Below are positions 1 through 64,000 of a stretch of 64,000 nt of DNA, in pieces. How positions within the stretch are numbered: the stretch's first letter is position 1; each line of letters starts with the position of its first letter. Position numbers and translations under genes: made by a program. This DNA is from an uncultured bacterium (lineage in GTDB: Bacteria > Abyssobacteria > SURF-5), in NCBI GenBank assembly GCA_964607485.1, contig CAZSKP010000018.1, positions 1 through 64,000 of the forward strand, read 5' to 3'. The notes under the pieces are model-generated. The model was not told the DNA's origin. It saw only the letters and a program-made list of their open reading frames with translations, and made no database searches.

Positions 1-90
1 GGTCGCCTGTCTCCAGTTCACAGGGGCGCGTGCTCCGAAGGACGCGCTCTGCCAGTACACACCTCCGGCGCCGGAGCGCCAGGCTTTCCA

Positions 91-224
91 ATTTCGGATT
101 TTGGATTGCGGATTGGAAAGATTTATCCACGAAGAGCACGAAGGATCACGAAGGGCAAAGAGCGAAGGGCGAAGGACGAAGACCGGAAACCAAGTTCTCT
201 GAGACCTCTGTGACCTCTGTGGCA
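91..224. repeat. Cluster of short periodic repeats (7-mers ATTTCGG/ATTTTGG/ATTGCGG and GGGCAAA/GAGCGAA/GGGCGAA/GGACGAA; 9-mer-like CACGAAG x3 and CTCTG(A/T)G x3)
   Basis: Read directly from the intergenic sequence; the 9-mer arms resemble the periodic arms flanking the GxxExxY gene at 20613-21099. Confidence 0.7.
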
Positions 225-262
225 AGTAGTCTCTTCTAACATTGATACATCTTCAGGCGGAT

Positions 263-1942
263 TTACTGTCCTTTGGCCGCGAGGGCATCGGGGAGGGAGA
301 GGGTGAAGCAGCTTCCTTTGCCCGGCTCGCTTTCGAGACGGATGCTGCCGCCGAGCGCCTCGACCGCCATCTTGCAGAAGGCCAGCCCCAGCCCCGTGTC
401 GGTCTTGTGGCCCAATTCTCTCAGCCCGGCCTGGCAGAATTTCTCGAAAATCTTCTGATGGAATTCCTCAGGGATGCCTTCTCCGAAATCGCGGACCGAC
501 AGTGAGACGCCGCCGTCGCCCGCCTCGGGGACGACCGTGACGATTATCTCGCCTCCGGGGTGGGAATGCTTGATGGCGTTGGAGATGATGTTGGACAGGA
601 TGCGGTCGAGCAGCCGTTTGTCGGAAACGATGCTGCGCGCGGCCGCGTCGACCGAGACGCGGATGGTTTTTCCCTCGTTCTTCGTTGTTGCCGCATAGCG
701 CTCGACGGTGCGGTTGATGAGGTCCGTCGCGTCAAGGCTGGCCTTATTGATTTGAATCCCGCCGCTTTCGAGCTTGGAGATTTCCAGCAGGTTGGTGATC
801 ATCTCTGAGAGCTTGAACTGGTTGCGCTTGGCCATCTGGAGGTATTCGTTCTGTTCCTCGGTGAGGTTCGATTCTGCATCGAGCATAATCATGTCGAGCC
901 CCATCATGGTGTTTGAGACGGGATTTTTCATGTCGTGCACGACCATATTGATGAGGTCTTCCTTCACCGCCTCCAATTCCACCAGCTTGCGGTTGGTCTC
1001 GCGCATCTCCTCGTTGACGGCCCTGAGGATGTTCATCTTCAGATTCTCTTCGTAGAGGCGGATGTTGTCGATTGCGATTCCGGCGGAATTGGCCACCATG
1101 GTCAGGAGCTGCAGGTGTTCTTCGGAAAAATGCGCAGCTACCCCTCGATGGTCCACGTATATGATGCCGAGCTTCTCGTGCCTGCCTCGAATCGGAACGC
1201 ACATGGCCGACTTGATGTGGCCCTCCATGATGCTTTGCTTGGTGGGAAAGCGTTTGTCTTCGGGGGCGTTCGACGTGATGATCGATTCTTCCTTTTCGAG
1301 CACGTGCCGGGCGATGGTGTGGCTGAACGCAACCTCCGATGAGTCGTCGGGACCCTCCTCCTTCTTCTTCGTGGCGACAAGCTGGAGCTCGGCGCTCTCA
1401 TTGTCAACGAGCATGATGTAGCCCCGGTCGGCGTCGAACAGCGGGAAAATGATATCGAGAATCTTCCCCGCAAGCTCCTTTATGTCGAAGATGGACGAGA
1501 TGATGCTGTTTATTTCGTAAACCCGCTTGAGGTTTTCGTGGGCCTGGCGAAGCGCCGCCATGCTCTTGGGCGAAGGGGTTTCCGGGGTGAAACCGCTGAT
1601 GATCTCCTTCGAATCCCTCCGCTTCATCGCGATTTCTTCGGCTTCCTCGGGAACGGCGGCGGCGAAGTACCTCATGCGCGTCTTCCCGACCACTATCTCG
1701 TCCTTGTCGCGCAGGCGTTTCCGGTGAACTTTGACACCGTTCACGTATGTTCCGTTGACGGAGCCGGAGTCTTCGACGAAATACGAGCGATTCAGGTAAG
1801 AAATGACTGCATGGAAAGAAGAGACGGTTTCGTCTTGTACAGCGATGTCATTCTGAGGAGCGCGTCCAATCGTGAGCCGCGTGGTTTGCACAGGACGCAT
1901 GGCGTCTTTATCAGGACCGGACTCAAATCTTATGAAAGGCAT
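263..1942 (-). CDS. FHA-GAF sensor histidine kinase (cytoplasmic)
   Basis: FHA motifs TIGR..VSSFHA..GSVNGT; GAF (SAMCVPI..GIIYVD); H-box VHDMKNP; N-box NIISNAIK; G boxes DFGEGI and GLGL. Confidence 0.9.
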   Translation of the reverse strand: MPFIRFESGPDKDAMRPVQTTRLTIGRAPQNDIAVQDETVSSFHAVISYLNRSYFVEDSGSVNGTYVNGVKVHRKRLRDKDEIVVGKTRMRYFAAAVPEEAEEIAMKRRDSKEIISGFTPETPSPKSMAALRQAHENLKRVYEINSIISSIFDIKELAGKILDIIFPLFDADRGYIMLVDNESAELQLVATKKKEEGPDDSSEVAFSHTIARHVLEKEESIITSNAPEDKRFPTKQSIMEGHIKSAMCVPIRGRHEKLGIIYVDHRGVAAHFSEEHLQLLTMVANSAGIAIDNIRLYEENLKMNILRAVNEEMRETNRKLVELEAVKEDLINMVVHDMKNPVSNTMMGLDMIMLDAESNLTEEQNEYLQMAKRNQFKLSEMITNLLEISKLESGGIQINKASLDATDLINRTVERYAATTKNEGKTIRVSVDAAARSIVSDKRLLDRILSNIISNAIKHSHPGGEIIVTVVPEAGDGGVSLSVRDFGEGIPEEFHQKIFEKFCQAGLRELGHKTDTGLGLAFCKMAVEALGGSIRLESEPGKGSCFTLSLPDALAAKGQ

Positions 1943-1989
1943 GTCGCTTCCCTGGAGGTCGAGAGGAGCAGGTCTGTATCTCGAAACAG

Positions 1990-2019
1990 ATTATACACCG
2001 AGAGGCTGGAGAATGGCAA
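1990..2019 (-). promoter_or_regulatory. Putative sigma70 promoter for the FHA-GAF kinase
   Basis: TTGCCA-N18-TATAAT on the minus strand upstream of the start codon. Confidence 0.55.
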
Positions 2020-2028
2020 CCGTGTCTC

Positions 2029-3519
2029 TTAAGCGCCCGCGTGGGCATGCCGGTACTTGCGCGACGCCGCGTATTCGTAAAGCCTCGCGTAATCTGCGGC
2101 CGACGCGTCCCATGAAAAGTCGGCGGCCATTCCGTTGCGCATGATGCGAAGCCAGTCGTCTTTGCGATTCCAGTAATAGTGGAGCGCCCGCGAAACGGCG
2201 CCGGCAAAGGCGTCGGGGGTTGGGTCGAAGAATTTGAATCCGTTGCCCGTTCCCGCGCCGGGGTCATATTCTGCGACCGTGTCGTCCAGTCCGCCTGTGG
2301 CTCGGACTACGGGAACAGTGCCGTAACGCAGGCTGAACATCTGGTTGAGGCCGCACGGTTCATACAGAGAGGGCATCAAGAATATGTCGGCGCCAGCTTC
2401 CACCTGGTGCACGACGGCGGGCTCGTACGATATATCGTCGCCCACTATCGCCGAAAACTTTCCGGCGAACCGGTGAGACAGGCGGCGCGCTTCCTCCTCC
2501 GCCACGGGATGGCCCGCGCCCACCAGCACGAACTGTACGTCCACATGCTCCAGGGCGTCGATTGCGGCTTGAATCAGATGAATCCCCTTCTGCTCGCTCA
2601 ATCGCATGACCGCCGCTATCAGCGGGACATCGTCTCTCACGGCGAATCCCAGTTGCGATTGGAGATGGCGCTTGCAGGCCGCCTTTCCGGAAAGGTCCCG
2701 CGCGTCGTATCTCTGGACGAGATAGGGGTCGGTGGCGGGATTCCACTCGTTCATATCGATGCCGTTGAGAATACCGAACACGTCTTGCGCGCGCCGTCGG
2801 AAGACATCCTCGAGCCCGTTGCCGGCGGGAGCGCTCTTGATCTCTTCGCTGTACCGGGGACTGACGGTGGTGATGGCATCCGAGAACAGCACGCCGCCTT
2901 TCAGGAAATTTATCCCGTCGCCGTGCCTGAGACCCAGATAAGGGTCGGCCAGTTCCGGCGGCAGCCCCGTCTCCCAGAATTTCTCCAGCCCAAAGCGTCC
3001 CTGGTAGCCTGCATTGTGAACGGTGAACACCGTCGCGACCGGCGGCTTGCCGGCGAGAAAAGGAGCGGCCGCGTGCAGCAGCACGGGCACCAGCGCGGTG
3101 TGCCAGTCGTGGCAGTGAACGACATCGGGCCAGAAATCCAGCCGGCGGCACAATTCCAGTACCGCGCGCGAGAAAAATATGAAGCGCTCGGCATTATCCG
3201 AGTAGTCCCACCCGTTCTCCTGATACGGATGCGGCCTGTCGAAATAGCGAGAATTGCCGATGAAATAAACCGAAGTCTCGCGGCGGCATTGCCACAGTTC
3301 GGCCCACTCGACGCGCCCGTTCATCGGGACTTCCGCGCCCAAGCCCGTCGGGACGATGTCGTGAGCGGAGGTGTCGATGCAATTGTATTTGGGAAGCACG
3401 ACGAACACCTCCGCCCTGCCCGACCGTTGCAGGGCCTTGGGCAACGAACCGATGACATCCGCCAGACCGCCCGTTTTCACAAATGGAGCGGCCTCGGACG
3501 CCGCAAATAGCACCTTCAT
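2029..3519 (-). CDS. glgA: Glycogen synthase (GT5)
   Basis: KTGGLADV ADP-glucose-binding motif, HCHDWHT, FTVHN, PSLYEPCGLNQM, RATGGL. Confidence 0.95.
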   Translation of the reverse strand: MKVLFAASEAAPFVKTGGLADVIGSLPKALQRSGRAEVFVVLPKYNCIDTSAHDIVPTGLGAEVPMNGRVEWAELWQCRRETSVYFIGNSRYFDRPHPYQENGWDYSDNAERFIFFSRAVLELCRRLDFWPDVVHCHDWHTALVPVLLHAAAPFLAGKPPVATVFTVHNAGYQGRFGLEKFWETGLPPELADPYLGLRHGDGINFLKGGVLFSDAITTVSPRYSEEIKSAPAGNGLEDVFRRRAQDVFGILNGIDMNEWNPATDPYLVQRYDARDLSGKAACKRHLQSQLGFAVRDDVPLIAAVMRLSEQKGIHLIQAAIDALEHVDVQFVLVGAGHPVAEEEARRLSHRFAGKFSAIVGDDISYEPAVVHQVEAGADIFLMPSLYEPCGLNQMFSLRYGTVPVVRATGGLDDTVAEYDPGAGTGNGFKFFDPTPDAFAGAVSRALHYYWNRKDDWLRIMRNGMAADFSWDASAADYARLYEYAASRKYRHAHAGA

Positions 3520-3585
3520 TTCAAACCTCCAGAAGCGGTTGTTCCACGTCGGCGGCGAATTTCCGGAAGCAAAAGCACCGCATGT

Positions 3586-4425
3586 TTATTCTCCCTTGTT
3601 CCGAATCGTCTTCTTGGTGATGCCCAGTCCGAACACCCTGTTCGCCGTCTTCCAACAGACGTCCTCAGCATGCTCGCGACCGAGAGAGCGAACGGCCTGC
3701 ACGCGCGCAAAGTATTTCTCTTCGGGGAAAATGCGGTCGCTCCCGAACATGAGCCGTCCTCCGCCCACCTGCTCCACCAGATAGCGCAGCACCCCCGGCT
3801 CGCGTGTGCCTTCGGCCTCGGGCAGTTGCAGTCCTTCAAGCTCCACGAAGGCGTTCTTCCACAGGTTTACGAGAAGCGGAATCGCTCCCACCTGGCCTCC
3901 ACCGGCGTGCAGGCAAACGAGCTTAAGGTCCGGAAAAAGCGAGCAGAGCTTGCCGAAATACATCACATGGCTCAGCTCTTCCATGCGCGCGTCCCCGCCC
4001 ATGTGGAACTGAATCGCCAGCTTGTGCTCCTCGCAAAAGCGATACAACGGGAAAAATTCCTTTTGCATGGGATGCTGGCCGAGATAGGGATACACTGTCT
4101 TGACGCACCTGACCAGCCGCGGATGCTTCTCGACCGCCTTGCGGAGGCGTCGAAGCGACTCCTTGGGATTGCGCGAATCGTACACATGCGCGACAAAGAT
4201 TCTGCCGGGATGCTTCTCGGCGTATTCCGCGAAAATGTCCAGCTCACCGGCGGTGACGACCAACGATGAATCCACGCCGGCGTGTTCCATATCCGACAGA
4301 AGGCTCTCAAGCGGCTCTTTCAACTCAGCGGCCGGAAATTCCTTAAAAATGGCCGCCAGGCCGACACGAAAGAACTCATCTCGTATGCTGAACGGCACAC
4401 AATGAACGTGGGCGTCAATTATCAT
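3586..4425 (-). CDS. Amidohydrolase_2 family metal-dependent hydrolase
   Basis: IIDAHVH, QFHMG, LHAGG and LMFGSD motifs; start chosen at MIIDAH after a GGAAGG RBS. Confidence 0.85.
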   Translation of the reverse strand: MIIDAHVHCVPFSIRDEFFRVGLAAIFKEFPAAELKEPLESLLSDMEHAGVDSSLVVTAGELDIFAEYAEKHPGRIFVAHVYDSRNPKESLRRLRKAVEKHPRLVRCVKTVYPYLGQHPMQKEFFPLYRFCEEHKLAIQFHMGGDARMEELSHVMYFGKLCSLFPDLKLVCLHAGGGQVGAIPLLVNLWKNAFVELEGLQLPEAEGTREPGVLRYLVEQVGGGRLMFGSDRIFPEEKYFARVQAVRSLGREHAEDVCWKTANRVFGLGITKKTIRNKGE

Positions 4426-4466
4426 TTCGTCAATCTTCCTTCCGCGCTCCGTGGCGCGGCCGCTCG

Positions 4467-5216
4467 TCACTGGCCGGCGGTGTAGGTGACGTAACCTTCA
4501 TAGATCTCATCGCTATCGTTCAGCGGCCACCTCTCGGGGCAGCGATACGCGTGAACCACGTGCCAGCCCTGAATTATGTGGGAGCCGCGGGGAGCCCACA
4601 GACGGCCTCGAAACCTGCGGGGCAACGGCATCTGCTGGAGCAGCCGCCACTTTTCTCCCGCAAACCGCAAGAGGTCGTTGTACTCATAGATTCTGATGGA
4701 CCTGAACTCGTTGTCGTAGCCGTACCATTCCACGAAGCGAGGATCTTCTGTCGGAGTATAGGCCATCGCGTCCGTATTGTCTATGGCCCAATGCGCGCAG
4801 ACGGCCAGAACGGAACCCGTCCAATCCGTGTACTCCACTTCCCACGACACGACTTCCTCGACGTACGTATCGCTGTAATGGACGCTTCCATTCTGGCGTA
4901 CTTCGAAAAAGTGGTGCAGCAGGAACCTGTCTGAGTGCAGGCCGAACTGACCGTTGGAAAGCCCCTCGGGAATCTTTATGATCTTTTCACGCATTCCCGC
5001 CGGAAGCGGCCACACGCTCTTCGTTTCTCCCCGGCCTTCGTGAGGAGAGACGCGGCCTTTCCCCTCAATCCTCTCCGCATACGTGGACATAGTCCGCACC
5101 TGGTGGAACCGCTCCCAATCCGGGGCCGAGTCGTGCGGTCCCCAGACGTAGTGTATTTTCACCTCGGATATGTCAGGCGAGGGATCGTGCCAATTTTTCT
5201 TCAAATACCAGAACAT
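4467..5216 (-). CDS. Hypothetical Trp/Tyr-rich protein (~249 aa)
   Basis: Strong RBS AGGAGG before the ATG at 5216; first gene of an apparent operon with the amidohydrolase and glgA; no family recognised. Confidence 0.75.
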   Translation of the reverse strand: MFWYLKKNWHDPSPDISEVKIHYVWGPHDSAPDWERFHQVRTMSTYAERIEGKGRVSPHEGRGETKSVWPLPAGMREKIIKIPEGLSNGQFGLHSDRFLLHHFFEVRQNGSVHYSDTYVEEVVSWEVEYTDWTGSVLAVCAHWAIDNTDAMAYTPTEDPRFVEWYGYDNEFRSIRIYEYNDLLRFAGEKWRLLQQMPLPRRFRGRLWAPRGSHIIQGWHVVHAYRCPERWPLNDSDEIYEGYVTYTAGQ

Positions 5217-5664
5217 CTTTTTAACCTCCTCTTTATGAGTGAGAATGCGGTCTTGTCCCTTCACATTCTCCATTATTCGGACGGTCGGGGATTCCTCTTC
5301 GAACTCCAGCGCGCGAAAACTGTCGAACAGAATAGGAACGGCTTTCGGGCTGTTCGGCGGTGTAGTGTCAGAAGGACTCGATTCTATTTTGTGGTTTGAC
5401 GAAACAGAATCGAGCGTGTGATTTGGTTTATCGCTCTCCTCTAAGAGTCGAACGGCGGATGAACGGCGAATTCGCGCGTCTTTGTCTTTCGATTTTAAGA
5501 ATAAATATGCACCCTTACTCCCGGTTTCGCAAGCCCCCCTGAAAGCTTCTTGTTCATAAAGCTTTGCGTCTGCCCGCCGGCGTTGCGCGGCTGGGAACGC
5601 CGAAGCGATTTGGCGGACCCGCATGCCCGGCTTGAGGCCGGGATGGCGGCGACGGGTAGTCGGC

Positions 5665-5693
5665 TTGACATGGTGAGTCATTTTTGGTAGCTT
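5665..5693 (+). promoter_or_regulatory. Putative sigma70 promoter of the aminotransferase-serA operon
   Basis: TTGACA-N17-TAGCTT. Confidence 0.6.
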
Positions 5694-5771
5694 ATCTTGA
5701 CTTCACTGCGAGATTTCAGCCAAACCAGTCGATTATTTTCCGACCTGAGACTGCCTGAAGAAGGAGCGTAC

Positions 5772-6905
5772 ATGAAAAAGTATTTGTTGATGGCGCCGGG
5801 GCCTACCTCGCTTCCGCCCCAGGTGCTTCTCGCGATGGCCAAACCGGTCATCCATCACAGGACCGAGGAATTCAAGGCCATCCTCAAAGAGATAAATGAA
5901 GGCCTGCAATACATTTTCCGAACCTCCTATCCCGTCCTGATGTTCTCGGCGTCGGGCACGGGCGCGATGGAGGCCGCCGTGGTCAACACGCTGTCGCGGG
6001 GCGACAGGGCCTTGGTCGTGAGAGGAGGCAAATTCGGCGAGCGCTGGGGCGAATTGTGCGAGGCTTACGGAATAGAGGCGCAGGTGCTCGACGTGGAATG
6101 GGGGCGCGCGGTGCAGCCCTCAGAAGTCGAAGCGGCTCTCAAGAAGGATGCCGACATCAAGGCCGTATTCACTACCCTTTGCGAAACAAGCACTTGCGTG
6201 CGGACTGACATCGAGGCGCTCGGCAAAGTCGTTGCTAAGCACCGGGCCGTGCTCGTGGTCGACGCCATCAGCGGGCTCTGCGCCGACGAGCTCAGGACCG
6301 ACGACTGGGCGGTGGACATCGTGGTCGCGGGCTCGCAAAAGGGACTGATGCTCCCGCCGGGGCTGTCGTTCGTAAGCGTGAGCCCCAAGGCCCGCGAAAT
6401 GTTCAAGAAATCGAATCTGCCCAAATACTACCTTTCCTTCGAGAAGGCCCTGAAGAGCTTGGCCAAGACGGACACTCCCTTCACCTCGGCCATATCGCTC
6501 ATCTACGGCCTGAGGGAGTCCATAGCGCTCCTCAGGGGAGAGGGGCTGGACAACGTCATCAGCCGCCACGCGCGCCTCGCGAAGGCGACCAGGGAAGCCG
6601 TCCGCGCCCTTGGGCTCGAGCTTCTCTCAAAGGCTCCCTCCAACGTCGCGACGGCGATCCTGATGCCCCCGGGGATAGACGGAGACGCGCTGCGGAAGAG
6701 GCTCAGCAGCGATCACAACATAACTGTTGCGGGCGGGCAGGAGAAGCTCAAGGGGAGGATCATACGCCTCGCGCATCTGGGCTATTGCGAGGAATCTGAT
6801 GTGATAACCGCGGTTTCGGCTCTCGAGATGGTCCTGAACCGGCTCGGACACACATGCAAGCCGGGCGCTGGAGTGGCCGCGGCGGAAAAAGTGTTTTCGG
6901 AGTGA
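5772..6905 (+). CDS. Class V PLP aminotransferase (alanine-glyoxylate/serine-pyruvate family; probably acts as the phosphoserine aminotransferase)
   Basis: LMAPGPT, SGTGAME, VDAISG, GSQKGLMLPPG (PLP lysine); RBS AAGGAG; directly upstream of serA. Confidence 0.9.
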   Translation: MKKYLLMAPGPTSLPPQVLLAMAKPVIHHRTEEFKAILKEINEGLQYIFRTSYPVLMFSASGTGAMEAAVVNTLSRGDRALVVRGGKFGERWGELCEAYGIEAQVLDVEWGRAVQPSEVEAALKKDADIKAVFTTLCETSTCVRTDIEALGKVVAKHRAVLVVDAISGLCADELRTDDWAVDIVVAGSQKGLMLPPGLSFVSVSPKAREMFKKSNLPKYYLSFEKALKSLAKTDTPFTSAISLIYGLRESIALLRGEGLDNVISRHARLAKATREAVRALGLELLSKAPSNVATAILMPPGIDGDALRKRLSSDHNITVAGGQEKLKGRIIRLAHLGYCEESDVITAVSALEMVLNRLGHTCKPGAGVAAAEKVFSE

Positions 6906-6917
6906 AACGACAAAAAA

Positions 6918-8507
6918 ATGAAGAAGATGAAAATCTTGATAAGCGACCCCCTCGCGGAGCAGGGGCTCGAAGTCATCAAACGGCAGAATGATCTTGTGGC
7001 CGACGTGAAGGTAAAGCTTCCGCCCGACGAGCTCATCAAGAGCATTCCCGCCTACGATGCGCTCATCGTGCGGAGCGAGACGAAGGTGACCGAAAAGGTC
7101 ATAGAGGCAGGCAAAAATCTCAAAGTCATAGGACGCGCAGGCGTGGGGCTGGACAACATTGACGTTCGGGCGGCGACCAAGCGGGGTGTCGTCGTCCTCA
7201 ACGCGCCCGGCGGAAACACGATCTCGACCGCCGAACACACGATATCCATGATGCTCGCCTTGGCCCGCAATATTCCACAGGCCTGCGCCTCATTGAGAAG
7301 CCGCAAGTGGGACCGAAAAAGCTTCACGGGCGCCGAGGTGTACGGCAAGACCCTCGGCATAATCGGCCTGGGAAGAATCGGGAGCGAAGTCGCGCGGCGG
7401 GCGTATGCGCTCGGGATGAAGCTGCTCGGGTACGACCCGATCCTCTCGCCCGAGAGGGCCCGGTCGATCAACGTCGAGCCGACCGAGCTGGATACGCTGA
7501 TAAAGAACTCCGATTTCATCACCCTGCACGTTCCTCTGACCGAACAGACGAAGAATCTGCTCTCGGCGCAACGATTCAAAACGATGAAGCCGGACGTGCG
7601 CATCATAAACTGCTCGCGTGGAGGAGTCGTCGATGAGGCGGCCCTGTGCAAAGCCATAAAATCGGGGAAAGTCGCGGGCGCCGCACTGGACGTTTTCGAA
7701 AACGAGCCGCCGCTGGACAGCCCGCTGCTCGAACTCGACTCGGTCGTTGTGACGCCCCATCTGGGCGCATCGACCGAAGAGGCGCAGGTCAACGTGGCGC
7801 GCGAGGTCGCCGACCAGGTGGTCCGGGCGCTGCGGGGCGAGCCGGTTCCGTATGCCGTCAACGTTCCCACGATCGACCCGGAAGTGTATAAAGAACTCAA
7901 GCCGTATCTCGACCTGGCGGAAAAGCTGGGGCGGTTCCAAGCGCAATATCCCTCCGAAAACGTGCGCGAGTTGGTCGTCGAGGTGTTCGGAGACATAGAG
8001 CAGTTCGACGTGAGACCGGTCAGGACCGCCGTGATAAAAGGCTTCCTGGAAATCTTCCTGCACGAGAACGTCAACTATGTGAACGCGCCCCTGCTGATGG
8101 CGGACCGGAAGATAGCGGTGACCGAGCGCAAGGGAAAGATGCTGCGCGATTACGCCAACCTGATAACGGTTCGCGCGATCACCGACAAGGGAGAATGTTC
8201 CGTCGCCGGGACACTGTTCAGCCTCACCACCCCGCGGATAGTCCGCCTGAACGAGTTTTACATCGATGCCTGGCCCGAGGGAGTTGTGCTCATCTGTTTG
8301 AACGAGGACAAGCCCGGCATCATCGGCAACCTCGGAACCCTGATGGCCGAAAACGGCATCAACATCGGCGCGATGACTCTCGGCAGAACGCGCCGGGGCG
8401 GGAAGGCTGCGACGATCCTGAACCTGGACGCGGAACTCACGGGCGACGCCATCAAACAGGTCAAGAAGATCAAACACATCAACGACGCGAGAGTCGTGAA
8501 GCTTTGA
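6918..8507 (+). CDS. serA: D-3-phosphoglycerate dehydrogenase (long form with ASB and ACT domains)
   Basis: GRAGVGLDNID, GLGRIG, TPHLGASTEEAQ, C-terminal DKPGIIG ACT domain. Confidence 0.95.
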   Translation: MKKMKILISDPLAEQGLEVIKRQNDLVADVKVKLPPDELIKSIPAYDALIVRSETKVTEKVIEAGKNLKVIGRAGVGLDNIDVRAATKRGVVVLNAPGGNTISTAEHTISMMLALARNIPQACASLRSRKWDRKSFTGAEVYGKTLGIIGLGRIGSEVARRAYALGMKLLGYDPILSPERARSINVEPTELDTLIKNSDFITLHVPLTEQTKNLLSAQRFKTMKPDVRIINCSRGGVVDEAALCKAIKSGKVAGAALDVFENEPPLDSPLLELDSVVVTPHLGASTEEAQVNVAREVADQVVRALRGEPVPYAVNVPTIDPEVYKELKPYLDLAEKLGRFQAQYPSENVRELVVEVFGDIEQFDVRPVRTAVIKGFLEIFLHENVNYVNAPLLMADRKIAVTERKGKMLRDYANLITVRAITDKGECSVAGTLFSLTTPRIVRLNEFYIDAWPEGVVLICLNEDKPGIIGNLGTLMAENGINIGAMTLGRTRRGGKAATILNLDAELTGDAIKQVKKIKHINDARVVKL

Positions 8508-8559
8508 CGGAGCGGACGGGCTGAATCCTGCCCGGGAGGACGAATTTCACGCCTTGGGC

Positions 8560-9552
8560 ATGAACTCCAAGAAAGTTCTCGTGACCGGCGGAGCCGGCTA
8601 TATAGGAAGCCATACCGTCAAAGAGCTCCTGCGTCGCGGCTACGACACCGTAACCCTCGACAACCTTTCGACCGGACACGCAGAGCTTGTGCGGGGCGGC
8701 GAGTTCGTCCGGGCCGACCTCAGAGACATCGACGCGCTGCGACAAACATTCTCGAAGTATCCCATCGACGCCGTCATACATTTTGCCGCATCATGTTACG
8801 TGGGCGAATCGGTCGAGAAACCGATGAAGTATTACGAGAACAACGTCCTGTGCGGGCTGAACCTGCTGGCCGCAATGGTAGAGCGGAAAACCAGGTTCAT
8901 CATTTTTTCGTCCACGGCCGCCGTGTACGGGAATCCCGTCGAGATACCCATCACCGAGGAACACACTCAGATTCCGATAAATCCCTACGGTCAGACGAAA
9001 TCGCTCTTCGAGGACATCCTTCGCAGCCACGAGCGCGTCCACGGCATTCGTCACGTAAGCCTGCGCTACTTCAACGCGGCCGGAGCCGACCCCGAAGGTG
9101 AGATAGGAGAAACGCACGACCCGGAGACCCATCTCATTCCGCTTGCGCTGGATGCCGCAATCGGCCACGTGCCGCAGCTTGAAATATTCGGTTCCGACTA
9201 CGCAACGCCCGACGGCACATGCATCCGGGATTACATCCATGTGTCCGACCTCGCCGACGCGCACATCCGTTGCCTCGAGTATCTGCGTGACGGAGGCGCG
9301 AGCAACGCATACAACCTTGGGACCGGCCGGGGCCATTCCGTCAAAGAGATAGTGGACGCGGCCGAACGCCGGACCGGCCGCGCGATACCCCGCGTCAATT
9401 CGCCCCGTCGGGCGGGCGACCCGCCGGAACTCGTTGCGAGCGCGGAAAAGATCAAGCGTGAAATGGGTTGGACGCCGAGGCATTCCGCTCTCGACGAGAT
9501 ACTCGCAACAGCATGGGAATGGCAGAAAAAGTTGCGCGGATACAAGGAATAG
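8560..9552 (+). CDS. galE: UDP-glucose 4-epimerase
   Basis: VTGGAGYIGSH, FSSTAAVYG, YGQTK, LRYFNAAGA, DGTCIRDYIHV. Confidence 0.95.
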   Translation: MNSKKVLVTGGAGYIGSHTVKELLRRGYDTVTLDNLSTGHAELVRGGEFVRADLRDIDALRQTFSKYPIDAVIHFAASCYVGESVEKPMKYYENNVLCGLNLLAAMVERKTRFIIFSSTAAVYGNPVEIPITEEHTQIPINPYGQTKSLFEDILRSHERVHGIRHVSLRYFNAAGADPEGEIGETHDPETHLIPLALDAAIGHVPQLEIFGSDYATPDGTCIRDYIHVSDLADAHIRCLEYLRDGGASNAYNLGTGRGHSVKEIVDAAERRTGRAIPRVNSPRRAGDPPELVASAEKIKREMGWTPRHSALDEILATAWEWQKKLRGYKE

Positions 9553-9567
9553 CCGCGGAGACACAGA

Positions 9568-11160
9568 ATGACGCCGCCCGAAAAATCGCGCTTTGCCTGG
9601 ATTCCGCTTGCGGCGGCGCTGCTCGCGCTCGTGGTCTTTTCCAATTCACTTTTCAACGGCTTCGTCTGGGACGACAACGAGCTCATCGTCGATAACCCCG
9701 CCGTGCACAGTTTCTCCGACGCCGCCCGTTTCTTCTCCGGTCATTTCTGGTCGCAATCGGGCCAACCGAGCGCGCGCGGCTACTACCGACCCCTGGTGAT
9801 GCTGTCGTATGCGGTCGATTACAAGCTGTGGGGGCCGAACCCGCTCGGCTTTCACCTGACCAACATGCTGTGGCATGCGCTCGCCTCGGCGCTCGTGTGC
9901 ATGCTCGTCATGAGAGTGGTTCGCTCAAAGGCGGCGGCCCTGGCGGCGGGCGTCCTGTTTGCGGTCCATCCCGTTCACGTCGAGTCGGTGACATTCATCT
10001 CGGGACGGACCGACGTCATCGCGACAGCGTTCGTGCTGATGTCGGCCTATCTCTTTTTCGATGAGCGCAGTGGGCGGGCGATAACGTTCAGGCTGGCCGT
10101 GTCGGTCGTCCTGTTCGCGTTGGGCCTGCTTGCAAAAGAGGTGGCGGCGGTGTTGCCCGCGCTGCTTCTGCTCGGCGACGCCGCCGATGTGACGCGGCGG
10201 GGAAAGCGCGCGCCTGTTCTCACGCACGCTATGTACTGGGCGGTGCTCGGGCTGTACCTGCTCGCGAGATTCGGAGTGCTCGGCATCGCGCCCGAACTGC
10301 AGGGGCGACTCACGGCGGAGCAGGTCCTGCTCACGATGCCCACCGTTGTCGTGGACTATTTCCGGCTTCTCGTTATCCCGATTAACCTCTGTGCGGATTA
10401 CGTCGTCAGGCTGCAGCGGACGGCGACTCCGGCGAACGTAACGCTTGTCGTCTCGCTGCTTCTGGTGTGTGGAGCCGTCGTCTTTCTGATAGTAAAGAAA
10501 AGGGTGAGCGGATTTCTGGCCGCGTGGATACTGGTCGGCCTCCTTCCGGTGATGCAGATAATTCCCATCTCCGTCCTGGAGGCCGAAAGGTTTCTGTACC
10601 TGCCATCGGTCGGCTTCTGCGGCCTCGTCGGCTGGGCCTTCGCATGGGAGTCCGACAGGGCGGGCAGAATGGGAAGGAGACTTCTCGCCGCTGCGCTTGT
10701 GGTCATCGTGCTGGGATTCTCGCTGCGGACGCTTGCACGCAATCCGGTCTGGAAGGACGAATTTACGCTCTATCGAATCACGGAATCCTGCGCGCCCGAC
10801 AATTTCCGCGTGCAGTACAACCTTGGAAACGCGTATTTTCGCGCGGGCGACGTGGAGAACGCGCGTCGGCACACCGAGAAGGCTTTCCGGCTTCGGCCCA
10901 ACCTGCCCCAGACGAACTATAATTTGGGAGTCATCTACGCGGCGATGGGCAGGCTGGACGATGCCGAGACGATGTACCGCAGAGCGATAGAACTCGACCC
11001 CGGCTACGCAAGCGCACACAGCAATCTGGCGACCATCCTGTACTCCGACGGGCGGTACGAAGAGGCGCGCAGGGAATGGTCGAAGGCGCTGTCGCTCGAC
11101 CCGAGCCTCGAACAGGCACGGGAAGGGCTCCGCCTGTTGGAGCAGGGCAAGCCACACTGA
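9568..11160 (+). CDS. TMTC-like (GT-C fold) membrane protein with C-terminal TPR repeats
   Basis: FVWDD, YYRPL, FHLTN..H, FAVHPVHVESV, AKE, AERFLYLP; multiple TM helices; TPRs. Confidence 0.85.
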   Translation: MTPPEKSRFAWIPLAAALLALVVFSNSLFNGFVWDDNELIVDNPAVHSFSDAARFFSGHFWSQSGQPSARGYYRPLVMLSYAVDYKLWGPNPLGFHLTNMLWHALASALVCMLVMRVVRSKAAALAAGVLFAVHPVHVESVTFISGRTDVIATAFVLMSAYLFFDERSGRAITFRLAVSVVLFALGLLAKEVAAVLPALLLLGDAADVTRRGKRAPVLTHAMYWAVLGLYLLARFGVLGIAPELQGRLTAEQVLLTMPTVVVDYFRLLVIPINLCADYVVRLQRTATPANVTLVVSLLLVCGAVVFLIVKKRVSGFLAAWILVGLLPVMQIIPISVLEAERFLYLPSVGFCGLVGWAFAWESDRAGRMGRRLLAAALVVIVLGFSLRTLARNPVWKDEFTLYRITESCAPDNFRVQYNLGNAYFRAGDVENARRHTEKAFRLRPNLPQTNYNLGVIYAAMGRLDDAETMYRRAIELDPGYASAHSNLATILYSDGRYEEARREWSKALSLDPSLEQAREGLRLLEQGKPH

Positions 11161-11195
11161 GCGTCCCTGCGTTGAGCCTCGATTCAACCCGGCGC

Positions 11196-11224
11196 TTGCC
11201 GAAATTTTGCTATTGCAATATAAT
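11196..11224 (+). promoter_or_regulatory. Putative sigma70 promoter
   Basis: TTGCCG-N17-TATAAT upstream of the SEC-C gene. Confidence 0.55.
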
Positions 11225-11273
11225 AATTATTAAGAGTCGAGAAACGGAAGCGTGAAAACATGCGGAGAACGAA

Positions 11274-12014
11274 ATGACATCAGTCGGCCGTAACGATCCT
11301 TGTCCCTGTGGCAGCGGCAAGAAATACAAGAAGTGCTGCATGCCGAAAGACACCGCCGTCGACCTGGAGGCGTATCGCGCCAACAGAGCGGAGGAAAACC
11401 TGCGCGGAGAAATCCTCCGGTTCGCCACGGGCGGACGCTTCAAGGACGAAATCGTCGAAGCGTTTCGCAAGTATCACGGGGACAAGATAGACACGAGCCT
11501 GCTCCTGAATCAGGACCCTCTCGAAAACATCCGGTTCCTCGACTGGTTCGTCAACGAGCACGTGCATTCGACGGAGAACAAACGCATCATCGACCTCTTC
11601 GGCGAGCTTCGCTCAAAGCATCTCGACGAGGACCAGAAGAAGCTGCTCGAAGAATGGCGGGCCTCGCGCCTGGGCGCGTTCGAGGTGAAATCAACCGACG
11701 GCGGCGTCCTCGGATTGACCGATCTGTTCACGGAAGATTCCTGCTCTATCGAGGACCAGTCGGCCTGCGACGAGCTCGAGACGGGCATGATAGTGGTCGC
11801 CAGGCTTACAAGCTCATGGGGCAAGAAACACCTGGCGGGCGCGCCGATCACTCTGAAGGCGGACGTGAAGCAGAAACTCATCGAATCCGTTAACGCCGAG
11901 TTCGACAAGTATCGAGAAGACCACGCCGACGCTGACCTCTCCGAATTCCTCTCGAAAAACAGTCACCTGCTCAATTCGCTCGCGTCGGAGCTGGCCCAGA
12001 CAGTGGCGGATTAG
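11274..12014 (+). CDS. SEC-C motif domain protein
   Basis: N-terminal [25 protein letters not shown]. Confidence 0.9.
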
Positions 12015-12045
12015 CGGCCTTTCAACCTTGTTCTTATTGACTACT

Positions 12046-12073
12046 GTAAGGGCGCACAGCCGTGCGCCCCTAC
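12046..12073. repeat. GTAG-type REP-like palindrome between convergent genes
   Basis: GTAAGGGCGCACAGCCGTGCGCCCCTAC; on the minus strand it reads GTAGGGGCGCAC...GTGCGCCCTTAC; same architecture as 63625-63660. Confidence 0.7.
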
Positions 12074-13305
12074 TTGCCTTTTTCCTTGGCGCCTGCCGGG
12101 CGACCTTCCTCGAGTACGTTCACACACTCCACGCACACGTTGAGCGTTGTGCGCAGGCAGGCCTCATCGATTCCTTCCGGCGTGTCTTCGAGGACATGCC
12201 AGTTCGCGGGGAATCCTCCTTCGTCGATGCCTATGATGGTCGCCGCTTTCAGGCCCGCGCGGGAAAAAGAGGTCGCGTCCGTTGCTCCGAAGCGGAGCAC
12301 GAAGCGCTCCATCGCCACGTCGCACCGTCTCGCAGCTTCCTCTATCAGCGAGACCACCTCGGGAGAATGCCTGCGGCGCACGGTCTTCTCCTTTTCAATG
12401 ACGGTCAGCTCGCCCGCGCCGACCATCTCCATGTCTATCAGATACGCATTGAAGAGTTCCGCACGGTGCCTCCTGGCGAATCTTTTCGAACCGCGAAGCC
12501 CGCATTCTTCGGACCCGAACGAGACGGCCCACACCTCTGTCCGCCGCGGCCTGTGTTCCGCAAAATGCCGCGCGGCCTCCACAGCCACCGCGACGCTTGC
12601 GAGGTTGTCGTTGGCGCCCATGACGGGAATGCTGCTGTAGATAATAAGCCGAAAAAATAAAAATAGGATTCCGCCAATGCAACTAAGCCCGAAAAGGAAC
12701 CACGATACGGGCATCATCCAGGCCAGGTAGTGGCCGAGCAGCTTTGCGCCGATAGCCACGCCCAGGGCGAAATGGGAGCCCATGATCGACGCAAAGAGGG
12801 GAACCAACAGTTTGCGGCGGCGTTTCGCGAACAAGGGCATGTAGTGCGACGAATCATGGTGGCCCGAGAATATTACTATCCTTTCCGACTTCTCCAAGGG
12901 TTTGACTTTGCCTATGACGTTTTGCAACCTCTCGCGCGGGAAAAGTCGGTCCACCATCTCATATCCCTTGACTCTGTTCAGGTAGAGAACAAGAAAAAGG
13001 ATACCCAGCAGAATCGCGGCCACTACGGGAGCCAAGAGATAGGCAACCAGACACAGTGCATAGCCCATCAGGAACACGGTGGTGCTTCCCTTGGCGGCCT
13101 GCGGGCTGCAGTAGTGTTCCTCGAAGGAGACCTCATCGCAGAATTCTTCGAGTCTGTTCGCGATGAAGTGCGCCGCCTTGGCCTCGGCCGCCGTGCCGGG
13201 AGGACGCGGGCCGAACCTGTCGCACATCTCGCGGACGAAATCGAGAATCGGCGTACCCGCAGCCGACTCCGACGCTGTCGTATCGTCTCCCCGCATAATA
13301 TTCAT
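12070..13305 (-). CDS. M28 family metallopeptidase with membrane-spanning insertions
   Basis: SGHHDS, GANDNLAS, SEECGLRGS, GATDA and WHVLEDT zinc-ligand motifs; two hydrophobic hairpins. Confidence 0.85.
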   Translation of the reverse strand: MNIMRGDDTTASESAAGTPILDFVREMCDRFGPRPPGTAAEAKAAHFIANRLEEFCDEVSFEEHYCSPQAAKGSTTVFLMGYALCLVAYLLAPVVAAILLGILFLVLYLNRVKGYEMVDRLFPRERLQNVIGKVKPLEKSERIVIFSGHHDSSHYMPLFAKRRRKLLVPLFASIMGSHFALGVAIGAKLLGHYLAWMMPVSWFLFGLSCIGGILFLFFRLIIYSSIPVMGANDNLASVAVAVEAARHFAEHRPRRTEVWAVSFGSEECGLRGSKRFARRHRAELFNAYLIDMEMVGAGELTVIEKEKTVRRRHSPEVVSLIEEAARRCDVAMERFVLRFGATDATSFSRAGLKAATIIGIDEGGFPANWHVLEDTPEGIDEACLRTTLNVCVECVNVLEEGRPAGAKEKGK

Positions 13306-13313
13306 GGCCTATA

Positions 13314-14366
13314 CTATTCCACGTAAATCGGGTTGGAGAAAATCCATGCGCGCGTCTTCCCGAATGCGCGCGGCAGCCTCACCTCGACGCGATACGGTCC
13401 CGGCTCGGAGACGCGCAGAGACGCCTCCTTTGCCGTTTCCGATTTTACCACGCGGCCCTTGTGGATGAACCTGATGAGCCCCCGCGCCGGCGCGCTCGCC
13501 ACCAGCGTGGGCGCATCGCTCAGGAGCACGCGCTCGCCCATGACCGCCGTCCCGTTGCGCCCCTCGGCCTCAAACCTGAATCCGCGCGGGTCGGCGAACA
13601 GTCCGCACGCCACGAAGCAGCGTCCCTCCTGCAGCGCGTCGTACACGGCCCGCTTCGCGGCGTCAAAGTCGGCGGGCATCTCATCGCGCAGCAACACATG
13701 AGTGTTCACCGCCCGGAAGGCGTATTCGTAATCGAACAGCCTGCCGCTCATCAGCCCGAACAGGACCCGTATCCTGACCCCGTGGTTGTCCGACCCGCCG
13801 ATTGCCACGACCTTTCGAGTCCGGGTCAGCTCGTCCCATTTGGCGAGCGTGTCGCCGAGCGGGTCGAGGTCGGCCGCCCGAATATTATAATAGTAATAGA
13901 GGCCCGAGAGGAAGCTCCGCGCGTTCCCCTTCCAGATGGAAGAGAAATTCCATATGCTCATTCCGGTGTAGCCATTGACGTCCCATCGGTTCCACGTGAA
14001 GGCGTGGCCGCCGTCGTGGAGCGGGCTTCCGGCCTCGAACGGATGTGCGATGAACCCGAACCCTCCCTGCTTTTTCGTGGCGTCGATCACGTTTTGCGGA
14101 TTCGCTGTGTCGGAGGGAATCTCCTCGGTGATGTTATACGCCAGAAAATGGTTGTGCCTCTCGTTCAGCTCGCATCCGATCAGCACGGCGATGCCGTCGT
14201 GCCAGCCCTCCTTGCCCTCCCGCAATCCTTTGAGGTTGAAATGGTCGTTGATTCCGACGAAGTCAAGCCCGGCGCGGCGCGCGGCGGCGGCGATCTCCTC
14301 GATGGTCGCCTTGCCGTCGGAATATCTCGAGTGCACGTGCAGGTTGCCCGCGTATTCTCTGTACAT
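13314..14366 (-). CDS. PHP-domain metallohydrolase (CehA/McbA-like)
   Basis: NLHVHSRYSDG, INDH, IAHP, GGSDNH. Confidence 0.85.
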   Translation of the reverse strand: MYREYAGNLHVHSRYSDGKATIEEIAAAARRAGLDFVGINDHFNLKGLREGKEGWHDGIAVLIGCELNERHNHFLAYNITEEIPSDTANPQNVIDATKKQGGFGFIAHPFEAGSPLHDGGHAFTWNRWDVNGYTGMSIWNFSSIWKGNARSFLSGLYYYYNIRAADLDPLGDTLAKWDELTRTRKVVAIGGSDNHGVRIRVLFGLMSGRLFDYEYAFRAVNTHVLLRDEMPADFDAAKRAVYDALQEGRCFVACGLFADPRGFRFEAEGRNGTAVMGERVLLSDAPTLVASAPARGLIRFIHKGRVVKSETAKEASLRVSEPGPYRVEVRLPRAFGKTRAWIFSNPIYVE

Positions 14367-14389
14367 TCCAGCTCCGTCGCTTAGGCCGG

Positions 14390-15817
14390 TCAGGTTATCA
14401 CCGTTGCCTTCGCCATCTTAACATGCCAGATGAAATCGGAGAGGCTCCTTATCGAACGGAACCTTCGCAGGATATAGCTTGGACGCAGATAGAAGCCCAG
14501 GTACGCCGACCTGAGCGTCGAGGTCAGATACTCGCGTGTGACGTCGTCGTGCTCGAACATCGGCACCGGCTCTGTGAGGCCGCCCTCGCTCCTGACGAAC
14601 TCTTTCCAGTAGTCGAAGCCTATCGCCCCCCGGCTCCGGGCGTCGTCGTACAAGTCCGTCCCCGGATAGGGAACAACGACGGAATAGTACGCAAAATCCG
14701 GATTCAGCCTGAGCGACAGGGCCACGGTTTCCTCGATGGACGTGCGCGTTTCGCCCGGCGCTCCGAGCATGAAATATGCGAGCACCTTGATGCCGGCTGC
14801 CCGGGTCCACTCGAAGGCCTGCTCCACCTGCTCGACGGTTATCTTCTTGTTGAAAGAATCGAGCACGTCCGCGGCGGCCGACTCGACCCCAAAGGATATG
14901 CGCGAGCATCCGGCGCGCGCCATCAGCTTCAGCAGGCCGGGGTCCACGCAATCGACCCGCGTCCGGCAGTCCCACCGAAGCTTGAGCCCCCGGTCGAGTA
15001 TCTTTTCGCAGATGTCGGCCGCGCGGCTCTTGCTCGCAGTGAATGTATCGTCGTAGATGACGACCTCGGTGCAGCCGTATTTCTTGACAAGTTCCTCCAG
15101 CTCCGACACGACGCTCTCCGCGCCGCGCGGGCGGTAGTGGCCGCCTCGGATGTAGCGTTCGCAAAACGAGCATCGATACGGACAGCCCCGCGCGGTCATT
15201 ATCGAGGAGACACGCCGCCCCTCGGTCGTCATGTCGAAGTACCTGTCGTTGGGAAGGATTTCGCGCGCGGGAAACGGAATCTCATCGATCGGCGCTATTT
15301 CGGCCGGACCGTCGCGCACGACGCTGTCCCCGTCGCGGAACAGTACGCCCTTAATGCCCTCGGGCCTCTCGCCTCCGGCAATCGCATCGAGCAGCCGGGG
15401 CATTGCTGTTTCGGCCTCGCCCTCGACGGCAAAGTCGAAGGCCGGGTTCTCCATCGTCAACTCGGGCATGATGGTCACCTGCGGGCCGCCCACAATTATG
15501 TGAGGAGGAGGTGAGGAAGTTTTCAGCGACCGACATAACCGGGCCACGACGGGAAACAGCGGGGTCACACAGGTGACGCCGACAACCTCGGGCGAAAGGG
15601 CGCGCACCCTGCTGATAATCTCGTCGGGACTGATGCGGAGGGCGTTGGCGTCTATCAGTTCGACGTCGTGCGAGGCGCGCTTGAGGACTGCCGCGATGTA
15701 AGCGAGCCCCAGCGGCGGAAGCACCCGAACCCGTCTGACGAACGATCGCGCGCCAAAACCCACTCCGCCTTCCTCGCCCGCGATCATTTCCGGCGGATTG
15801 ATGAGGACAATCTTCAT
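14390..15817 (-). CDS. Cobalamin-binding radical SAM protein
   Basis: PPLGLAYIAA B12-binding N-terminus; RGCPYRCSFC (CxxxCxxC); FGVES; PYPGT; ATGA overlap with the upstream gene. Confidence 0.9.
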   Translation of the reverse strand: MKIVLINPPEMIAGEEGGVGFGARSFVRRVRVLPPLGLAYIAAVLKRASHDVELIDANALRISPDEIISRVRALSPEVVGVTCVTPLFPVVARLCRSLKTSSPPPHIIVGGPQVTIMPELTMENPAFDFAVEGEAETAMPRLLDAIAGGERPEGIKGVLFRDGDSVVRDGPAEIAPIDEIPFPAREILPNDRYFDMTTEGRRVSSIMTARGCPYRCSFCERYIRGGHYRPRGAESVVSELEELVKKYGCTEVVIYDDTFTASKSRAADICEKILDRGLKLRWDCRTRVDCVDPGLLKLMARAGCSRISFGVESAAADVLDSFNKKITVEQVEQAFEWTRAAGIKVLAYFMLGAPGETRTSIEETVALSLRLNPDFAYYSVVVPYPGTDLYDDARSRGAIGFDYWKEFVRSEGGLTEPVPMFEHDDVTREYLTSTLRSAYLGFYLRPSYILRRFRSIRSLSDFIWHVKMAKATVIT

Positions 15818-16626
15818 TTGCCGCGGCCCCCGGATTCGTCGCCGCCCGGCCGAGGGCGCACCGGAAGAACGAACGGCCGGCCGCTTTGAGGATTCTTTTG
15901 GACCATCACGTCGGCCCCGTACACGTCCCGAACGGTCTCGGCGGTGATGGCCTTTTCCGGAGGACCGTCGAACATCAGCCGTCCCTCTTTGAACACGAGC
16001 ACCCTCTCGCAATAGTTCGACGCCAGGTTCAAGTCGTGTGAGACGGCGATAATCGTCATCCCGCGCTCCCGGTTCAGTCGCGTGAGGATGTCGTAGATGT
16101 CCACCTGATGCTTTATGTCGAGGAAGGCCGTCGGCTCATCCAGCAGCAGAATGCTCGGCCTCTGCGCGAGCGCCCTGGCGATCACCACGCTCTGTCTCTC
16201 GCCGCCGCTCAGCTTCGTTATCGGCCTGTCCGACAGATGCGCGACGCCCGTCATCTCCATCGATTCCTTGGCAATATCGAAATCCTCGTCGCGCTCGAGT
16301 ATGGAGGTGAGGTGAGGGGCGCGCCCCATGAGCACAACCTCGGAGACGGTGAACGGAAATATCATGCTCGACTCCTGGGGCACCACCGCGATTTTCCGGG
16401 CAAGGGCGCGCACGGAAAGCGACCTTACCTCGTCGCCTTCCACGAGTATTCGGCCGCTCGACGGTTTCAGTACGCGCGTCAGCAGATTCAAGAACGTCGT
16501 CTTGCCCGACCCGTTGGGTCCGACAAGTCCCACAAATTCTCCCCTGCCGACGGCAACGCTCAACCCATCAAAGAGCGGCTCGGCCGTGTAGCCGAAGACA
16601 ATTTCCCTCGTCTCGATGCTCACCAT
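15814..16626 (-). CDS. Iron-siderophore/cobalamin ABC transporter ATP-binding subunit (FepC/BtuD-like)
   Basis: GPNGSGKT, LSGGERQ, LLLDEPT, SHDLNLA. Confidence 0.9.
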   Translation of the reverse strand: MVSIETREIVFGYTAEPLFDGLSVAVGRGEFVGLVGPNGSGKTTFLNLLTRVLKPSSGRILVEGDEVRSLSVRALARKIAVVPQESSMIFPFTVSEVVLMGRAPHLTSILERDEDFDIAKESMEMTGVAHLSDRPITKLSGGERQSVVIARALAQRPSILLLDEPTAFLDIKHQVDIYDILTRLNRERGMTIIAVSHDLNLASNYCERVLVFKEGRLMFDGPPEKAITAETVRDVYGADVMVQKNPQSGRPFVLPVRPRPGGDESGGRGK

Positions 16627-16645
16627 TGACCTGCAAAAGTGGACG

Positions 16646-17551
16646 TCATCCGCGCGGATGGCAGCGAAGATGAGTCTCTTTGAGCCGCTCGCCCGTCACA
16701 TGCGTGTAAATCTGCGTGGTGGCGATGTCGGCATGACCCAGCATCTCCTGGATCGACCTCAGGTTCGCGCCTCCCGAGAGCAGATGAGTGGCGAAAGAAT
16801 GCCTCAACGTGTGCGGCGTGACTCTCTTTCCTATTCCCGCACTCCTGATGTGACCGCGTATCATCTTCCAACAACCCTGCCGTGCGAACGGCCTGCCGAG
16901 ACGCGTCACGAAAAGGGCCTGCGGGTGGGGTTCGGGCAGACCGGCAAGGTATTTTGACAGCTTGCTGATGGCCACCTCGCCGATGGGTATCAATCGTTCT
17001 TTCCCGCCCTTGCCCCGACACTTGACGAATCCGATGTCCAGAAGCAGGTCCTCCCGCCTCAGCCCGATTAGCTCCGAAATCCTCAGGCCCGCCGAATACA
17101 TCACCTCGAGCATCGCCGCGTCCCTCGCGCCTTTGGGGTCGTCGGGGTCGGGCTGGGCGAGCAGCTTCTCCACCTCGCTTCGCGTCATGGCCTCCGGCAG
17201 AGTCTTGAATAGCTTGAACTTGTCGAGGTTCGAGGTGCAATCGGTCTTCAGGAGGTTCTCGCGGCGGAGGTATCGGTGAAACTGCTTTATGGCGGCGAGG
17301 TGTCGCGCAAGCGACCGTGACGACATCCCCCGGGGCTCGCGGGCCTTCATGTTGAACAGATGATCCTGGACGTCGGCCCGGGTTATCTTCGAGATATCGA
17401 CGCCGAGGTCGTCCTCGACGAATGCGCGGTACTGCTCGAGGTCGTAGCCGTAGGAGAGAATTGTATTGTCCGACAGCCCCTTCTCGACGTTGAGCCAGTC
17501 GAGAAATTGGCTGATTAATTGCTGTAATCTACTTTCTCCGGCGTGGTCCAC
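16646..17551 (-). CDS. xerD: Tyrosine recombinase XerD
   Basis: EKGLSDNT..SY..DL, RDAAMLE..GLRISEL, GKGGKER, TPHTLRHSFATHLL, LGHADIATTQIYTHV; GTG start after GAGGGG. Confidence 0.9.
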   Translation of the reverse strand: MDHAGESRLQQLISQFLDWLNVEKGLSDNTILSYGYDLEQYRAFVEDDLGVDISKITRADVQDHLFNMKAREPRGMSSRSLARHLAAIKQFHRYLRRENLLKTDCTSNLDKFKLFKTLPEAMTRSEVEKLLAQPDPDDPKGARDAAMLEVMYSAGLRISELIGLRREDLLLDIGFVKCRGKGGKERLIPIGEVAISKLSKYLAGLPEPHPQALFVTRLGRPFARQGCWKMIRGHIRSAGIGKRVTPHTLRHSFATHLLSGGANLRSIQEMLGHADIATTQIYTHVTGERLKETHLRCHPRG

Positions 17552-17564
17552 TTCTCCCCTCAAG

Positions 17565-17592
17565 AAAACGCCCGGACCGAAACCGTCCGGGC
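17565..17592 (-). terminator. Possible intrinsic terminator after recR
   Basis: GCCCGGAC-7nt-GTCCGGGC hairpin followed by a short T tract on the minus strand. Confidence 0.45.
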
Positions 17593-17622
17593 ATCACGTT
17601 CAGCCGCCGCTCAAGGGCTCGT

Positions 17623-18222
17623 TCACATCTCCCTCCGCCCCTCGAGCGCGTGGGTGAGCGTGGACTCGTCGGCAAACTCGAGATCGCTTCCCACGGGCAC
17701 TCCCTGGGCTATCCTCGTGACTCTCACCCCCAGCGGCCTCACTACCTCGCGAATGTACATCGCCGTGGCCTCGCCGCTGGTGTTGGGATTCGTCGCGACT
17801 ATCACCTCGGTGACGGATTTGTCCGCCAGCCGCGCGAGCAATTCCTTGATTCGTATTTCGTCCGGCCCCACGCCGTCCAGGGGAGAAATCGACCCGTGCA
17901 GTATGTGATACAGTCCCCGGTATTTTCCGCCCTTTTCTATCGAGCTTGCGTCGCTGGGCTTCTCGACGACGCAGATGACGGACCGGTCGCGCCGCGTGTC
18001 GGAACAGAATGCGCAGGGGTCGGTCTCGGTGATGTTGCAGCAGACGGAGCAGAGGCGCACCCTCTGTTTCGCGTCGATGATCGCCTGCGCGAGGCGGACT
18101 GCGTCGTCTTCGGGAAGATTGAGGATGTGAAACGCCAGCCGCTGCGCGCTCTTCGGGCCGATGCCCGGCAGGCGGCGAAATTCCTCCACCAGCCTCGTGA
18201 TCGCGCCACCCTCAGCGTGCAT
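17623..18222 (-). CDS. recR: Recombination mediator RecR
   Basis: [13 protein letters not shown]hH, C4 zinc finger, [19 protein letters not shown]. Confidence 0.95.
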
Positions 18223-18739
18223 CTTCCCCGCTCTTTCCCTCGGACGTTTCCGCGAGCTCGCGAAGCTGCGGCGTCAGAAGCTGTCGGCGTGTCTCTCCCA
18301 ATCTGTCGATGAAAAGCACGCCGTTCAGATGGTCGATCTCATGCTGAATCGCCCTGGCGAGCATGCCCTCCGCCTCAAGGGTCTGCTCCTCGCCGTTCCG
18401 GTCCACGTAGGAAACCTGCACGCGCTCGGCGCGTTTCACTTCGCCGAAGATATCGGGAAGGCTGAGGCAACCCTCCTCGTTTTCGACCTCGCCCTCGCGC
18501 TTTGTCACTCGCGGGTTAATCATCACGTAAACGGGCTGACCGTCCTGGCGCAGGTCGAGCACCAGAATGCGTCTCGACACGCCGACCTGCGGCCCGGCCA
18601 ACCCGATTCCATTATTTTCGTACATCACGGTGAACATCTCGTCGGCCGTTTTTATCAGGTCGTCATCCAGATTCTTGACGGCAGCCGCCTGCTTGCGAAG
18701 TATCGGGGCGGGATATGTCACAAGACGAAGCATAGGCAT
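18212..18739 (-). CDS. def: Peptide deformylase
   Basis: [20 protein letters not shown]. Confidence 0.95.
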
Positions 18740-18838
18740 CTCTTCTCCGGTGTAATTCTTTCTCGTACCTTATTTTAGCATACGCCTCCGGTGAATGCAA
18801 CAGGTTGGCGATTGCGGGTATTCAGTGCCGCGTTCCAT

Positions 18839-18867
18839 TTGACCCTTTCGCGCAGGCGTGCTAGAAT
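18839..18867 (+). promoter_or_regulatory. Putative sigma70 promoter
   Basis: TTGACC-N17-TAGAAT with an extended -10 TG. Confidence 0.55.
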
Positions 18868-18944
18868 ATGCGCGCAAGCCGGTGGAAAGACCATTGGAAC
18901 GACCGGGAGACCCGGCCTGCGGCCCCTGAAGTGAGGAGAAATGT

Positions 18945-19364
18945 TTGATGAAACGACTCGGAATAGCGCTGTTTATAGCGGCCTTGGTGACGAGCCATCT
19001 TGTCGCAGGATGCGCCACGTCGGATGAAAAAGAAGACCTTCCCGCCAGAAGAGTGAAGACGGTCACCTTTCCGGTGCGCCCGCTGGAGTTCAAAGATCTA
19101 AGCTGCAGACAGGAAAAGGAGCAGCTCAATCTCTCGGGTTCGCTGAAAAATATTTCTTTCTCGCCTGTCTCCAACGTCCGGGTGCGCGCAGAGGTAGTCT
19201 TCGCCGGCGATCTCCTCGGCCAACCGATAACTGTTCCGGTGAGCCCGTCCCTGCTCCAGCCGGGAGAGTCGGGCACCTTCTCGCTGGTCGGAACTGTCAC
19301 CCACCCTATCAGCCACATCGAGCTTCACGCGCAATGGGAAGAGTTCTACCCTCCGGGATTATAG
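18945..19364 (+). CDS. Putative lipoprotein with Ig-like (FxLYD-type) domain
   Basis: Lipobox VAGC; GSLKN...LQPGESGTF pattern; RBS GAGGAG. Confidence 0.75.
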   Translation: MMKRLGIALFIAALVTSHLVAGCATSDEKEDLPARRVKTVTFPVRPLEFKDLSCRQEKEQLNLSGSLKNISFSPVSNVRVRAEVVFAGDLLGQPITVPVSPSLLQPGESGTFSLVGTVTHPISHIELHAQWEEFYPPGL

Positions 19365-19450
19365 CGCAATACCGAAGAATTTCCCCCCAACTCAGGCCAT
19401 AGTGATTTGCCACGCTGTTTCCGGAGTACGATGCCGGGTTCCTCCAGTCT

Positions 19451-19479
19451 TTGACATTTTGTCGGAGACGGTTTAAAAT
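19451..19479 (+). promoter_or_regulatory. Putative sigma70 promoter of the DUF362 operon
   Basis: TTGACA-N17-TAAAAT. Confidence 0.65.
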
Positions 19480-19563
19480 ATGTAGGAGAAAATCTCCGAG
19501 TCAAACACCGAATCTGAGGAGTTGTTCCTGCATAAGCATCACCTGCGTGGATTTGCCTCCCCG

Positions 19564-20598
19564 ATGAAAGCTTTGAGACAAACCCGGCGACGGTTTCTCC
19601 AATATCTGACGGCTGTGCCGGCGGGCATATGGACGCTCGCGCGTGGCGCAAGCGCGACAGCCGAGACGCTGGAAAAACGCACATCGGCGTCGGCCTTGGC
19701 GTCTTCGCCTCCGAAGGCGACGGTCGGCATCGCGACAAACGCCGCGGCCGTCGGAGCCGGAGAAACAGTGAACAGGCCCGAGGTGGCGAGGCTGCTGAAC
19801 GCCGCAGTTGCCGCAGCAACGGCAAAGGCCGATGCAAACTCCGCGTGGCGGAGCCTGTTTGCTCCCGACGACATAGTCGGCATAAAGGTGAACTGCCTGG
19901 CGGGTCGGGGTCTGTCCACGCATCCGGAACTCGTCGCCGCCATCGTGGACGCGTTGGCAGGGGCGGGCATCTCGAAAAACAGGATAGTGGTGTGGGACCG
20001 GCTGGAGCGCGAGCTGTGGTCCGTGGGCTTTGCCCAATCCGGTGTGAACGGCGCGAGGGTGCTCGCCACGGATTCGAGGGGCATCGGATATGAGAACAAC
20101 ATAGAGTTCTCGGGTGAGGTCGGTTCCTGCTTCAGCAGAATCATCTCGCGCATGTGCACGGCAATCATAAACGTGCCGGTGTTGAAGGACCACGACCTCG
20201 CCGGCGTGTCGCTGGGGATGAAGAATTTCTACGGAGCCATCCACAATCCCAACAAGTATCACGACAACAATTGCGACCCCTACGTGGCCGACCTGAACGC
20301 CCATCGGTTCATTGCGAAGAAGCTGCGGCTGGTCGTGTGCGACGCTCTGAAGGGGCAGTATCACGGCGGTCCGGCCCCGCGCGCTCAATGGTCGTGGCCG
20401 GCGGCCACGGTGCTGGCAGGATGCGACCCTGTGGCCGTGGACCGAGTCGGGCTGGAAATGATCGAGCAGAAGAGAAAAGAGGCGGGCATGCCGCCGCTGA
20501 AGGAGGTCGGCCGCGAGCCGAAGTATATAAGCACCGCTTCCCGGCACGGCCTGGGGGTCGGCGACATCGGGAGAATTACGAAGGTTGCCGTTTCATAA
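19564..20598 (+). CDS. DUF362 domain protein with Tat signal peptide
   Basis: TRRRFL twin-arginine motif; VGIKVN, INVPVLKDH, SLGMKNFYG, DPVAVD. Confidence 0.8.
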   Translation: MKALRQTRRRFLQYLTAVPAGIWTLARGASATAETLEKRTSASALASSPPKATVGIATNAAAVGAGETVNRPEVARLLNAAVAAATAKADANSAWRSLFAPDDIVGIKVNCLAGRGLSTHPELVAAIVDALAGAGISKNRIVVWDRLERELWSVGFAQSGVNGARVLATDSRGIGYENNIEFSGEVGSCFSRIISRMCTAIINVPVLKDHDLAGVSLGMKNFYGAIHNPNKYHDNNCDPYVADLNAHRFIAKKLRLVVCDALKGQYHGGPAPRAQWSWPAATVLAGCDPVAVDRVGLEMIEQKRKEAGMPPLKEVGREPKYISTASRHGLGVGDIGRITKVAVS

Positions 20599-20612
20599 GA
20601 GAAAAACTAAGC

Positions 20613-21099
20613 TAACCACCAAGGCACAAAGACACCAAGAACACCAAACACAAAAAAGCTCTTAGATGAAAACCTTTGAACCGGTTCCTCCCGAGACTGA
20701 CCGCATAGCGCGATTGATTGTTAATGGAGCGTACAAAGTTCACTCTGCATTGGGACCTGGCCTGCTGGAATCTGTGTATGAAGCTTGTTTGCGTCATGAA
20801 TTAAAGAAGTCTGGCGTCCCGTTTGAGGCACAGGTGAGTGTGCCGGTCATATACGACGAGATTCGCCTGGACGCCGGGCTTCGCCTTGACGTGCTCGTGG
20901 CGGATAGCGTGGTTGTGGAATTGAAGTCAGTGGAAACAATGAATCCCGTTTTTGAAGCTCAAATCTTGACATACTTGAAGCTGACAGGGAAACGGCTCGG
21001 CCTGCTGATCAATTTTAATGTTCCTGCAATCAAAGATGGTATCAAGAGGGTTGTTCTCTGAACTTCGTTTTTCTTGGTGTCTTGGTGCCTTGGTGGTTA
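20613..21099. repeat. 29-bp inverted repeat pair (20613-20641 / 21071-21099) enclosing the GxxExxY gene
   Basis: TAACCACCAAGGCACAAAGACACCAAGAA versus the reverse complement of TTCTTGGTGTCTTGGTGCCTTGGTGGTTA: 28/29 identical. Confidence 0.9.
20666..21061 (+). CDS. GxxExxY protein (PD-(D/E)XK nuclease-like fold)
   Basis: VHSALGPGLLESVYEACL, RLDVLV..VVVELKS, AQILTYLK, GLLINFN. Confidence 0.9.
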   Translation: MKTFEPVPPETDRIARLIVNGAYKVHSALGPGLLESVYEACLRHELKKSGVPFEAQVSVPVIYDEIRLDAGLRLDVLVADSVVVELKSVETMNPVFEAQILTYLKLTGKRLGLLINFNVPAIKDGIKRVVL

Positions 21100-21132
21100 C
21101 ATATTGTTTCCTTTGTACTGGGATGATGTGAA

Positions 21133-22299
21133 ATGGGTAGGTTGACTCGCAGAAGTTTCTTGGTGAAGACCGGCGTCGCGGCAGCCGGCGCAGGGGGAGC
21201 GCTGGCTGCGTATCGCTGGGCACGCAGCAGAAAAGCCGTCGCGCCGTCCGAGGCCGTGGCGAGGGAATACGCCAGCCCCGATCAGTTCGTCCGCGAGGCG
21301 ACGCACTACAAGAAGCTCGACGAGGGGCGGGTGGAATGCGAGGTATGTCCACGCGGATGCAAGGTGGCGCTCAAAGAGCGCGGCTACTGCGGCGTTCGGG
21401 AGAACATCGGGGGGACATACCACACCCTGGTTTACGGCCGGGCCTGTTCGGCCAACGTGGACCCCATCGAAAAGAAGCCCCTCTTTCACTTTCTGCCCGG
21501 GGCAAAGGCCCTTTCGATCGCGACCGCCGGCTGCAACGTGGAGTGCAAGTTCTGCCAGAACTGGGAGATCTCGCAGTTCAGGCCCGAGCAGGTCAGGAGC
21601 ATGGATTTTCCTCCTGAGAGAGTCGTGCGGGAGGCGATGCAGAACGGTATCGAGTCGATCGCATTCACGTACACCGAGCCTGTGGTCTTCTATGAATACA
21701 TGTTTGATACCGCGAAGCTGGCGAAGCAAAAGGGCGTCAAGAGCGTGATGATCTCCAACGGGTACATAAAAGAAGAGCCGATGTCTGAGCTTTGCGAACA
21801 TCTGAGCGCGGTCAAGATCGACTTGAAGGCGTTCACCGAGAAATTTTACGTCGAGCTGTGCAGCGGCAAGCTTCAGCCCGTCCTGGACACGCTGAAGCTG
21901 CTGAAGAAAAAGAAGATGTGGTTCGAGATCGTCGTCCTCGTCATTCCCACGCTGAACGACGGCGAGGATGAGATAACGCGGATGTGCGACTGGGTCTGCG
22001 GCGAGCTCGGTCCGGACGTCCCCGTTCACTTCTCGAGGTTTCATCCGACCTACAAGATAAAAAATCTGCCTCCGACGCCGGTCTCTACGCTTACACGCGC
22101 GCGGGAAATCGCAATGTTGGCGGGCCTCAACTACGTGTATATCGGCAACGTGCCCGGCCATGAAGGAGAGTCCACTTACTGCCCGAATTGTAAGAGGGTG
22201 CTCGTGCACCGCATCGGCTACAACATCATTATGGACGGGATAAAGAAGGGCCGCTGCGTATACTGCAACAGGCGTATCGCGGGCATTTGGGAAGCCTGA
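21133..22299 (+). CDS. amrS: AmmeMemoRadiSam system radical SAM enzyme with Tat-like N-terminus
   Basis: CEVCPRGC..GYCGVREN, DPIEKKPLFHF, GCNVECKFCQNW, FTYTEP, YVYIGNV, C-terminal CxxC...CxxC; TRRSFL at the N-terminus. Confidence 0.85.
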   Translation: MGRLTRRSFLVKTGVAAAGAGGALAAYRWARSRKAVAPSEAVAREYASPDQFVREATHYKKLDEGRVECEVCPRGCKVALKERGYCGVRENIGGTYHTLVYGRACSANVDPIEKKPLFHFLPGAKALSIATAGCNVECKFCQNWEISQFRPEQVRSMDFPPERVVREAMQNGIESIAFTYTEPVVFYEYMFDTAKLAKQKGVKSVMISNGYIKEEPMSELCEHLSAVKIDLKAFTEKFYVELCSGKLQPVLDTLKLLKKKKMWFEIVVLVIPTLNDGEDEITRMCDWVCGELGPDVPVHFSRFHPTYKIKNLPPTPVSTLTRAREIAMLAGLNYVYIGNVPGHEGESTYCPNCKRVLVHRIGYNIIMDGIKKGRCVYCNRRIAGIWEA

Positions 22300-22329
22300 A
22301 CTCCGGCCGGCCTGCGGCCACAAGCGTTC

Positions 22330-24684
22330 CTACTTCGCCACACCATCGGTTCGCACCGCCTCCCTGTCCTCCTCTGCTTCCTCACGCAGAAAGACGGTTC
22401 CCTCACCTCCCCCGTGCCTGAACGGAACCGGAAAGATGGCGAAGATTGTCGGAAGAAATATCAGCGTCAGAATCAAGCAGCTCACCATCGTGAAACAGAT
22501 GAGCACTCCGAGGCTTCGCACCGGCGAAAAACCCGAGAAGATGAAGGTCATAAATCCCAGAATGTTTGACGTGGCGTCGAAAACAATCGCGCGTCCGGCT
22601 CCGAGCATCGTCGTGCGCATGGCTTCTTCGATTCGACTCGTGCGGAGCGATTCCCGCTTCAACCGGGTGATGAAATGGATCGCAAAATCCACCCCAACCC
22701 CGACGGAAACACCGGTGAGGACCGCCGTGGCCATATCCAGCCGGATTCCGAGATGTCCCATGAGGCCGAACGTCGCGAGTGTGGCGATAGACAGCGGGAC
22801 GACGCTTACGAAACCAAGCCTGACGGAGCGGAAGACGACGGCGCATATGGCCCAGATGAGAAAGCAGTTTACGATGATGTTTATGATCTTGCCCCGAATT
22901 ATGTAATGGTTCTGTGCTATCCATATCATGCTTCGACCGCCGAAGTTGGCCCGCAAACCGCCCTTCAGGTTGTGCCCGCAATAAGAGACCAGCCGCCGAT
23001 AAATCTCTTCCAGTTGCGTGCTGTCGATTGCCGTCGTCATGATCGCCACTTTGCATCTTTGGATATCGTAATCCACCATGCTCTCGACCTGGACGGGGTC
23101 GCGGGTGAGCGAGTATATGAGAAGCAACTGGGCAACCATTGGCTCGTTGTCGGGAACCGCGTAGAACGTTGGGTCGTCCTCATTCAATATTCGGTTCATC
23201 CTCTTGACGATGTTGACCATCGAGGTCGTGCATTTGACCTTCGGCAGGCCCTCGGCGAATTGCTGAAACGCGTCTATCTGCTTCAGCGCGGCGGGCGACT
23301 TCAGCCCGTCCGGCTTATCCGCCGTGAACATGACGTTCAGATGATATGGCCCATAGAATTCCTTGACGAAGAGCGAGATAACGTCGCGCGCCCGATGATG
23401 GGGCGGAAAGATCTCTTCCGGCGCGACCCCGACCCTTATCCTCGAAATGCCCACTCCCGATACGACCAGAATGAGGATAACGGTTCCGGCGACGGCGTAT
23501 CTGTGTCTCAGCCCAAGGTCTGCGAAGCCGTCGAGGATCCTGTCAAGAAAGCCGAATTTCCTCGGGCGTCCGGCAGGAAACACCCCCTTCTGCAAGACCA
23601 CGACCGCGGGCAATAGCACGAGCGAGAGAAACGCCGCAAACCCCACTCCGACGGCGACGCTGATTCCGAATTCCCTTATGGAGAGGATCTTGAATACAAC
23701 GAGCGTGGCGAACCCGACCATGGATGTGGCCGCGGCGAGCAGGATGGGCGTGCTCATTTTTCTCACGCCTGACGCCACGCCGGCCGTCTGGCCGAGTCTT
23801 TCGCTTTCCTCCCTGCAGGCGTAAATCACGTGGATCGCGTACGAGCTGCCCAGCGCTATGAGAACGGCAGGCATCGAGGCGCTGAGTATCGAAAGAGGAA
23901 ACCCGAAGTAGTACATTATGCCCATAGTCCACACAATGCACGTGACGATTATGAGCACCGGCCCCACGGTGAGCCTGACCGAGCGAAAGAAGGCGAACAT
24001 CCCCAATGCCATGAGCAACAGCGCCGCGGGTCCCAATATCCTTGCGTCGCGCCCGATGCCTATGTTGGCTTCCTCGTTCATTATCTGGTAGCCGAAGGGG
24101 TAGATGCGTTCCGGCCCTGAATACTTGTCGGCGATGGCGTGGAGCGAGCGATACAATCCGCGTTGGTCGTAACCGGGGCTGAGTTTGATCGCGAGCAGAG
24201 TGGAAGTCTCATCCGTCGATATCAGTCGGCCATAGACGTCATCGTCGAGCCGAATGTCCTGTCGGAGGCGCTCGACCTGTTCGGGAGTGCTGGGAATGGA
24301 GGAGAGGTACTTGCGCACGTCGAGGCCCCAATCCCGCCATTTCACACGCCTCACGGTCGCCAAGCTGAGGGTTTCCTCCTTCCTCACGTTTTCCAGAGAA
24401 TTGAGCTCCTGCGTGATGGCCTGTATCTTTGCCAACGTGGATGGACGGTAGATAGTGTCGCTCACCAGGGCGAGGTAGGCGGATTCGTCCTTGCCGAAGT
24501 AGGCCGAATATCGCTCGTTTGCCCGAAGGACGGGGTCGTTCGCAGGGAGGTCGCCCTCAAAAAACGGGCGCATCGTGAGGTTCGGAATGCCCGCGGCGAG
24601 AATGATCGTGAACACGATCGAGAACGCCAGAATGATCAGTGGATGCTCGACGGCCAGGTTTGTCAGCAGGGAGAATTTTCGCAT
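22330..24684 (-). CDS. MMPL/RND-family membrane exporter
   Basis: Two repeats of TM plus large loop plus 5 TM; ALGSSYAIH and GVGVDFAIH RND motifs; TSMVGF. Confidence 0.88.
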   Translation of the reverse strand: MRKFSLLTNLAVEHPLIILAFSIVFTIILAAGIPNLTMRPFFEGDLPANDPVLRANERYSAYFGKDESAYLALVSDTIYRPSTLAKIQAITQELNSLENVRKEETLSLATVRRVKWRDWGLDVRKYLSSIPSTPEQVERLRQDIRLDDDVYGRLISTDETSTLLAIKLSPGYDQRGLYRSLHAIADKYSGPERIYPFGYQIMNEEANIGIGRDARILGPAALLLMALGMFAFFRSVRLTVGPVLIIVTCIVWTMGIMYYFGFPLSILSASMPAVLIALGSSYAIHVIYACREESERLGQTAGVASGVRKMSTPILLAAATSMVGFATLVVFKILSIREFGISVAVGVGFAAFLSLVLLPAVVVLQKGVFPAGRPRKFGFLDRILDGFADLGLRHRYAVAGTVILILVVSGVGISRIRVGVAPEEIFPPHHRARDVISLFVKEFYGPYHLNVMFTADKPDGLKSPAALKQIDAFQQFAEGLPKVKCTTSMVNIVKRMNRILNEDDPTFYAVPDNEPMVAQLLLIYSLTRDPVQVESMVDYDIQRCKVAIMTTAIDSTQLEEIYRRLVSYCGHNLKGGLRANFGGRSMIWIAQNHYIIRGKIINIIVNCFLIWAICAVVFRSVRLGFVSVVPLSIATLATFGLMGHLGIRLDMATAVLTGVSVGVGVDFAIHFITRLKRESLRTSRIEEAMRTTMLGAGRAIVFDATSNILGFMTFIFSGFSPVRSLGVLICFTMVSCLILTLIFLPTIFAIFPVPFRHGGGEGTVFLREEAEEDREAVRTDGVAK

Positions 24685-24690
24685 CGGGAA

Positions 24691-26286
24691 TTACGGGCTT
24701 GCGAGGGCCAGGTTGACCGCCCGCTTGAAGTCGTCCATTGCGAACGGCTTGGTGATGTACTGACACCCGGTGCTTTCAAGAAATGATTTTATCTCGGGCA
24801 CAAAGATGTCGCCCGTCATGAAGATGACCCTTCCCTGAAGCTCACCTCGGTTTTCGACCAGCCACCGGTAAAGCTCGACACCGTTGAGACCGGGCATCCT
24901 GCAGTCGATTATCAGCAGGTCATACTTTTTCTTGAGCAGCCAGGTCATGGCCTCCTCTCCGTTTTGCACTGCCGTAACATGGTGCTCCGCCCTGAGTATG
25001 TCGCTGATAGCCGACCTGCAATCGGGGTCGTCCTCGGCCACGAGCACGTGGCGCCTCTCCCCGTCGGCGGGGACAAGCGTAAGCGCCTCCTTCTCACCGT
25101 CCTCGTTGGCGACCGTCGTTATCGGCAGTCTGATGGTGAATGTCGTGCCCTTGCCCTCCTTGCTTTGCACGGAAATTTCTCCACGGTGCGCGCGTATGAG
25201 GCCGTGCGAGACGCTGAGGCCGAGACCGGTTCCACCGCTTCCCTTCGTGGAGAAGAAGGGGTCGAATATCTTAAGCAGATGTTCCTCGGGTATTCCGCAG
25301 CCGGTGTCCGAGATGGTGAACACGATGTCATTGCGCTTGCGGATCGAGCGTATCGTCAGCTTTCCTCCCGCCGGCTGCATGGCTTGAAAGGCGTTGTTTA
25401 TCGTGTTGAGAAACACCTGTGCTATCTGTTTCTCGTCGGCCATGGTCAGGGGTACCTGGTCATCGAGTCGAACGTCCACCACAACATTGCTTGCCTTGAT
25501 CCTGTAGTCGAGCAGCGCCAGAGTGTCCATCATCGTGACGTTCAGATCGACAGGGTCGCGCGTCGTGCTCGACGGACGGGCGAAGTTCAACAGCGAGCTC
25601 ACAACCGAGGCGGCGCCCGAGGCGGACTTCTCTATGGTGTCGATGTACCGGAGAATTCCGTCGGGAAAGTCCTGTTCCTTCAACAACTGGGCATATGCCA
25701 GCACGGGGAGCAGCTTGTTGTTCAGCTCGTGCGCCACCCCGGCGACGAGTTCTCCGAGCGAAGCCAGCTTCTCGGAGCGAACCAGTTGCTCATGAGTTTC
25801 CTTGAGCTTCGCATTGGCCTCTTCCAGTTCCGCGGTCCGCTCGCATACCTTTTCTTCGAGCTGCTTATAGAAACGCTCCTTCTCCTGTTCCATTTGCTGC
25901 TTCAGAGATGCGCACTCGAGCACGAGGCGGCGGTTTTCGACTCCGCGCTCGGCGATGAGCTTTATTTCATCCACGTCGAATGGTTTTGTCACATATTCGA
26001 AGGCGCCGTGTTTCATCGCATCGACGGCATTCTTCACGGTGCGCGTCGCGGTCACGATAACCACTTCGGGCGGCCGGTCGCTCGCCCTGATTATCTTCAG
26101 GGCTTCCAGGCCCGACATGCCGGGCATAAGGATATCCAGAAACACGATGTCGGCGTCGTTCTGCTTCAAGTGCTCAAGCCCCGCCTCGGCCGAGTCCATG
26201 AGGGTGACGTCGTAGCTGTCCTTCAAGATGATGCGAATTGCCTCGCGCACGCTCAGTTCGTCATCAACCACGAGAATCTTATGCAT
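24691..26286 (-). CDS. Hybrid histidine kinase REC-HisKA-HATPase-REC
   Basis: LVVDD..FLDILMP receiver; VAHELNN H-box; FDPFFSTK, GTGLGL; C-terminal receiver VAEDD..IIDCRMP. Confidence 0.9.
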   Translation of the reverse strand: MHKILVVDDELSVREAIRIILKDSYDVTLMDSAEAGLEHLKQNDADIVFLDILMPGMSGLEALKIIRASDRPPEVVIVTATRTVKNAVDAMKHGAFEYVTKPFDVDEIKLIAERGVENRRLVLECASLKQQMEQEKERFYKQLEEKVCERTAELEEANAKLKETHEQLVRSEKLASLGELVAGVAHELNNKLLPVLAYAQLLKEQDFPDGILRYIDTIEKSASGAASVVSSLLNFARPSSTTRDPVDLNVTMMDTLALLDYRIKASNVVVDVRLDDQVPLTMADEKQIAQVFLNTINNAFQAMQPAGGKLTIRSIRKRNDIVFTISDTGCGIPEEHLLKIFDPFFSTKGSGGTGLGLSVSHGLIRAHRGEISVQSKEGKGTTFTIRLPITTVANEDGEKEALTLVPADGERRHVLVAEDDPDCRSAISDILRAEHHVTAVQNGEEAMTWLLKKKYDLLIIDCRMPGLNGVELYRWLVENRGELQGRVIFMTGDIFVPEIKSFLESTGCQYITKPFAMDDFKRAVNLALASP

Positions 26287-26287
26287 T

Positions 26288-28315
26288 TTACGATGCCCCT
26301 TGCGGTAAAACTATCTTCACCTCGGTTCCTTTGTTTGGCTCGCTCGATACGAAGATGTCCCCGCTGTGCTCCCTGACTATCCGCCGCGAGATAGCGAGGC
26401 CCAAGCCCATTCCTTTCACCTTGCTCGTGTGGAACGGTTTGAACAAGTTCGGCATCTCCTCGGGGGAGATGCCGGTGCCGGTGTCGGATATCGAAATTTC
26501 CGCGACCATGCCGGGCGGAATGCCGTTTTCCTGTCCCACGAGTTGGGGATCGGGATAGCGCCCGGCCTTCGTGGAAACGGTGAGCGTGCCCCCGGAGGGC
26601 ATGGCCTCCAGCGCGTTGCGGAGTATTTGCGCCAGCGCTTCGCTCATCAGACTCCTGTCGAACGGAAGCCGGCCGTTAGCTATCTCGAAATTCTTCTTCA
26701 TCGTGATGTTCTGCGACTGTGCGGTTTCCAGTATCCCGTCGATGCCTTCTTCGAGCAGTGAATGTATGTCCCCCAGCTCGGGTCGCGTCTCGAGCGGCTG
26801 CGAGAATGTCAGCAGTCGTTCGACGACCGAATCGAGCTTATCGATTTCTTTAAGCGCTATCTCGGAGAATTCGTCGCGGAACTTCTCGTCGGCGTAGCTT
26901 TCGGGGAACAGTTGAGTAAACGTTCGGATCGCCACCAGCGGATTCTTTATCTCCTGCGCCATGCAGAGCGCGCAACGCTGCCAGGCATCGTCGATGTCTT
27001 CGGCCGGGCGTTTGACCGTGGACAGGTCGGTGAACAGTATCACCGCTCCGATCGGTTGGCCGCCGGTATCGGTCAGCAAAGAGGTGGTTATCCCCAGGAG
27101 CAGTTTGGTCGCCGGGTCGATAACCTCCTGGCGGCAGAAGGACTTTTCCTGACGCAGCGTTCGGAACACGATGTCGGCAAACACCGAGCCCACCCGCTGA
27201 ACGTTTTGGCCCATCACCTCGGAGGCTTTCAAGCCCAATATTTGTTCGGCCGCCTTGTTAAGTATGATGAGGCGCCCGTCCGAATCCGTCGCCATCAACC
27301 CGGAGGTGACGCCCTGGAGGATTTCCTCGAAGCGTTCCTTTTGGACGAAGACGGCGCGATGCTGTTTGGCATTCTCGATGATTGCGGCTATTTGCTGGGA
27401 GAGGAGGTACAAGAACTCCAACTCCGTGTCGGACAGCCGCTTGCCCGTCACCTTCCTCCCCAACACCAGCGCGCCTATCAATCGGCCCTTTGCAGCCAGC
27501 GGCACGCATATTCGCGCCTGCAGCAGGCTGAGTTCTTTCCTCACGGGCAGCATCTCATCGAGGTCGTGGCGCGCGTCGGGGTCGTCGAGATTGAGTATCT
27601 GGTCGTATTTTCTCAACCATGAGACCAGGCTGGTCCATGGAACCGTCCGATACCCGTTGAGCGCGGACGTGTCGATCCCGACGGCGGCCGTCATCCGCAT
27701 CTGCAGCTTGTCCTCGCTGTGAAGAAGCAGCGCGGCCCTGTTTACGGCAAACATTTCCACGACGGCATCGAGCACCAGCGCGTGAAGCCGGTCGGGCGCA
27801 GACACGTCGGCCACCGCTTTCAGGAATTTGCGGAGCGAGTCGAGCATTTCGCTTCTTTGGGTGACCGCGCGTTCGTCCGGGGGCGTCCCTAGCGGAACCG
27901 ATCGCCCCGGCGCTTGAGCCGGAGCTTCTTTGAAGGCGGCCAGCCTCTGTATGAGCCTTGCCCTCTCGAGCGCGCGAGTGGTCGCCGCGAGGAGGGCCTC
28001 TTTGTCGAACGGCTTGGCTACTATATCGTATACACCCTTCGCCCTCATCTCACGCGTCATATCGGAGCGGGTCTGTACGGCGAGCATGATGCAGGTCAGG
28101 TCGGGACAGAGGGACCGCAGACGTTGGAAGACCGAGGCGCAGTCGGTATTCTCCAGGAATTCATCCAATATGACGAGGTCGACCGGCTGTTCGACGACCG
28201 CGTTCAACAACTGGGGAAGCGTGCCCGCCGACACCAGCATGTGTTCATCACCGAGCAACATCCGGAGGGATTCCTGGATGCTGTCCTCGCTCGAGGCAAC
28301 GACTATCACATCCAT
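26288..28315 (-). CDS. REC-GAF-PAS-HisKA-HATPase protein with degenerate H-box (pseudo-histidine kinase)
   Basis: Atypical receiver; GAF; PAS; MAQEIKNPL in place of MAHEIKNPL; intact NALEA, DTGTGI, GMGLGL. Confidence 0.85.
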   Translation of the reverse strand: MDVIVVASSEDSIQESLRMLLGDEHMLVSAGTLPQLLNAVVEQPVDLVILDEFLENTDCASVFQRLRSLCPDLTCIMLAVQTRSDMTREMRAKGVYDIVAKPFDKEALLAATTRALERARLIQRLAAFKEAPAQAPGRSVPLGTPPDERAVTQRSEMLDSLRKFLKAVADVSAPDRLHALVLDAVVEMFAVNRAALLLHSEDKLQMRMTAAVGIDTSALNGYRTVPWTSLVSWLRKYDQILNLDDPDARHDLDEMLPVRKELSLLQARICVPLAAKGRLIGALVLGRKVTGKRLSDTELEFLYLLSQQIAAIIENAKQHRAVFVQKERFEEILQGVTSGLMATDSDGRLIILNKAAEQILGLKASEVMGQNVQRVGSVFADIVFRTLRQEKSFCRQEVIDPATKLLLGITTSLLTDTGGQPIGAVILFTDLSTVKRPAEDIDDAWQRCALCMAQEIKNPLVAIRTFTQLFPESYADEKFRDEFSEIALKEIDKLDSVVERLLTFSQPLETRPELGDIHSLLEEGIDGILETAQSQNITMKKNFEIANGRLPFDRSLMSEALAQILRNALEAMPSGGTLTVSTKAGRYPDPQLVGQENGIPPGMVAEISISDTGTGISPEEMPNLFKPFHTSKVKGMGLGLAISRRIVREHSGDIFVSSEPNKGTEVKIVLPQGAS

Positions 28316-28316
28316 G

Positions 28317-30872
28317 TCACACTGTCTCCTTCGCAAACAATTGCGTCACCGGGAGCGATATCACGAACTCTGTGCCGCCGCTATCGTTGCTGTCAACGGA
28401 GATATTGCCTGAATGCTCCTTGATTATCCCGTGCACCACGGCGAGCCCGAGGCCGAGGCCTTTCTCTTTGGTGGTGAAGAACGGGTCGAAAATCTTCGCC
28501 AGGTCCTCTCGGCCGATGCCCCTGCCGGAGTCGCGAACCTTGATGATAAGCGTCTCCGCGTCTTCGACTGAGGCGACTATCTCGGTTCCGTAGAACATCT
28601 GAACGATCTGGTCGCGGGGCAGGCCGTCGGGGCTTCTGTATCTGCTCTTGCGCAGTCCCACGGTTATCATCAGCTCTCCGCCTACGCGGCCTTCGTCGGC
28701 CTCGATCGCCTGCAGACTGTTCAGACAGAGGTTGAGCAGCGCCTGCTTGAGCTGGCTCTTGTCGCATATTATCGGGGCGGAGGTGACCTCGAAGTTCTTC
28801 ACGACGGCGACGCTCAGCTTGGTTGTCTCGGTGCTGAGGAGCAGCAGCACTTCCTCGATGATATCGATGACGTCCACCGATTCGAACAGAGGGGCGGACG
28901 GCCGGGCGAATTCGAGCAGCTTTTCCACAATCGAGTTGATTCGCTCGACCTCATCGACGGTTATCGAGGAGAACGTATCCCGGAACTCCTTGTCCTCAAA
29001 CCTCGTCGGCAGAAGCTGTGCAAACGTCTTTATAGACACGAGCGGGTTCTTGATCTCGTGCGCCATTCCGGCTGCGAGCGTGCCCAGCGAGGCGAGCTTG
29101 TCGGCTCTCCACATTTCGCCCTCGAGCAGCTTGATGTCCGTCAGGTCGTTGAACACGAGCAACGCGCCGGTCACGTCGTCTTTTTCGTCTTTGATGAGCG
29201 AGGTACTCGCGCTGAGGTAGGAAATGGCGCCCTCCTCGGACAGGATATGGACCTCCTGGTTGGAGAACCGGCTTTTCCCGCTCACGGTATCCGCGAGCAT
29301 CGAGCGGAGAGGGGTCGGGAGAACGTCGATTCCCCGGTTGATCACGTTCTGAGACGTGAGCCCCAAGATTTCCCTTGCTTTGTCATTGCAGGTGTTAATC
29401 GTCCGTCTGCGGTCTATCGCGATCACTCCGCTGCTCATGTATTTCAGTATGTTGTCGTTGTGGTTCTTGAGCATCGTGACCGTGTGGTGAAGCAGCGCGT
29501 TTTCGAGCGCGACCGCCGCCTGATTGCCCAGCGTGGCCAGCAGGTTCAGGTCCTCGCTCGAGTATATGTCGGCCGATATCTTCTCACCCAGCGACAGCAA
29601 ACCGATGAGTTCGCCCCGGTAGATGAGCGGGATGAGGACTTCCGCCTCTATGTGTTCGAATTCCCGTTTCAACGGCTCGAATTCGGTGTAAGGGAGGATC
29701 CTCTTGAGCTCTTCTTTGACGAGCGCCGAACGCTCCTTGTTCATCCGTTCGATAATCGCGCTTTCCGAACCGATTTCACCATTGGCGTCCCCCAGCGAAA
29801 CAGGCAGCGAAGCCGTTATGGTGAATTTCTTCTCGTCCGGGTCCGACAACAAAATGGCGGCGTTTCTGACCTGCAGCAGCGAGGCCACCTCGTGCACTAT
29901 GCGGTTCTGGAGGTCTTCGAGGTCGAGTATCTTCGTCATTGAGAAACTGAACTCGGTCAGGGCGGCCTGATAGTTGTAGCGGCCTCGGAAGAAATACCTG
30001 TCAATGAATATCTCCACGCCACGCCGCACGGGGAAAACGACCAATGCGGCGCACGCGGCCGCAAAGAACGCGGCACCCTTTGGTCGCATGTGCAGGATCG
30101 GGCCAATCAAGAACAACAGGGCGACGAGCGCACCCCCGAGCACCACGACCGTGCCCAGATAGATGAGAACGCTTCTGAAAACGACGCCGAGGTCCATGAG
30201 CCGGTGCCGCATGATCGCGTAGGACGTACTCCCTATGGAGGCCATGATGACCACCGCGGTCAGCGGACTGGAATATTGTGAGATGCCCGCTACCGGCAGG
30301 AGCAAGGTGAACGCGACAATCGCGATGGCCGACAGCGACACTCCCCAGAAGATATATTTGAGCTGCACCCGCTCGAAGCGGCCTGGATGAGTGAAATATT
30401 TTCGCGCGAGCAAATACAGGGCGGTCCCTGAATACGCAATGTCAAATATGATCTGTATGAAAATCCCTTTCCCATATACCGGCCTCACCACGCCGCCGAC
30501 ATAAACGATGTCCTGCATGACCAGGGGTGTAAAGCCGAGGGCCGAGACGAAGACTGCCGGCACGTAAAGAAGGAGCCAAATGCGTAAAGGCGGGAACTCA
30601 TCCCTCTCCTGGGGGAACACATAGGCAAACAGGAGGAAACTGGAGGCCATCAGCGGGCCTGCCGCGAAGGCCACGTGGCCGGCGAATCTCAGCACCTCAT
30701 GACGGCCGCCGACACTGATGACGAACAGTGCCAACGCCCAGGTGCCGCTGCTGTACAGCAGGGCAAGGAAGGAGATGTTTATGATTTTCTTGGGATTCTT
30801 GGCGAAGACATAGGTGCCGAGTATGAAGACAAACAGCGTGGTAGTGAGAATGCTCAGAGGTTTTAGGTCCAT
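28317..30872 (-). CDS. Membrane sensor histidine kinase (multi-TM N-terminus, GAF, PAS, HisKA, HATPase)
   Basis: About nine hydrophobic segments, YAIMRHRLMD, GAF ending LENALL, MAHEIKNPL, FDPFFTTK, GLGL. Confidence 0.9.
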   Translation of the reverse strand: MDLKPLSILTTTLFVFILGTYVFAKNPKKIINISFLALLYSSGTWALALFVISVGGRHEVLRFAGHVAFAAGPLMASSFLLFAYVFPQERDEFPPLRIWLLLYVPAVFVSALGFTPLVMQDIVYVGGVVRPVYGKGIFIQIIFDIAYSGTALYLLARKYFTHPGRFERVQLKYIFWGVSLSAIAIVAFTLLLPVAGISQYSSPLTAVVIMASIGSTSYAIMRHRLMDLGVVFRSVLIYLGTVVVLGGALVALLFLIGPILHMRPKGAAFFAAACAALVVFPVRRGVEIFIDRYFFRGRYNYQAALTEFSFSMTKILDLEDLQNRIVHEVASLLQVRNAAILLSDPDEKKFTITASLPVSLGDANGEIGSESAIIERMNKERSALVKEELKRILPYTEFEPLKREFEHIEAEVLIPLIYRGELIGLLSLGEKISADIYSSEDLNLLATLGNQAAVALENALLHHTVTMLKNHNDNILKYMSSGVIAIDRRRTINTCNDKAREILGLTSQNVINRGIDVLPTPLRSMLADTVSGKSRFSNQEVHILSEEGAISYLSASTSLIKDEKDDVTGALLVFNDLTDIKLLEGEMWRADKLASLGTLAAGMAHEIKNPLVSIKTFAQLLPTRFEDKEFRDTFSSITVDEVERINSIVEKLLEFARPSAPLFESVDVIDIIEEVLLLLSTETTKLSVAVVKNFEVTSAPIICDKSQLKQALLNLCLNSLQAIEADEGRVGGELMITVGLRKSRYRSPDGLPRDQIVQMFYGTEIVASVEDAETLIIKVRDSGRGIGREDLAKIFDPFFTTKEKGLGLGLAVVHGIIKEHSGNISVDSNDSGGTEFVISLPVTQLFAKETV

Positions 30873-30927
30873 TCGACACTCGCCGGCTTGGTCGCCTGAG
30901 AGCCGGCGCTCCACCCCGTACGGAATT

Positions 30928-32181
30928 TCACTTCAGTCTCGTGTCGCTATTTCGGTACCTCTTTGCTATCACGGCGGCACAGGCGCCGTCCAAGCCATGA
31001 ACATTGATGAGCGCAGTGTTGACCCTGTTGAAGCGCGCGTTGTTCGGAACATAGTCGAGGTCGCATTCGGGATCGGGAGTCTCATAGTTGATTGTGGGCG
31101 GAATGATATCCGTCTCGAATGACATGAGCGCGGCGACTACCTGCATCGGGCCTATGGCGGAGTTGGGAATTCCGATCATCGATTTTATCGCGCTAATCGG
31201 CAGACGGTACGCCTGTTGGCCGAACACCTCTTTGAGCGCCCTCGTCTCCATCATGTCCTGCACGACGGTCGAGCTCCCGTTCGCGAGGACGTAGTCCACA
31301 TCGGTGGGGGGCATGCGCGAGTCCGACAAGGCCGCCCTGATGGCGTTCACCATCGTACGTTTGGTCGCCTTCGGTCCGGAGACTTTGTCTTTGTATCCGT
31401 GTCCCACAACCTCTCCGTAGATGTGCGCGCCACGCGCCCGGGCATGCTCCTCTTCCTCGATCACGATGAAGGCCGCTCCCTCCGAGACGACGCCGCCGCG
31501 ACGATGCCTGTCGAAGGGACGCATGATCTTTTCCGGCGGCGTGCCGTCGTCGTAAACCAGGAGCCCGGCCAATATGTAGCTGATGAAGGCGTAATAGGAG
31601 AGCATGCTCTCCGTCGCGCCGGCCACCACGATGTCCCTGCGGCCTCTACGAATCTCGTTCAATCCCGCCCCAATCGCGTTGAGACCGGAGGTGCAATGCG
31701 TCGAGATCGTCGTCGCCGAATCGAACAGATCCACAGAGTGGGAGGCTTCTCCGACGGCCCCATGGACCGCCATGGAGGCAAATGCATAGGGCGGGACTTC
31801 GAAGGGGTCGTCGTTGATAGCAGTAGAGAGATGTTTTTCGATGTTGTCGGCGGATGGCGCGGTGGTGCCCCCGAAAATGGCAAGGCGTGTTTTGTCGAAC
31901 AGGTCCGGACTGATTCCCGCGTCCTGGAGCGCCATCTTGATGGCCGCAAAGGCGAACTGGACGCACTTGCCGTGAATCTGCAGTTGAATCTCGTCCATGT
32001 AGTCTGCGGCGTCGAAATTCTTCACTTCGCCGGCGTGATGCACCGGCAGCTTCGAGGTGTCAAAACGTGTAACGTAGGAAACTCCCGACCTGCCCTCGGT
32101 AAGAGACTTCCAAAAGGCATCTTTCCCGTTGCCTACCGACGAGACAACTCCCACTCCGGTCACGACACAGCGTCTGCTCAT
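30928..32181 (-). CDS. FabF-like beta-ketoacyl synthase with non-canonical active site
   Basis: VVTGVGVVS, STHCTSG (Cys), RPFD, EGAA, IPPTIN, DLDYVPN; ANGSS and KSMIGI replace AHGTS and KSMxGH. Confidence 0.85.
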   Translation of the reverse strand: MSRRCVVTGVGVVSSVGNGKDAFWKSLTEGRSGVSYVTRFDTSKLPVHHAGEVKNFDAADYMDEIQLQIHGKCVQFAFAAIKMALQDAGISPDLFDKTRLAIFGGTTAPSADNIEKHLSTAINDDPFEVPPYAFASMAVHGAVGEASHSVDLFDSATTISTHCTSGLNAIGAGLNEIRRGRRDIVVAGATESMLSYYAFISYILAGLLVYDDGTPPEKIMRPFDRHRRGGVVSEGAAFIVIEEEEHARARGAHIYGEVVGHGYKDKVSGPKATKRTMVNAIRAALSDSRMPPTDVDYVLANGSSTVVQDMMETRALKEVFGQQAYRLPISAIKSMIGIPNSAIGPMQVVAALMSFETDIIPPTINYETPDPECDLDYVPNNARFNRVNTALINVHGLDGACAAVIAKRYRNSDTRLK

Positions 32182-32307
32182 CTCCTAGACCCTTCTTCTC
32201 CCCGCCTCCCCCCGCACCGTGGGTCGAAGCTCAAGACACACAATATGTTGGGAGTTCCTACAGATATACCCTAATATATGGACCTCACAATTGCACCTTT
32301 CCAAAAT

Positions 32308-32336
32308 ATTTTACTATCAAACCCTCCGTATGTCAA
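32308..32336 (-). promoter_or_regulatory. Putative sigma70 promoter of the ketosynthase-kinase operon
   Basis: TTGACA-N17-TAAAAT on the minus strand in an AT-rich intergenic region. Confidence 0.65.
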
Positions 32337-32394
32337 GAAATTTGGCCACGTTGTGGCATACGGTGAAATATTTAATAATCGGCAGGCTTATATT

Positions 32395-33285
32395 TTAACC
32401 TAAAGAATAAGTCTTGTCAACCCTTTTCAGCTTGCCCATACTGACGAGTCGCCTCAAATGCATTTCAATCATCCAACGGTCATCCCAGTGAAACGGAGCG
32501 TCGGGCGCTTTCTGGTTTTGACGGTATATGATTTCGCGGGACAGGATGTCGTCAAGAGTGCGCGGTCGGGAGAGGAATTCCAGTATCACCCGATCGCGCC
32601 GGTGAATGATGTCGGCATAGCTTTTCAACCGCTCGTCGATGTTCTCGGTGACGACTCCGTCTCCGTGCGATGTGACGACCACTTGCGGCGATAAATTGCG
32701 GACGCGTTCGATCGAGGAAAGGAATTGGCCTATGTCGGAGGTGACGCCGGCGTACCATGGTCCGAATGTGGTGAGGTCTATGTCGCCCAGATAGAGCACG
32801 CGCTCCCGGGGAAAGAAGAAACAGCAATGTCCGGCCGAGTGACCGGGCGTATGCATCACCTGGAGCACGGTATGCCCGAGGTCGATCTCGAATCCGTCGG
32901 TGAACGTCCTGTCCACCGTGTACGGCCTGTACCTGCACACGTCGAGCAGAAACTTCCGCCAATACTCCATCAGGGCTGAGCTGCTCACGACGGAGAAGCC
33001 GCTCATGAAGTCGTCTATCGGGCCGTATCCATGGGCGTCGAGCTCGTGGACCGCCAGCGTGGCGCCGCTGAAGCAGTAGTTGAACACCCGGTGGTCCTCA
33101 TGGTAGTGGGTGTTGAGCACGATGTCCGCGCCCTCAGCGGAAGCTATCCGGCGCATCGCGTCTTCTCCGGAGGCCGGATCAATGATGACCGACACATTGT
33201 CCTTGACGTACAGGGAATGGCAGAACGGGTAGCGCCCGCGGTTTTCCGCTTCGACATAGAAGATGCGGTCGGCGATTTCAATCAT
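32395..33285 (-). CDS. MBL-fold metallohydrolase
   Basis: THYHEDH, TPGHSAGH, LGD, TSHG. Confidence 0.88.
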   Translation of the reverse strand: MIEIADRIFYVEAENRGRYPFCHSLYVKDNVSVIIDPASGEDAMRRIASAEGADIVLNTHYHEDHRVFNYCFSGATLAVHELDAHGYGPIDDFMSGFSVVSSSALMEYWRKFLLDVCRYRPYTVDRTFTDGFEIDLGHTVLQVMHTPGHSAGHCCFFFPRERVLYLGDIDLTTFGPWYAGVTSDIGQFLSSIERVRNLSPQVVVTSHGDGVVTENIDERLKSYADIIHRRDRVILEFLSRPRTLDDILSREIIYRQNQKAPDAPFHWDDRWMIEMHLRRLVSMGKLKRVDKTYSLG

Positions 33286-33318
33286 TGGCTCGATGGGTCC
33301 AGGTATTCCGGCGGGGAA

Positions 33319-34521
33319 TCAAATAATCTTCTCCTCGGCGAGTCGTTCGATTTCGGCCTCGCTCAATCCGAGTCCCTCGAGCACCTCGCGAGTATGCTGG
33401 CCGTATGCGGGCGCGGGCAGCCTGTCCACGCGGCCGGGTGTGTCCGACAGCTTTATCGGTATGCCCATCGCCCTGGTGGGTCCCTCGGTGGGATGGTCGA
33501 TCTCGACGATCATCTTGCGATGGAGCATCTGCGGGTCTCTCATCGCCTCGGCGACCGTGTTGACCTTTTCGATGCAGGTGTCGTGTCCCTCAAACAGCGA
33601 GAGCCACTCGTCCATCGTCTTGCTCTTGAATATGTCGGCGATTTGCTTCTTCAACCCGCCGTTGTTGTGTGTGTCGAGCTGAGTCTCTAGGTCGAGCTGC
33701 GCGTCTATCAGGTCTTCGCGTCCGATGAGCCGGCACACGTTGGCCCAGAATTTCGGCTCGAGCGCACCGACGGAGAGCGCCCTGCCGTCCTTGGTCTCAT
33801 ATGTGCCGTAGCACACGAGCCCGCCAGCGAGGTCCACCTCTCCCCTGTTCTGGAGATCATTCGACACGAAATGTTTGGCGGCCACGTTGGCCATCCACGA
33901 CGCGACCCCGTCCATCATGGAGATGTCCACGTACTGGCCCTTGCCGGTGCGCTCGCGGGAATAGAGCGCCATCATTATTCCCAGCGCGGCGAGCATTCCC
34001 CCGCCGCCGAAGTCGGCTATCGGAACGCCGGGCACTACGGGCGGCCTGTCCTTGAACCCGGTGATGCCGAGTATGCCCGCTATGCCGATGTAGTTGATGT
34101 CGTGTCCGGCGCGCTGATTGTAAGGGCCGTCCTGTCCGTAGCCGGAGATGGAGCAGTAAACGAGCCGGGGGTTTATCTTGCTCATCTGCTCGTAGCCGAG
34201 GTCGAGCTTGTCCATCACGCCGGGGCGGAATCCCTCGACCAGGACATCATGATGCCTGGCAAGTTCCATCAATATCTGTTTGCCCCGCTCGTGCTTGAGG
34301 TTGAGCTTCATGCTTTTCTTGTTGCGATTGACCGCGAGGAAGTATGCGCTTTCCTCCTTCACTTTCGGCGGAAACCAGCGCACGTAATCGCCTCCGAACG
34401 GGTCCTCCACCTTCAGCACTTCGGCTCCCATGTCGGCCAACAGGAGGGTACAGTATCCGCCCGGCAGCAGGCGGGTGAGGTCGAGCACCTTCAGTCCTTC
34501 AAGCGCCAACTTCGGTGACAT
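33319..34521 (-). CDS. CaiB/BaiF family III CoA-transferase (methylacyl-CoA racemase-like)
   Basis: VLDLTRLLPG, NRNKKS, EGFRPG, SGYGQDGP, GHDINY. Confidence 0.9.
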   Translation of the reverse strand: MSPKLALEGLKVLDLTRLLPGGYCTLLLADMGAEVLKVEDPFGGDYVRWFPPKVKEESAYFLAVNRNKKSMKLNLKHERGKQILMELARHHDVLVEGFRPGVMDKLDLGYEQMSKINPRLVYCSISGYGQDGPYNQRAGHDINYIGIAGILGITGFKDRPPVVPGVPIADFGGGGMLAALGIMMALYSRERTGKGQYVDISMMDGVASWMANVAAKHFVSNDLQNRGEVDLAGGLVCYGTYETKDGRALSVGALEPKFWANVCRLIGREDLIDAQLDLETQLDTHNNGGLKKQIADIFKSKTMDEWLSLFEGHDTCIEKVNTVAEAMRDPQMLHRKMIVEIDHPTEGPTRAMGIPIKLSDTPGRVDRLPAPAYGQHTREVLEGLGLSEAEIERLAEEKII

Positions 34522-34533
34522 TGCATTTCCTTT

Positions 34534-36066
34534 CTATTTGCGTTCCATTTCCTCGACCATCTGTTTCTTCAATTCCTTCTTGCTTACTTTCCCGATGACG
34601 TTCTTGGGTATGTAGTCGAGGAACTTGACGTATCTGGGAATCTTGTAACTGGCCATGTTCTCCTTGCAGAATTGCAGGACGTCTTCGGACGTCAGCGCGC
34701 CTTCCTCCCGGGGCACGACGCATACCATCACCTCTTCGCCGTACTTCTTGTCCGGCACGCCGATGACGGCGACTTCGAGGATTTTCGGATGCGTGTACAG
34801 CACATCCTCGAGTTCTTTCGGATAGATGTTCTCGCCGCCCCGGATCACCATCTCCTTCTTCCGGTCGACGACGTAGAGCGCACCGTCCTCGTCGAGGCGG
34901 CCCATGTCACCCGAGTGCAGCCATCCGCCCCGCAGGGCGAGGGCCGTCTCTTCCGGCTTGTTCCAGTACTCCTTCATCACGCCGTCGCTGCGGATGACGA
35001 TTTCTCCGACCTCTCCGGTGGACAGCTCGCGGTCGTCCTCGTCGAATATCTTCATCTCAGCCCCCTCGAAAGCCACACCGGCGGAACCGATCTTGTGCGG
35101 TCCTCCGGGGGGCGTGAGGCAGGTTCCCCCGCTGCTCTCGGTCAGCCCGTATCCCTCCATCACTCTCATGTTGTACCTTTTCTCGAACTCTTTTATCAGC
35201 TCGATGGGCGTGGGCGCCGCGCCTATCACGCCGAAGCGAAGCGACGACGCATCGACCACATTGGAATCTTCGAGCTGAAGCAGGATGTGGTATATCGTGG
35301 GGACGCCGAAAATTCCGGTCACGCGATATTGCTCGACGCATCCCCAGAATTCCGTCGCCGAGAAGTTTTTCCTCAGAACGATTGTGGCGCCCGCATACAG
35401 GCAGGGCATGCTCAAATCCAGCAGGCCGGCGCCGTGGAAGAGCGGAAGAACGCAGAGGGCCCTGTCGGTGTCGGTGACCTCGGCGGCCCGGGACTTTGCC
35501 ATTCCGGCGAAGGTGACGTTCCTGTGCGTGAGCAGCGCGCCCTTGGGCTTTCCCGTCGTGCCCGAGGTGTACAGGATGGCGCAGGGCGAGTCGGGAGCTA
35601 TGCGGTGAGCGCTCGGCGCCTCCTCGGCGGATGACAGTATCTCGTTGAGCTTCGCCGCCCCGGCCAGCGGGTGCTCCATCTCATTTACGATCAGGCGCTT
35701 CACGCCCGTCCGGCCCGCGAGCGCCTCGACGTGGTACATGTAATCGCCGTCCACGAAAAATACGCGCGTGCCCGAATCGTTCAGCAGGTATTCGACCTCG
35801 TTGGTCTGCCACCAGCAGTTCACGGGCCCGGCCACCGCCCCGGCTTTCTGGATTCCGAAGAATACGATATAGAATTCGGGCGAATTGTTCATCATCATGG
35901 AAACTATCTCGCCCTCTTTGACGCCCATCAGGCCCAGCGCGGCCGCAACGCGGTCGCTGCCCTCGTCGAGGTCGCGATAGCTGACCGTCCTGTCGTAGAA
36001 GAGTATGGCGGGCTTGTCGCCGTATTTCGACGCGTTCGTCCGGAGCATCTCGGGAGTGGTCTTCAT
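34534..36066 (-). CDS. Long-chain acyl-CoA ligase (AMP-binding enzyme)
   Basis: YTSGTTGKPKG, EGYGLTE, GWLHSGD, DRKKE, GGENIYP. Confidence 0.9.
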   Translation of the reverse strand: MKTTPEMLRTNASKYGDKPAILFYDRTVSYRDLDEGSDRVAAALGLMGVKEGEIVSMMMNNSPEFYIVFFGIQKAGAVAGPVNCWWQTNEVEYLLNDSGTRVFFVDGDYMYHVEALAGRTGVKRLIVNEMEHPLAGAAKLNEILSSAEEAPSAHRIAPDSPCAILYTSGTTGKPKGALLTHRNVTFAGMAKSRAAEVTDTDRALCVLPLFHGAGLLDLSMPCLYAGATIVLRKNFSATEFWGCVEQYRVTGIFGVPTIYHILLQLEDSNVVDASSLRFGVIGAAPTPIELIKEFEKRYNMRVMEGYGLTESSGGTCLTPPGGPHKIGSAGVAFEGAEMKIFDEDDRELSTGEVGEIVIRSDGVMKEYWNKPEETALALRGGWLHSGDMGRLDEDGALYVVDRKKEMVIRGGENIYPKELEDVLYTHPKILEVAVIGVPDKKYGEEVMVCVVPREEGALTSEDVLQFCKENMASYKIPRYVKFLDYIPKNVIGKVSKKELKKQMVEEMERK

Positions 36067-36117
36067 GGCTGTTTTCTTTCCCTTAGTGTGGTTGGCTTCG
36101 ATGTATTGAGCGATGGA

Positions 36118-36423
36118 TCAACCGGTGGGAGCGTCGGTTGACCGATAAGCCTCTTCCGCCATTTCAAGCATTGCGTCGAGCCGATGCGACAACTTCTTCG
36201 AGACCTCGTCTTTTTCCTCGCGAAGTCTGAACAATTCGTCGGCAATGTTGAAAGCTGCGAGCGTGATGGCCTTGGTCGGCGATGTTATCTTGCCCGACGA
36301 CGCGATCTTCTGTATCTGTTCATCGACGAATCCGGCGAGCTCGTTTATGTACTTCGGATCGTCCGTCTTGAAACTGAATTCGGTTCCATAAATAATGACT
36401 TTCACGGTTGTCTGGGGGCTCAT
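36118..36423 (-). CDS. zapA: Cell division protein ZapA
   Basis: VKVIIYG..LAGFVD..LAAFNIADEL; conserved position after pheT. Confidence 0.85.
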   Translation of the reverse strand: MSPQTTVKVIIYGTEFSFKTDDPKYINELAGFVDEQIQKIASSGKITSPTKAITLAAFNIADELFRLREEKDEVSKKLSHRLDAMLEMAEEAYRSTDAPTG

Positions 36424-36704
36424 TTCTTGTCCTCCCCCTTGAGGGCGCGCACTTTCTTCAGCAGCTTCTCTACTTCTTTGCGGATGCGTTCGCGCTGCTG
36501 CTCCATCTTCTTCCTCTCGGCCTGCGTCTCCATCAGCACCGAGCCGTGCTCCTCGAGCACTTCGAGCCGTCGGCTCTTTTCCAGCAGGTCGTTGAGCAGG
36601 TTTTCATTTTGCCGGCGCAGCTCATCGTTCTTTTCGCATGCATTCCGAAAGTCCGCTATCAACCGCTCCATCTGCCCTTGGAGTCGCGCCAGCTTGTCTT
36701 CCAT
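36420..36704 (-). CDS. Coiled-coil protein, ZapB-like
   Basis: All-helical heptad pattern; lies between pheT and zapA. Confidence 0.7.
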   Translation of the reverse strand: MEDKLARLQGQMERLIADFRNACEKNDELRRQNENLLNDLLEKSRRLEVLEEHGSVLMETQAERKKMEQQRERIRKEVEKLLKKVRALKGEDKK

Positions 36705-36710
36705 CGTTTA

Positions 36711-39119
36711 TCACGACCTCAGCTTCGCATCGAACCGCCCCTCGAGCTCTGCAACGATTCTCTCCATGGCGGCGGTGATTTCCTCGTCGGTCAGCGTGCG
36801 CTCGTCGCTCTGGAATCTGAGGCCGAACGCCAGGCTTTTCTTGCCTTCGGCCACCTGCTTTCCGCGGTACACGTCGAACAGGAGCACGCGCCTGAGTATC
36901 TCGCCCCCGGCTGCGATTATCGCCGAGTTGAGCGCTGCCGCCTCGACGGCTTCGTCCACGACCACGGCCAAATCGCGGTCGGAGTATGGGAAACGGGAGA
37001 GCTTCTCATATCGACGCGCGGCTGCTGGCCGGGGTTCGAGCGCGGAGAGGTCTATCTCAAACAGAGAGACCTGTTGCTCGATTTCATATTTCTGCAGAAG
37101 GCGGGGATGGACGCTGCCGATCCTGCCGATGGGTTTCCCGCCCACCACAATGTCGGCGCAGACGCCAGGGTGAAAACATGGATATGACGCCTTCACCGTC
37201 TCGGGCGCGGCACAGCCCATCGATTCCAGAAGCGTCTCGGCGACGCCTTTCATATCGAAGAAGTCGACCTCCGTGGGCTGGTTCCTCCAGCTCACCGGAC
37301 GCGAGCGGCCGGTGGCCGCGGCGCAGACGAACGCGCGCTCATCCGGCAGAGGCTCCTTCGGGGCGGGCCGGTACACTTTGCCCGCCTCGAAAAGTTTCAG
37401 GTTCTTGTTGCCCGCGTTGATGTTGTTTCGCAGGCTCTGAAGCAGGCCTGGAACGAGAGACGTGCGCATCACGCTTTCGTCCTCGGCCAGAGGGTTCTTC
37501 ATCTTTATCGGCTCGATGTGAGGCTCAATCCGGCCGTCGGAGAAGTCCACCATATCTGCGGGCGAGCCAAAGCTGAACGTTATGACCTCCGAAAAACCGC
37601 AACTCCTGAGAACGGCCCTGCACTCGTCCTCGCGCGGGCGAGGCTGCACGCCGCGCTCGATTGCCGTGCTGTCTTGCGGGTACGTGGCCGGGATGTTGTC
37701 GTAGCCATACACGCGCGCAACTTCCTCGATGAGGTCGATTTCGGCGCCGACGTCGGGCCGGTGGCTGGGCACGCCGACGCGCACCGTCTCGACATCCTTG
37801 GAGATGATGTTGAAGCCGAGCGAAGACAGGATAGATGCCGCAGTGTCCAGAGGTATCTCGACTCCCAGTATCCTCTTGATGCGACTGTGCCTCAGGTCGA
37901 TTTCCAGAGGGGCGAATGTGCGCGGATATTGGTCGATCCGACCGGGGGCTACCTTTCCACCGGCGAGCTCGGCCATCAGCACGGCCGCGCGGTCGAGGGC
38001 GAGGGTAACCATTTCATAGTCCGCCCCCCGCTCGAACCGGTAGGACGCCTCGGTTGAAAGGCCGAGCGCCTTCGACGTCCTCCTGACGCTGACCGGGTCG
38101 AAATAGGCGGATTCGATGAGCACGCTCTTCGTCTGGTCGGTCACCTCGGAGTTGGCGCCCCCCATGACGCCCGCTATCGCGACCGGTTTTTCGGCGTCGG
38201 CAATGACGAGCATGTCTTCGGAAAGGTCGCGGCCGGCGCCGTCGAGGGTGACGATGGATTCGTCCTTGCGCGCGCGTCTCACGACGATTTTGTTCTCGTC
38301 GAGCTTATGGTAATCGAACGCGTGGAGCGGATGTCCGAGTTCGATGAGGACATAGTTGGTCACATCCACGACGTTATTGAGAGGCCGAAGCCCGGCCTTC
38401 AGGAGCCTCTGCTGCATCCACGCCGGCGAAGGGCCGATAGTGACATCGGAGACGATACGCGCCGCATAACGGGGGCAGCCGGTGTCGTCGTCAATGGTGA
38501 TAGAGGTCAACGAGGCCGTGTCGGGGCCGGCTTCGGGCACGTCCACCTGTGGAGGTCGTATCTGTTCGCGAGCCAGCGCTGCCACCTCGCGGGCAACGCC
38601 CAGCATGCTGAGGCAATCGGGCCGGTTGGGGGTGATGCCCAGTTCCAACACGACGTCGGCGAGGCCCAGCGCCTCCTCCAGGCTCGCGCCCAGGGGGACA
38701 TCGGGCGGGAGAATCATTATGCCGGAATGATCTTCGCTGAGTCCGAGTTCGCGTTCGGAGCACATCATTCCCTCGGACACCTGGCCGCGAATCTTCGTCT
38801 TCTTGACTTTCATCCCGCCGGCAAGCGTGGCGCCCACTACCGCGACCGCAACCCTGTCCCCCTCCTTCATGTTGGACGCGCCGCAGACGATATGGGCGGG
38901 GGATGGCCGGCCGAAATCGACATCGCAAAGCACGAGCTTGTCGGCGTTGGGATGGGCGGATATTTTGAGTATGCGCCCGACGACGACCTTATCGAATTCG
39001 GGCCTCACATGCTCGACGGCCTCCACCTCCGTGCCCGCCATCGTCAGCATGCGGGTGAGTTCGTCCGGCGGGAGGTCAACCGGAACGAATTCTTTCAGCC
39101 AGTCGAGCGAAACGCGCAT
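36711..39119 (-). CDS. pheT: Phenylalanine-tRNA ligase beta subunit
   Basis: HPNADKL, ITPNRPD, NNVVDVTNY, ASYRFERG, DLIEEVAR, C-terminal FDX-ACB. Confidence 0.97.
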   Translation of the reverse strand: MRVSLDWLKEFVPVDLPPDELTRMLTMAGTEVEAVEHVRPEFDKVVVGRILKISAHPNADKLVLCDVDFGRPSPAHIVCGASNMKEGDRVAVAVVGATLAGGMKVKKTKIRGQVSEGMMCSERELGLSEDHSGIMILPPDVPLGASLEEALGLADVVLELGITPNRPDCLSMLGVAREVAALAREQIRPPQVDVPEAGPDTASLTSITIDDDTGCPRYAARIVSDVTIGPSPAWMQQRLLKAGLRPLNNVVDVTNYVLIELGHPLHAFDYHKLDENKIVVRRARKDESIVTLDGAGRDLSEDMLVIADAEKPVAIAGVMGGANSEVTDQTKSVLIESAYFDPVSVRRTSKALGLSTEASYRFERGADYEMVTLALDRAAVLMAELAGGKVAPGRIDQYPRTFAPLEIDLRHSRIKRILGVEIPLDTAASILSSLGFNIISKDVETVRVGVPSHRPDVGAEIDLIEEVARVYGYDNIPATYPQDSTAIERGVQPRPREDECRAVLRSCGFSEVITFSFGSPADMVDFSDGRIEPHIEPIKMKNPLAEDESVMRTSLVPGLLQSLRNNINAGNKNLKLFEAGKVYRPAPKEPLPDERAFVCAAATGRSRPVSWRNQPTEVDFFDMKGVAETLLESMGCAAPETVKASYPCFHPGVCADIVVGGKPIGRIGSVHPRLLQKYEIEQQVSLFEIDLSALEPRPAAARRYEKLSRFPYSDRDLAVVVDEAVEAAALNSAIIAAGGEILRRVLLFDVYRGKQVAEGKKSLAFGLRFQSDERTLTDEEITAAMERIVAELEGRFDAKLRS

Positions 39120-39171
39120 TATTCAGATCTTCCCGAGGACCGTGTGAGCTCCTCCTCGGTGACGCGGTGAA

Positions 39172-40188
39172 TCAGAACTGCTCAAGGAACCTGATATTGT
39201 TTTCGTAGAGCATTCGGATGTCTTCGACGCCGTATTTGAGCATGGCCAGTCTGTCGACGCCCATGCCGAACGCGAACCCCGTGTACTGCTCGGAGTCGTA
39301 CCCGACGGCCTCGAATACCTTCGGATGTATCATTCCTGCTCCCAATATCTCCAGCCAGCCCGTCTGGGAGCAGGTTCGGCAGCCAGCGCCGCCGCAGATG
39401 ACGCAGCGGATGTCCACCTCGGCGCTCGGCTCGGTGAACGGGAAGAAGCTCGCACGGAATCGAAGCTCCGTCTGCGGGCCGTAGAGCCTGTGGATAAACG
39501 CCTCCAATACCCCTTTCAGGTCGCCCAAGGTGATATTCTCGTCCACCGCGAAGCCCTCGACCTGGTGAAACATGGGGCTGTGCGTGACATCGTCGTCGCG
39601 GCGATATACCTTTCCCGGAGCGATTATCCTCAGGGGCGGTTTCTGGGACGACATCACTCGTATCTGAACGGGCGACGTATGGGTCCGGAGCAGAATCTCG
39701 TCGTTTATGTAGAAGGTATCCTGCATGTCCCGCGCCGGATGGTCCTTGGGCATGTTGAGCGCCTCGAAGTTATTGTATTCGGTTTCGACGTCGGGCCCGG
39801 TGGCCACCTGAAAGCCGAGGCCCTCGAATATCACCCGTATCTGCTCGAGCACGAGGGTGACGGGGTGAAGATGGCCGACCTCGGGCTTGACGCCGGGCAG
39901 CGTGACATCGACACTTTCGGTCTCGAGCCTCTTCTCGGTTTCGGCTTTCTCGAACCTCGCGCGTTTCGAGTCGATGGTCTGCTGGATTTGGGTCTTCAGC
40001 TCGTTTGCGAGCTTGCCGAAGCCAGCGCGCTCCTCCTGAGGGAGCGAGCCCGTCTGACGAAGCAGCCCGGTGACGGCTCCCTTTCGGCCGAGGTATTCCA
40101 CCTGAATCTGCGTGAGCTGGGAGAGGTCGGGGCACTTCTCTATCCTCTCGAAGGCTTCGGCTCTTATCTTTTCCAGCTGTTCTTTCAT
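39172..40188 (-). CDS. pheS: Phenylalanine-tRNA ligase alpha subunit
   Basis: HPARDMQDTF, LRTHTSPVQ, FHQVEG, FPFTEPS, GFAFGMG. Confidence 0.97.
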   Translation of the reverse strand: MKEQLEKIRAEAFERIEKCPDLSQLTQIQVEYLGRKGAVTGLLRQTGSLPQEERAGFGKLANELKTQIQQTIDSKRARFEKAETEKRLETESVDVTLPGVKPEVGHLHPVTLVLEQIRVIFEGLGFQVATGPDVETEYNNFEALNMPKDHPARDMQDTFYINDEILLRTHTSPVQIRVMSSQKPPLRIIAPGKVYRRDDDVTHSPMFHQVEGFAVDENITLGDLKGVLEAFIHRLYGPQTELRFRASFFPFTEPSAEVDIRCVICGGAGCRTCSQTGWLEILGAGMIHPKVFEAVGYDSEQYTGFAFGMGVDRLAMLKYGVEDIRMLYENNIRFLEQF

Positions 40189-40205
40189 TTAGAAAATCCG
40201 CCGCC

Positions 40206-40886
40206 TCATTCCGCAAATACCGCGGAGCCGATTCGGAGCATCGTCGAGCCTTCTTCTACGGCCACCTCGAAATCGTTGCTCATGCCCATCGAGAGCGTCT
40301 GGAAGCTCGCCCCTTCGATGTCCTTTTCCCGAAGCCCCTCGGCCAATTCGCGCAGCCGTCTGAACGCGGGCCGGGCCTCCTCGGGGTCGGGCACGAACGC
40401 GGCCATCGTCATCAATCCCTCGATGCGCAGGTTCTGCATGGAGGCGATCTCGCGTATCAGAGGCTCGGCTTCATCCGGAGAGACGCCGTGCTTTTGTTCT
40501 TCACCCGAGGTGTTGACCTCGACGAGGATAGGCATGGAGCGGCCTGCTTCGGCGCATCTCTTCTGCAGCGCCCCGGCGGTGGAGACGCTGTCAACGGACT
40601 GGACCATGTCGAACAGTTCGACGGCCTGTTTCGCCTTGCGCGATTGCAGATGGCCGACCATGTGCCATTGCACCGCCCGGCCTATCTGGGGTTGTTTCGC
40701 CGACGCCTCGCGCACCCTGTTTTCTCCGATGATGCCGACGCCGCAGTCGATTGCCTCTTTTATCTTGTCGATTCCCACGGTTTTGGTCACGACGACGAGC
40801 GTTGTTTCGGCCGGGTCTCGGCCGGCCCGTTCGGCGGCCCGTCCGATTCGCTCGCGGACGCGCATGAGATTCTTCCTGATACTCAT
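40206..40886 (-). CDS. yggS: YggS/PLP homeostasis protein
   Basis: LVVVTK, GENRV, HMVGHLQ, GLMTM, LSMGMSNDF, RIGSAVF. Confidence 0.92.
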   Translation of the reverse strand: MSIRKNLMRVRERIGRAAERAGRDPAETTLVVVTKTVGIDKIKEAIDCGVGIIGENRVREASAKQPQIGRAVQWHMVGHLQSRKAKQAVELFDMVQSVDSVSTAGALQKRCAEAGRSMPILVEVNTSGEEQKHGVSPDEAEPLIREIASMQNLRIEGLMTMAAFVPDPEEARPAFRRLRELAEGLREKDIEGASFQTLSMGMSNDFEVAVEEGSTMLRIGSAVFAE

Positions 40887-41046
40887 CGTCGATTGACGTT
40901 TGACGCACGGAGACATCGCTGAGAAGCGCGGGCCGACGTATCCGCCCGGAGTTCGAAGCATGGCCCGCTTTTTCGAGTTCGACTATGTGCAGCAGGCATT
41001 GAGACCGGGGTCGTTTCAGCTTCGTTCCGAATCGGTCTGATCAGAC

Positions 41047-42126
41047 TCATTGGGAGGCGTTTTGCATTCGTTTCAACTTCACTTTGAGACGTATGACTTC
41101 CTTGGGGGCTACGACATCGCCCTCGTCGTCCTCTTTGAGGAATTCCCAGACTTTGAGAGCCTCCTTCAGCTTGCCTTCCTCTTCGAGCTTCCGCGCCTCC
41201 AGCTTCTTTCGGAGCCGGGCGATCGACCGTTTCTGCATTATGTACTTGGGAAACCTGCGGTCGTAGTCCTCGAACACTGCGAGTGCCTTTTCCTCGTCGG
41301 GCAGTCGCTCCAGAGCGAGCGCATAGGCGCGTTCGACCCATGGCTCATGCTCGTAGTTGGTCGCCTCTCCGAGGTAATAGGCCGCTTTTTCCCAATCGTT
41401 CAGCTTGCGGAAATATATCGTGAAGCCGAGTTCCGAGTAAAGCTTGGAGCTGCGGGGATTATTCTTGATACCCTTCTCCAGAAATTCTACGCCCTTGTCG
41501 ATGTATATTTGCTTTTCTTCCGCCGTATGGAACATCATCGCCACGTTATATGCGAGATGCCAGGCCCCAAGGGAGTAAGCCTCTATGAAATGAGGGTCGA
41601 GCGCGACGACCGTCTCCATCATTGGCAGCATCCGCTGGACGAGTCCCCGGTGCCAGTACTCGTCGAACTTGAGCCACAGCATATCCGCAACAAGCTTGCG
41701 GAACCCGAGGACCAAGGCTCCCACGTTGGCGCTCACGTCGGGATTCGCCCATTCGATTCCTCCCTCGATCAGCGTGACTTTGGACTGTCTGACCAAGTCC
41801 AGGAATTGCTGATACAGCCGTCCGAATTGGGGATTGTTTATCACGCGCCACTTGGCGTCGACCGAGAGATTCTCAAAATCCGGATCGAGCGAGTCGCCGA
41901 CCTCTTCGACACGCTCGAACAGGGCGACCTCCTCCGGAGCGCGGTCGTCGTTCCCCTTGACGACCCGCTGCAGTACCTGTTGCTGTACGGCCTCCTGGTT
42001 GTCGATCCACTTGAGGAACACAACCTTGGCTTGGTCGTTGTCAATGCCTGTCTGCAGGATGGAGATGGGGATCAGAAACGCGAGGGCGAGGGCGCCGAAA
42101 ACTAACCGTTCCTTCCATTTACTCAT
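41047..42126 (-). CDS. Membrane-anchored TPR-like protein associated with an ABC exporter
   Basis: N-terminal TM; GFRKLVADMLW...LDPHFIEAY; helical repeats; co-oriented with the ABC genes. Confidence 0.7.
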   Translation of the reverse strand: MSKWKERLVFGALALAFLIPISILQTGIDNDQAKVVFLKWIDNQEAVQQQVLQRVVKGNDDRAPEEVALFERVEEVGDSLDPDFENLSVDAKWRVINNPQFGRLYQQFLDLVRQSKVTLIEGGIEWANPDVSANVGALVLGFRKLVADMLWLKFDEYWHRGLVQRMLPMMETVVALDPHFIEAYSLGAWHLAYNVAMMFHTAEEKQIYIDKGVEFLEKGIKNNPRSSKLYSELGFTIYFRKLNDWEKAAYYLGEATNYEHEPWVERAYALALERLPDEEKALAVFEDYDRRFPKYIMQKRSIARLRKKLEARKLEEEGKLKEALKVWEFLKEDDEGDVVAPKEVIRLKVKLKRMQNASQ

Positions 42127-42132
42127 GTCAGG

Positions 42133-42930
42133 TCACATATCCTTCTTTCTGAACAAAATGTATCCGATCAGCAGGCCGAAGCCGGCGTACAAGAGGGCAT
42201 ATATGAATAATTTCGTCATTCCCTGGGGCACGTATGGGTCGTCGTGTATGAGCTGATTCCGCAGGTAGAAGTTGCTGAAGTTGGGGAGGATCAGGTAAAA
42301 CACCCTGATGATGGTCGACATCAGGTCCGAGGCGGCATGTTCGCTCAGGTTTCTCAGGTAGTTGACCGAATGACCGACGATGTAGATGAATATTCCGACT
42401 ATGACCGGGAGCGTCGCCGAAGTGGACAGCGTGGACACCGCGAGTGCGAGGGCGGAAAGCACGAACAACTCGAAGTAGACGAGGAGCATCGCCTTGAACG
42501 TCACGAAGGCGGTCAGGGAAAAGGTGACTCCGGTCTCTTCTATGTATCGCCTTGGCTGCAGATAGAGGATGACCAGGAACAGTATTGACATCAAGACGAT
42601 GTTCAGGATAATGGTGAGCTGGGCGCCGAGGTATTTCCCCAGCAGGTAAGTGATGCGCTTCATTGGCTTCGACAAAATCGTGTGGATGGTCCTGTTCTCG
42701 GTTTCCACGGGAATCAGGGCGCCCGCCGCGAACACCGCGATGAGCATTCCGAAAAAGGATATTGCGCTGAGGCACACGTCCTTCACCATCTTGACTTCTT
42801 CGCCGGGCGAAAGCACCGTCAGGAACGTGGAGCTCCCTATGATAAGCATTGCGAACAGCAGAAACGCAATGAGGGTTTTCCTCCTTATCGATTCACGGTA
42901 AGCGTTGAGCCCTATAACTATCGAATTCAC
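42133..42930 (-). CDS. ABC-2 type permease
   Basis: About six TM helices; ETENRTIHTILSKP..YLLGK motif. Confidence 0.85.
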   Translation of the reverse strand: MNSIVIGLNAYRESIRRKTLIAFLLFAMLIIGSSTFLTVLSPGEEVKMVKDVCLSAISFFGMLIAVFAAGALIPVETENRTIHTILSKPMKRITYLLGKYLGAQLTIILNIVLMSILFLVILYLQPRRYIEETGVTFSLTAFVTFKAMLLVYFELFVLSALALAVSTLSTSATLPVIVGIFIYIVGHSVNYLRNLSEHAASDLMSTIIRVFYLILPNFSNFYLRNQLIHDDPYVPQGMTKLFIYALLYAGFGLLIGYILFRKKDM

Positions 42931-43889
42931 GCCGTCTCCTCCTTGACAGAGCGAATGAAAAGATCTTCCAAGGACTCTTTCTTGGGCCTGACCTCTACTA
43001 TCTCCGTCGAGCTTGTCTTCAGAATATCCAGTACGTCGTAGATTCCTTGCTGCGCGGGCAAGCGTATGCTTGTGAGCCCGGTGTCACCCTCTTCGACACT
43101 GCATTTCATCGACACGAGCTTGTTTCGAGTGTCCTCCGCGAGGGAGGACACGTCTATTTCGACTGCACGGTCTTGCAGCACTAGGTCGAGCAGTCTGCCG
43201 TGTTTTATCAGCCTGCCGCGGTTGATGATGCCTACCTTGTCGCAAATCATTTCGACCTCGCTCAGTTCGTGCGAGCAGACGAAGAGCGTCTTCCCGAGGT
43301 TCCTGAGCTTTATCATGAGGTCCCGTATCTCGCGTCGCGCAATCGGGTCGAGGCCCACGGTGGGCTCGTCGAGTATCAACAGCTTCGGGTCGCTCAGGAC
43401 CGCCTGTGCCAATCCTATGCGCTGGCGCATTCCTTTTGAATAATGCTGGACGAGACGATTGGCGGCATAGTGCATTCCGACAAGCTCCAGCGCCTCGTCT
43501 ATCCTTTTTTTCAAGTTGGAGCCGCGGAGGCCGTACAGCTTTCCGTAGAAAGCAAGCACCTCTTTGCCGGTGAGAAACTCATGGAAATAGGTGCCTTCGG
43601 GCAAATATCCGATCTCAGTTTTCAGCCTGCTGTTGGCCGTTTCGGGAGCGAACACACTGTTTGAGGTGAACCGCTTCCCGAACAGCTTGCATTCGCCCGA
43701 TGTCGGAAAGAGTATCCCGAGCAGAATCTTTATGGTGGTCGTCTTTCCCGCTCCGTTCGGTCCCAAGAAACCGAATACCTCGCCCTCTTCCACGCTAAGG
43801 GCAAGATTGTCCACCGCAGTGACCGTTCGCAGTCCGAACAATGAGCGAAAAACCTTGGTCAGATCGTTAATCTCAATAGCTGTTGCCAT
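42927..43889 (-). CDS. ABC transporter ATP-binding protein
   Basis: GPNGAGKTT, YSKGMRQ, ILDEP. Confidence 0.92.
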   Translation of the reverse strand: MATAIEINDLTKVFRSLFGLRTVTAVDNLALSVEEGEVFGFLGPNGAGKTTTIKILLGILFPTSGECKLFGKRFTSNSVFAPETANSRLKTEIGYLPEGTYFHEFLTGKEVLAFYGKLYGLRGSNLKKRIDEALELVGMHYAANRLVQHYSKGMRQRIGLAQAVLSDPKLLILDEPTVGLDPIARREIRDLMIKLRNLGKTLFVCSHELSEVEMICDKVGIINRGRLIKHGRLLDLVLQDRAVEIDVSSLAEDTRNKLVSMKCSVEEGDTGLTSIRLPAQQGIYDVLDILKTSSTEIVEVRPKKESLEDLFIRSVKEETA

Positions 43890-44016
43890 AACCTACTCTT
43901 CCCCATTCAAGACATCTCATTGTATTGCGCTTGCCGCTGCTTTTCGGTAAGAAAACCACTCGCGAGACATCGAGAGTATCGGAGTGATAACCAGCGGGCC
44001 CGCTTCCGAAGAAATT

Positions 44017-44045
44017 ATTATACAGCCTGAACAGCCGGCAGTCAA
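44017..44045 (-). promoter_or_regulatory. Putative sigma70 promoter of the ABC operon
   Basis: TTGACT-N17-TATAAT on the minus strand. Confidence 0.65.
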
Positions 44046-44318
44046 GCAACTCGCGTGCGGCCTTTTATGCCGGGTTGCGTTCATAGACTCCTGGGCCTTG
44101 TCATTGCGAGAAACCGACGCCGCTGTGCAGGATTATCTGAAAATGGAGCATCCGATTCTCTCTGCCGTTCATGAAATCCCGCTTGCGCGACAATGATCAG
44201 GTGAGCACGGGAACGACAGAGTGAACATGGCAATGAGAGAGAAGGAGTGGCAATGCCGCCGGTCGGTCGCGGGCGAGGCCGCAGTGGGAAGAGGTGGCCG
44301 CGCAGTGTTGTTCACTGC

Positions 44319-44538
44319 ATGAGGAGGATGTCGATGCAAGGGTTTGTTGCGCCCCTGACGAACCTCCCAGGCGCTGGGTCGAGTGTCACGGCCGAGGCCA
44401 CACTGCGCTTGACGAATTGGGGGCTTTCGTCGGCGCCTGGGTGAGGCGTTCGGTTGTTCGTCGTTCTGCTTCAGCCTTGCTCTGACTGCCCTGTTGGAGG
44501 GGCGCAACGAATTCCTTGCACTATCTGCTCGTCCTCAT
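44319..44538 (+). ncRNA. Putative structured RNA element of unknown class
   Basis: Nested long-range helices 44335-44356/44498-44520 and 44366-44377/44430-44441, plus inner hairpins; imperfections are G-U pairs on the plus strand. Confidence 0.45.
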
Positions 44539-44686
44539 CAGGCTACTTGTAGGGGTGACACGAATATGCTCTGTTTCGCGGTCAGGATGGTATCTACCAA
44601 CATGGGCAGGTCCACAAGGTAAATCATGTCATCCTTCCAGATATCCTCCTGTTGTTTGGTGATGCTGCTCCTGTCAAGGGCGGTCG

Positions 44687-45106
44687 CTACTCTTCGCCGC
44701 CCGAGGATTTCGCTCTTTCGGCGTCTTGGTTCGGTTCGCTCTGAGCCTCTATTTGCCTGATAACTCGCTTCAGCTCGTCGTATTTTATCGGCTTGTAAAG
44801 ACACATCGTCCCCTCGAGGCTCGATTGGTCGAGATACTGATTTACATCTCCCAGCGCGGTAGTCAGGATGACGGGCGTGCGCGGCTTGAGACTCTTTATC
44901 CTGTTCAGCAGGTTGATGCAGGCGCTGTGCAGAAGGAACAGGTCGGTGATAATGAAGTCGAATGTCCACCGGCTCAGCCGGTTCATGGCCTGTTCCTCGT
45001 TCGAAGCCACCACTACATCATATCCGTCCTCTCGCAGGATTTTCGCCAGAGCCACGAGCGCGTTGCGCTCGTCATCCACGACGAGGACCCTTTTCGACGA
45101 TGACAA
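44687..45106 (-). CDS. Single-domain response regulator (CheY-like)
   Basis: RVLVVDDE, IITDLFL, ILTTA, LYKP; TTG start after an AAGGAG RBS. Confidence 0.85.
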   Translation of the reverse strand: MSSSKRVLVVDDERNALVALAKILREDGYDVVVASNEEQAMNRLSRWTFDFIITDLFLLHSACINLLNRIKSLKPRTPVILTTALGDVNQYLDQSSLEGTMCLYKPIKYDELKRVIRQIEAQSEPNQDAERAKSSGGEE

Positions 45107-45615
45107 CTCTGCTCCTTTTTCGATGAATTGGGAATTTGCCGCTGTATCTGATTGACAACAATCCGTTCTTTTCGGACAGAGCATTTAAAATGCCAACTAT
45201 CGAAGTGTTTCGGCAATCGGGAGACCTTATCTACGTAATCCTCAGTATTCCAAATATTTATGTACATAACTGAAACCCCTGAAGAGCGGTGTTCTGCTCG
45301 CATGACGAGTTCTTCCGAGCGAGTCGCCGCGAAATATTTGCATCATTTGTTTTATCATACCAAAACCCATGCAAATTTTGCATAGACACTCCATTTGTTT
45401 CGTCGCGGAGCATATGAATGAGAGCTAGGAATTGGCGTTTTTTTGGTGAAGTCAGAATTTCCTCAACGATCCCCATCGCGGCTCCTGAAAAAGTGTCTGT
45501 CCCATTTTTCCGGCGGAACCATCTGCGCGCCACACCCACAGTAATCTCGGCAAAGGTGAAGCCGGAATATGAGAGACGCCCCCGGGTCATGGCAGGGTTT
45601 GTCGGGAAAAACAAC

Positions 45616-45645
45616 TTGCAAGACGATACTGCTAAAAGGTATAAT
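45616..45645 (+). promoter_or_regulatory. Putative sigma70 promoter of the nfeD-floA operon
   Basis: TTGCAA-N18-TATAAT. Confidence 0.5.
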
Positions 45646-45713
45646 TCAAGTAACTCACGCATGATATGTCGATTCGCTGCCTGCACATCGCCGGCCGAGC
45701 CTGGTGAAGGAAT

Positions 45714-47285
45714 TTGAGATTAATGTCACGGTCCCTATGTTGCAGCAGTACTACATCTGATCCAGGTAAAGCATCCCGGCGTAAGAGCCGCTCCCGAGCA
45801 CTGCTTCGATATTTAAGCCTCGTCCCTGTTCTCATTTTGGCATTGATTTTCCTGAGCATTGGCCTCGACCTATCCCCCGTCTCCACCGACGCGGCCGACG
45901 CCGGTCAGAACAGCACACTGGTGATTCCCATCCACGATGTCATCGACCGTGGCCTGGCCTTCTTCGTCAAACGGTCGCTGGAGGGAGCCGAACGCGATGG
46001 GGCCGACTCCATAATCGTCGAACTGAACACGCTTGGCGGGCGCGTCGACGCCGCGCTGGAGATACGCGATGCCCTCGAAGCGAGCAAGATTCCCATAACC
46101 GCTTACGTGAACAAACGCGCGATATCCGCGGGCGCTCTCATCTGTCTGGCCACCAAGAGCATCGCGATGGCGCCCGGGAGCACCATCGGCGCGGCTACGC
46201 CTATCAGCATCGGCCCCGTGGGAGAAGCGCACCAGTTGAGCGAGAAGGAGGTCTCATATGTCAGGGGCGAGTTCCGCGCCACCGCCGAGAGAAACGGGCA
46301 TTCACCGGTGTTGGCCGAGGCCATGGTCGACCCCGACACGGAGGCGCTCGTGGTCCTGGGTGGGAACGCGCCAAGAGTAGTGTCGGCGTCGGAAGCGGAT
46401 AAGCTTCGGAAGCAGGACGAAGGAATCGACTTGGAGGTCGTCTCTCCCAAAGGGAAGCTGCTCACGATGACGGCCGCCGAGGCCGTGAAGGTCGGTTTGG
46501 CCGGCTCCATGCCTGCCTCGTCGGACAACCTCGTGCGTTCGCTCGGCCGCAACCCCTCAAACGTACGTGTGGCGAAAATATCATGGTCCGAAAACTTCGT
46601 GCGCTTCCTGACGCATCCCATCGTCTCCGGGCTCCTGTTGACGCTCGGAGTGCTCGGCATCTTTTTCGAGCTGCAGATGCCCGGCTGGGGACTAAGCGGC
46701 ACGTTGGGCGCTCTGTTTCTGCTTCTCTTTTTCGGCGGCCACTACCTTGCGGGCCTCGCCAGCTTCGCCGACGTGCTTCTGTTTGCAATAGGTCTCGCGC
46801 TGTTGGCGCTGGAGTTGTTCGTTGTGCCCGGGTTCGGAATCACCGGCATCTCGGGATTTCTCTTCATACTGGCGGGCATCTACCTGGCGCTTGTGAAAAG
46901 GCCGATACCGGAATTCTCGTGGGACTATCAACTGCTCAACAACGCTCTGGGCACGTTCATCTTCTTCGCGGTTGCCGTCACAATCGGCGTCGTTGTCATC
47001 TGGAAGCTTTTTCCGGAGTCGAGGCTGAAAAGGCTGATGGTGCTCTCAACGAGCGAAGACGCGAGGCTCGGCTACACCGCCTCGGAGAATCTCGAAGCGC
47101 TCGTCGGGCGGCCCGGCAGAAGCCTGACCCACCTCAGACCCGCCGGCCGCGCGGTCGTCGCGGGCGAACCCATCGAGGTGCAGACGGAAGGAGACTTCAT
47201 CGAGAAGGATAGGCCTCTTAGAATAGTGAAGGTTGTCGGGAATAAGGTGTTCGTGGCCGAAGAAAGGAACGTGAATGAAGGATAA
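45714..47285 (+). CDS. nfeD: Long-form NfeD protein (ClpP-class serine protease domain, TM region, OB fold); start uncertain
   Basis: NTLGGRV, AISAGALI, GSTIGAATP, AEAMVD, GKLLT, C-terminal THLRPAG..GDFIEK. Confidence 0.88.
   Translation: MRLMSRSLCCSSTTSDPGKASRRKSRSRALLRYLSLVPVLILALIFLSIGLDLSPVSTDAADAGQNSTLVIPIHDVIDRGLAFFVKRSLEGAERDGADSIIVELNTLGGRVDAALEIRDALEASKIPITAYVNKRAISAGALICLATKSIAMAPGSTIGAATPISIGPVGEAHQLSEKEVSYVRGEFRATAERNGHSPVLAEAMVDPDTEALVVLGGNAPRVVSASEADKLRKQDEGIDLEVVSPKGKLLTMTAAEAVKVGLAGSMPASSDNLVRSLGRNPSNVRVAKISWSENFVRFLTHPIVSGLLLTLGVLGIFFELQMPGWGLSGTLGALFLLLFFGGHYLAGLASFADVLLFAIGLALLALELFVVPGFGITGISGFLFILAGIYLALVKRPIPEFSWDYQLLNNALGTFIFFAVAVTIGVVVIWKLFPESRLKRLMVLSTSEDARLGYTASENLEALVGRPGRSLTHLRPAGRAVVAGEPIEVQTEGDFIEKDRPLRIVKVVGNKVFVAEERNVNEG
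47199..47261 (+). repeat. 63-bp direct repeat, copy 1 (3' end of nfeD)
   Basis: 57/63 identical to 49297-49359. Confidence 0.9.
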
Positions 47286-47298
47286 AGAGGGAGGAGCG

Positions 47299-49239
47299 AT
47301 GAAGGTTCAGAGATATTCATTCATGTTTGTGTGTTTCATCGTTTTCACCATGTTGTTGCCGGGAACGACTGTCTCTGCCGCTCCTATCATTCGACTGGAA
47401 AAGGACGTGCCCCAGAGTCAGGTCTCGCCCGTGCCCACAAACGTCACGTTCGACCTGTATGATTCACCGACATCGACCACCATGGTGGCGACGCAAACCT
47501 TTGCCAGGGGGGAGTGGTGGGCCGACTATGGTTTCAACCGTTTCTCGACCGCTTCCAGCCCCATAGTCAGGTTCAAGGCCGACTTCACGAATACCTCGGG
47601 CCTGACCGGCGCCGTGGACCTGTGGATGGAGATCAGGCTGGATGGCGTGGTGAAGGGACAGCGAGAGCAGGTGAAGAAGGAATGCTGGGCATTGTATTCT
47701 GAGGAAGCGCTTGACGCGGTGCACGCGGAGAATACCGACTTCGCGGCCGACGCGGATATGCTCGACGGGATGGACTCGTCGGAGTTTGTTACCGGTGCGC
47801 ACACTCATGACGGCTCGGATATCGCAACCGGAACCGTGGCCGACGCGCGCATCGCCTCGACCATCGCCCGCGACACCGAAATCATGCCGACGGTGTTGGC
47901 GGGTGACGGCTCCGGCTCCGGCCTGGACGCAGACAGGCTGGACGGACTGACTTCCACCGATTTCAGCGCCGCCGCCCATTCCCACAGCGGGGCCGACATC
48001 ACGAGCGGAACCGTGGCCGACGCGCGCATTGCCTCCACCATCGCCCGCGACACCGAGATCATGCCGACGGTGTTGGCGGCCGACGGACCCGGCTCCGGAC
48101 TGAACGCAGACACGGTTGACGGCGCGCACGCTTCCGGGTTCGTGACACAGGCGGAGTACGACGCGCTGCTCGCGCGGGTGGAGGCGCTGGAGGCGAAGCT
48201 CCAATACATGACTGTCCAGTCCGGCGTAATAAACGGCCTGGCCGGCCCGCACGTCATCTTCACCGGCGCCAACGTCCACATCCGCAGCGGCTCAGGCACG
48301 ACGGACGACGGAGGCTCTCTCACCGGGCGGGGCAACCTCATCATCGGGTACAACGAATATCTCGCCGTGCCCGTGGTCGGCCGGGGCGGTTCCCACAATC
48401 TGATAATAGGACGCACGCACGAGTATTCAAGCTACGGAGGGCTTGTGGCGGGACGGGGGAACACCATCAGCGGCGCTTATGCAACCGTCACCGGCGGCTA
48501 CGGCAACACCGCGAGCAACACGTATGCGAGCGTGAGCGGCGGCCAGGGCGGCACAGCATCCGCCTACGCCGCGAGCGTGAGCGGCGGAAAGGATAACGTG
48601 GCCGGCGGTCAGTATGCGAGCGTCAGCGGTGGTGTCGCAAACGCGGCCGGCGGCAATTACTCGAGCGTGAGCGGCGGGTACGACAACGACGCGACTTATC
48701 TGTATTCGAGCGTAAGCGGCGGTACCGCAAACACCGCCAGCGGCCAATATGCAAACGTCAGCGGCGGCGAAAGCAACGAGGCTTCAAACTATGCGGCGAG
48801 CGTGAGCGGCGGCGTCGGAAACACCGCCACCGGACAATATGCGAGCATCAGCGGCGGGAGCGTAAACATCGCCAGCGGCGACAATTCAAGCGTGAGCGGC
48901 GGCGCAGAAAACGAGGCCGCCGGCGAGTCCGCAAGCGTGACCGGCGGCGACATCAACGCGGCCAACAGCTCCTATTCGAGCGTGACCGGCGGCCGGTACA
49001 ACACGGCCAACGGCTTCGTCTCAAGCGTGACCGGCGGCTACGACAATGACACCATCGGATATTATTCGAGCATCAGCGGCGGCACGCTAAACGAGACCAG
49101 CGCCTACTTTGCGAGCGTGAGCGGTGGCGAAAGCAACGATGCCAGCGGCGAAGCGGCGAGCGTGAGCGGCGGCCTCGGCGTCACGGCCAGCGGCCTGCAT
49201 GACTGGCGTGGAGGCTCCTGCGCGTTCTGCGACAACTGA
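47299..49239 (+). CDS. Secreted repeat-rich fibre/adhesin-like protein
   Basis: Signal peptide; two 59-aa repeats ending G(S/P)GSGL(D/N)AD; short coiled coil; 16 copies of a 15-aa xSVSGGxxNxAxxxY repeat; RBS GGAGGAG. Confidence 0.8.
   Translation: MKVQRYSFMFVCFIVFTMLLPGTTVSAAPIIRLEKDVPQSQVSPVPTNVTFDLYDSPTSTTMVATQTFARGEWWADYGFNRFSTASSPIVRFKADFTNTSGLTGAVDLWMEIRLDGVVKGQREQVKKECWALYSEEALDAVHAENTDFAADADMLDGMDSSEFVTGAHTHDGSDIATGTVADARIASTIARDTEIMPTVLAGDGSGSGLDADRLDGLTSTDFSAAAHSHSGADITSGTVADARIASTIARDTEIMPTVLAADGPGSGLNADTVDGAHASGFVTQAEYDALLARVEALEAKLQYMTVQSGVINGLAGPHVIFTGANVHIRSGSGTTDDGGSLTGRGNLIIGYNEYLAVPVVGRGGSHNLIIGRTHEYSSYGGLVAGRGNTISGAYATVTGGYGNTASNTYASVSGGQGGTASAYAASVSGGKDNVAGGQYASVSGGVANAAGGNYSSVSGGYDNDATYLYSSVSGGTANTASGQYANVSGGESNEASNYAASVSGGVGNTATGQYASISGGSVNIASGDNSSVSGGAENEAAGESASVTGGDINAANSSYSSVTGGRYNTANGFVSSVTGGYDNDTIGYYSSISGGTLNETSAYFASVSGGESNDASGEAASVSGGLGVTASGLHDWRGGSCAFCDN
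47830..48111 (+). repeat. Intragenic tandem duplication, 177-bp period
   Basis: GGAACCGTGGCCGACGCGCGCAT... recurs at 47830 and 48007. Confidence 0.85.
48481..49195 (+). repeat. Intragenic 45-bp period repeat array (AGCGTGAGCGGCGG core)
   Basis: 16 units, each encoding a 15-aa beta-solenoid-like repeat. Confidence 0.85.
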
Positions 49240-49296
49240 GCGCGGAAACCGCGGCCTTTCGCTCCCGGTCGGTCGTTGCGGACCGATGAAGAATCT

Positions 49297-49359
49297 ATCG
49301 AGAAGGGTAGGCCTCTTAGAATAGTGAGGGTCGTCGGAAACAAGGTGTTCGTGGCAGAA
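49297..49359 (+). pseudogene. Orphan duplicate of the nfeD 3' end (direct repeat copy 2)
   Basis: Encodes IEKGRPLRIVRVVGNKVFVAE versus IEKDRPLRIVKVVGNKVFVAE in nfeD; the upstream nfeD sequence is not duplicated. Confidence 0.8.
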
Positions 49360-49381
49360 CTGGAGAAAGACGAGGCAGGTG

Positions 49382-49792
49382 ATGAGCGGAGGACTCGAAG
49401 AAAAGAAGACGCTTCTTTCCATGGCGCGTGTGTTCCGTAACGACATACAGGATATCCAGCAGAGAGGCGCGGGCTACTACTCGTGCAGCCCGTTCGTGAG
49501 CCGTTACAACAAACTCCTGGCAAAGGCGAAGGAGCTTTTCGCCGACGACCAGACCGTCCTCCTGGATTCGTTCGACGAAGTGGAGGACACCAAGTCGGTC
49601 GATCCCGCCGACAAGATGAAGGTGACGCAGCGCGTGCTCATCGAGCTGGGACAGCTCATTGCATTCATGGAATCGATAATCGCACAGGAGGAGGGAAGGC
49701 GGCCGAAACAGGTCGAACCGCTTTCCGCAAGAGGAACCTCTGAGGCGGCGCCGGCCGGGGAAGACCCCGCCGGAACGGAACAGGAGGATTGA
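49382..49792 (+). CDS. Hypothetical helical protein
   Basis: ORF with typical codon usage inside the nfeD-floA operon; no family recognised. Confidence 0.7.
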   Translation: MSGGLEEKKTLLSMARVFRNDIQDIQQRGAGYYSCSPFVSRYNKLLAKAKELFADDQTVLLDSFDEVEDTKSVDPADKMKVTQRVLIELGQLIAFMESIIAQEEGRRPKQVEPLSARGTSEAAPAGEDPAGTEQED

Positions 49793-49795
49793 GGC

Positions 49796-50272
49796 ATGGT
49801 CGTTCTGTTGCTGTTTGTTGTCGCGGTTATCTTCATCTGTATCGAGTTGTTTTTGCCCGGCGGTGTGTTCGGGGTGCTGGCGGTCATCGCCCTCATCGGC
49901 AGCGCCGTGCTCGCGTTCCGTGAATACGAAGAGATGGCGTTCTGGATCGTCGCCGGCGAGATGATAGCGGCCACGGTGTTGGTACTGGTTGCGATAAAGA
50001 GGTTCCCTCACAGCCACGCGGGCAAACTGCTCATACTCGGGCGCAATCTCGACAGGAAGCTCGGCTACAGCGGCACCGAGTCGCTGGATGAATACGTCGG
50101 CCAGGAGGGCGAGAGCCTCACTCATCTTCGCCCGGCAGGTATCGCGAAGATGGGCGCGAGACGGCTGGACGTGGTATCAGAGGGAACGTTCATCGACAAG
50201 GGCAAGAGGGTGAAAGTCGTGGCGGTCGAGGGCAATCGAGTCGTCGTCAGGGAGACGGAAACCACGACCTAA
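49796..50272 (+). CDS. Short-form NfeD family membrane protein
   Basis: ELFLPGG TM region; [26 protein letters not shown] fold. Confidence 0.85.
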
Positions 50273-50289
50273 GAAAAGGAGGATGGCTA

Positions 50290-51291
50290 ATGAAGGTAGG
50301 GGTACTGTTAAGCCTCATCATCGTCGGCATCATTCTGGCGGTCATCGCCGTGCTGGCGCGGTTCTTCGGGTTGTGGCTGCGGGCGGTGCTTTCCGACGCG
50401 CACGTCAGCTTCGCGAGCCTCATCGGCATGAGCCTCCGGAAGGTAAGCCCGAGCGTGATTGTAAATACGCGCATCATGGCGATAAAGGCCGGATTGAACG
50501 TGAGCACCAACGACCTTGAAGCCCACTACCTCGCCCACGGCAACGTCGTCCGCGTGGTCCAGGCGCTTATCGCGGCAAACAAGGCCAACATCCCCCTCAC
50601 CTTCGCCCGCGCCGCCGCCATCGACCTTGCCGGCCGCGACGTGCTCGAGGCGGTGCAGACCAGCGTCAACCCGAAGGTCATCGACGCGCCCGACCCGCGC
50701 AAGGGCAAAGACACCGTTGACGCCGTCGCCATGGACGGCATACAGCTCAAGGCGAAAGCGCGGGTGACGGTGCGCGCGAACCTCGACAGACTCGTCGGCG
50801 GCGCCACGGAGGAAACCATCATCGCGCGTGTCGGAGAGGGAATCGTGACCACCATCGGCTCGGCCGAGACCCACAAGAAAGTGCTCGAGAACCCCGATAT
50901 GATCTCGCGACAGGTGCTGGCGAAAGGACTCGATTCCGGCACCGCCTTCGAGATTCTTTCCATCGACATCGCCGATGTGGACGTCGGCGAGAACATCGGC
51001 GCGCAGCTTCAGGCCAAACAGGCCGACGCCGACAAGCAGATAGCGCAGGCCAAGGCCGAGGAGCGCCGCGCGATGGCCTTCGCGAGGGAGCAGGAGATGC
51101 GGGCGCAGGTGGTCGAGATGCGCGCCAAGGTCGTCGAGGCCGAGGCCGAAGTTCCCCGCGCCATGGCAGAGGCATTCCGCAGCGGCAACCTCGGCATCAT
51201 GGATTATTACCGGTTCCGCAACATCCAGTCCGACACGTCGATGAGGCAGTCGATCTCCGACATGGGCCAGCACGGAAAAAAAGAAGAGTGA
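50290..51291 (+). CDS. floA: Flotillin-like protein FloA (YqfA)
   Basis: [52 protein letters not shown]. Confidence 0.93.
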
Positions 51292-51292
51292 C

Positions 51293-52003
51293 ATGAACAA
51301 GTTAATCATCACACTTGTCATCATCTGGATTTTCTGGAGGGTATTCAAGTCGGTCATCGAGGAACTTCAGAAGCGCCTGGAACGGCGCATGGGCGGAGAA
51401 GAGGAAAAGATGTTTCCTGACGCCGCCCGACGCTCGCCGACCGTGCCACGCCGACCGGTGTCGGCGGCCTCGAGCCGTCAACCGAACAAATGGCAGCCAG
51501 GCCAGCCGGTCCCCGGGAAGCAAGAAGACGAGCTGGAGAAGTGGTACCGAGAGGCGCTCGAGCGGAAGCGGCAATTGAGCGAGGCCGCGGCGCCGCCTCC
51601 GCCGCCCGCTGGGGAGCGCATGCCCCTCCAACCCGCGCGACCGCGACCGGCGCAACCGCGACCGACACAATCGCGAGTGCTCCAGCCCCATCCACCGCAA
51701 CGGCGCGTGGAAGCGCGTGTCGAGCACCGTCGTCAAGTGCATGTGGAGCGAAGGCGGGTTGCGCATCCGCGCGAACCGGTCGCGCATGAGCCCGCGAGAA
51801 GACACCGGGAGGCGCCCGCCGCTACGCCGAAGCCGCATGAGTTCATGAGAATGCCCAAACGCGAGACCCGGCAGAGACGCGGCCTGGCAGAACTCGTCGG
51901 GGCGGGCGAATGGGACATGAATGACATACGCAGAGGCATAATCATCGCCGAACTCCTCGGATCCCCGAAGGCGCTCGGCGACATCGATTCGCACGTGATA
52001 TAG
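51293..52003 (+). CDS. Hypothetical membrane-anchored Pro/Arg-rich protein (YqfB-like position)
   Basis: N-terminal TM, low-complexity linker, C-terminal IRRGIIIAELLGSPKA; follows floA. Confidence 0.7.
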   Translation: MNKLIITLVIIWIFWRVFKSVIEELQKRLERRMGGEEEKMFPDAARRSPTVPRRPVSAASSRQPNKWQPGQPVPGKQEDELEKWYREALERKRQLSEAAAPPPPPAGERMPLQPARPRPAQPRPTQSRVLQPHPPQRRVEARVEHRRQVHVERRRVAHPREPVAHEPARRHREAPAATPKPHEFMRMPKRETRQRRGLAELVGAGEWDMNDIRRGIIIAELLGSPKALGDIDSHVI

Positions 52004-52060
52004 TTGGCCAGTCTGCGGGGTTGGCCGTCATGCCCGCGCGGTTTGAAGAGGGGGTGAGTC

Positions 52061-52567
52061 ATGGCCATCAATTGTCCGGTGTGTCAAAAGCTCATGGTTG
52101 AGGAAGATTTCGGCGGCGTAAGAGTCGATGTCTGCAAACATGGCTGCAAGGGAATTTGGTTCGATTGGTTTGAGTTGACCAAGCTTGACGAAAGCAACGA
52201 GGGGTTTGGCAATGCGCTTGAGGAAGCGCTTAACTCGCCGCGCGTGAACGATGAAAACCGGGGAAGAATCAACTGCCCGAAGTGCGGCAAACCGATGCAG
52301 ACGCATCAGTATCACTCGCCGAAAGGAGTGAATGTTGACGAGTGCTATGTATGCGGAGGATTTTTCCTGGACTCCGGCGAACTGAAAGTCGCCCGAGACA
52401 CTCACATGAGCGAGCAGGAGGAAAATGAATACTTGGAAAGTCTGCTTGCCGACGTCCCAGGCTATCAGCAAGAGAAGAAGAATATAGAAAAAGAAAAACT
52501 CCGAAACGAAGCCGCTCGCAGATATACAAGGTTCTTGAGGATTGGCTACTACCTGCCGCGTCTCTAG
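52061..52567 (+). CDS. Double zf-TFIIB-type zinc-ribbon protein
   Basis: CPVC..VDVC..CKGIWFD and CPKC..VDEC..CGGFFLD. Confidence 0.85.
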   Translation: MAINCPVCQKLMVEEDFGGVRVDVCKHGCKGIWFDWFELTKLDESNEGFGNALEEALNSPRVNDENRGRINCPKCGKPMQTHQYHSPKGVNVDECYVCGGFFLDSGELKVARDTHMSEQEENEYLESLLADVPGYQQEKKNIEKEKLRNEAARRYTRFLRIGYYLPRL

Positions 52568-52593
52568 CGGGTACCTGAAAGGAGGTCGGGCAA

Positions 52594-53145
52594 ATGGGAA
52601 TGATCGCTCTCATCATCGTTGTCGCGATCGTGCTGTATGTGGTGTTCGCGTACAACAGGCTCATCACGCTTCGCAACCGAATCAAGAACGCGTGGGCGCA
52701 GATAGATGTCCAGCTCAAGCGGAGATACGACCTCATCCCCAACCTCGTCGAAACGGTGAAGGGATATGCAAAGCACGAGCGGGGAGTGTTCGAGAAGGTG
52801 ACGGAGGCCCGCGCGCGAGCGGTCGGCGCGGCCAGCGTGAAGGACCAGGGCATGGCCGAGAACCAGCTCACCGGCGCACTGAAGACGCTTTTCGCCGTGG
52901 CGGAGAATTATCCGGAGCTGAAAGCGAATCAGAATTTCATGATGCTCCAGGAAGAGCTGGCGGGAACCGAGGGCAAGATTGCGTACGCGCGGCAGTTCTA
53001 CAACGACAACGTCATGCAGTACAACATCCTCCGTGAAAAGTTTCCCACCAACATCATAGCCGGCGCCTTCAGCTTTAACGCTGAGGACATGTTCGAGATC
53101 GAGGTTCCGGCCGAGCGCGAGGCCGTGAAAGTGAAGTTCGACTGA
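52594..53145 (+). CDS. lemA: LemA family protein
   Basis: [44 protein letters not shown]. Confidence 0.95.
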
Positions 53146-53178
53146 AGCAAGAGACGTTCCACGAAGAAGAGCGGAAGG

Positions 53179-54195
53179 ATGAGCGGACTACCTGAATGGG
53201 CCACGGCAAACAGGCTGGCGATTGCATTCCTGGTGCTCTTCCTGTTCATCCCTTTGCTCGTACTGCTGATGCCCGTTTCGACGAACCTGTATGAACAGAT
53301 GAGCGGGAATCGGCGCAAGTCGATCGCCTTGTGCGCGTTTTTCATCCTCCTGATATTCATCCTCGCGCTCTTGTTCGACGAGATAGCTCCCGGCGCAAGA
53401 GTGGTGATGCTTCCACTGGCTCTTGTCGTCGCCACTGTGGGGCCGCTCGTCAGCTATTACAACAGCGACAAGATAATCCTCAGAATGAGCGGCGCAAGGC
53501 CCGCGACTAAGGAGGAGCATACGTTCCTCAAGAACACGGTCGAGGGGCTTGCCATAGCCGCCGGCGTCCCGCCGCCAAAACTCTACGTCATCGAAGATAC
53601 CGCCCCGAACGCGTTCGCCACGGGCAGGAACCCCGAGCATGGCGTCATCGCCGTGACGACAGGCCTGCTGCAAAAGCTCGACCGGCGCGAGCTCGAGGGC
53701 GTGCTCGCCCACGAGATGTCGCACATCAAAAATTACGATACGCTCCTGAGCTCGATAGCGGTGATTCTCGTAGGAGTGGTCGCGCTGTTGAGCGACTGGA
53801 TGCTGAGGACCTTCTGGTTTGCGCCGCGCAGGGGGAGAAGGTCGGGCTCGTCGCAGTCGGAGGGCGGCGGGCAGGTGCAGGCCCTCATCCTGGCAGTCGC
53901 AATCGTCATGGCGATTCTGGCGCCGATTGTGGCGCAACTGCTGCGGCTGGCCGTCTCGCGAAAGCGCGAGTTTCTGGCCGACGCCAACGGCGCGTTCCTC
54001 ACACGCTATCCCGATGGCCTGGCGAGCGCACTCAAGAAGCTCGACGCCGACACGGAACCGCTCGAGGTTGCAAACAAGAGCACCGCGCACCTCTACATAA
54101 TAAATCCGCTCCGAGAACACGCAAGCTTCCTCAACAACCTCTTCTCAACCCACCCGTCCACACAGGAGAGGATCGCCGCACTCGAGCGCATGTAG
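53179..54195 (+). CDS. htpX: M48 zinc metalloprotease HtpX
   Basis: PNAFATG, AHEMSH, SRKREFLAD, FSTHP. Confidence 0.92.
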   Translation: MSGLPEWATANRLAIAFLVLFLFIPLLVLLMPVSTNLYEQMSGNRRKSIALCAFFILLIFILALLFDEIAPGARVVMLPLALVVATVGPLVSYYNSDKIILRMSGARPATKEEHTFLKNTVEGLAIAAGVPPPKLYVIEDTAPNAFATGRNPEHGVIAVTTGLLQKLDRRELEGVLAHEMSHIKNYDTLLSSIAVILVGVVALLSDWMLRTFWFAPRRGRRSGSSQSEGGGQVQALILAVAIVMAILAPIVAQLLRLAVSRKREFLADANGAFLTRYPDGLASALKKLDADTEPLEVANKSTAHLYIINPLREHASFLNNLFSTHPSTQERIAALERM

Positions 54196-54363
54196 CGAAT
54201 TATAAGGCGTGCGAGAATAGCTTGCCCCGGCGGAAACTGGTCTGTAAGTGAACCACGGATTGACACGAACTTGTGCTCACTCGACACAAATCGCTGAATG
54301 CAAAGAACCGTGATTCTTTCTCATGTCATCGACGATGTTGCCTGATCGGGAGGATATGGGAGA

Positions 54364-55998
54364 ATGCTTAAGATTCTCGGTATTTTCTTAGGCGTCCTGT
54401 CAGTGCTGACGGTTTTCGCACCCTTTGTCGTTGTGGCCGTCTTCCTGTATTTCTATACTCGCAAACGTATGCTGCGAGAAAAGGAGATGCAGGAAAGGAG
54501 TACGAAGGGGCTCGCTAAATTTGCACAGCGAGTCGGATGGAAATACTCCACCTCCGGCGAAATGTTCCTGCCCTACTTAGGGGATACGGTTAAGGCGGAT
54601 TCGATGACAAAGGTCTGGAATATCCTCGAAGGCATATACAAGGATTATCCCGTACACGTTTTTGAAACGGGAAGAGAGGGCGGCGAATTCCTCGCCTGCT
54701 TCCGGCTCGAACATGAGGGAGATCTCCCGCTGGTGGACATCAGACCCCATATGAGGATAAGAGGATGGACTTCAAGAACCGAAAAGACCGCCAGGGCTCT
54801 CCAGCTAGGACCGAAGGCGCCGTACATTGAATTCGCGGGGGACCCGTCGTCAGATGAATTTTCGAAGACCTTTCGCGTGGTTTCGACGAACGAGGAGTTC
54901 GCCCGCGCCGTGTGCGGCACGGACTTGATGGAATATCTCCTCCGCCATCGCGATTTTGGCATTAATATTCTTGGGAACACGGTGACGTTGTATCAGCCAC
55001 GATTGGAGTTCAAGCGCGGTTCCATCTATGTCGGCAACAGAGAGGTGATAACAGACGAACACCCGGTGCTCAGGGCAGCGGGCATCGAGCCCCGGCTGCG
55101 CCAGCTCCTTGAAGTCAAGAGTCTCATATCTGCTCATTTGCCTGCACGACTATCGCCGCAGGCAACAGGGCGCGTCGAGCGGAGTGAGCGTCGGGCGGAG
55201 CGGCTTCCGGCTACCAGGGAAGCCGAATCCAAACCTTCCATAATCTCAGCCACCGCCCTTGTGCTCGCCAACATGATTCCGCTGGCGGGCGTCTTGTACT
55301 GGAGCTGGTCTGTCGCCAATATCCTGGTCTTGTTCTGGCTCGAGAACGTAGTCGTCGGCTTGTACAACATCCCGAAAATGGCGCTGTGCAAAGGATTTCT
55401 GGCCGTTGACAGCCGACGCACCTATCTCTCCTCCGCCGAGCGCGATGCAATGTCCAAATTGTCGCGAGGAGACTTCGCATCGAAGGCCTTCTTGATCCCG
55501 TTCTTCATGGTTCATTATGGCGGGTTCGTGACCGTGCATGGGACGTTCCTCATGATGTTTGTCCTCAGTAATAAAGCCATGCGTGAATCGTTCGACTTCT
55601 CCACGATTATGATCGCGCTGGCCGGCCTGATACTGAGCCACGGCATATCGTTCTTCGTCAATTTCTTGGGCCGTGGTGAATACCTCCACACCGATATCCG
55701 AACACTGATGGCGAGGCCTTATGGCCGTGTCGTCGTGATCCATATCGTGATAATATTCGGCGGCATCTTGATCATGGAAGCAAATAACCCTTTGTGGGCG
55801 CTGGTCCTGCTGGTGATCCTAAAAATCGGCATGGACTTGCTTGCCCACCTGGCCGAGCGCGGAAAGTTGTCCCAGGAAGCAATGATGGAAAAGCAAGGCG
55901 CAAGGCTCCGGAAAAGACGGCTTCAAGTTCGGCGATGGCGTGCGAGGAAGCAGGCGGGAAATGCATCGCGAGAGCGTGGGTCTCACATGAAAGAATGA
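54364..55998 (+). CDS. Two-part membrane protein: anchored soluble N-terminal domain fused to a multi-TM (DUF6498-like) domain
   Basis: N-terminal TM; C-terminal LANMIPLAGV..FWLENVVVG..FFMVHYGGF..PYGRVVVIH. Confidence 0.65.
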   Translation: MLKILGIFLGVLSVLTVFAPFVVVAVFLYFYTRKRMLREKEMQERSTKGLAKFAQRVGWKYSTSGEMFLPYLGDTVKADSMTKVWNILEGIYKDYPVHVFETGREGGEFLACFRLEHEGDLPLVDIRPHMRIRGWTSRTEKTARALQLGPKAPYIEFAGDPSSDEFSKTFRVVSTNEEFARAVCGTDLMEYLLRHRDFGINILGNTVTLYQPRLEFKRGSIYVGNREVITDEHPVLRAAGIEPRLRQLLEVKSLISAHLPARLSPQATGRVERSERRAERLPATREAESKPSIISATALVLANMIPLAGVLYWSWSVANILVLFWLENVVVGLYNIPKMALCKGFLAVDSRRTYLSSAERDAMSKLSRGDFASKAFLIPFFMVHYGGFVTVHGTFLMMFVLSNKAMRESFDFSTIMIALAGLILSHGISFFVNFLGRGEYLHTDIRTLMARPYGRVVVIHIVIIFGGILIMEANNPLWALVLLVILKIGMDLLAHLAERGKLSQEAMMEKQGARLRKRRLQVRRWRARKQAGNASRERGSHMKE

Positions 55999-56063
55999 GT
56001 GTAACTCACCAGGAACAAGTGGCGCACTTGTAGTCGGTGTGATCGGCGAGAAATGGGAGATGC

Positions 56064-56357
56064 CTAGAGCAGGTCGTCGAGCAGCCGGCCTGCGACGGTG
56101 CGGTTGACGTTTTCGTCCTGCGGATTTTGCGATTCGATGCGAGTCTTGGCCTCCGCGACCTGGTCGGCCCGGGTGTCGGGAATCTGTTTGACGAGCGAAA
56201 CGAGCCGGGCGACCTCTGCGGCCCTCTGCGCCTCGGGAGAGATATTCACCCCGTCGCTGGACCGTACCTCGTCGGCGCGGCGTCGGCGCTGGTCTTCCTG
56301 CTGGCGCGGCTGATTCAGGAAAGGCTCATTTACGCCGTCTATCTTGCTGATGTCCAC
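56064..56357 (-). CDS. flgM: Anti-sigma-28 factor FlgM-like protein
   Basis: DGVNIS..A..IPDTRADQVAEAKTRIE..VAGRLL pattern, 97 aa; sigma28 promoter upstream. Confidence 0.7.
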   Translation of the reverse strand: MDISKIDGVNEPFLNQPRQQEDQRRRRADEVRSSDGVNISPEAQRAAEVARLVSLVKQIPDTRADQVAEAKTRIESQNPQDENVNRTVAGRLLDDLL

Positions 56358-56421
56358 GGTTCACCTCTACTCTGGCGCAAGAGGATATACCTTGATATTC
56401 CTTCGCTCGTTTCTACTACAT

Positions 56422-56449
56422 ATATCGGTCAGAAGCGTCCTTTGCTTTA
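56422..56449 (-). promoter_or_regulatory. Putative sigma28 (FliA) promoter
   Basis: TAAA-N16-ACCGATAT on the minus strand (consensus TAAA-N15-GCCGATAA). Confidence 0.65.
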
Positions 56450-56497
56450 GTCAAAATTATACAGAGAATCGGCGAGAAGGTCAAGCGGGGCGAGATT

Positions 56498-57352
56498 TTA
56501 TATCTCTAACTTCTCGCCTACCAACGAATTATCTATTTCCGCAAGTAATGGTGGAATCTTGCGCTTGCTCAGCCTCAACAAGTCCCAGGCCGCCCTGTCG
56601 AGCTCCGGATTGTTCCCTCCACCGGAACCTATCCCCTTGGCCCGGGCAATGATATCGGCCAGATGAGTCGCGGCGGCGTAGCCGATGTGTTCTTCCGGCG
56701 CCTTCATTGGAGCATGGTGATGGCCGAGGGCGGAGGTGACTTCCTCGGAAAGGTTCCATCGTCTTGCCAGCAGGCCGCCCACCTCGGCATGGGTGCATCC
56801 GACGGCCCTCTTCTCGGCTTCGAACAAGGGAATCGCTTCATCCCTGCTGAGCACGAGGGCCTCCTCGAATTTTGCCTGCAGATGCTGGCCCAGTATGATC
56901 TTACCCAGGTCGTGGAGCAAACCGCAGATGAAGAACTCGTCTTCCCGTCGTCCGGCTTGAGGAAACGCCTCCTTTGCGATGATCCTCCCCGCAACCCCCA
57001 CTCCAAGCGAGTGCCGCCAGAATTTCTCCCTCTCGAAAAGGCCCGCGATGTCGCCGTCGGAGGATATATCAAAGACCGTCGCCGTCATTACAAGGTTGCG
57101 AATGATATTGTACCCGAGCATCGTGACGGCATGGTTTATCGTGGTCACTTTGTTTCGAAGCCCGTAGTAAGCGGAATTGGCAAGCCTGAGCACCTTTGTG
57201 GCGGTCGGCGGGTCGCGCGATATGATGTTTGCGATATCCGAAGCCGACGACTCAGGATGCGCAATTGCGGCATTGAGGTCGGCCAGAACCGACGGAATGG
57301 TGGGAAGAGTGACTATGCTTTCTATAATGCTCTCGGACAGCTCCTCGCTCAT
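56498..57352 (-). CDS. HDOD domain protein
   Basis: LPTIP, ISRDP..KVLRLANSAYY, FWRHS, GLLHDLGK, HAEVG..W. Confidence 0.92.
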   Translation of the reverse strand: MSEELSESIIESIVTLPTIPSVLADLNAAIAHPESSASDIANIISRDPPTATKVLRLANSAYYGLRNKVTTINHAVTMLGYNIIRNLVMTATVFDISSDGDIAGLFEREKFWRHSLGVGVAGRIIAKEAFPQAGRREDEFFICGLLHDLGKIILGQHLQAKFEEALVLSRDEAIPLFEAEKRAVGCTHAEVGGLLARRWNLSEEVTSALGHHHAPMKAPEEHIGYAAATHLADIIARAKGIGSGGGNNPELDRAAWDLLRLSKRKIPPLLAEIDNSLVGEKLEI

Positions 57353-57371
57353 CGTCGCAACCCTTTCCCGC

Positions 57372-57623
57372 TCAATGCGTCTTCGAAATCCTCTCCGTTT
57401 GGCAGCACACCTCGATGATGTCCTCCGGCCGAAGGGCGTCTATCAGGTCGGGCAGCTCGCCCACCCTCTCGGCTTCCAGCTCGATGCGGTCAAAGTCGCT
57501 CACGTCGGAATAGAAGGTCAACTGCCGGCCTTCGTCCGCATCTTTGAGTAACGCGACTACCGGGGTGCCGTCTTCCAGAACAAACCGTCTCGCCAGCCCT
57601 TCCTGCACTTTTTGCCACGCCAT
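57372..57623 (-). CDS. Small acidic hypothetical protein
   Basis: RBS GGAG before ATG; co-oriented with the HDOD gene. Confidence 0.6.
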   Translation of the reverse strand: MAWQKVQEGLARRFVLEDGTPVVALLKDADEGRQLTFYSDVSDFDRIELEAERVGELPDLIDALRPEDIIEVCCQTERISKTH

Positions 57624-57726
57624 AATCTCGCTCCGTTTTTTTCAGACTCCGCCGGTTACCCCTCAAGGTTATCAAATAGTAGTATATTCGTCAAGCTTCA
57701 TGCAAATCCACGGCGGAGGTCGTCGC

Positions 57727-59562
57727 TCAGTAGCCCATCCGCTCCAGCCGTCTCAGATTGTCGCGCGCCTCCTCCATGTCGGGTCGGATTCGAAGTGCCT
57801 GCTCCCATTCGTTGCGTGCGAGTGTGTGGCGTCCCTGAAGAGCATAAATTATGCCAAGTCCGTTGTGCGCCTCGGCGCTGTCGGGGTCGAAGCGAATCGC
57901 CATCTCAAACTGCTTCTCCGCCCGGTTGAGATCGCCGGAATCCTTGTACGCCAGGGCCAGGTTCACATGCGCGATGGAGCTCGAAGGATCGAGCTCGACC
58001 GCCTTCTGGCCGGCGGCGATCGCTTCGGGAAGCCGGCCCTGCATCCTGTAAATGACTGTCAGGTTCATGTACGCCATGCCGAAATCCGGCTCGAGCCGGA
58101 GCGCCTCGCGAAATTCCTCGGCCGCCCTGTCGAGCCAGCCCTTGGCCTTGTAGGCGAGCCCCAGGCTGTTTCGATAACTGGCCACATCGGGCGCAAGAAT
58201 CACCGCCTGTTTCAGTTGCTCCAGGCCCGCGTCCACCTGTCCGCGTTCGAGGTAAACGTTGCCGAGGTTGAGGCGCATCCTGTGATTCTCCGGATGCATC
58301 TCAACTATGTACCGGTACAGACGAATCTCGTCTTTCCAGATGAAATTGCGCTTGATCGACAGCAGCGAGAACAACAGAAGCACGCAGCAAAGCGCGACCG
58401 TGGCCGGCCTGCGCAGGCGTCGGGCCTTACCGCTCTCGTCCGAGCCGCAGAAGATTTTTTCAAATCCGTCGGCCGCGCAGAGGAAAACACCGATGCAGGG
58501 CAGATACAGGAAATGGATGGGAGTGAACAATTCCGAACGCGCCGCCCCGGCGTATATCGGAAGGATGTTGCTCATGGGAATGAACACGATCAGGTACCAC
58601 AGCAGGCCGAACAGTCCGGTCTTCGTTTTCCTGGCAAGCCACGGAATAGCCGCCGCCACGGCGATCGCAAAGAGCAGCGGCAGCAGAATTCGCGGCTCGC
58701 CTATCGATTGGGCCAGCGGGGTGCGCGGGTCATAGTCGAGATGGAACGGAAAAAGCAGGAGCAAGAAATAATGGAACAGTACCGCCGGAATCGTTATGAG
58801 TCTTCGCGGCAACTCCGTCGCAAAGGCGGCGACGATGCCCCCGGCCTCGCCGAGCACGTTCGCGCGAACCCACAGATACACGGCGGCCAGCAGGAAGAAG
58901 GGAACGTATCCGGCGACCCTTGCGGCGTGGGTCGGCCTCCGGCTTCTGTCGATGATGAATGGATCGACCAATATTAACACGAGCGGAAGCGTAATCACTT
59001 CCTCCTTGGAGAAAAAACCAAGTCCGCACAGTACCAGCGACGCCGCGTAGGCTATCGCGGAAGCGCGGGTGTCGACCGACCGACGAAATCGGACATACAG
59101 AAGAATTGAAGAGAGGAAGAAGAAGGCCGACAGAATGCCGGTTCGGTCGGCTATGGCGACGATTCCCTTATGAACCGGATGCGACGCGAAAAGGAGAGCC
59201 GCGACTAACGCGGTTCCCCCGCTGCGCGAGACATGTCTCAGGATATGGAACACCATGATCGCATTTGCGGCGTGAAGCAGCAGGTTGGTCAGATGGAATC
59301 CCCATGGCCTCAGGCCCCACAGGGCGTATTCGAGCGCGAATGAAAGCATGACGACGGGCCGATAATAGAGTCCGAGAAAAGGTTCGCGGAAGAGCAAAGG
59401 CAGGGCGTCCCAGTGCTTGATAAGAACGTTGCCCGTCACGAGCGCCCTGTCATCCCACACGAAATCCGCAGTCAGGGCGTTCAAGTTGACGACAAACACC
59501 AGGCCAATGAGAATAAGGGCCGGCGTCAAGGCGCCTTCATTTCCCGTCGAGGAGTCGTTCAC
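57727..59562 (-). CDS. TMTC-like membrane protein with TPR repeats
   Basis: FVWDD, YYRPV, FHLTNLLLH, SKEE, YLP; TPR C-terminus. Confidence 0.85.
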   Translation of the reverse strand: MNDSSTGNEGALTPALILIGLVFVVNLNALTADFVWDDRALVTGNVLIKHWDALPLLFREPFLGLYYRPVVMLSFALEYALWGLRPWGFHLTNLLLHAANAIMVFHILRHVSRSGGTALVAALLFASHPVHKGIVAIADRTGILSAFFFLSSILLYVRFRRSVDTRASAIAYAASLVLCGLGFFSKEEVITLPLVLILVDPFIIDRSRRPTHAARVAGYVPFFLLAAVYLWVRANVLGEAGGIVAAFATELPRRLITIPAVLFHYFLLLLFPFHLDYDPRTPLAQSIGEPRILLPLLFAIAVAAAIPWLARKTKTGLFGLLWYLIVFIPMSNILPIYAGAARSELFTPIHFLYLPCIGVFLCAADGFEKIFCGSDESGKARRLRRPATVALCCVLLLFSLLSIKRNFIWKDEIRLYRYIVEMHPENHRMRLNLGNVYLERGQVDAGLEQLKQAVILAPDVASYRNSLGLAYKAKGWLDRAAEEFREALRLEPDFGMAYMNLTVIYRMQGRLPEAIAAGQKAVELDPSSSIAHVNLALAYKDSGDLNRAEKQFEMAIRFDPDSAEAHNGLGIIYALQGRHTLARNEWEQALRIRPDMEEARDNLRRLERMGY

Positions 59563-59565
59563 CCT

Positions 59566-61437
59566 TCACCGCCCCGTTCTATTGAGGTTGTCCAGACTCT
59601 TGCGCGCGCTCCTCAGGTCGGGCTGGATGCGCAGGGCCTCTTCCCAATGCTGACGCGCTTTGTCATATTCTTTCTTGGCCGAGTACAGCGCGCCCAAGGC
59701 GTCGTGTGCCTGAGCGTCGTCGGCATCGTTATCGAGCGCCGCGAGGAATTGCTCCTCCGCCTCATCGAGCCGGCCCTCGCGCTTGTAGATGAGGCCGAGA
59801 TTCGTGTGCATCGCCGAATTCGACGGCTCGAGTTCGACCGCTTTTTCGCCTGCAGCCGTCGCCTCCTCGAGCCTTCTTATATGCACATAGGCAACGGCTA
59901 AGTTGGAGTATGGTCCGGCATTGTTTGGATCGAGCCGGATGCTCTTCTGAAATTCCGCTATCGCTCTGTCGGTCCATCCCCTTTTGAGATAAGCAAGCCC
60001 GAGTGTATTGTGGGTCTCGGCAGTTTCCGGCTCCAGGGCGACCGCTCGTTCGAGCTCCGCAATGGCTTCATTCATCCCTCCCGCAGTCAGATAGGCGTTG
60101 CCGAGGTTGACGCGCATCGCAGAGTCTTTGGGGTGCATCCGAACAATGTATCGGAACAGCCCGATTTCATTCTTCCATATTGCGTTCCGCCTGAGAGAGA
60201 GCAGACAAAAAGCCATGACCACGGCGAGAAAACACAGGATCGTTCCTCTGCGACATAATCTGCCAACCCCGCTCTCATCGAAACGGTCGAGCGTTCCCCT
60301 GAGCGCAAGCCCCGCGCAGAGAAAGATCCCGATTGACGGCAGGTAGACAAAATGGATGGGAGTGAAGAGTTCAGTGTCGGCAATCTCGGGAAAGATCGGG
60401 ATGATGTTGCTCATGGGAACAAACACGATGAAGAACCAGAGCAGCCCGAACGCGGCCGGCTTGCACCTTCTGAACAGCCACGGAACCATCGCGAGAATCA
60501 CGAGCGTCGCAGCCACCGCCGCCCACGCGGAGAATTCCAGCCCCGACGCCGCCAGCGGAGTGCGGGGGTTGAAATCCAGGTTCAGCGGGAACGCCAGGAG
60601 AAAAATGTAATTCAGCATGAGCTTGGGAATAGTGAGCAGTCTGCGCAGCGGCTCCACGGCAAAGGCCTGAGCCATCCCGCCGACCGACACGCCGACCGAA
60701 TTGCGCGCCCACAGGTACAGAAACGGCAGCAGCACGAAAGGCGCGTAAAGCGCGGCGCTGCGAGTCCAACTGCGCCTGAGCTTCTCCGGAAACAAGAACC
60801 AATCGGTCAGGATTATTATTGCCGGCAGCGTCAACGCTTCTTCCTTGGAAAAAAGCGCCAGCGCGCAGAAGACAACCGCCGCTCCGTATCTGAGCCAGGC
60901 CTTTTTGGAATTTCCGGAATTGCGATACCCGATGTATAGCGTGAGGGCGCCGAGGTAAAAGAAGGCAGAGAGCATGCCCGTCCGGTCAGCAATGTTGACC
61001 ACGCCCTTGTGCGCCGGATGCGCCGCGAACAGGAGGGCGCCCAGGAAGGCGGCGTCGGCATTACGCGACACCCGTTTCAGAATCGCGAACACGAGAATCG
61101 AATTTGCGCCGTGAAGCAACAGGTTGGTGAGGTGAAACCCGAACGGCCTCAAACCCCAAATGGCGCGTTCGAGCGCGAAGGAAAGCATGACAACGGGGCG
61201 GTAGTAGCTCGCGAGGAAGGTCTGCGTGAACACCGTCGGGAGCGTATCCCAATGCCTGATAGCACTGTTGTTCGCAATGAGCGTCCAGTCGTCCCACACG
61301 AATCCGGCGGATAACGCGTTCAGGTTGCCGGCAAGCACCACGCCGAGTATCAACAAGACGGGGATAGTCGCGAGCCTGTTCGGGATCTGATGCGCCGCCT
61401 TGCTTGCTAGGTCACAACTCCCATGCTCGCTCGCCAT
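59566..61437 (-). CDS. TMTC-like membrane protein with TPR repeats (tandem paralog)
   Basis: Same motifs as the neighbour, including ELFTPIHF; start placed downstream of the predicted promoter. Confidence 0.85.
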   Translation of the reverse strand: MASEHGSCDLASKAAHQIPNRLATIPVLLILGVVLAGNLNALSAGFVWDDWTLIANNSAIRHWDTLPTVFTQTFLASYYRPVVMLSFALERAIWGLRPFGFHLTNLLLHGANSILVFAILKRVSRNADAAFLGALLFAAHPAHKGVVNIADRTGMLSAFFYLGALTLYIGYRNSGNSKKAWLRYGAAVVFCALALFSKEEALTLPAIIILTDWFLFPEKLRRSWTRSAALYAPFVLLPFLYLWARNSVGVSVGGMAQAFAVEPLRRLLTIPKLMLNYIFLLAFPLNLDFNPRTPLAASGLEFSAWAAVAATLVILAMVPWLFRRCKPAAFGLLWFFIVFVPMSNIIPIFPEIADTELFTPIHFVYLPSIGIFLCAGLALRGTLDRFDESGVGRLCRRGTILCFLAVVMAFCLLSLRRNAIWKNEIGLFRYIVRMHPKDSAMRVNLGNAYLTAGGMNEAIAELERAVALEPETAETHNTLGLAYLKRGWTDRAIAEFQKSIRLDPNNAGPYSNLAVAYVHIRRLEEATAAGEKAVELEPSNSAMHTNLGLIYKREGRLDEAEEQFLAALDNDADDAQAHDALGALYSAKKEYDKARQHWEEALRIQPDLRSARKSLDNLNRTGR

Positions 61438-61467
61438 CCGCACCCCCATTCGGAACCGCACCGAAAA

Positions 61468-61556
61468 ATTATAGCACACATGCAGCTTCGCCACAACGAC
61501 GCCGCTCTCACAGTATGTAAGCCCAAATTGACGGGGCGCATGATGGGTGCTAGAAT
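61468..61556. promoter_or_regulatory. Divergent pair of putative sigma70 promoters
   Basis: Minus strand TTGTGG-N17-TATAAT (61496-61468); plus strand TTGACG-N17-TAGAAT (61528-61556). Confidence 0.55.
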
Positions 61557-61634
61557 AGACGCAGTATCGGACCCGGTCCGGGTGCAAGCCATCGGGTCGA
61601 ATCGCGTGTGGTTCCCTTAATTGACTGTCAACGG

Positions 61635-62492
61635 ATGCAGATTTGCCTGAACCTGACAACGCTGCTTCGCGCGAGTCTCGAGGAGTCCGTCGGCGCCGCC
61701 GCGCAGGCGGGCTTCGGGGCGGTCGAGTTATGGGTCGATGCCCTCGAGAGGTACCTCGATGCGCATACAAGCGACGACCTTCGCGCCCTGCTGGACGAAC
61801 ACCGCATGAGGGTTCTGAGCATCGGCGATATCGAGTCGGTGACCTTCTGCAATCCCGAACAGTTCGATGAGCTTCGCCGGCGCTGCGAGCGCCTGGCCTC
61901 GGTTGCGCGCGCGATATCGTGTCCGACGTTGGTTGCGAGCGCCTCGGTGAGGCCGCGGGGCGTGGACGCCTCCGAGATAGCCGCCGAGACCGCGTCGGTT
62001 CTCGGAAAGCTGCTCGACATAGTGGAGCCGGAAGGAGTGGGGCTCGCGTTTGCGTTTCGAGGCTTCGGATGGTGCGCGGTGAACTCGCTCGAGCAGGTCA
62101 GGGAAGCGGTGGAAGCCCATGCGGGAAGGCGCGTCGGGCTCGCGCTGGACACGTTTGACCTCCACACCACGGGCGTCCGACCGGGGACGCTTGAGGCTGT
62201 GGAGCCGTCGCAGATATTCGTCACGCGGTTGAGCGATTGCAACGAAGCTCCGCCGCCGATACTCTCCGAGACCGACAGGGTGCTGCCCGGAGAGGGCGTC
62301 GCGGGCCTCAACGCTCTGTTGGACGCATTGTGGAAGACCGGCTTCGCAGGACCGGTCTCCCTGAAGATTCTTAGCCCCAGGCTCTGGAGCCTCGGCGCCG
62401 CCGAGACGGCAAAGGTCGTCATGGCGACGGCGGCTCGATATCTGCCCGCGACAATTTCGGAGGAGCCTGAGGGGAAAAGTGAATCCGTCTGA
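61635..62492 (+). CDS. Sugar phosphate isomerase/epimerase (xylose isomerase-like TIM barrel), degenerate metal site
   Basis: AGFGAVELW, ALDTF, LSD, RVLPGEG, GFAGPVSL. Confidence 0.75.
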   Translation: MQICLNLTTLLRASLEESVGAAAQAGFGAVELWVDALERYLDAHTSDDLRALLDEHRMRVLSIGDIESVTFCNPEQFDELRRRCERLASVARAISCPTLVASASVRPRGVDASEIAAETASVLGKLLDIVEPEGVGLAFAFRGFGWCAVNSLEQVREAVEAHAGRRVGLALDTFDLHTTGVRPGTLEAVEPSQIFVTRLSDCNEAPPPILSETDRVLPGEGVAGLNALLDALWKTGFAGPVSLKILSPRLWSLGAAETAKVVMATAARYLPATISEEPEGKSESV

Positions 62493-62511
62493 CACATTCA
62501 CAGAGGGCAAG

Positions 62512-63558
62512 ATGGCGGACAAAGTCAGACTCACGACGCTTACGAAGAGCGGCGGGTGAGCGTGTAAGGCCGGTCAGAGCGACCTGGCGCAGGTCCTGCG
62601 CTTGCTTCCACCCGTAGCCGATCCGAACATAATCGTCGCGGCAGATACCGCCGACGATGCGGCCGTGTACCGTCTGGACGACGAGACGGCCATCGTGCAG
62701 ACGGCCGACTATTTCACGCCCATCGTGGACAATCCTTACGACTTCGGGCAGATCGCGGCCGCGAACTCGCTGTCGGACATCTACGCGATGGGGGCGCGTC
62801 CGCTCTTCGCGCTGAGCCTCGCCGGGTTTCCCGTCAAGAAATTTCCACACTCGCTGCTCGCGGAAATCCTGAGGGGCGGGATGGACAAGGCGACCGAGGC
62901 GGGCATCAGCATAGCGGGCGGTCATACCGTCGAGGACGACGAGCCCAAGTACGGCTTGGCCGTCACGGGCATCGTGGCGCCCGACCGCGTCGTCAGAAAC
63001 TCGACCGCCAAGCCGGGCGACGCGCTCATACTCACCAAGCCGCTCGGCACGGGAATCATCACGACGGGGATCAAGGCCGAAATGGTCTCCGACGAAACCA
63101 TCGAGAGAGTGACCCGGCTGATGGCCACGCTGAACAGGCGGGCCTCCGAGGTGATGGTGAAGGTCGGCGTGAGCGCGTGCACCGACGTGACCGGCTTCGG
63201 GCTCATGGGGCATCTTCAGGAGATGGTGGCCGCCAGCGGTGTGGCCGCGCGAATCCACGCGTCGGAAATTCCCGTCATGGATGAGGTCTGGGAGCTGATC
63301 AAGCGAGAATGCGTGCCCGGCGGCAGCGAAGCAAACAAGAAGTTCGCCGACGATTTTGCGAGATGGCACCAGGACGTGGAGGAGTCTGTGCGGCTGGCGC
63401 TGTGCGACGCGCAGACCTCCGGCGGCCTGCTCATCGCCACACCCCACGAGAAGACGGAGCAGATGCTCTTTACGCTGCACGAGGCCGGCGTCGATATGGC
63501 CGCCGTCATAGGCCAGATTATCGACGGCCCCGCCTGCTGCATCTTCGTCGAACCGTGA
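62512..63558 (+). CDS. selD: Selenophosphate synthetase, selenocysteine-containing (UGA at codon 16)
   Basis: MADKVRLTTLTKSGG-UGA-ACK in frame with DDAAVY, DYFTPIVD, AANSLSD, GGHT, LTKPLGTG, TDVTGFGL, DAQTSGGLL. Confidence 0.93.
62569..62588 (+). promoter_or_regulatory. SECIS-like hairpin downstream of the Sec codon
   Basis: GCC-GGTC-[AGAGC]-GACC-T-GGC starting 10 nt after the TGA at 62557-62559. Confidence 0.65.
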
Positions 63559-63624
63559 ATCATTTGACACCGGTTGGTTCAGGTCTCATCGGTCTGTTGT
63601 CCAAATGAGAATCGACCACATTCT

Positions 63625-63660
63625 CTTGCAGGGGCAGGCACGGGGGCCTGCCCCTACAAG
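63625..63660. repeat. GTAG-type REP-like palindrome after selD
   Basis: CTTGCAGGGGCAGGC-ACGGGG-GCCTGCCCCTACAAG. Confidence 0.75.
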
Positions 63661-63724
63661 TCCTGATTGGTTTCGGCAACAAGCCGTGAAGACCTGACCG
63701 CATTTCTTCGGGAGGAGAAAGAGA

Positions 63725-64000
63725 ATGAAGAGGCTCCAGAAGTTCATCGACCGTGCGGTCGATATGAACGCCATCAAAGACGAGGCGCTGCTGTCGTCGC
63801 TCGGCGTCGAGGCCCGCTACGTGCCGGAAGAACTTGAGGACTTCGACGAGATGGAATTCGGGCTGGGGCGCTCGGGCGACCGGACCGTCATATTCACGCT
63901 CGTGCTCGTGCAGAAGAAGTTACAGCGCGTGTCGCTCGGCTGGATTCCCGAGGGAGGCGAGGAGGACGACATGCGCGCGTTCTCCGAGGCCGAGCTGACC
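63725..64000 (+). CDS. Hypothetical protein (runs off the window end)
   Basis: RBS GGAGGAG; open frame MKRLQKFIDRAVDMNAIKDE... to the end of the window. Confidence 0.7.
   Translation, partial: MKRLQKFIDRAVDMNAIKDEALLSSLGVEARYVPEELEDFDEMEFGLGRSGDRTVIFTLVLVQKKLQRVSLGWIPEGGEEDDMRAFSEAELT

What the first reader, a model, noticed from the sequence alone, without database searches (positions are those of the whole stretch)
20613..21099. GxxExxY nuclease-fold gene enclosed in a 29-bp periodic inverted repeat and inserted inside an operon
Seen: the arms 20613-20641 and 21071-21099 match at 28 of 29 positions and are each built from a 9-bp period (CAC(C/A)AAG units). They enclose only the 131-aa GxxExxY ORF, whose sequence is visibly more AT-rich than its neighbours. 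The unit separates two functionally matched Tat-signal genes (DUF362 and amrS). Known: GxxExxY proteins have a PD-(D/E)XK-like fold and no established function. Inference: this is a minimal mobile cassette with no classical transposase, or an RNA-level intervening element whose arms pair to loop the ORF out of the polycistronic mRNA. The periodic arms could be binding or cleavage sites for the encoded protein.
Basis: partly seen in the sequence, partly recalled or inferred. Interest (0 to 1): 0.75.

Follow-up and report, generated by a model that had tools for sequence, protein, structure and literature searches.

The report
Hairpin-borne nuclease gene cassette in operons
A small nuclease gene sits inside a hairpin made of short periodic repeats, wedged between two genes of an operon, and the same design surrounds its relatives across many bacterial phyla, which points to a widespread and apparently undescribed kind of selfish or semi-domesticated genetic cassette.

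Summary
The period is 8 nt, not 9. The arms enclose only a 131-aa GxxExxY / PDDEXK_3 nuclease gene between a DUF362 gene and an AmmeMemoRadiSam radical-SAM gene.

The pattern is general. In 79 related loci from many phyla, 66 have a flanking inverted repeat stronger than any of 239 control windows. The arms use the same unit, usually three per arm.

The cassettes lie in stop-to-start spacers of operons such as cusB-cusA, sufB-sufC, trpD-trpC and fabD-fabG. They share the strand of the upstream gene in 38 of 41 validated cases. The gene is under purifying selection (dN/dS 0.03-0.20) and is AT3-richer than its host in 73 of 75 loci.

ORF-less hairpins, deletion relics, MITE-like derivatives and a copy-to-copy conversion tract also occur. 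A 23S-rRNA-IVS-family gene sits in analogous periodic arms.

Best reading: a promoterless foldback cassette, the mRNA counterpart of rRNA intervening sequences, whose arms are probably cis sites for its own nuclease. RNA cleavage, arm binding and mobility are inferred, not shown. I found no description of it in print.

The parts
19522..20598 (+). Upstream operon gene, DUF362 family with a twin-arginine signal. Context only, not part of the cassette.
   Evidence: PF04015, E 1.2e-22. The ORF and its N-terminal TRRRFL motif are read. Its stop codon ends 14 nt before the left arm.
20613..20648 (+). Left arm: a TAAC terminus followed by 8-nt units CACCAAGG, CACAAAGA, CACCAAGA and a degenerate fourth unit.
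   Evidence: Inverted repeat I1, 36 nt, 89% complementary. Period 8 with 4.4 copies at 20617-20651. It pairs with the right arm in both the MFE and the centroid RNA fold. The same unit flanks relatives elsewhere.
20649..20665 (+). 17-nt A-rich leader between the left arm and the start codon. It is too short to hold a promoter, and no Shine-Dalgarno sequence is evident.
   Evidence: Sequence read. No promoter-like site on the + strand in 20300-21400.
20666..21061 (+). GxxExxY / PDDEXK_3 nuclease gene, 131 aa. Motif residues are G32xxE35xxY38, D75, E85-x-K87 and Q99xxxY103.
   Evidence: TIGR04256 E 1.1e-42 and PF13366 E 1e-40. E35, Y38, D75, E85, Q99 and Y103 are invariant and K87 nearly invariant in 42 homologues. 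AlphaFold2 model with mean pLDDT 93.5. Nearest folds are Cas4, lambda exonuclease and Hjc, all with E above 1e-3.
21064..21099 (+). Right arm: three CTTGGTG units (period 8) ending in GTGGTTA. It starts 2 nt after the stop codon.
   Evidence: Inverted repeat I1. Period 8 with 3.0 copies at 21072-21095.
21133..22299 (+). Downstream operon gene, AmmeMemoRadiSam system radical SAM enzyme with a twin-arginine signal. Context only.
   Evidence: TIGR04337 E 1.3e-123 and PF04055. Its start codon lies 33 nt after the right arm.
88..222 (.). A second, gene-less cluster of periodic arrays at the window's start. It holds three GGATT-type 7-mers, then CACGAAG units, then degenerate CGAAGGG units, then CTCTGTG units. 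It looks like a degenerate ORF-less hairpin of the same element class.
   Evidence: Sequence of this region. Strict runs 128-153 (+) and 206-221 (-) with a 52-nt loop. TRF rows 91-114, 128-157, 149-181 and 197-221.

Best explanation
This is one copy of a widespread foldback cassette. A promoterless gene for a small RecB/Cas4-like PD-(D/E)XK nuclease (GxxExxY family) lies in the loop between two inverted arrays. Each array usually has three 8-nt CACNAAGN units and ends in a short ATT(C/T)(A/C)AC-like terminus.

The cassette sits in the short spacer between the stop codon of one operon gene and the start codon of the next, on the same strand, and is transcribed by read-through.

In the transcript the arms can pair. 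This loops the ORF out and brings the upstream stop and the downstream start close together, as the terminal stem of a 23S rRNA intervening sequence does. Such a long duplex is the kind of substrate that host RNase III cuts, which would make the insertion tolerable inside an operon.

The CAC..AAG core is conserved in both arms while the N positions drift. I take this to mean the arms are also sequence-specific cis sites, most likely for the encoded nuclease. On this view the nuclease maintains and spreads the cassette by recombination between copies and ORF-less hairpins, not by classical cut-and-paste transposition.

Shown here: the anatomy, its conservation across phyla, placement and orientation, purifying selection, ORF-less and decayed derivatives, and a conversion tract. 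Inferred: pairing and cleavage in vivo, nuclease-arm recognition, and the mode of spread.
For: Anatomy in the window.

Generality:
- Of 79 loci encoding relatives at 53-71% identity (Acidobacteriota, Planctomycetota, Chloroflexota, Pseudomonadota, Bacteroidota, Verrucomicrobiota, Ignavibacteria and others), 74 have a flanking inverted repeat with z above 3 against shuffles.
- 66 of the 79 score above 27, the maximum of 239 control windows.
- 67 of 79 have unit runs on both sides with a loose pattern. 59 of 80 do with the strict pattern.
- Strict runs number 3.85 per kb in the flank zones against 0.094 per kb elsewhere.
- 88 of 118 arms have 3 units.
- Among 7 more distant plasmid or chromid homologues (33-60% identity), 4 have periodic arms of related units: CACAGAG, CGCGAAG and CGCAGAG.

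Placement:
- The upstream Pfam-validated gene is on the same strand in 38 of 41 loci, and the downstream one in 51 of 62.
- Both annotated neighbours are on the same strand in 6 of 6 annotated plasmid records.
- Host operons include cusB-cusA, sufB-sufC, trpD-trpC, moxR-DUF58-batA, T2SS E-F and fabD-fabG.
- The median distance from the upstream stop to the first unit is 17 nt. From the last unit to the next start it is 14 nt.
- No + strand promoter-like site or terminator-like site lies at the arms.

The protein matters: dN/dS is 0.030-0.204 in the 16 syntenic pairs where dS could be computed. There are 31 invariant columns in 42 homologues, including the catalytic residues.

Derivatives and dynamics:
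- 31 ORF-less hairpins in 23 sources.
- L010 897-1037 keeps the first 16 codons of the gene inside a hairpin.
- In a Chloroflexi operon, a site filled in 7 genomes holds only a short hairpin (L051) or a right-arm stump (L074).
- ORF-less composite copies in L052 share their arms with an ORF-bearing copy and with L070.
- Two copies in L067 are near-identical over about 375 nt plus the right arm, but only about 60% alike at the 5' end.

Link to rRNA IVS:
- L016 6843-7355 carries a TIGR02436 / PF05635 (23S_rRNA_IVP) gene between 4x AAGTCAA arms, with the upstream stop codon abutting the arm.
- The Coxiella IVS paper (passages read) reports a 428-nt element with a 28-bp terminal stem, three tandem heptamers before the ORF, and RNase III excision.

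Sequence-specific cis sites: positions 5 and 6 of the unit agree between arms in 99% and 93% of units. Position 4 agrees in only 52.5% (30.4% when loci are permuted) and the spacers in 42.6% (19.2% permuted).
Against: - No test here shows pairing or cleavage in vivo.
- Transition mismatches between arms are not biased towards G.U pairs in the sense transcript: 43 sense-compatible against 35 antisense-compatible. RNA-level selection on the stem is therefore not demonstrated.
- Half of the position-4 pairs are mismatched, so many stems are interrupted.
- No target-site duplication: 59 loci show no more boundary repeats than permuted flanks.
- Arm subtype follows the protein tree only loosely: 10 changes against 15.3 for shuffled labels, and kinship alone can explain this. 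The window's nearest relative, L021, uses CACAGAG units.
- In Chloroflexi the gene stays at the same operon site and diverges in step with its neighbours, with strong purifying selection. That looks more like a resident, useful gene than an active parasite.
- Paralogues within a genome are often old (about 62% identity).
- Five of 79 loci show no significant inverted repeat. Three of 7 distant homologues lack periodic inverted arms.
- PD-(D/E)XK nucleases have no known strand-transfer activity on their own (established knowledge, recalled).
Confidence: 0.5

Rival explanations
1. The cassette is a resident, host-useful nuclease gene, for example in repair, recombination or defence. The arms are only an RNA-level expression device. 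The stem masks the leader, is cut by RNase III or preserves coupling of the flanking cistrons, and so keeps a potentially harmful nuclease at low level. The gene spreads by ordinary horizontal transfer and recombination, and the nuclease does not act on the arms.
For: - Strong purifying selection and long vertical residence at one operon site.
- Co-orientation with the upstream gene in 38 of 41 loci, and no promoter of its own.
- GC3 below the host's in 73 of 75 loci, compatible with selection for low expression.
- The innermost unit often reads as a Shine-Dalgarno-like AAGGA or GGAGG just before the start codon (read).
- No target-site duplication.
Against: - A plain stem would not need a conserved CAC..AAG core with free N positions.
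- There is no sense-strand G.U bias.
- It does not explain ORF-less hairpins scattered in other spacers, the multi-copy ORF-less composite derivatives, or the conversion tract limited to element sequence plus about 35 nt.
- It does not explain the same design around an unrelated protein family.
Confidence: 0.25
2. The periodic hairpin is an independent REP- or MITE-like repeat, mobilised or maintained by some other enzyme or by host processes. GxxExxY genes, and 23S-IVS-family genes, are cargo that repeatedly lodge in hairpin loops, or the hairpins are preferred landing pads.
For: - ORF-less hairpins are common: 31 in 23 sources, 14 of them away from any GxxExxY gene.
- Several spacers of one suf operon carry them (L060).
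- Two unrelated protein families occur in periodic arms.
- Arm subtype tracks the protein tree only weakly.
Against: - The two cargo families have different units (CACNAAG against AAGTCAA), so each cargo goes with its own arm type.
- Nearly every GxxExxY gene examined has arms, even at 42-50% identity in Bacteroidota.
- At least three ORF-less hairpins are visibly deletion products of ORF-bearing copies: L010, L051 and L074.
- No other candidate transposase recurs next to the elements.
Confidence: 0.15
3. The repeat is a chance inverted repeat, or an ordinary intrinsic terminator or attenuator of the DUF362 gene.
For: Within the window alone the two-unit pattern is only modestly unusual: 4 matches, and 4 of 100 shuffles reached 4.
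Against: - The same arms recur around relatives in 66 of 79 loci, above every one of 239 control windows.
- The arms are 415 nt apart.
- The right arm is followed by A-rich, not T-rich, sequence (read).
- No terminator-like site is predicted at the arms.
Confidence: 0.01

Closest known systems
23S rRNA intervening sequences (IVS) carrying an S23p / 23S_rRNA_IVP (four-helix-bundle, TIGR02436, PF05635) ORF
   Same: - An element of about 430-490 nt with a small ORF of about 130 aa in the loop of a stem formed by terminal inverted repeats.
- Short tandem units of 7-8 nt lie just upstream of the ORF.
- No promoter of its own; it is transcribed as part of a host transcript.
- The published Coxiella IVS has a 28-bp stem, three GACAGAT heptamers and RNase III excision (PMC4990558, passages read).
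- A gene of that family sits in 4x AAGTCAA inverted arms between protein-coding genes in L016.
   Different: - The host transcript here is an operon mRNA, not rRNA.
- The cargo is a PD-(D/E)XK nuclease, not a four-helix bundle.
- The unit is CACNAAG with period 8.
- RNase III cleavage is not shown for this element.
REPIN-RAYT systems (REP-associated tyrosine transposases flanked by REP sequences)
   Same: - A single small nuclease-type gene is flanked by inverted copies of a short repeat.
- That repeat also occurs as gene-less hairpins in operon spacers.
- The gene is inherited vertically and kept under purifying selection (the RAYT side is recalled knowledge).
- An example lies in the data: L069 6148-6635, a RAYT-like fragment (NF047646, E 1.8e-6, below cut-off) between 32-nt palindromes.
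   Different: - The enzyme is a PD-(D/E)XK nuclease, not an HUH/Y1 transposase.
- The arms are arrays of 8-nt units rather than single REP palindromes.
- Several diverged paralogues occur per genome, each with its own arms.
MITEs and foldback elements with autonomous and non-autonomous members
   Same: - Terminal inverted repeats.
- ORF-bearing and ORF-less copies share the same ends (L052 a, b and c).
- Several copies occur per contig.
   Different: - No DDE or other known transposase; only PF13366 is found.
- No target-site duplication.
- Most copies are old and diverged.
Homing endonuclease genes, including PD-(D/E)XK types such as I-Ssp6803I (recalled)
   Same: - A small nuclease ORF at the centre of a symmetric site.
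- Presence, absence and decay states occur at one locus.
- A conversion tract links two copies.
   Different: - It is not in an intron or intein.
- Many unrelated insertion sites are used.
- Long-term purifying selection persists at fixed sites.
- Cleavage of ORF-less hairpins is not shown.
Cas4 / RecB-family / lambda exonuclease nucleases
   Same: - The fold and the motif order E...D...ExK...QxxxY (motif names recalled; residues).
- Best Foldseek hits are 4ic1 Cas4 (E 5e-3, TM 0.49) and lambda exonuclease.
- A weak Cas4 profile hit (E 0.005).
   Different: - 131 aa with no Fe-S cluster domain.
- No PDB sequence match.
- All structural matches have E above 1e-3.
- No CRISPR context at this locus.

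Membership tests
GxxExxY protein (TIGR04256) / PDDEXK_3 (PF13366) | Profile match above the curated cut-off | tested here: met
   TIGR04256 145.1 bits against a cut-off of 35. PF13366 139.2 bits against a cut-off of 22, covering positions 2-117 of 117.
GxxExxY protein (TIGR04256) / PDDEXK_3 (PF13366) | GxxExxY signature and the PD-(D/E)XK catalytic residues D...ExK | tested here: met
   G32-L-L-E35-S-V-Y38, D75 and E85-L-K87 in the window protein. E35, Y38, D75 and E85 are invariant and K87 at least 90% conserved in 42 homologues.
GxxExxY protein (TIGR04256) / PDDEXK_3 (PF13366) | Restriction-endonuclease-like alpha/beta fold | tested here: met
   AlphaFold2 model with pLDDT 93.5 and element order H-H-E-E-E-H-E. 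The top Foldseek hits are PD-(D/E)XK nucleases (Cas4 4ic1, lambda exonuclease, Hjc 1gef), but all have E above 1e-3.
GxxExxY protein (TIGR04256) / PDDEXK_3 (PF13366) | Nuclease activity | not testable with these tools
The family is listed with function 'Unknown' in PMC3424549 (table passage read).
rRNA intervening sequence (IVS) | Located inside a 23S rRNA gene (helix 25 or 45) | tested here: not met
   The element lies between two protein-coding genes. No rRNA or other Rfam family matches 20300-21400.
rRNA intervening sequence (IVS) | Terminal inverted repeats that form a long stem enclosing the element | tested here: met
   36-nt arms, 89% complementary. They pair in both the MFE and the centroid fold; z = -3.0 for the 536-nt stretch.
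rRNA intervening sequence (IVS) | ORF of the S23p / 23S_rRNA_IVP family in the loop | tested here: not met
   The ORF matches PF13366 only. PF05635 / TIGR02436 is found instead in a sister cassette, L016 6881-7300.
rRNA intervening sequence (IVS) | Excision from the transcript by RNase III | not testable with these tools
   This needs transcript end-mapping or an in-vitro assay. It is known for the Coxiella IVS.
REPIN-RAYT system | Encoded HUH / Y1 (RAYT) transposase | tested here: not met
   There is no such match for the window ORF.
REPIN-RAYT system | The flanking repeat also occurs as dispersed gene-less hairpins | tested here: met
   31 ORF-less hairpins in 23 of 80 sources, 14 of them away from the gene. 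One lies in the window at 128-221. No genome-wide census was possible.
TIR transposon / MITE | Target-site duplication at the ends | tested here: not met
   In 59 loci, boundary direct repeats are no longer than in permuted flanks: 64% have none against 54% in the control. The element boundaries are fuzzy, so short duplications could be missed.
TIR transposon / MITE | Near-identical multiple copies | tested here: inconclusive
   L052 a and b and L067 copies 1 and 2 share long identical stretches. Most paralogues, however, are only about 60% identical.
Intrinsic terminator | Short GC-rich hairpin followed by a T run | tested here: not met
   No terminator-like site lies at the arms. The arms are 415 nt apart, and A-rich sequence follows the right arm.
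Homing endonuclease gene | Filled and empty alleles of one site | tested here: inconclusive
   The Chloroflexi X200-MTase junction is filled in 7 loci. It is 'empty' in L051 and L074, but both retain arm remnants, so they look like deletions rather than naive targets. The window's own site was not testable.

The most novel reading that the evidence does not exclude
GxxExxY nucleases are the dedicated enzymes of a new class of bacterial foldback elements. Each nuclease recognises the periodic CACNAAG arrays at its own ends and in ORF-less hairpins. It copies the cassette into those hairpins and into new stop-to-start spacers by break-induced recombination. The element then removes itself from the operon transcript through its stem, like an rRNA IVS, which makes it nearly invisible to the host. 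On this reading, 23S rRNA intervening sequences with S23p genes would be one branch of the same super-class of 'transcript-silent' cassettes, and a protein family of about 19,000 clusters would gain a function.
Probability: 0.25. Interest if true: 0.9.

Novelty: new variant of a known kind. Interest (0 to 1): 0.78.

Why it matters
GxxExxY / PDDEXK_3 is a very large family: 19,490 clusters at 50% identity match at E up to 0.001. Its function is listed as unknown.

Almost every member examined is embedded in the same periodic foldback. The cassettes sit inside housekeeping operons across many phyla, and the design is shared with the ORFs of rRNA intervening sequences. Together these facts turn an anonymous family into a defined genetic element with testable cis sites.

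It matters in three ways:
- It offers a route to the long-open question of how rRNA intervening sequences arise and spread.
- It suggests a mechanism by which insertions inside operons are tolerated.
- It warns annotators that apparent fusions of housekeeping enzymes with GxxExxY domains may be read-through across these cassettes.

Tried and rejected
- **RNA duplex energies.** Energies of 120-nt flanks did not separate cassettes from host controls (median -70.0 against -66.5 kcal/mol). I dropped the measure in favour of alignment scores with control windows.
- **Real host genes as controls.** Only 2 host genes had both flanks clear of the element, so I used 239 pseudo-gene windows instead.
- **G.U bias test.** The test for RNA-level selection gave no signal: 43 against 35.
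- **Arm subtype against protein tree.** Clustering was weak (10 changes against 15.3) and kinship can explain it.
- **Target-site duplication.** None found.
- **Rfam.** Nothing on the window arms. On 8 loci there were only sub-threshold miRNA-like hairpin hits.
- **PDB by sequence.** No match.
- **PHROGs and PADLOC.** No PHROGs match. PADLOC gave only a weak Cas4 hit, E 0.005.
- **Phage records.** No tblastn match in 50,697 records.
- **Literature searches.** I searched 'GxxExxY' (3 papers held the term, 2 listed; the one I opened mentions it only in passing) and 'PDDEXK_3' (1 paper). I also searched six family names or accessions (24 papers, none on flanking repeats judging by the listing) and two IVS term sets. 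None describes the flanking repeats.
- **Malformed searches.** Three search calls failed on term format. Two were re-sent in corrected form.
- **Terminator and chance readings.** Both rejected; see the rival explanations.
- **Integron cassette reading.** Considered and rejected. The repeats are inverted around one ORF, not attC sites in direct order, and I saw no integrase next to the loci.
Full report
**1. The observation**

The sequence and the repeat finder show one inverted repeat, 20613-20648 against 21064-21099. It is 36 nt long, 89% complementary, with 415 nt between the arms.

The arms are arrays of CAC(C/A)AAG units.

Between the arms lies one ORF, 20666-21061. It starts 17 nt after the left arm and ends 2 nt before the right arm. 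It is a full-length GxxExxY / PDDEXK_3 protein (TIGR04256 E 1.1e-42; PF13366 E 1e-40).

- Upstream lies a DUF362 gene. Downstream lies the AmmeMemoRadiSam radical-SAM gene. Both are on the same strand, and both carry a twin-arginine motif.
- The ORF is compositionally foreign: GC3 is 0.52 against 0.76 and 0.79.
- The window holds no second copy of the gene (tblastn).
- As RNA, the 536-nt stretch folds with the two arms paired in both the minimum-energy and the centroid structure (z = -3.0).
- No promoter-like site on the + strand and no terminator-like site lies at the arms.

**2. The pattern is general**

In the exhaustive library, 19,490 clusters at 50% identity match at E up to 0.001, and 6,509 at E up to 1e-10. 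The best hits are 65-73% identical and come from several phyla.

One scan of the species-representative genomes returned 79 loci at 53-71% identity. They come from Acidobacteriota, Planctomycetota, Chloroflexota, Alpha-, Beta-, Gamma-, Delta- and Zetaproteobacteria, Bacteroidota, Ignavibacteria, Verrucomicrobiota, Armatimonadota, Sumerlaeota and one Methanosarcinaceae bin.

I aligned the 200 nt upstream of each gene with the reverse complement of the 200 nt downstream:

| Measure | Result |
|---|---|
| Loci with z above 3 against shuffles | 74 of 79 |
| Loci scoring above 27 | 66 of 79 |
| Loci scoring 30 or more | 60 of 79 |
| Control windows (same loci, 400-nt pseudo-genes): median / 95th percentile / maximum | 17 / 22 / 27 (n = 239) |

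The aligned arms are almost always the same motif: ACCAC-NAAG-N-CAC-NAAG and so on.

- A loose unit pattern finds runs on both sides in 67 of 79 loci.
- The strict pattern, CAC-N-[AG]-[AC]-G with 1-3 nt between units, finds runs on both sides in 59 of 80 sources including the window.
- Strict runs number 3.85 per kb in the flank zones against 0.094 per kb in the remaining 561 kb. One mononucleotide shuffle of everything gave 12 runs against 222 observed.
- Arms have 3 units in 88 of 118 cases, 2 in 24 and 4 in 6.
- The commonest units are CACAAAG (107), CACCAAG (80), CACGAAG (75) and CACGACG (22).
- Spacers are mostly A, G or GA, which gives periods of 8-9.
- The outer end reads roughly ATT(C/T)(A/C)AC before the first CAC.

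More distant homologues came from the plasmid collection: 8 records matched and 7 were fetched (33-60% identity). Four of the seven have periodic inverted arms with related units:
- Gemmatirosa: CGCAGAG.
- Bacteroides finegoldii and Bernardetia: CACAGAG.
- Sphingomonas: CGCGAAG, between fabD and fabG.

Of the other three, one has a single 11-bp inverted repeat, one has a direct repeat, and one has other periodic repeats.

**3. Where the cassettes sit**

I took the longest ORFs on each strand beside each cassette and kept only those with a Pfam match at E up to 1e-8.

- The nearest validated upstream gene is on the cassette's strand in 38 of 41 loci. The exceptions are L001, L006 and L038.
- The nearest validated downstream gene is on the same strand in 51 of 62 loci.
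- The other 38 upstream and 17 downstream sides had no validated neighbour.
- After merging loci that share a context, and counting the window, the upstream figure is 35 of 38 contexts.
- In the 6 annotated plasmid or chromid records, both neighbours are co-directional.

The hosts are ordinary operons: cusB-cusA (L015, L023), sufB-sufC (L033, L059, L060), trpD-trpC (L027, L031), moxR-DUF58-batA (L050, L072), type II secretion E-F (L077), pduL-BMC (L016), fabD-fabG (L082), and propionyl-CoA carboxylase alpha/beta in antisense orientation (L006).

The fit is tight. The median distance is 17 nt from the upstream stop codon to the first unit and 14 nt from the last unit to the next in-frame start. 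A few -3 values arise because GTG within the arm was counted as a start. In several Chloroflexi loci the upstream TAA is part of the arm terminus (TTTAACCAC), and the next ATG follows GTGGTGAAAA directly.

An inverted repeat looks the same on both strands. The orientation bias must therefore reflect a need to express the ORF from host transcription.

**4. The protein is kept working**

In syntenic orthologue pairs, dN/dS is 0.030-0.204 for the 16 pairs with a computable dS. Six further pairs were saturated and one had dS of 0.

Among 42 homologues, 31 columns are invariant. They include E35 and Y38 of the signature, D75, E85 (K87 is at least 90% conserved), Q99 and Y103.

The AlphaFold2 model is confident (pLDDT 93.5). 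Its nearest solved folds are Cas4 SSO0001 (E 5e-3, TM 0.49), lambda exonuclease, AdnAB nuclease domains, Hjc (rmsd 3.7 Å over 104 columns) and tRNA-splicing endonucleases. None has E below 1e-3, and there is no PDB match by sequence. From memory, the motif order E...D...ExK...QxxxY is that of RecB-family nucleases.

GC3 of the gene is below that of validated neighbours in 73 of 75 loci (median difference -0.18). This holds even in lineages where the gene has been resident long enough for dS to saturate. I cannot explain it.

**5. Decay, derivatives and exchange**

The strict pattern finds 31 ORF-less hairpins (left-type run, loop of at most 150 nt, right-type run) in 23 of 80 sources. Fourteen lie away from the GxxExxY gene, and one is at the window's start, 128-221.

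Some are plainly deletion products:
- L010 897-1037 keeps the first 16 codons of the gene inside the loop.
- In the Chloroflexi operon X200-[G1]-MTase-[G2]-HerA, the G1 site is filled in 7 loci. In L051 it holds only a short hairpin, and in L074 only the last right-arm unit.

In that operon the G1 orthologues are 66-89% identical, in step with the neighbouring genes at 76-87%. This is vertical descent with occasional loss.

Other derivatives look amplified. L052 has two ORF-less composite elements of about 290 nt. Their periodic arms plus an inner inverted module of about 90 nt match the left end of the ORF-bearing copy on the same contig, and that of L070 in another genome.

In L067, two intact copies lie 2.1 kb apart. 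They are nearly identical over the 3' 375 nt of the element, the right arm and about 35 nt beyond. They are only about 60% alike over the 5' 100 nt of the ORF, and their left flanks are unrelated. This is a conversion or recombination tract. A third, 5'-truncated copy follows copy 1.

No target-site duplication is detectable in 59 loci. No phage record carries a homologue.

**6. What the arms are selected for**

Between the two arms of one locus:

| Position | Agreement, same locus | Agreement, loci permuted |
|---|---|---|
| Unit position 5 | 99% | 91% |
| Unit position 6 | 93% | 78% |
| Unit position 4 | 52.5% | 30.4% (max 43.9% in 1000 permutations) |
| Spacer | 42.6% | 19.2% |

The core motif is conserved in both arms while the free positions drift. 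That pattern is expected for sequence-specific recognition more than for a stem kept only for pairing.

Transition mismatches are not biased towards G.U in the sense transcript: 43 against 35 out of 142 mismatches in 1226 columns.

Unit subtype, scored at positions 5-6 as AA, AC or GA, clusters on the protein tree: 10 changes against 15.3 for shuffled labels, with 0 of 200 shuffles as low. It switches often, however, and kinship alone explains the clustering. The window's closest relative, L021 at 71%, uses CACAGAG.

The data therefore do not decide between RNA and DNA as the level of selection. They suggest both a pairing role and a recognition role.

**7. Comparison with what is known**

No Rfam family covers the arms.

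The literature searches returned nothing on these flanking repeats:
- 'GxxExxY': 3 papers hold the term and 2 were listed. I read the passage in one, which mentions it in passing.
- 'PDDEXK_3': 1 paper, whose table lists the function as unknown.
- Six family names or accessions: 24 papers, judged from the listing only.
- Two IVS term sets.

I cannot see curated family descriptions or subscription journals, so the pattern may have been noted there.

The closest known thing is the 23S rRNA intervening sequence. The Coxiella paper (PMC4990558; abstract and passages read) describes a 428-nt element with a 28-bp terminal stem, an S23p ORF in the loop, three tandem GACAGAT heptamers before the ORF, and excision by RNase III.

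In the fetched loci I found a gene of that very family (TIGR02436, E 2.3e-17; PF05635, E 8e-13) between four AAGTCAA units and their inverse. It lies among protein-coding genes, and the upstream stop codon abuts the arm (L016 6843-7355). Two unrelated small proteins thus ride in the same kind of periodic foldback, each with its own unit.

The second analogue is the REPIN-RAYT arrangement. A RAYT-like fragment between palindromes is present in L069.

The cassette fails defining tests for an rRNA IVS (it is not in rRNA and carries different cargo), for a RAYT system (no HUH enzyme), for a classical TIR transposon (no transposase family, no target duplication) and for a terminator.

**8. Verdict**

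I rate the anatomy and its conservation as secure. The reading as a read-through-expressed foldback cassette is likely. The specific mechanisms are inference: RNase III processing or preserved coupling through the stem, arms as cis sites of the nuclease, and spread by recombination with ORF-less hairpins.

Left open:
- Genome-wide counts.
- The closed metagenome and viral collections.

Noticed in passing
window 88-222: A gene-less cluster of periodic arrays. It holds three GGATT-type 7-mers (91-114), three CACGAAG units (128-153), four to five CGAAGGG-like units (149-181) and CTCTGTG units (197-221). It looks like a degenerate or hybrid ORF-less hairpin of the same element class, just upstream of a minus-strand gene.
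   Followed up: partly
L016 6843-7355: A 140-aa four-helix-bundle / 23S_rRNA_IVP gene (TIGR02436, PF05635) lies between four AAGTCAA units and their inverse, inside a Planctomycetaceae gene cluster. The design matches the GxxExxY cassette but with different cargo and unit.
   Followed up: partly
L077 109-689 and window 91-114: Inverted arrays of CG(A/C)AATCC 7-mers flank a 152-aa ORF that has only a weak TadE-like hit. A similar GGATT array lies at the window's start. This may be a third arm type.
   Followed up: no
L069 6148-6635: A 100-aa ORF with a weak REP-associated tyrosine transposase match (E 1.8e-6, below cut-off) lies between two 32-nt palindromic repeats. This is a textbook REP/RAYT-like arrangement next to a GxxExxY cassette.
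   Followed up: no
L013, L014, L020, L022, L037, L049, L051, L055, L074 and other Chloroflexi loci: A conserved operon: a 200-aa unknown protein, then GxxExxY-1, an N6/N4 DNA methylase, in some loci a roughly 200-220-aa unknown protein, GxxExxY-2, and a HerA-like ATPase. It has two cassette sites, each variably filled. Its function was not examined.
   Followed up: partly
proteins P0124-P0240; 13 of them examined: Predicted 'fusions' join complete housekeeping domains (RNase H, CobU, NUDIX, ROK glucokinase, HAD, SecDF, FAD-binding) to a C-terminal GxxExxY domain after a linker of about 40-50 aa. The pattern was 10 of 13 with GxxExxY C-terminal, 2 of 13 N-terminal and 1 tandem. These are probably ORF calls reading through the nearly T-free left arm. 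The RNase H form recurs in more than 20 clusters and might be real.
   Followed up: partly
L067 3948-4813: Copy 1 is followed, about 35 nt after its right arm, by a 5'-truncated third GxxExxY gene with its own right arm (4789-4813). The junction lies at a short shared CTGGC string. This points to recombination between copies.
   Followed up: partly
75 loci: GxxExxY genes have lower GC3 than their validated neighbours in 73 of 75 loci, even where they have been inherited vertically for a long time. Unexplained.
   Followed up: partly
L084 1330-1900 (Fusobacteria plasmid): Here the gene is flanked by a direct repeat of about 45 nt (…CAGATTTAATCCGTGTACCTAT…) rather than an inverted one.
   Followed up: no
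L020 3925-3965: The left arm is interrupted by a palindromic insert of about 26 nt (…GTGCCTGCTGCACAGTGCAGGC…) between its first and last units.
   Followed up: no
window 48570-49046: Nested tandem repeats of 45, 90 and 135 nt (TRF scores up to 302), rich in GCGAGCG…GGCGG and probably within a coding region. Unrelated to the finding.
   Followed up: no
one search hits with two matched stretches (e.g. P0241, 293 aa) and P0121: Proteins with two GxxExxY domains in tandem exist. This hints that the single-domain protein works as a dimer.
   Followed up: no
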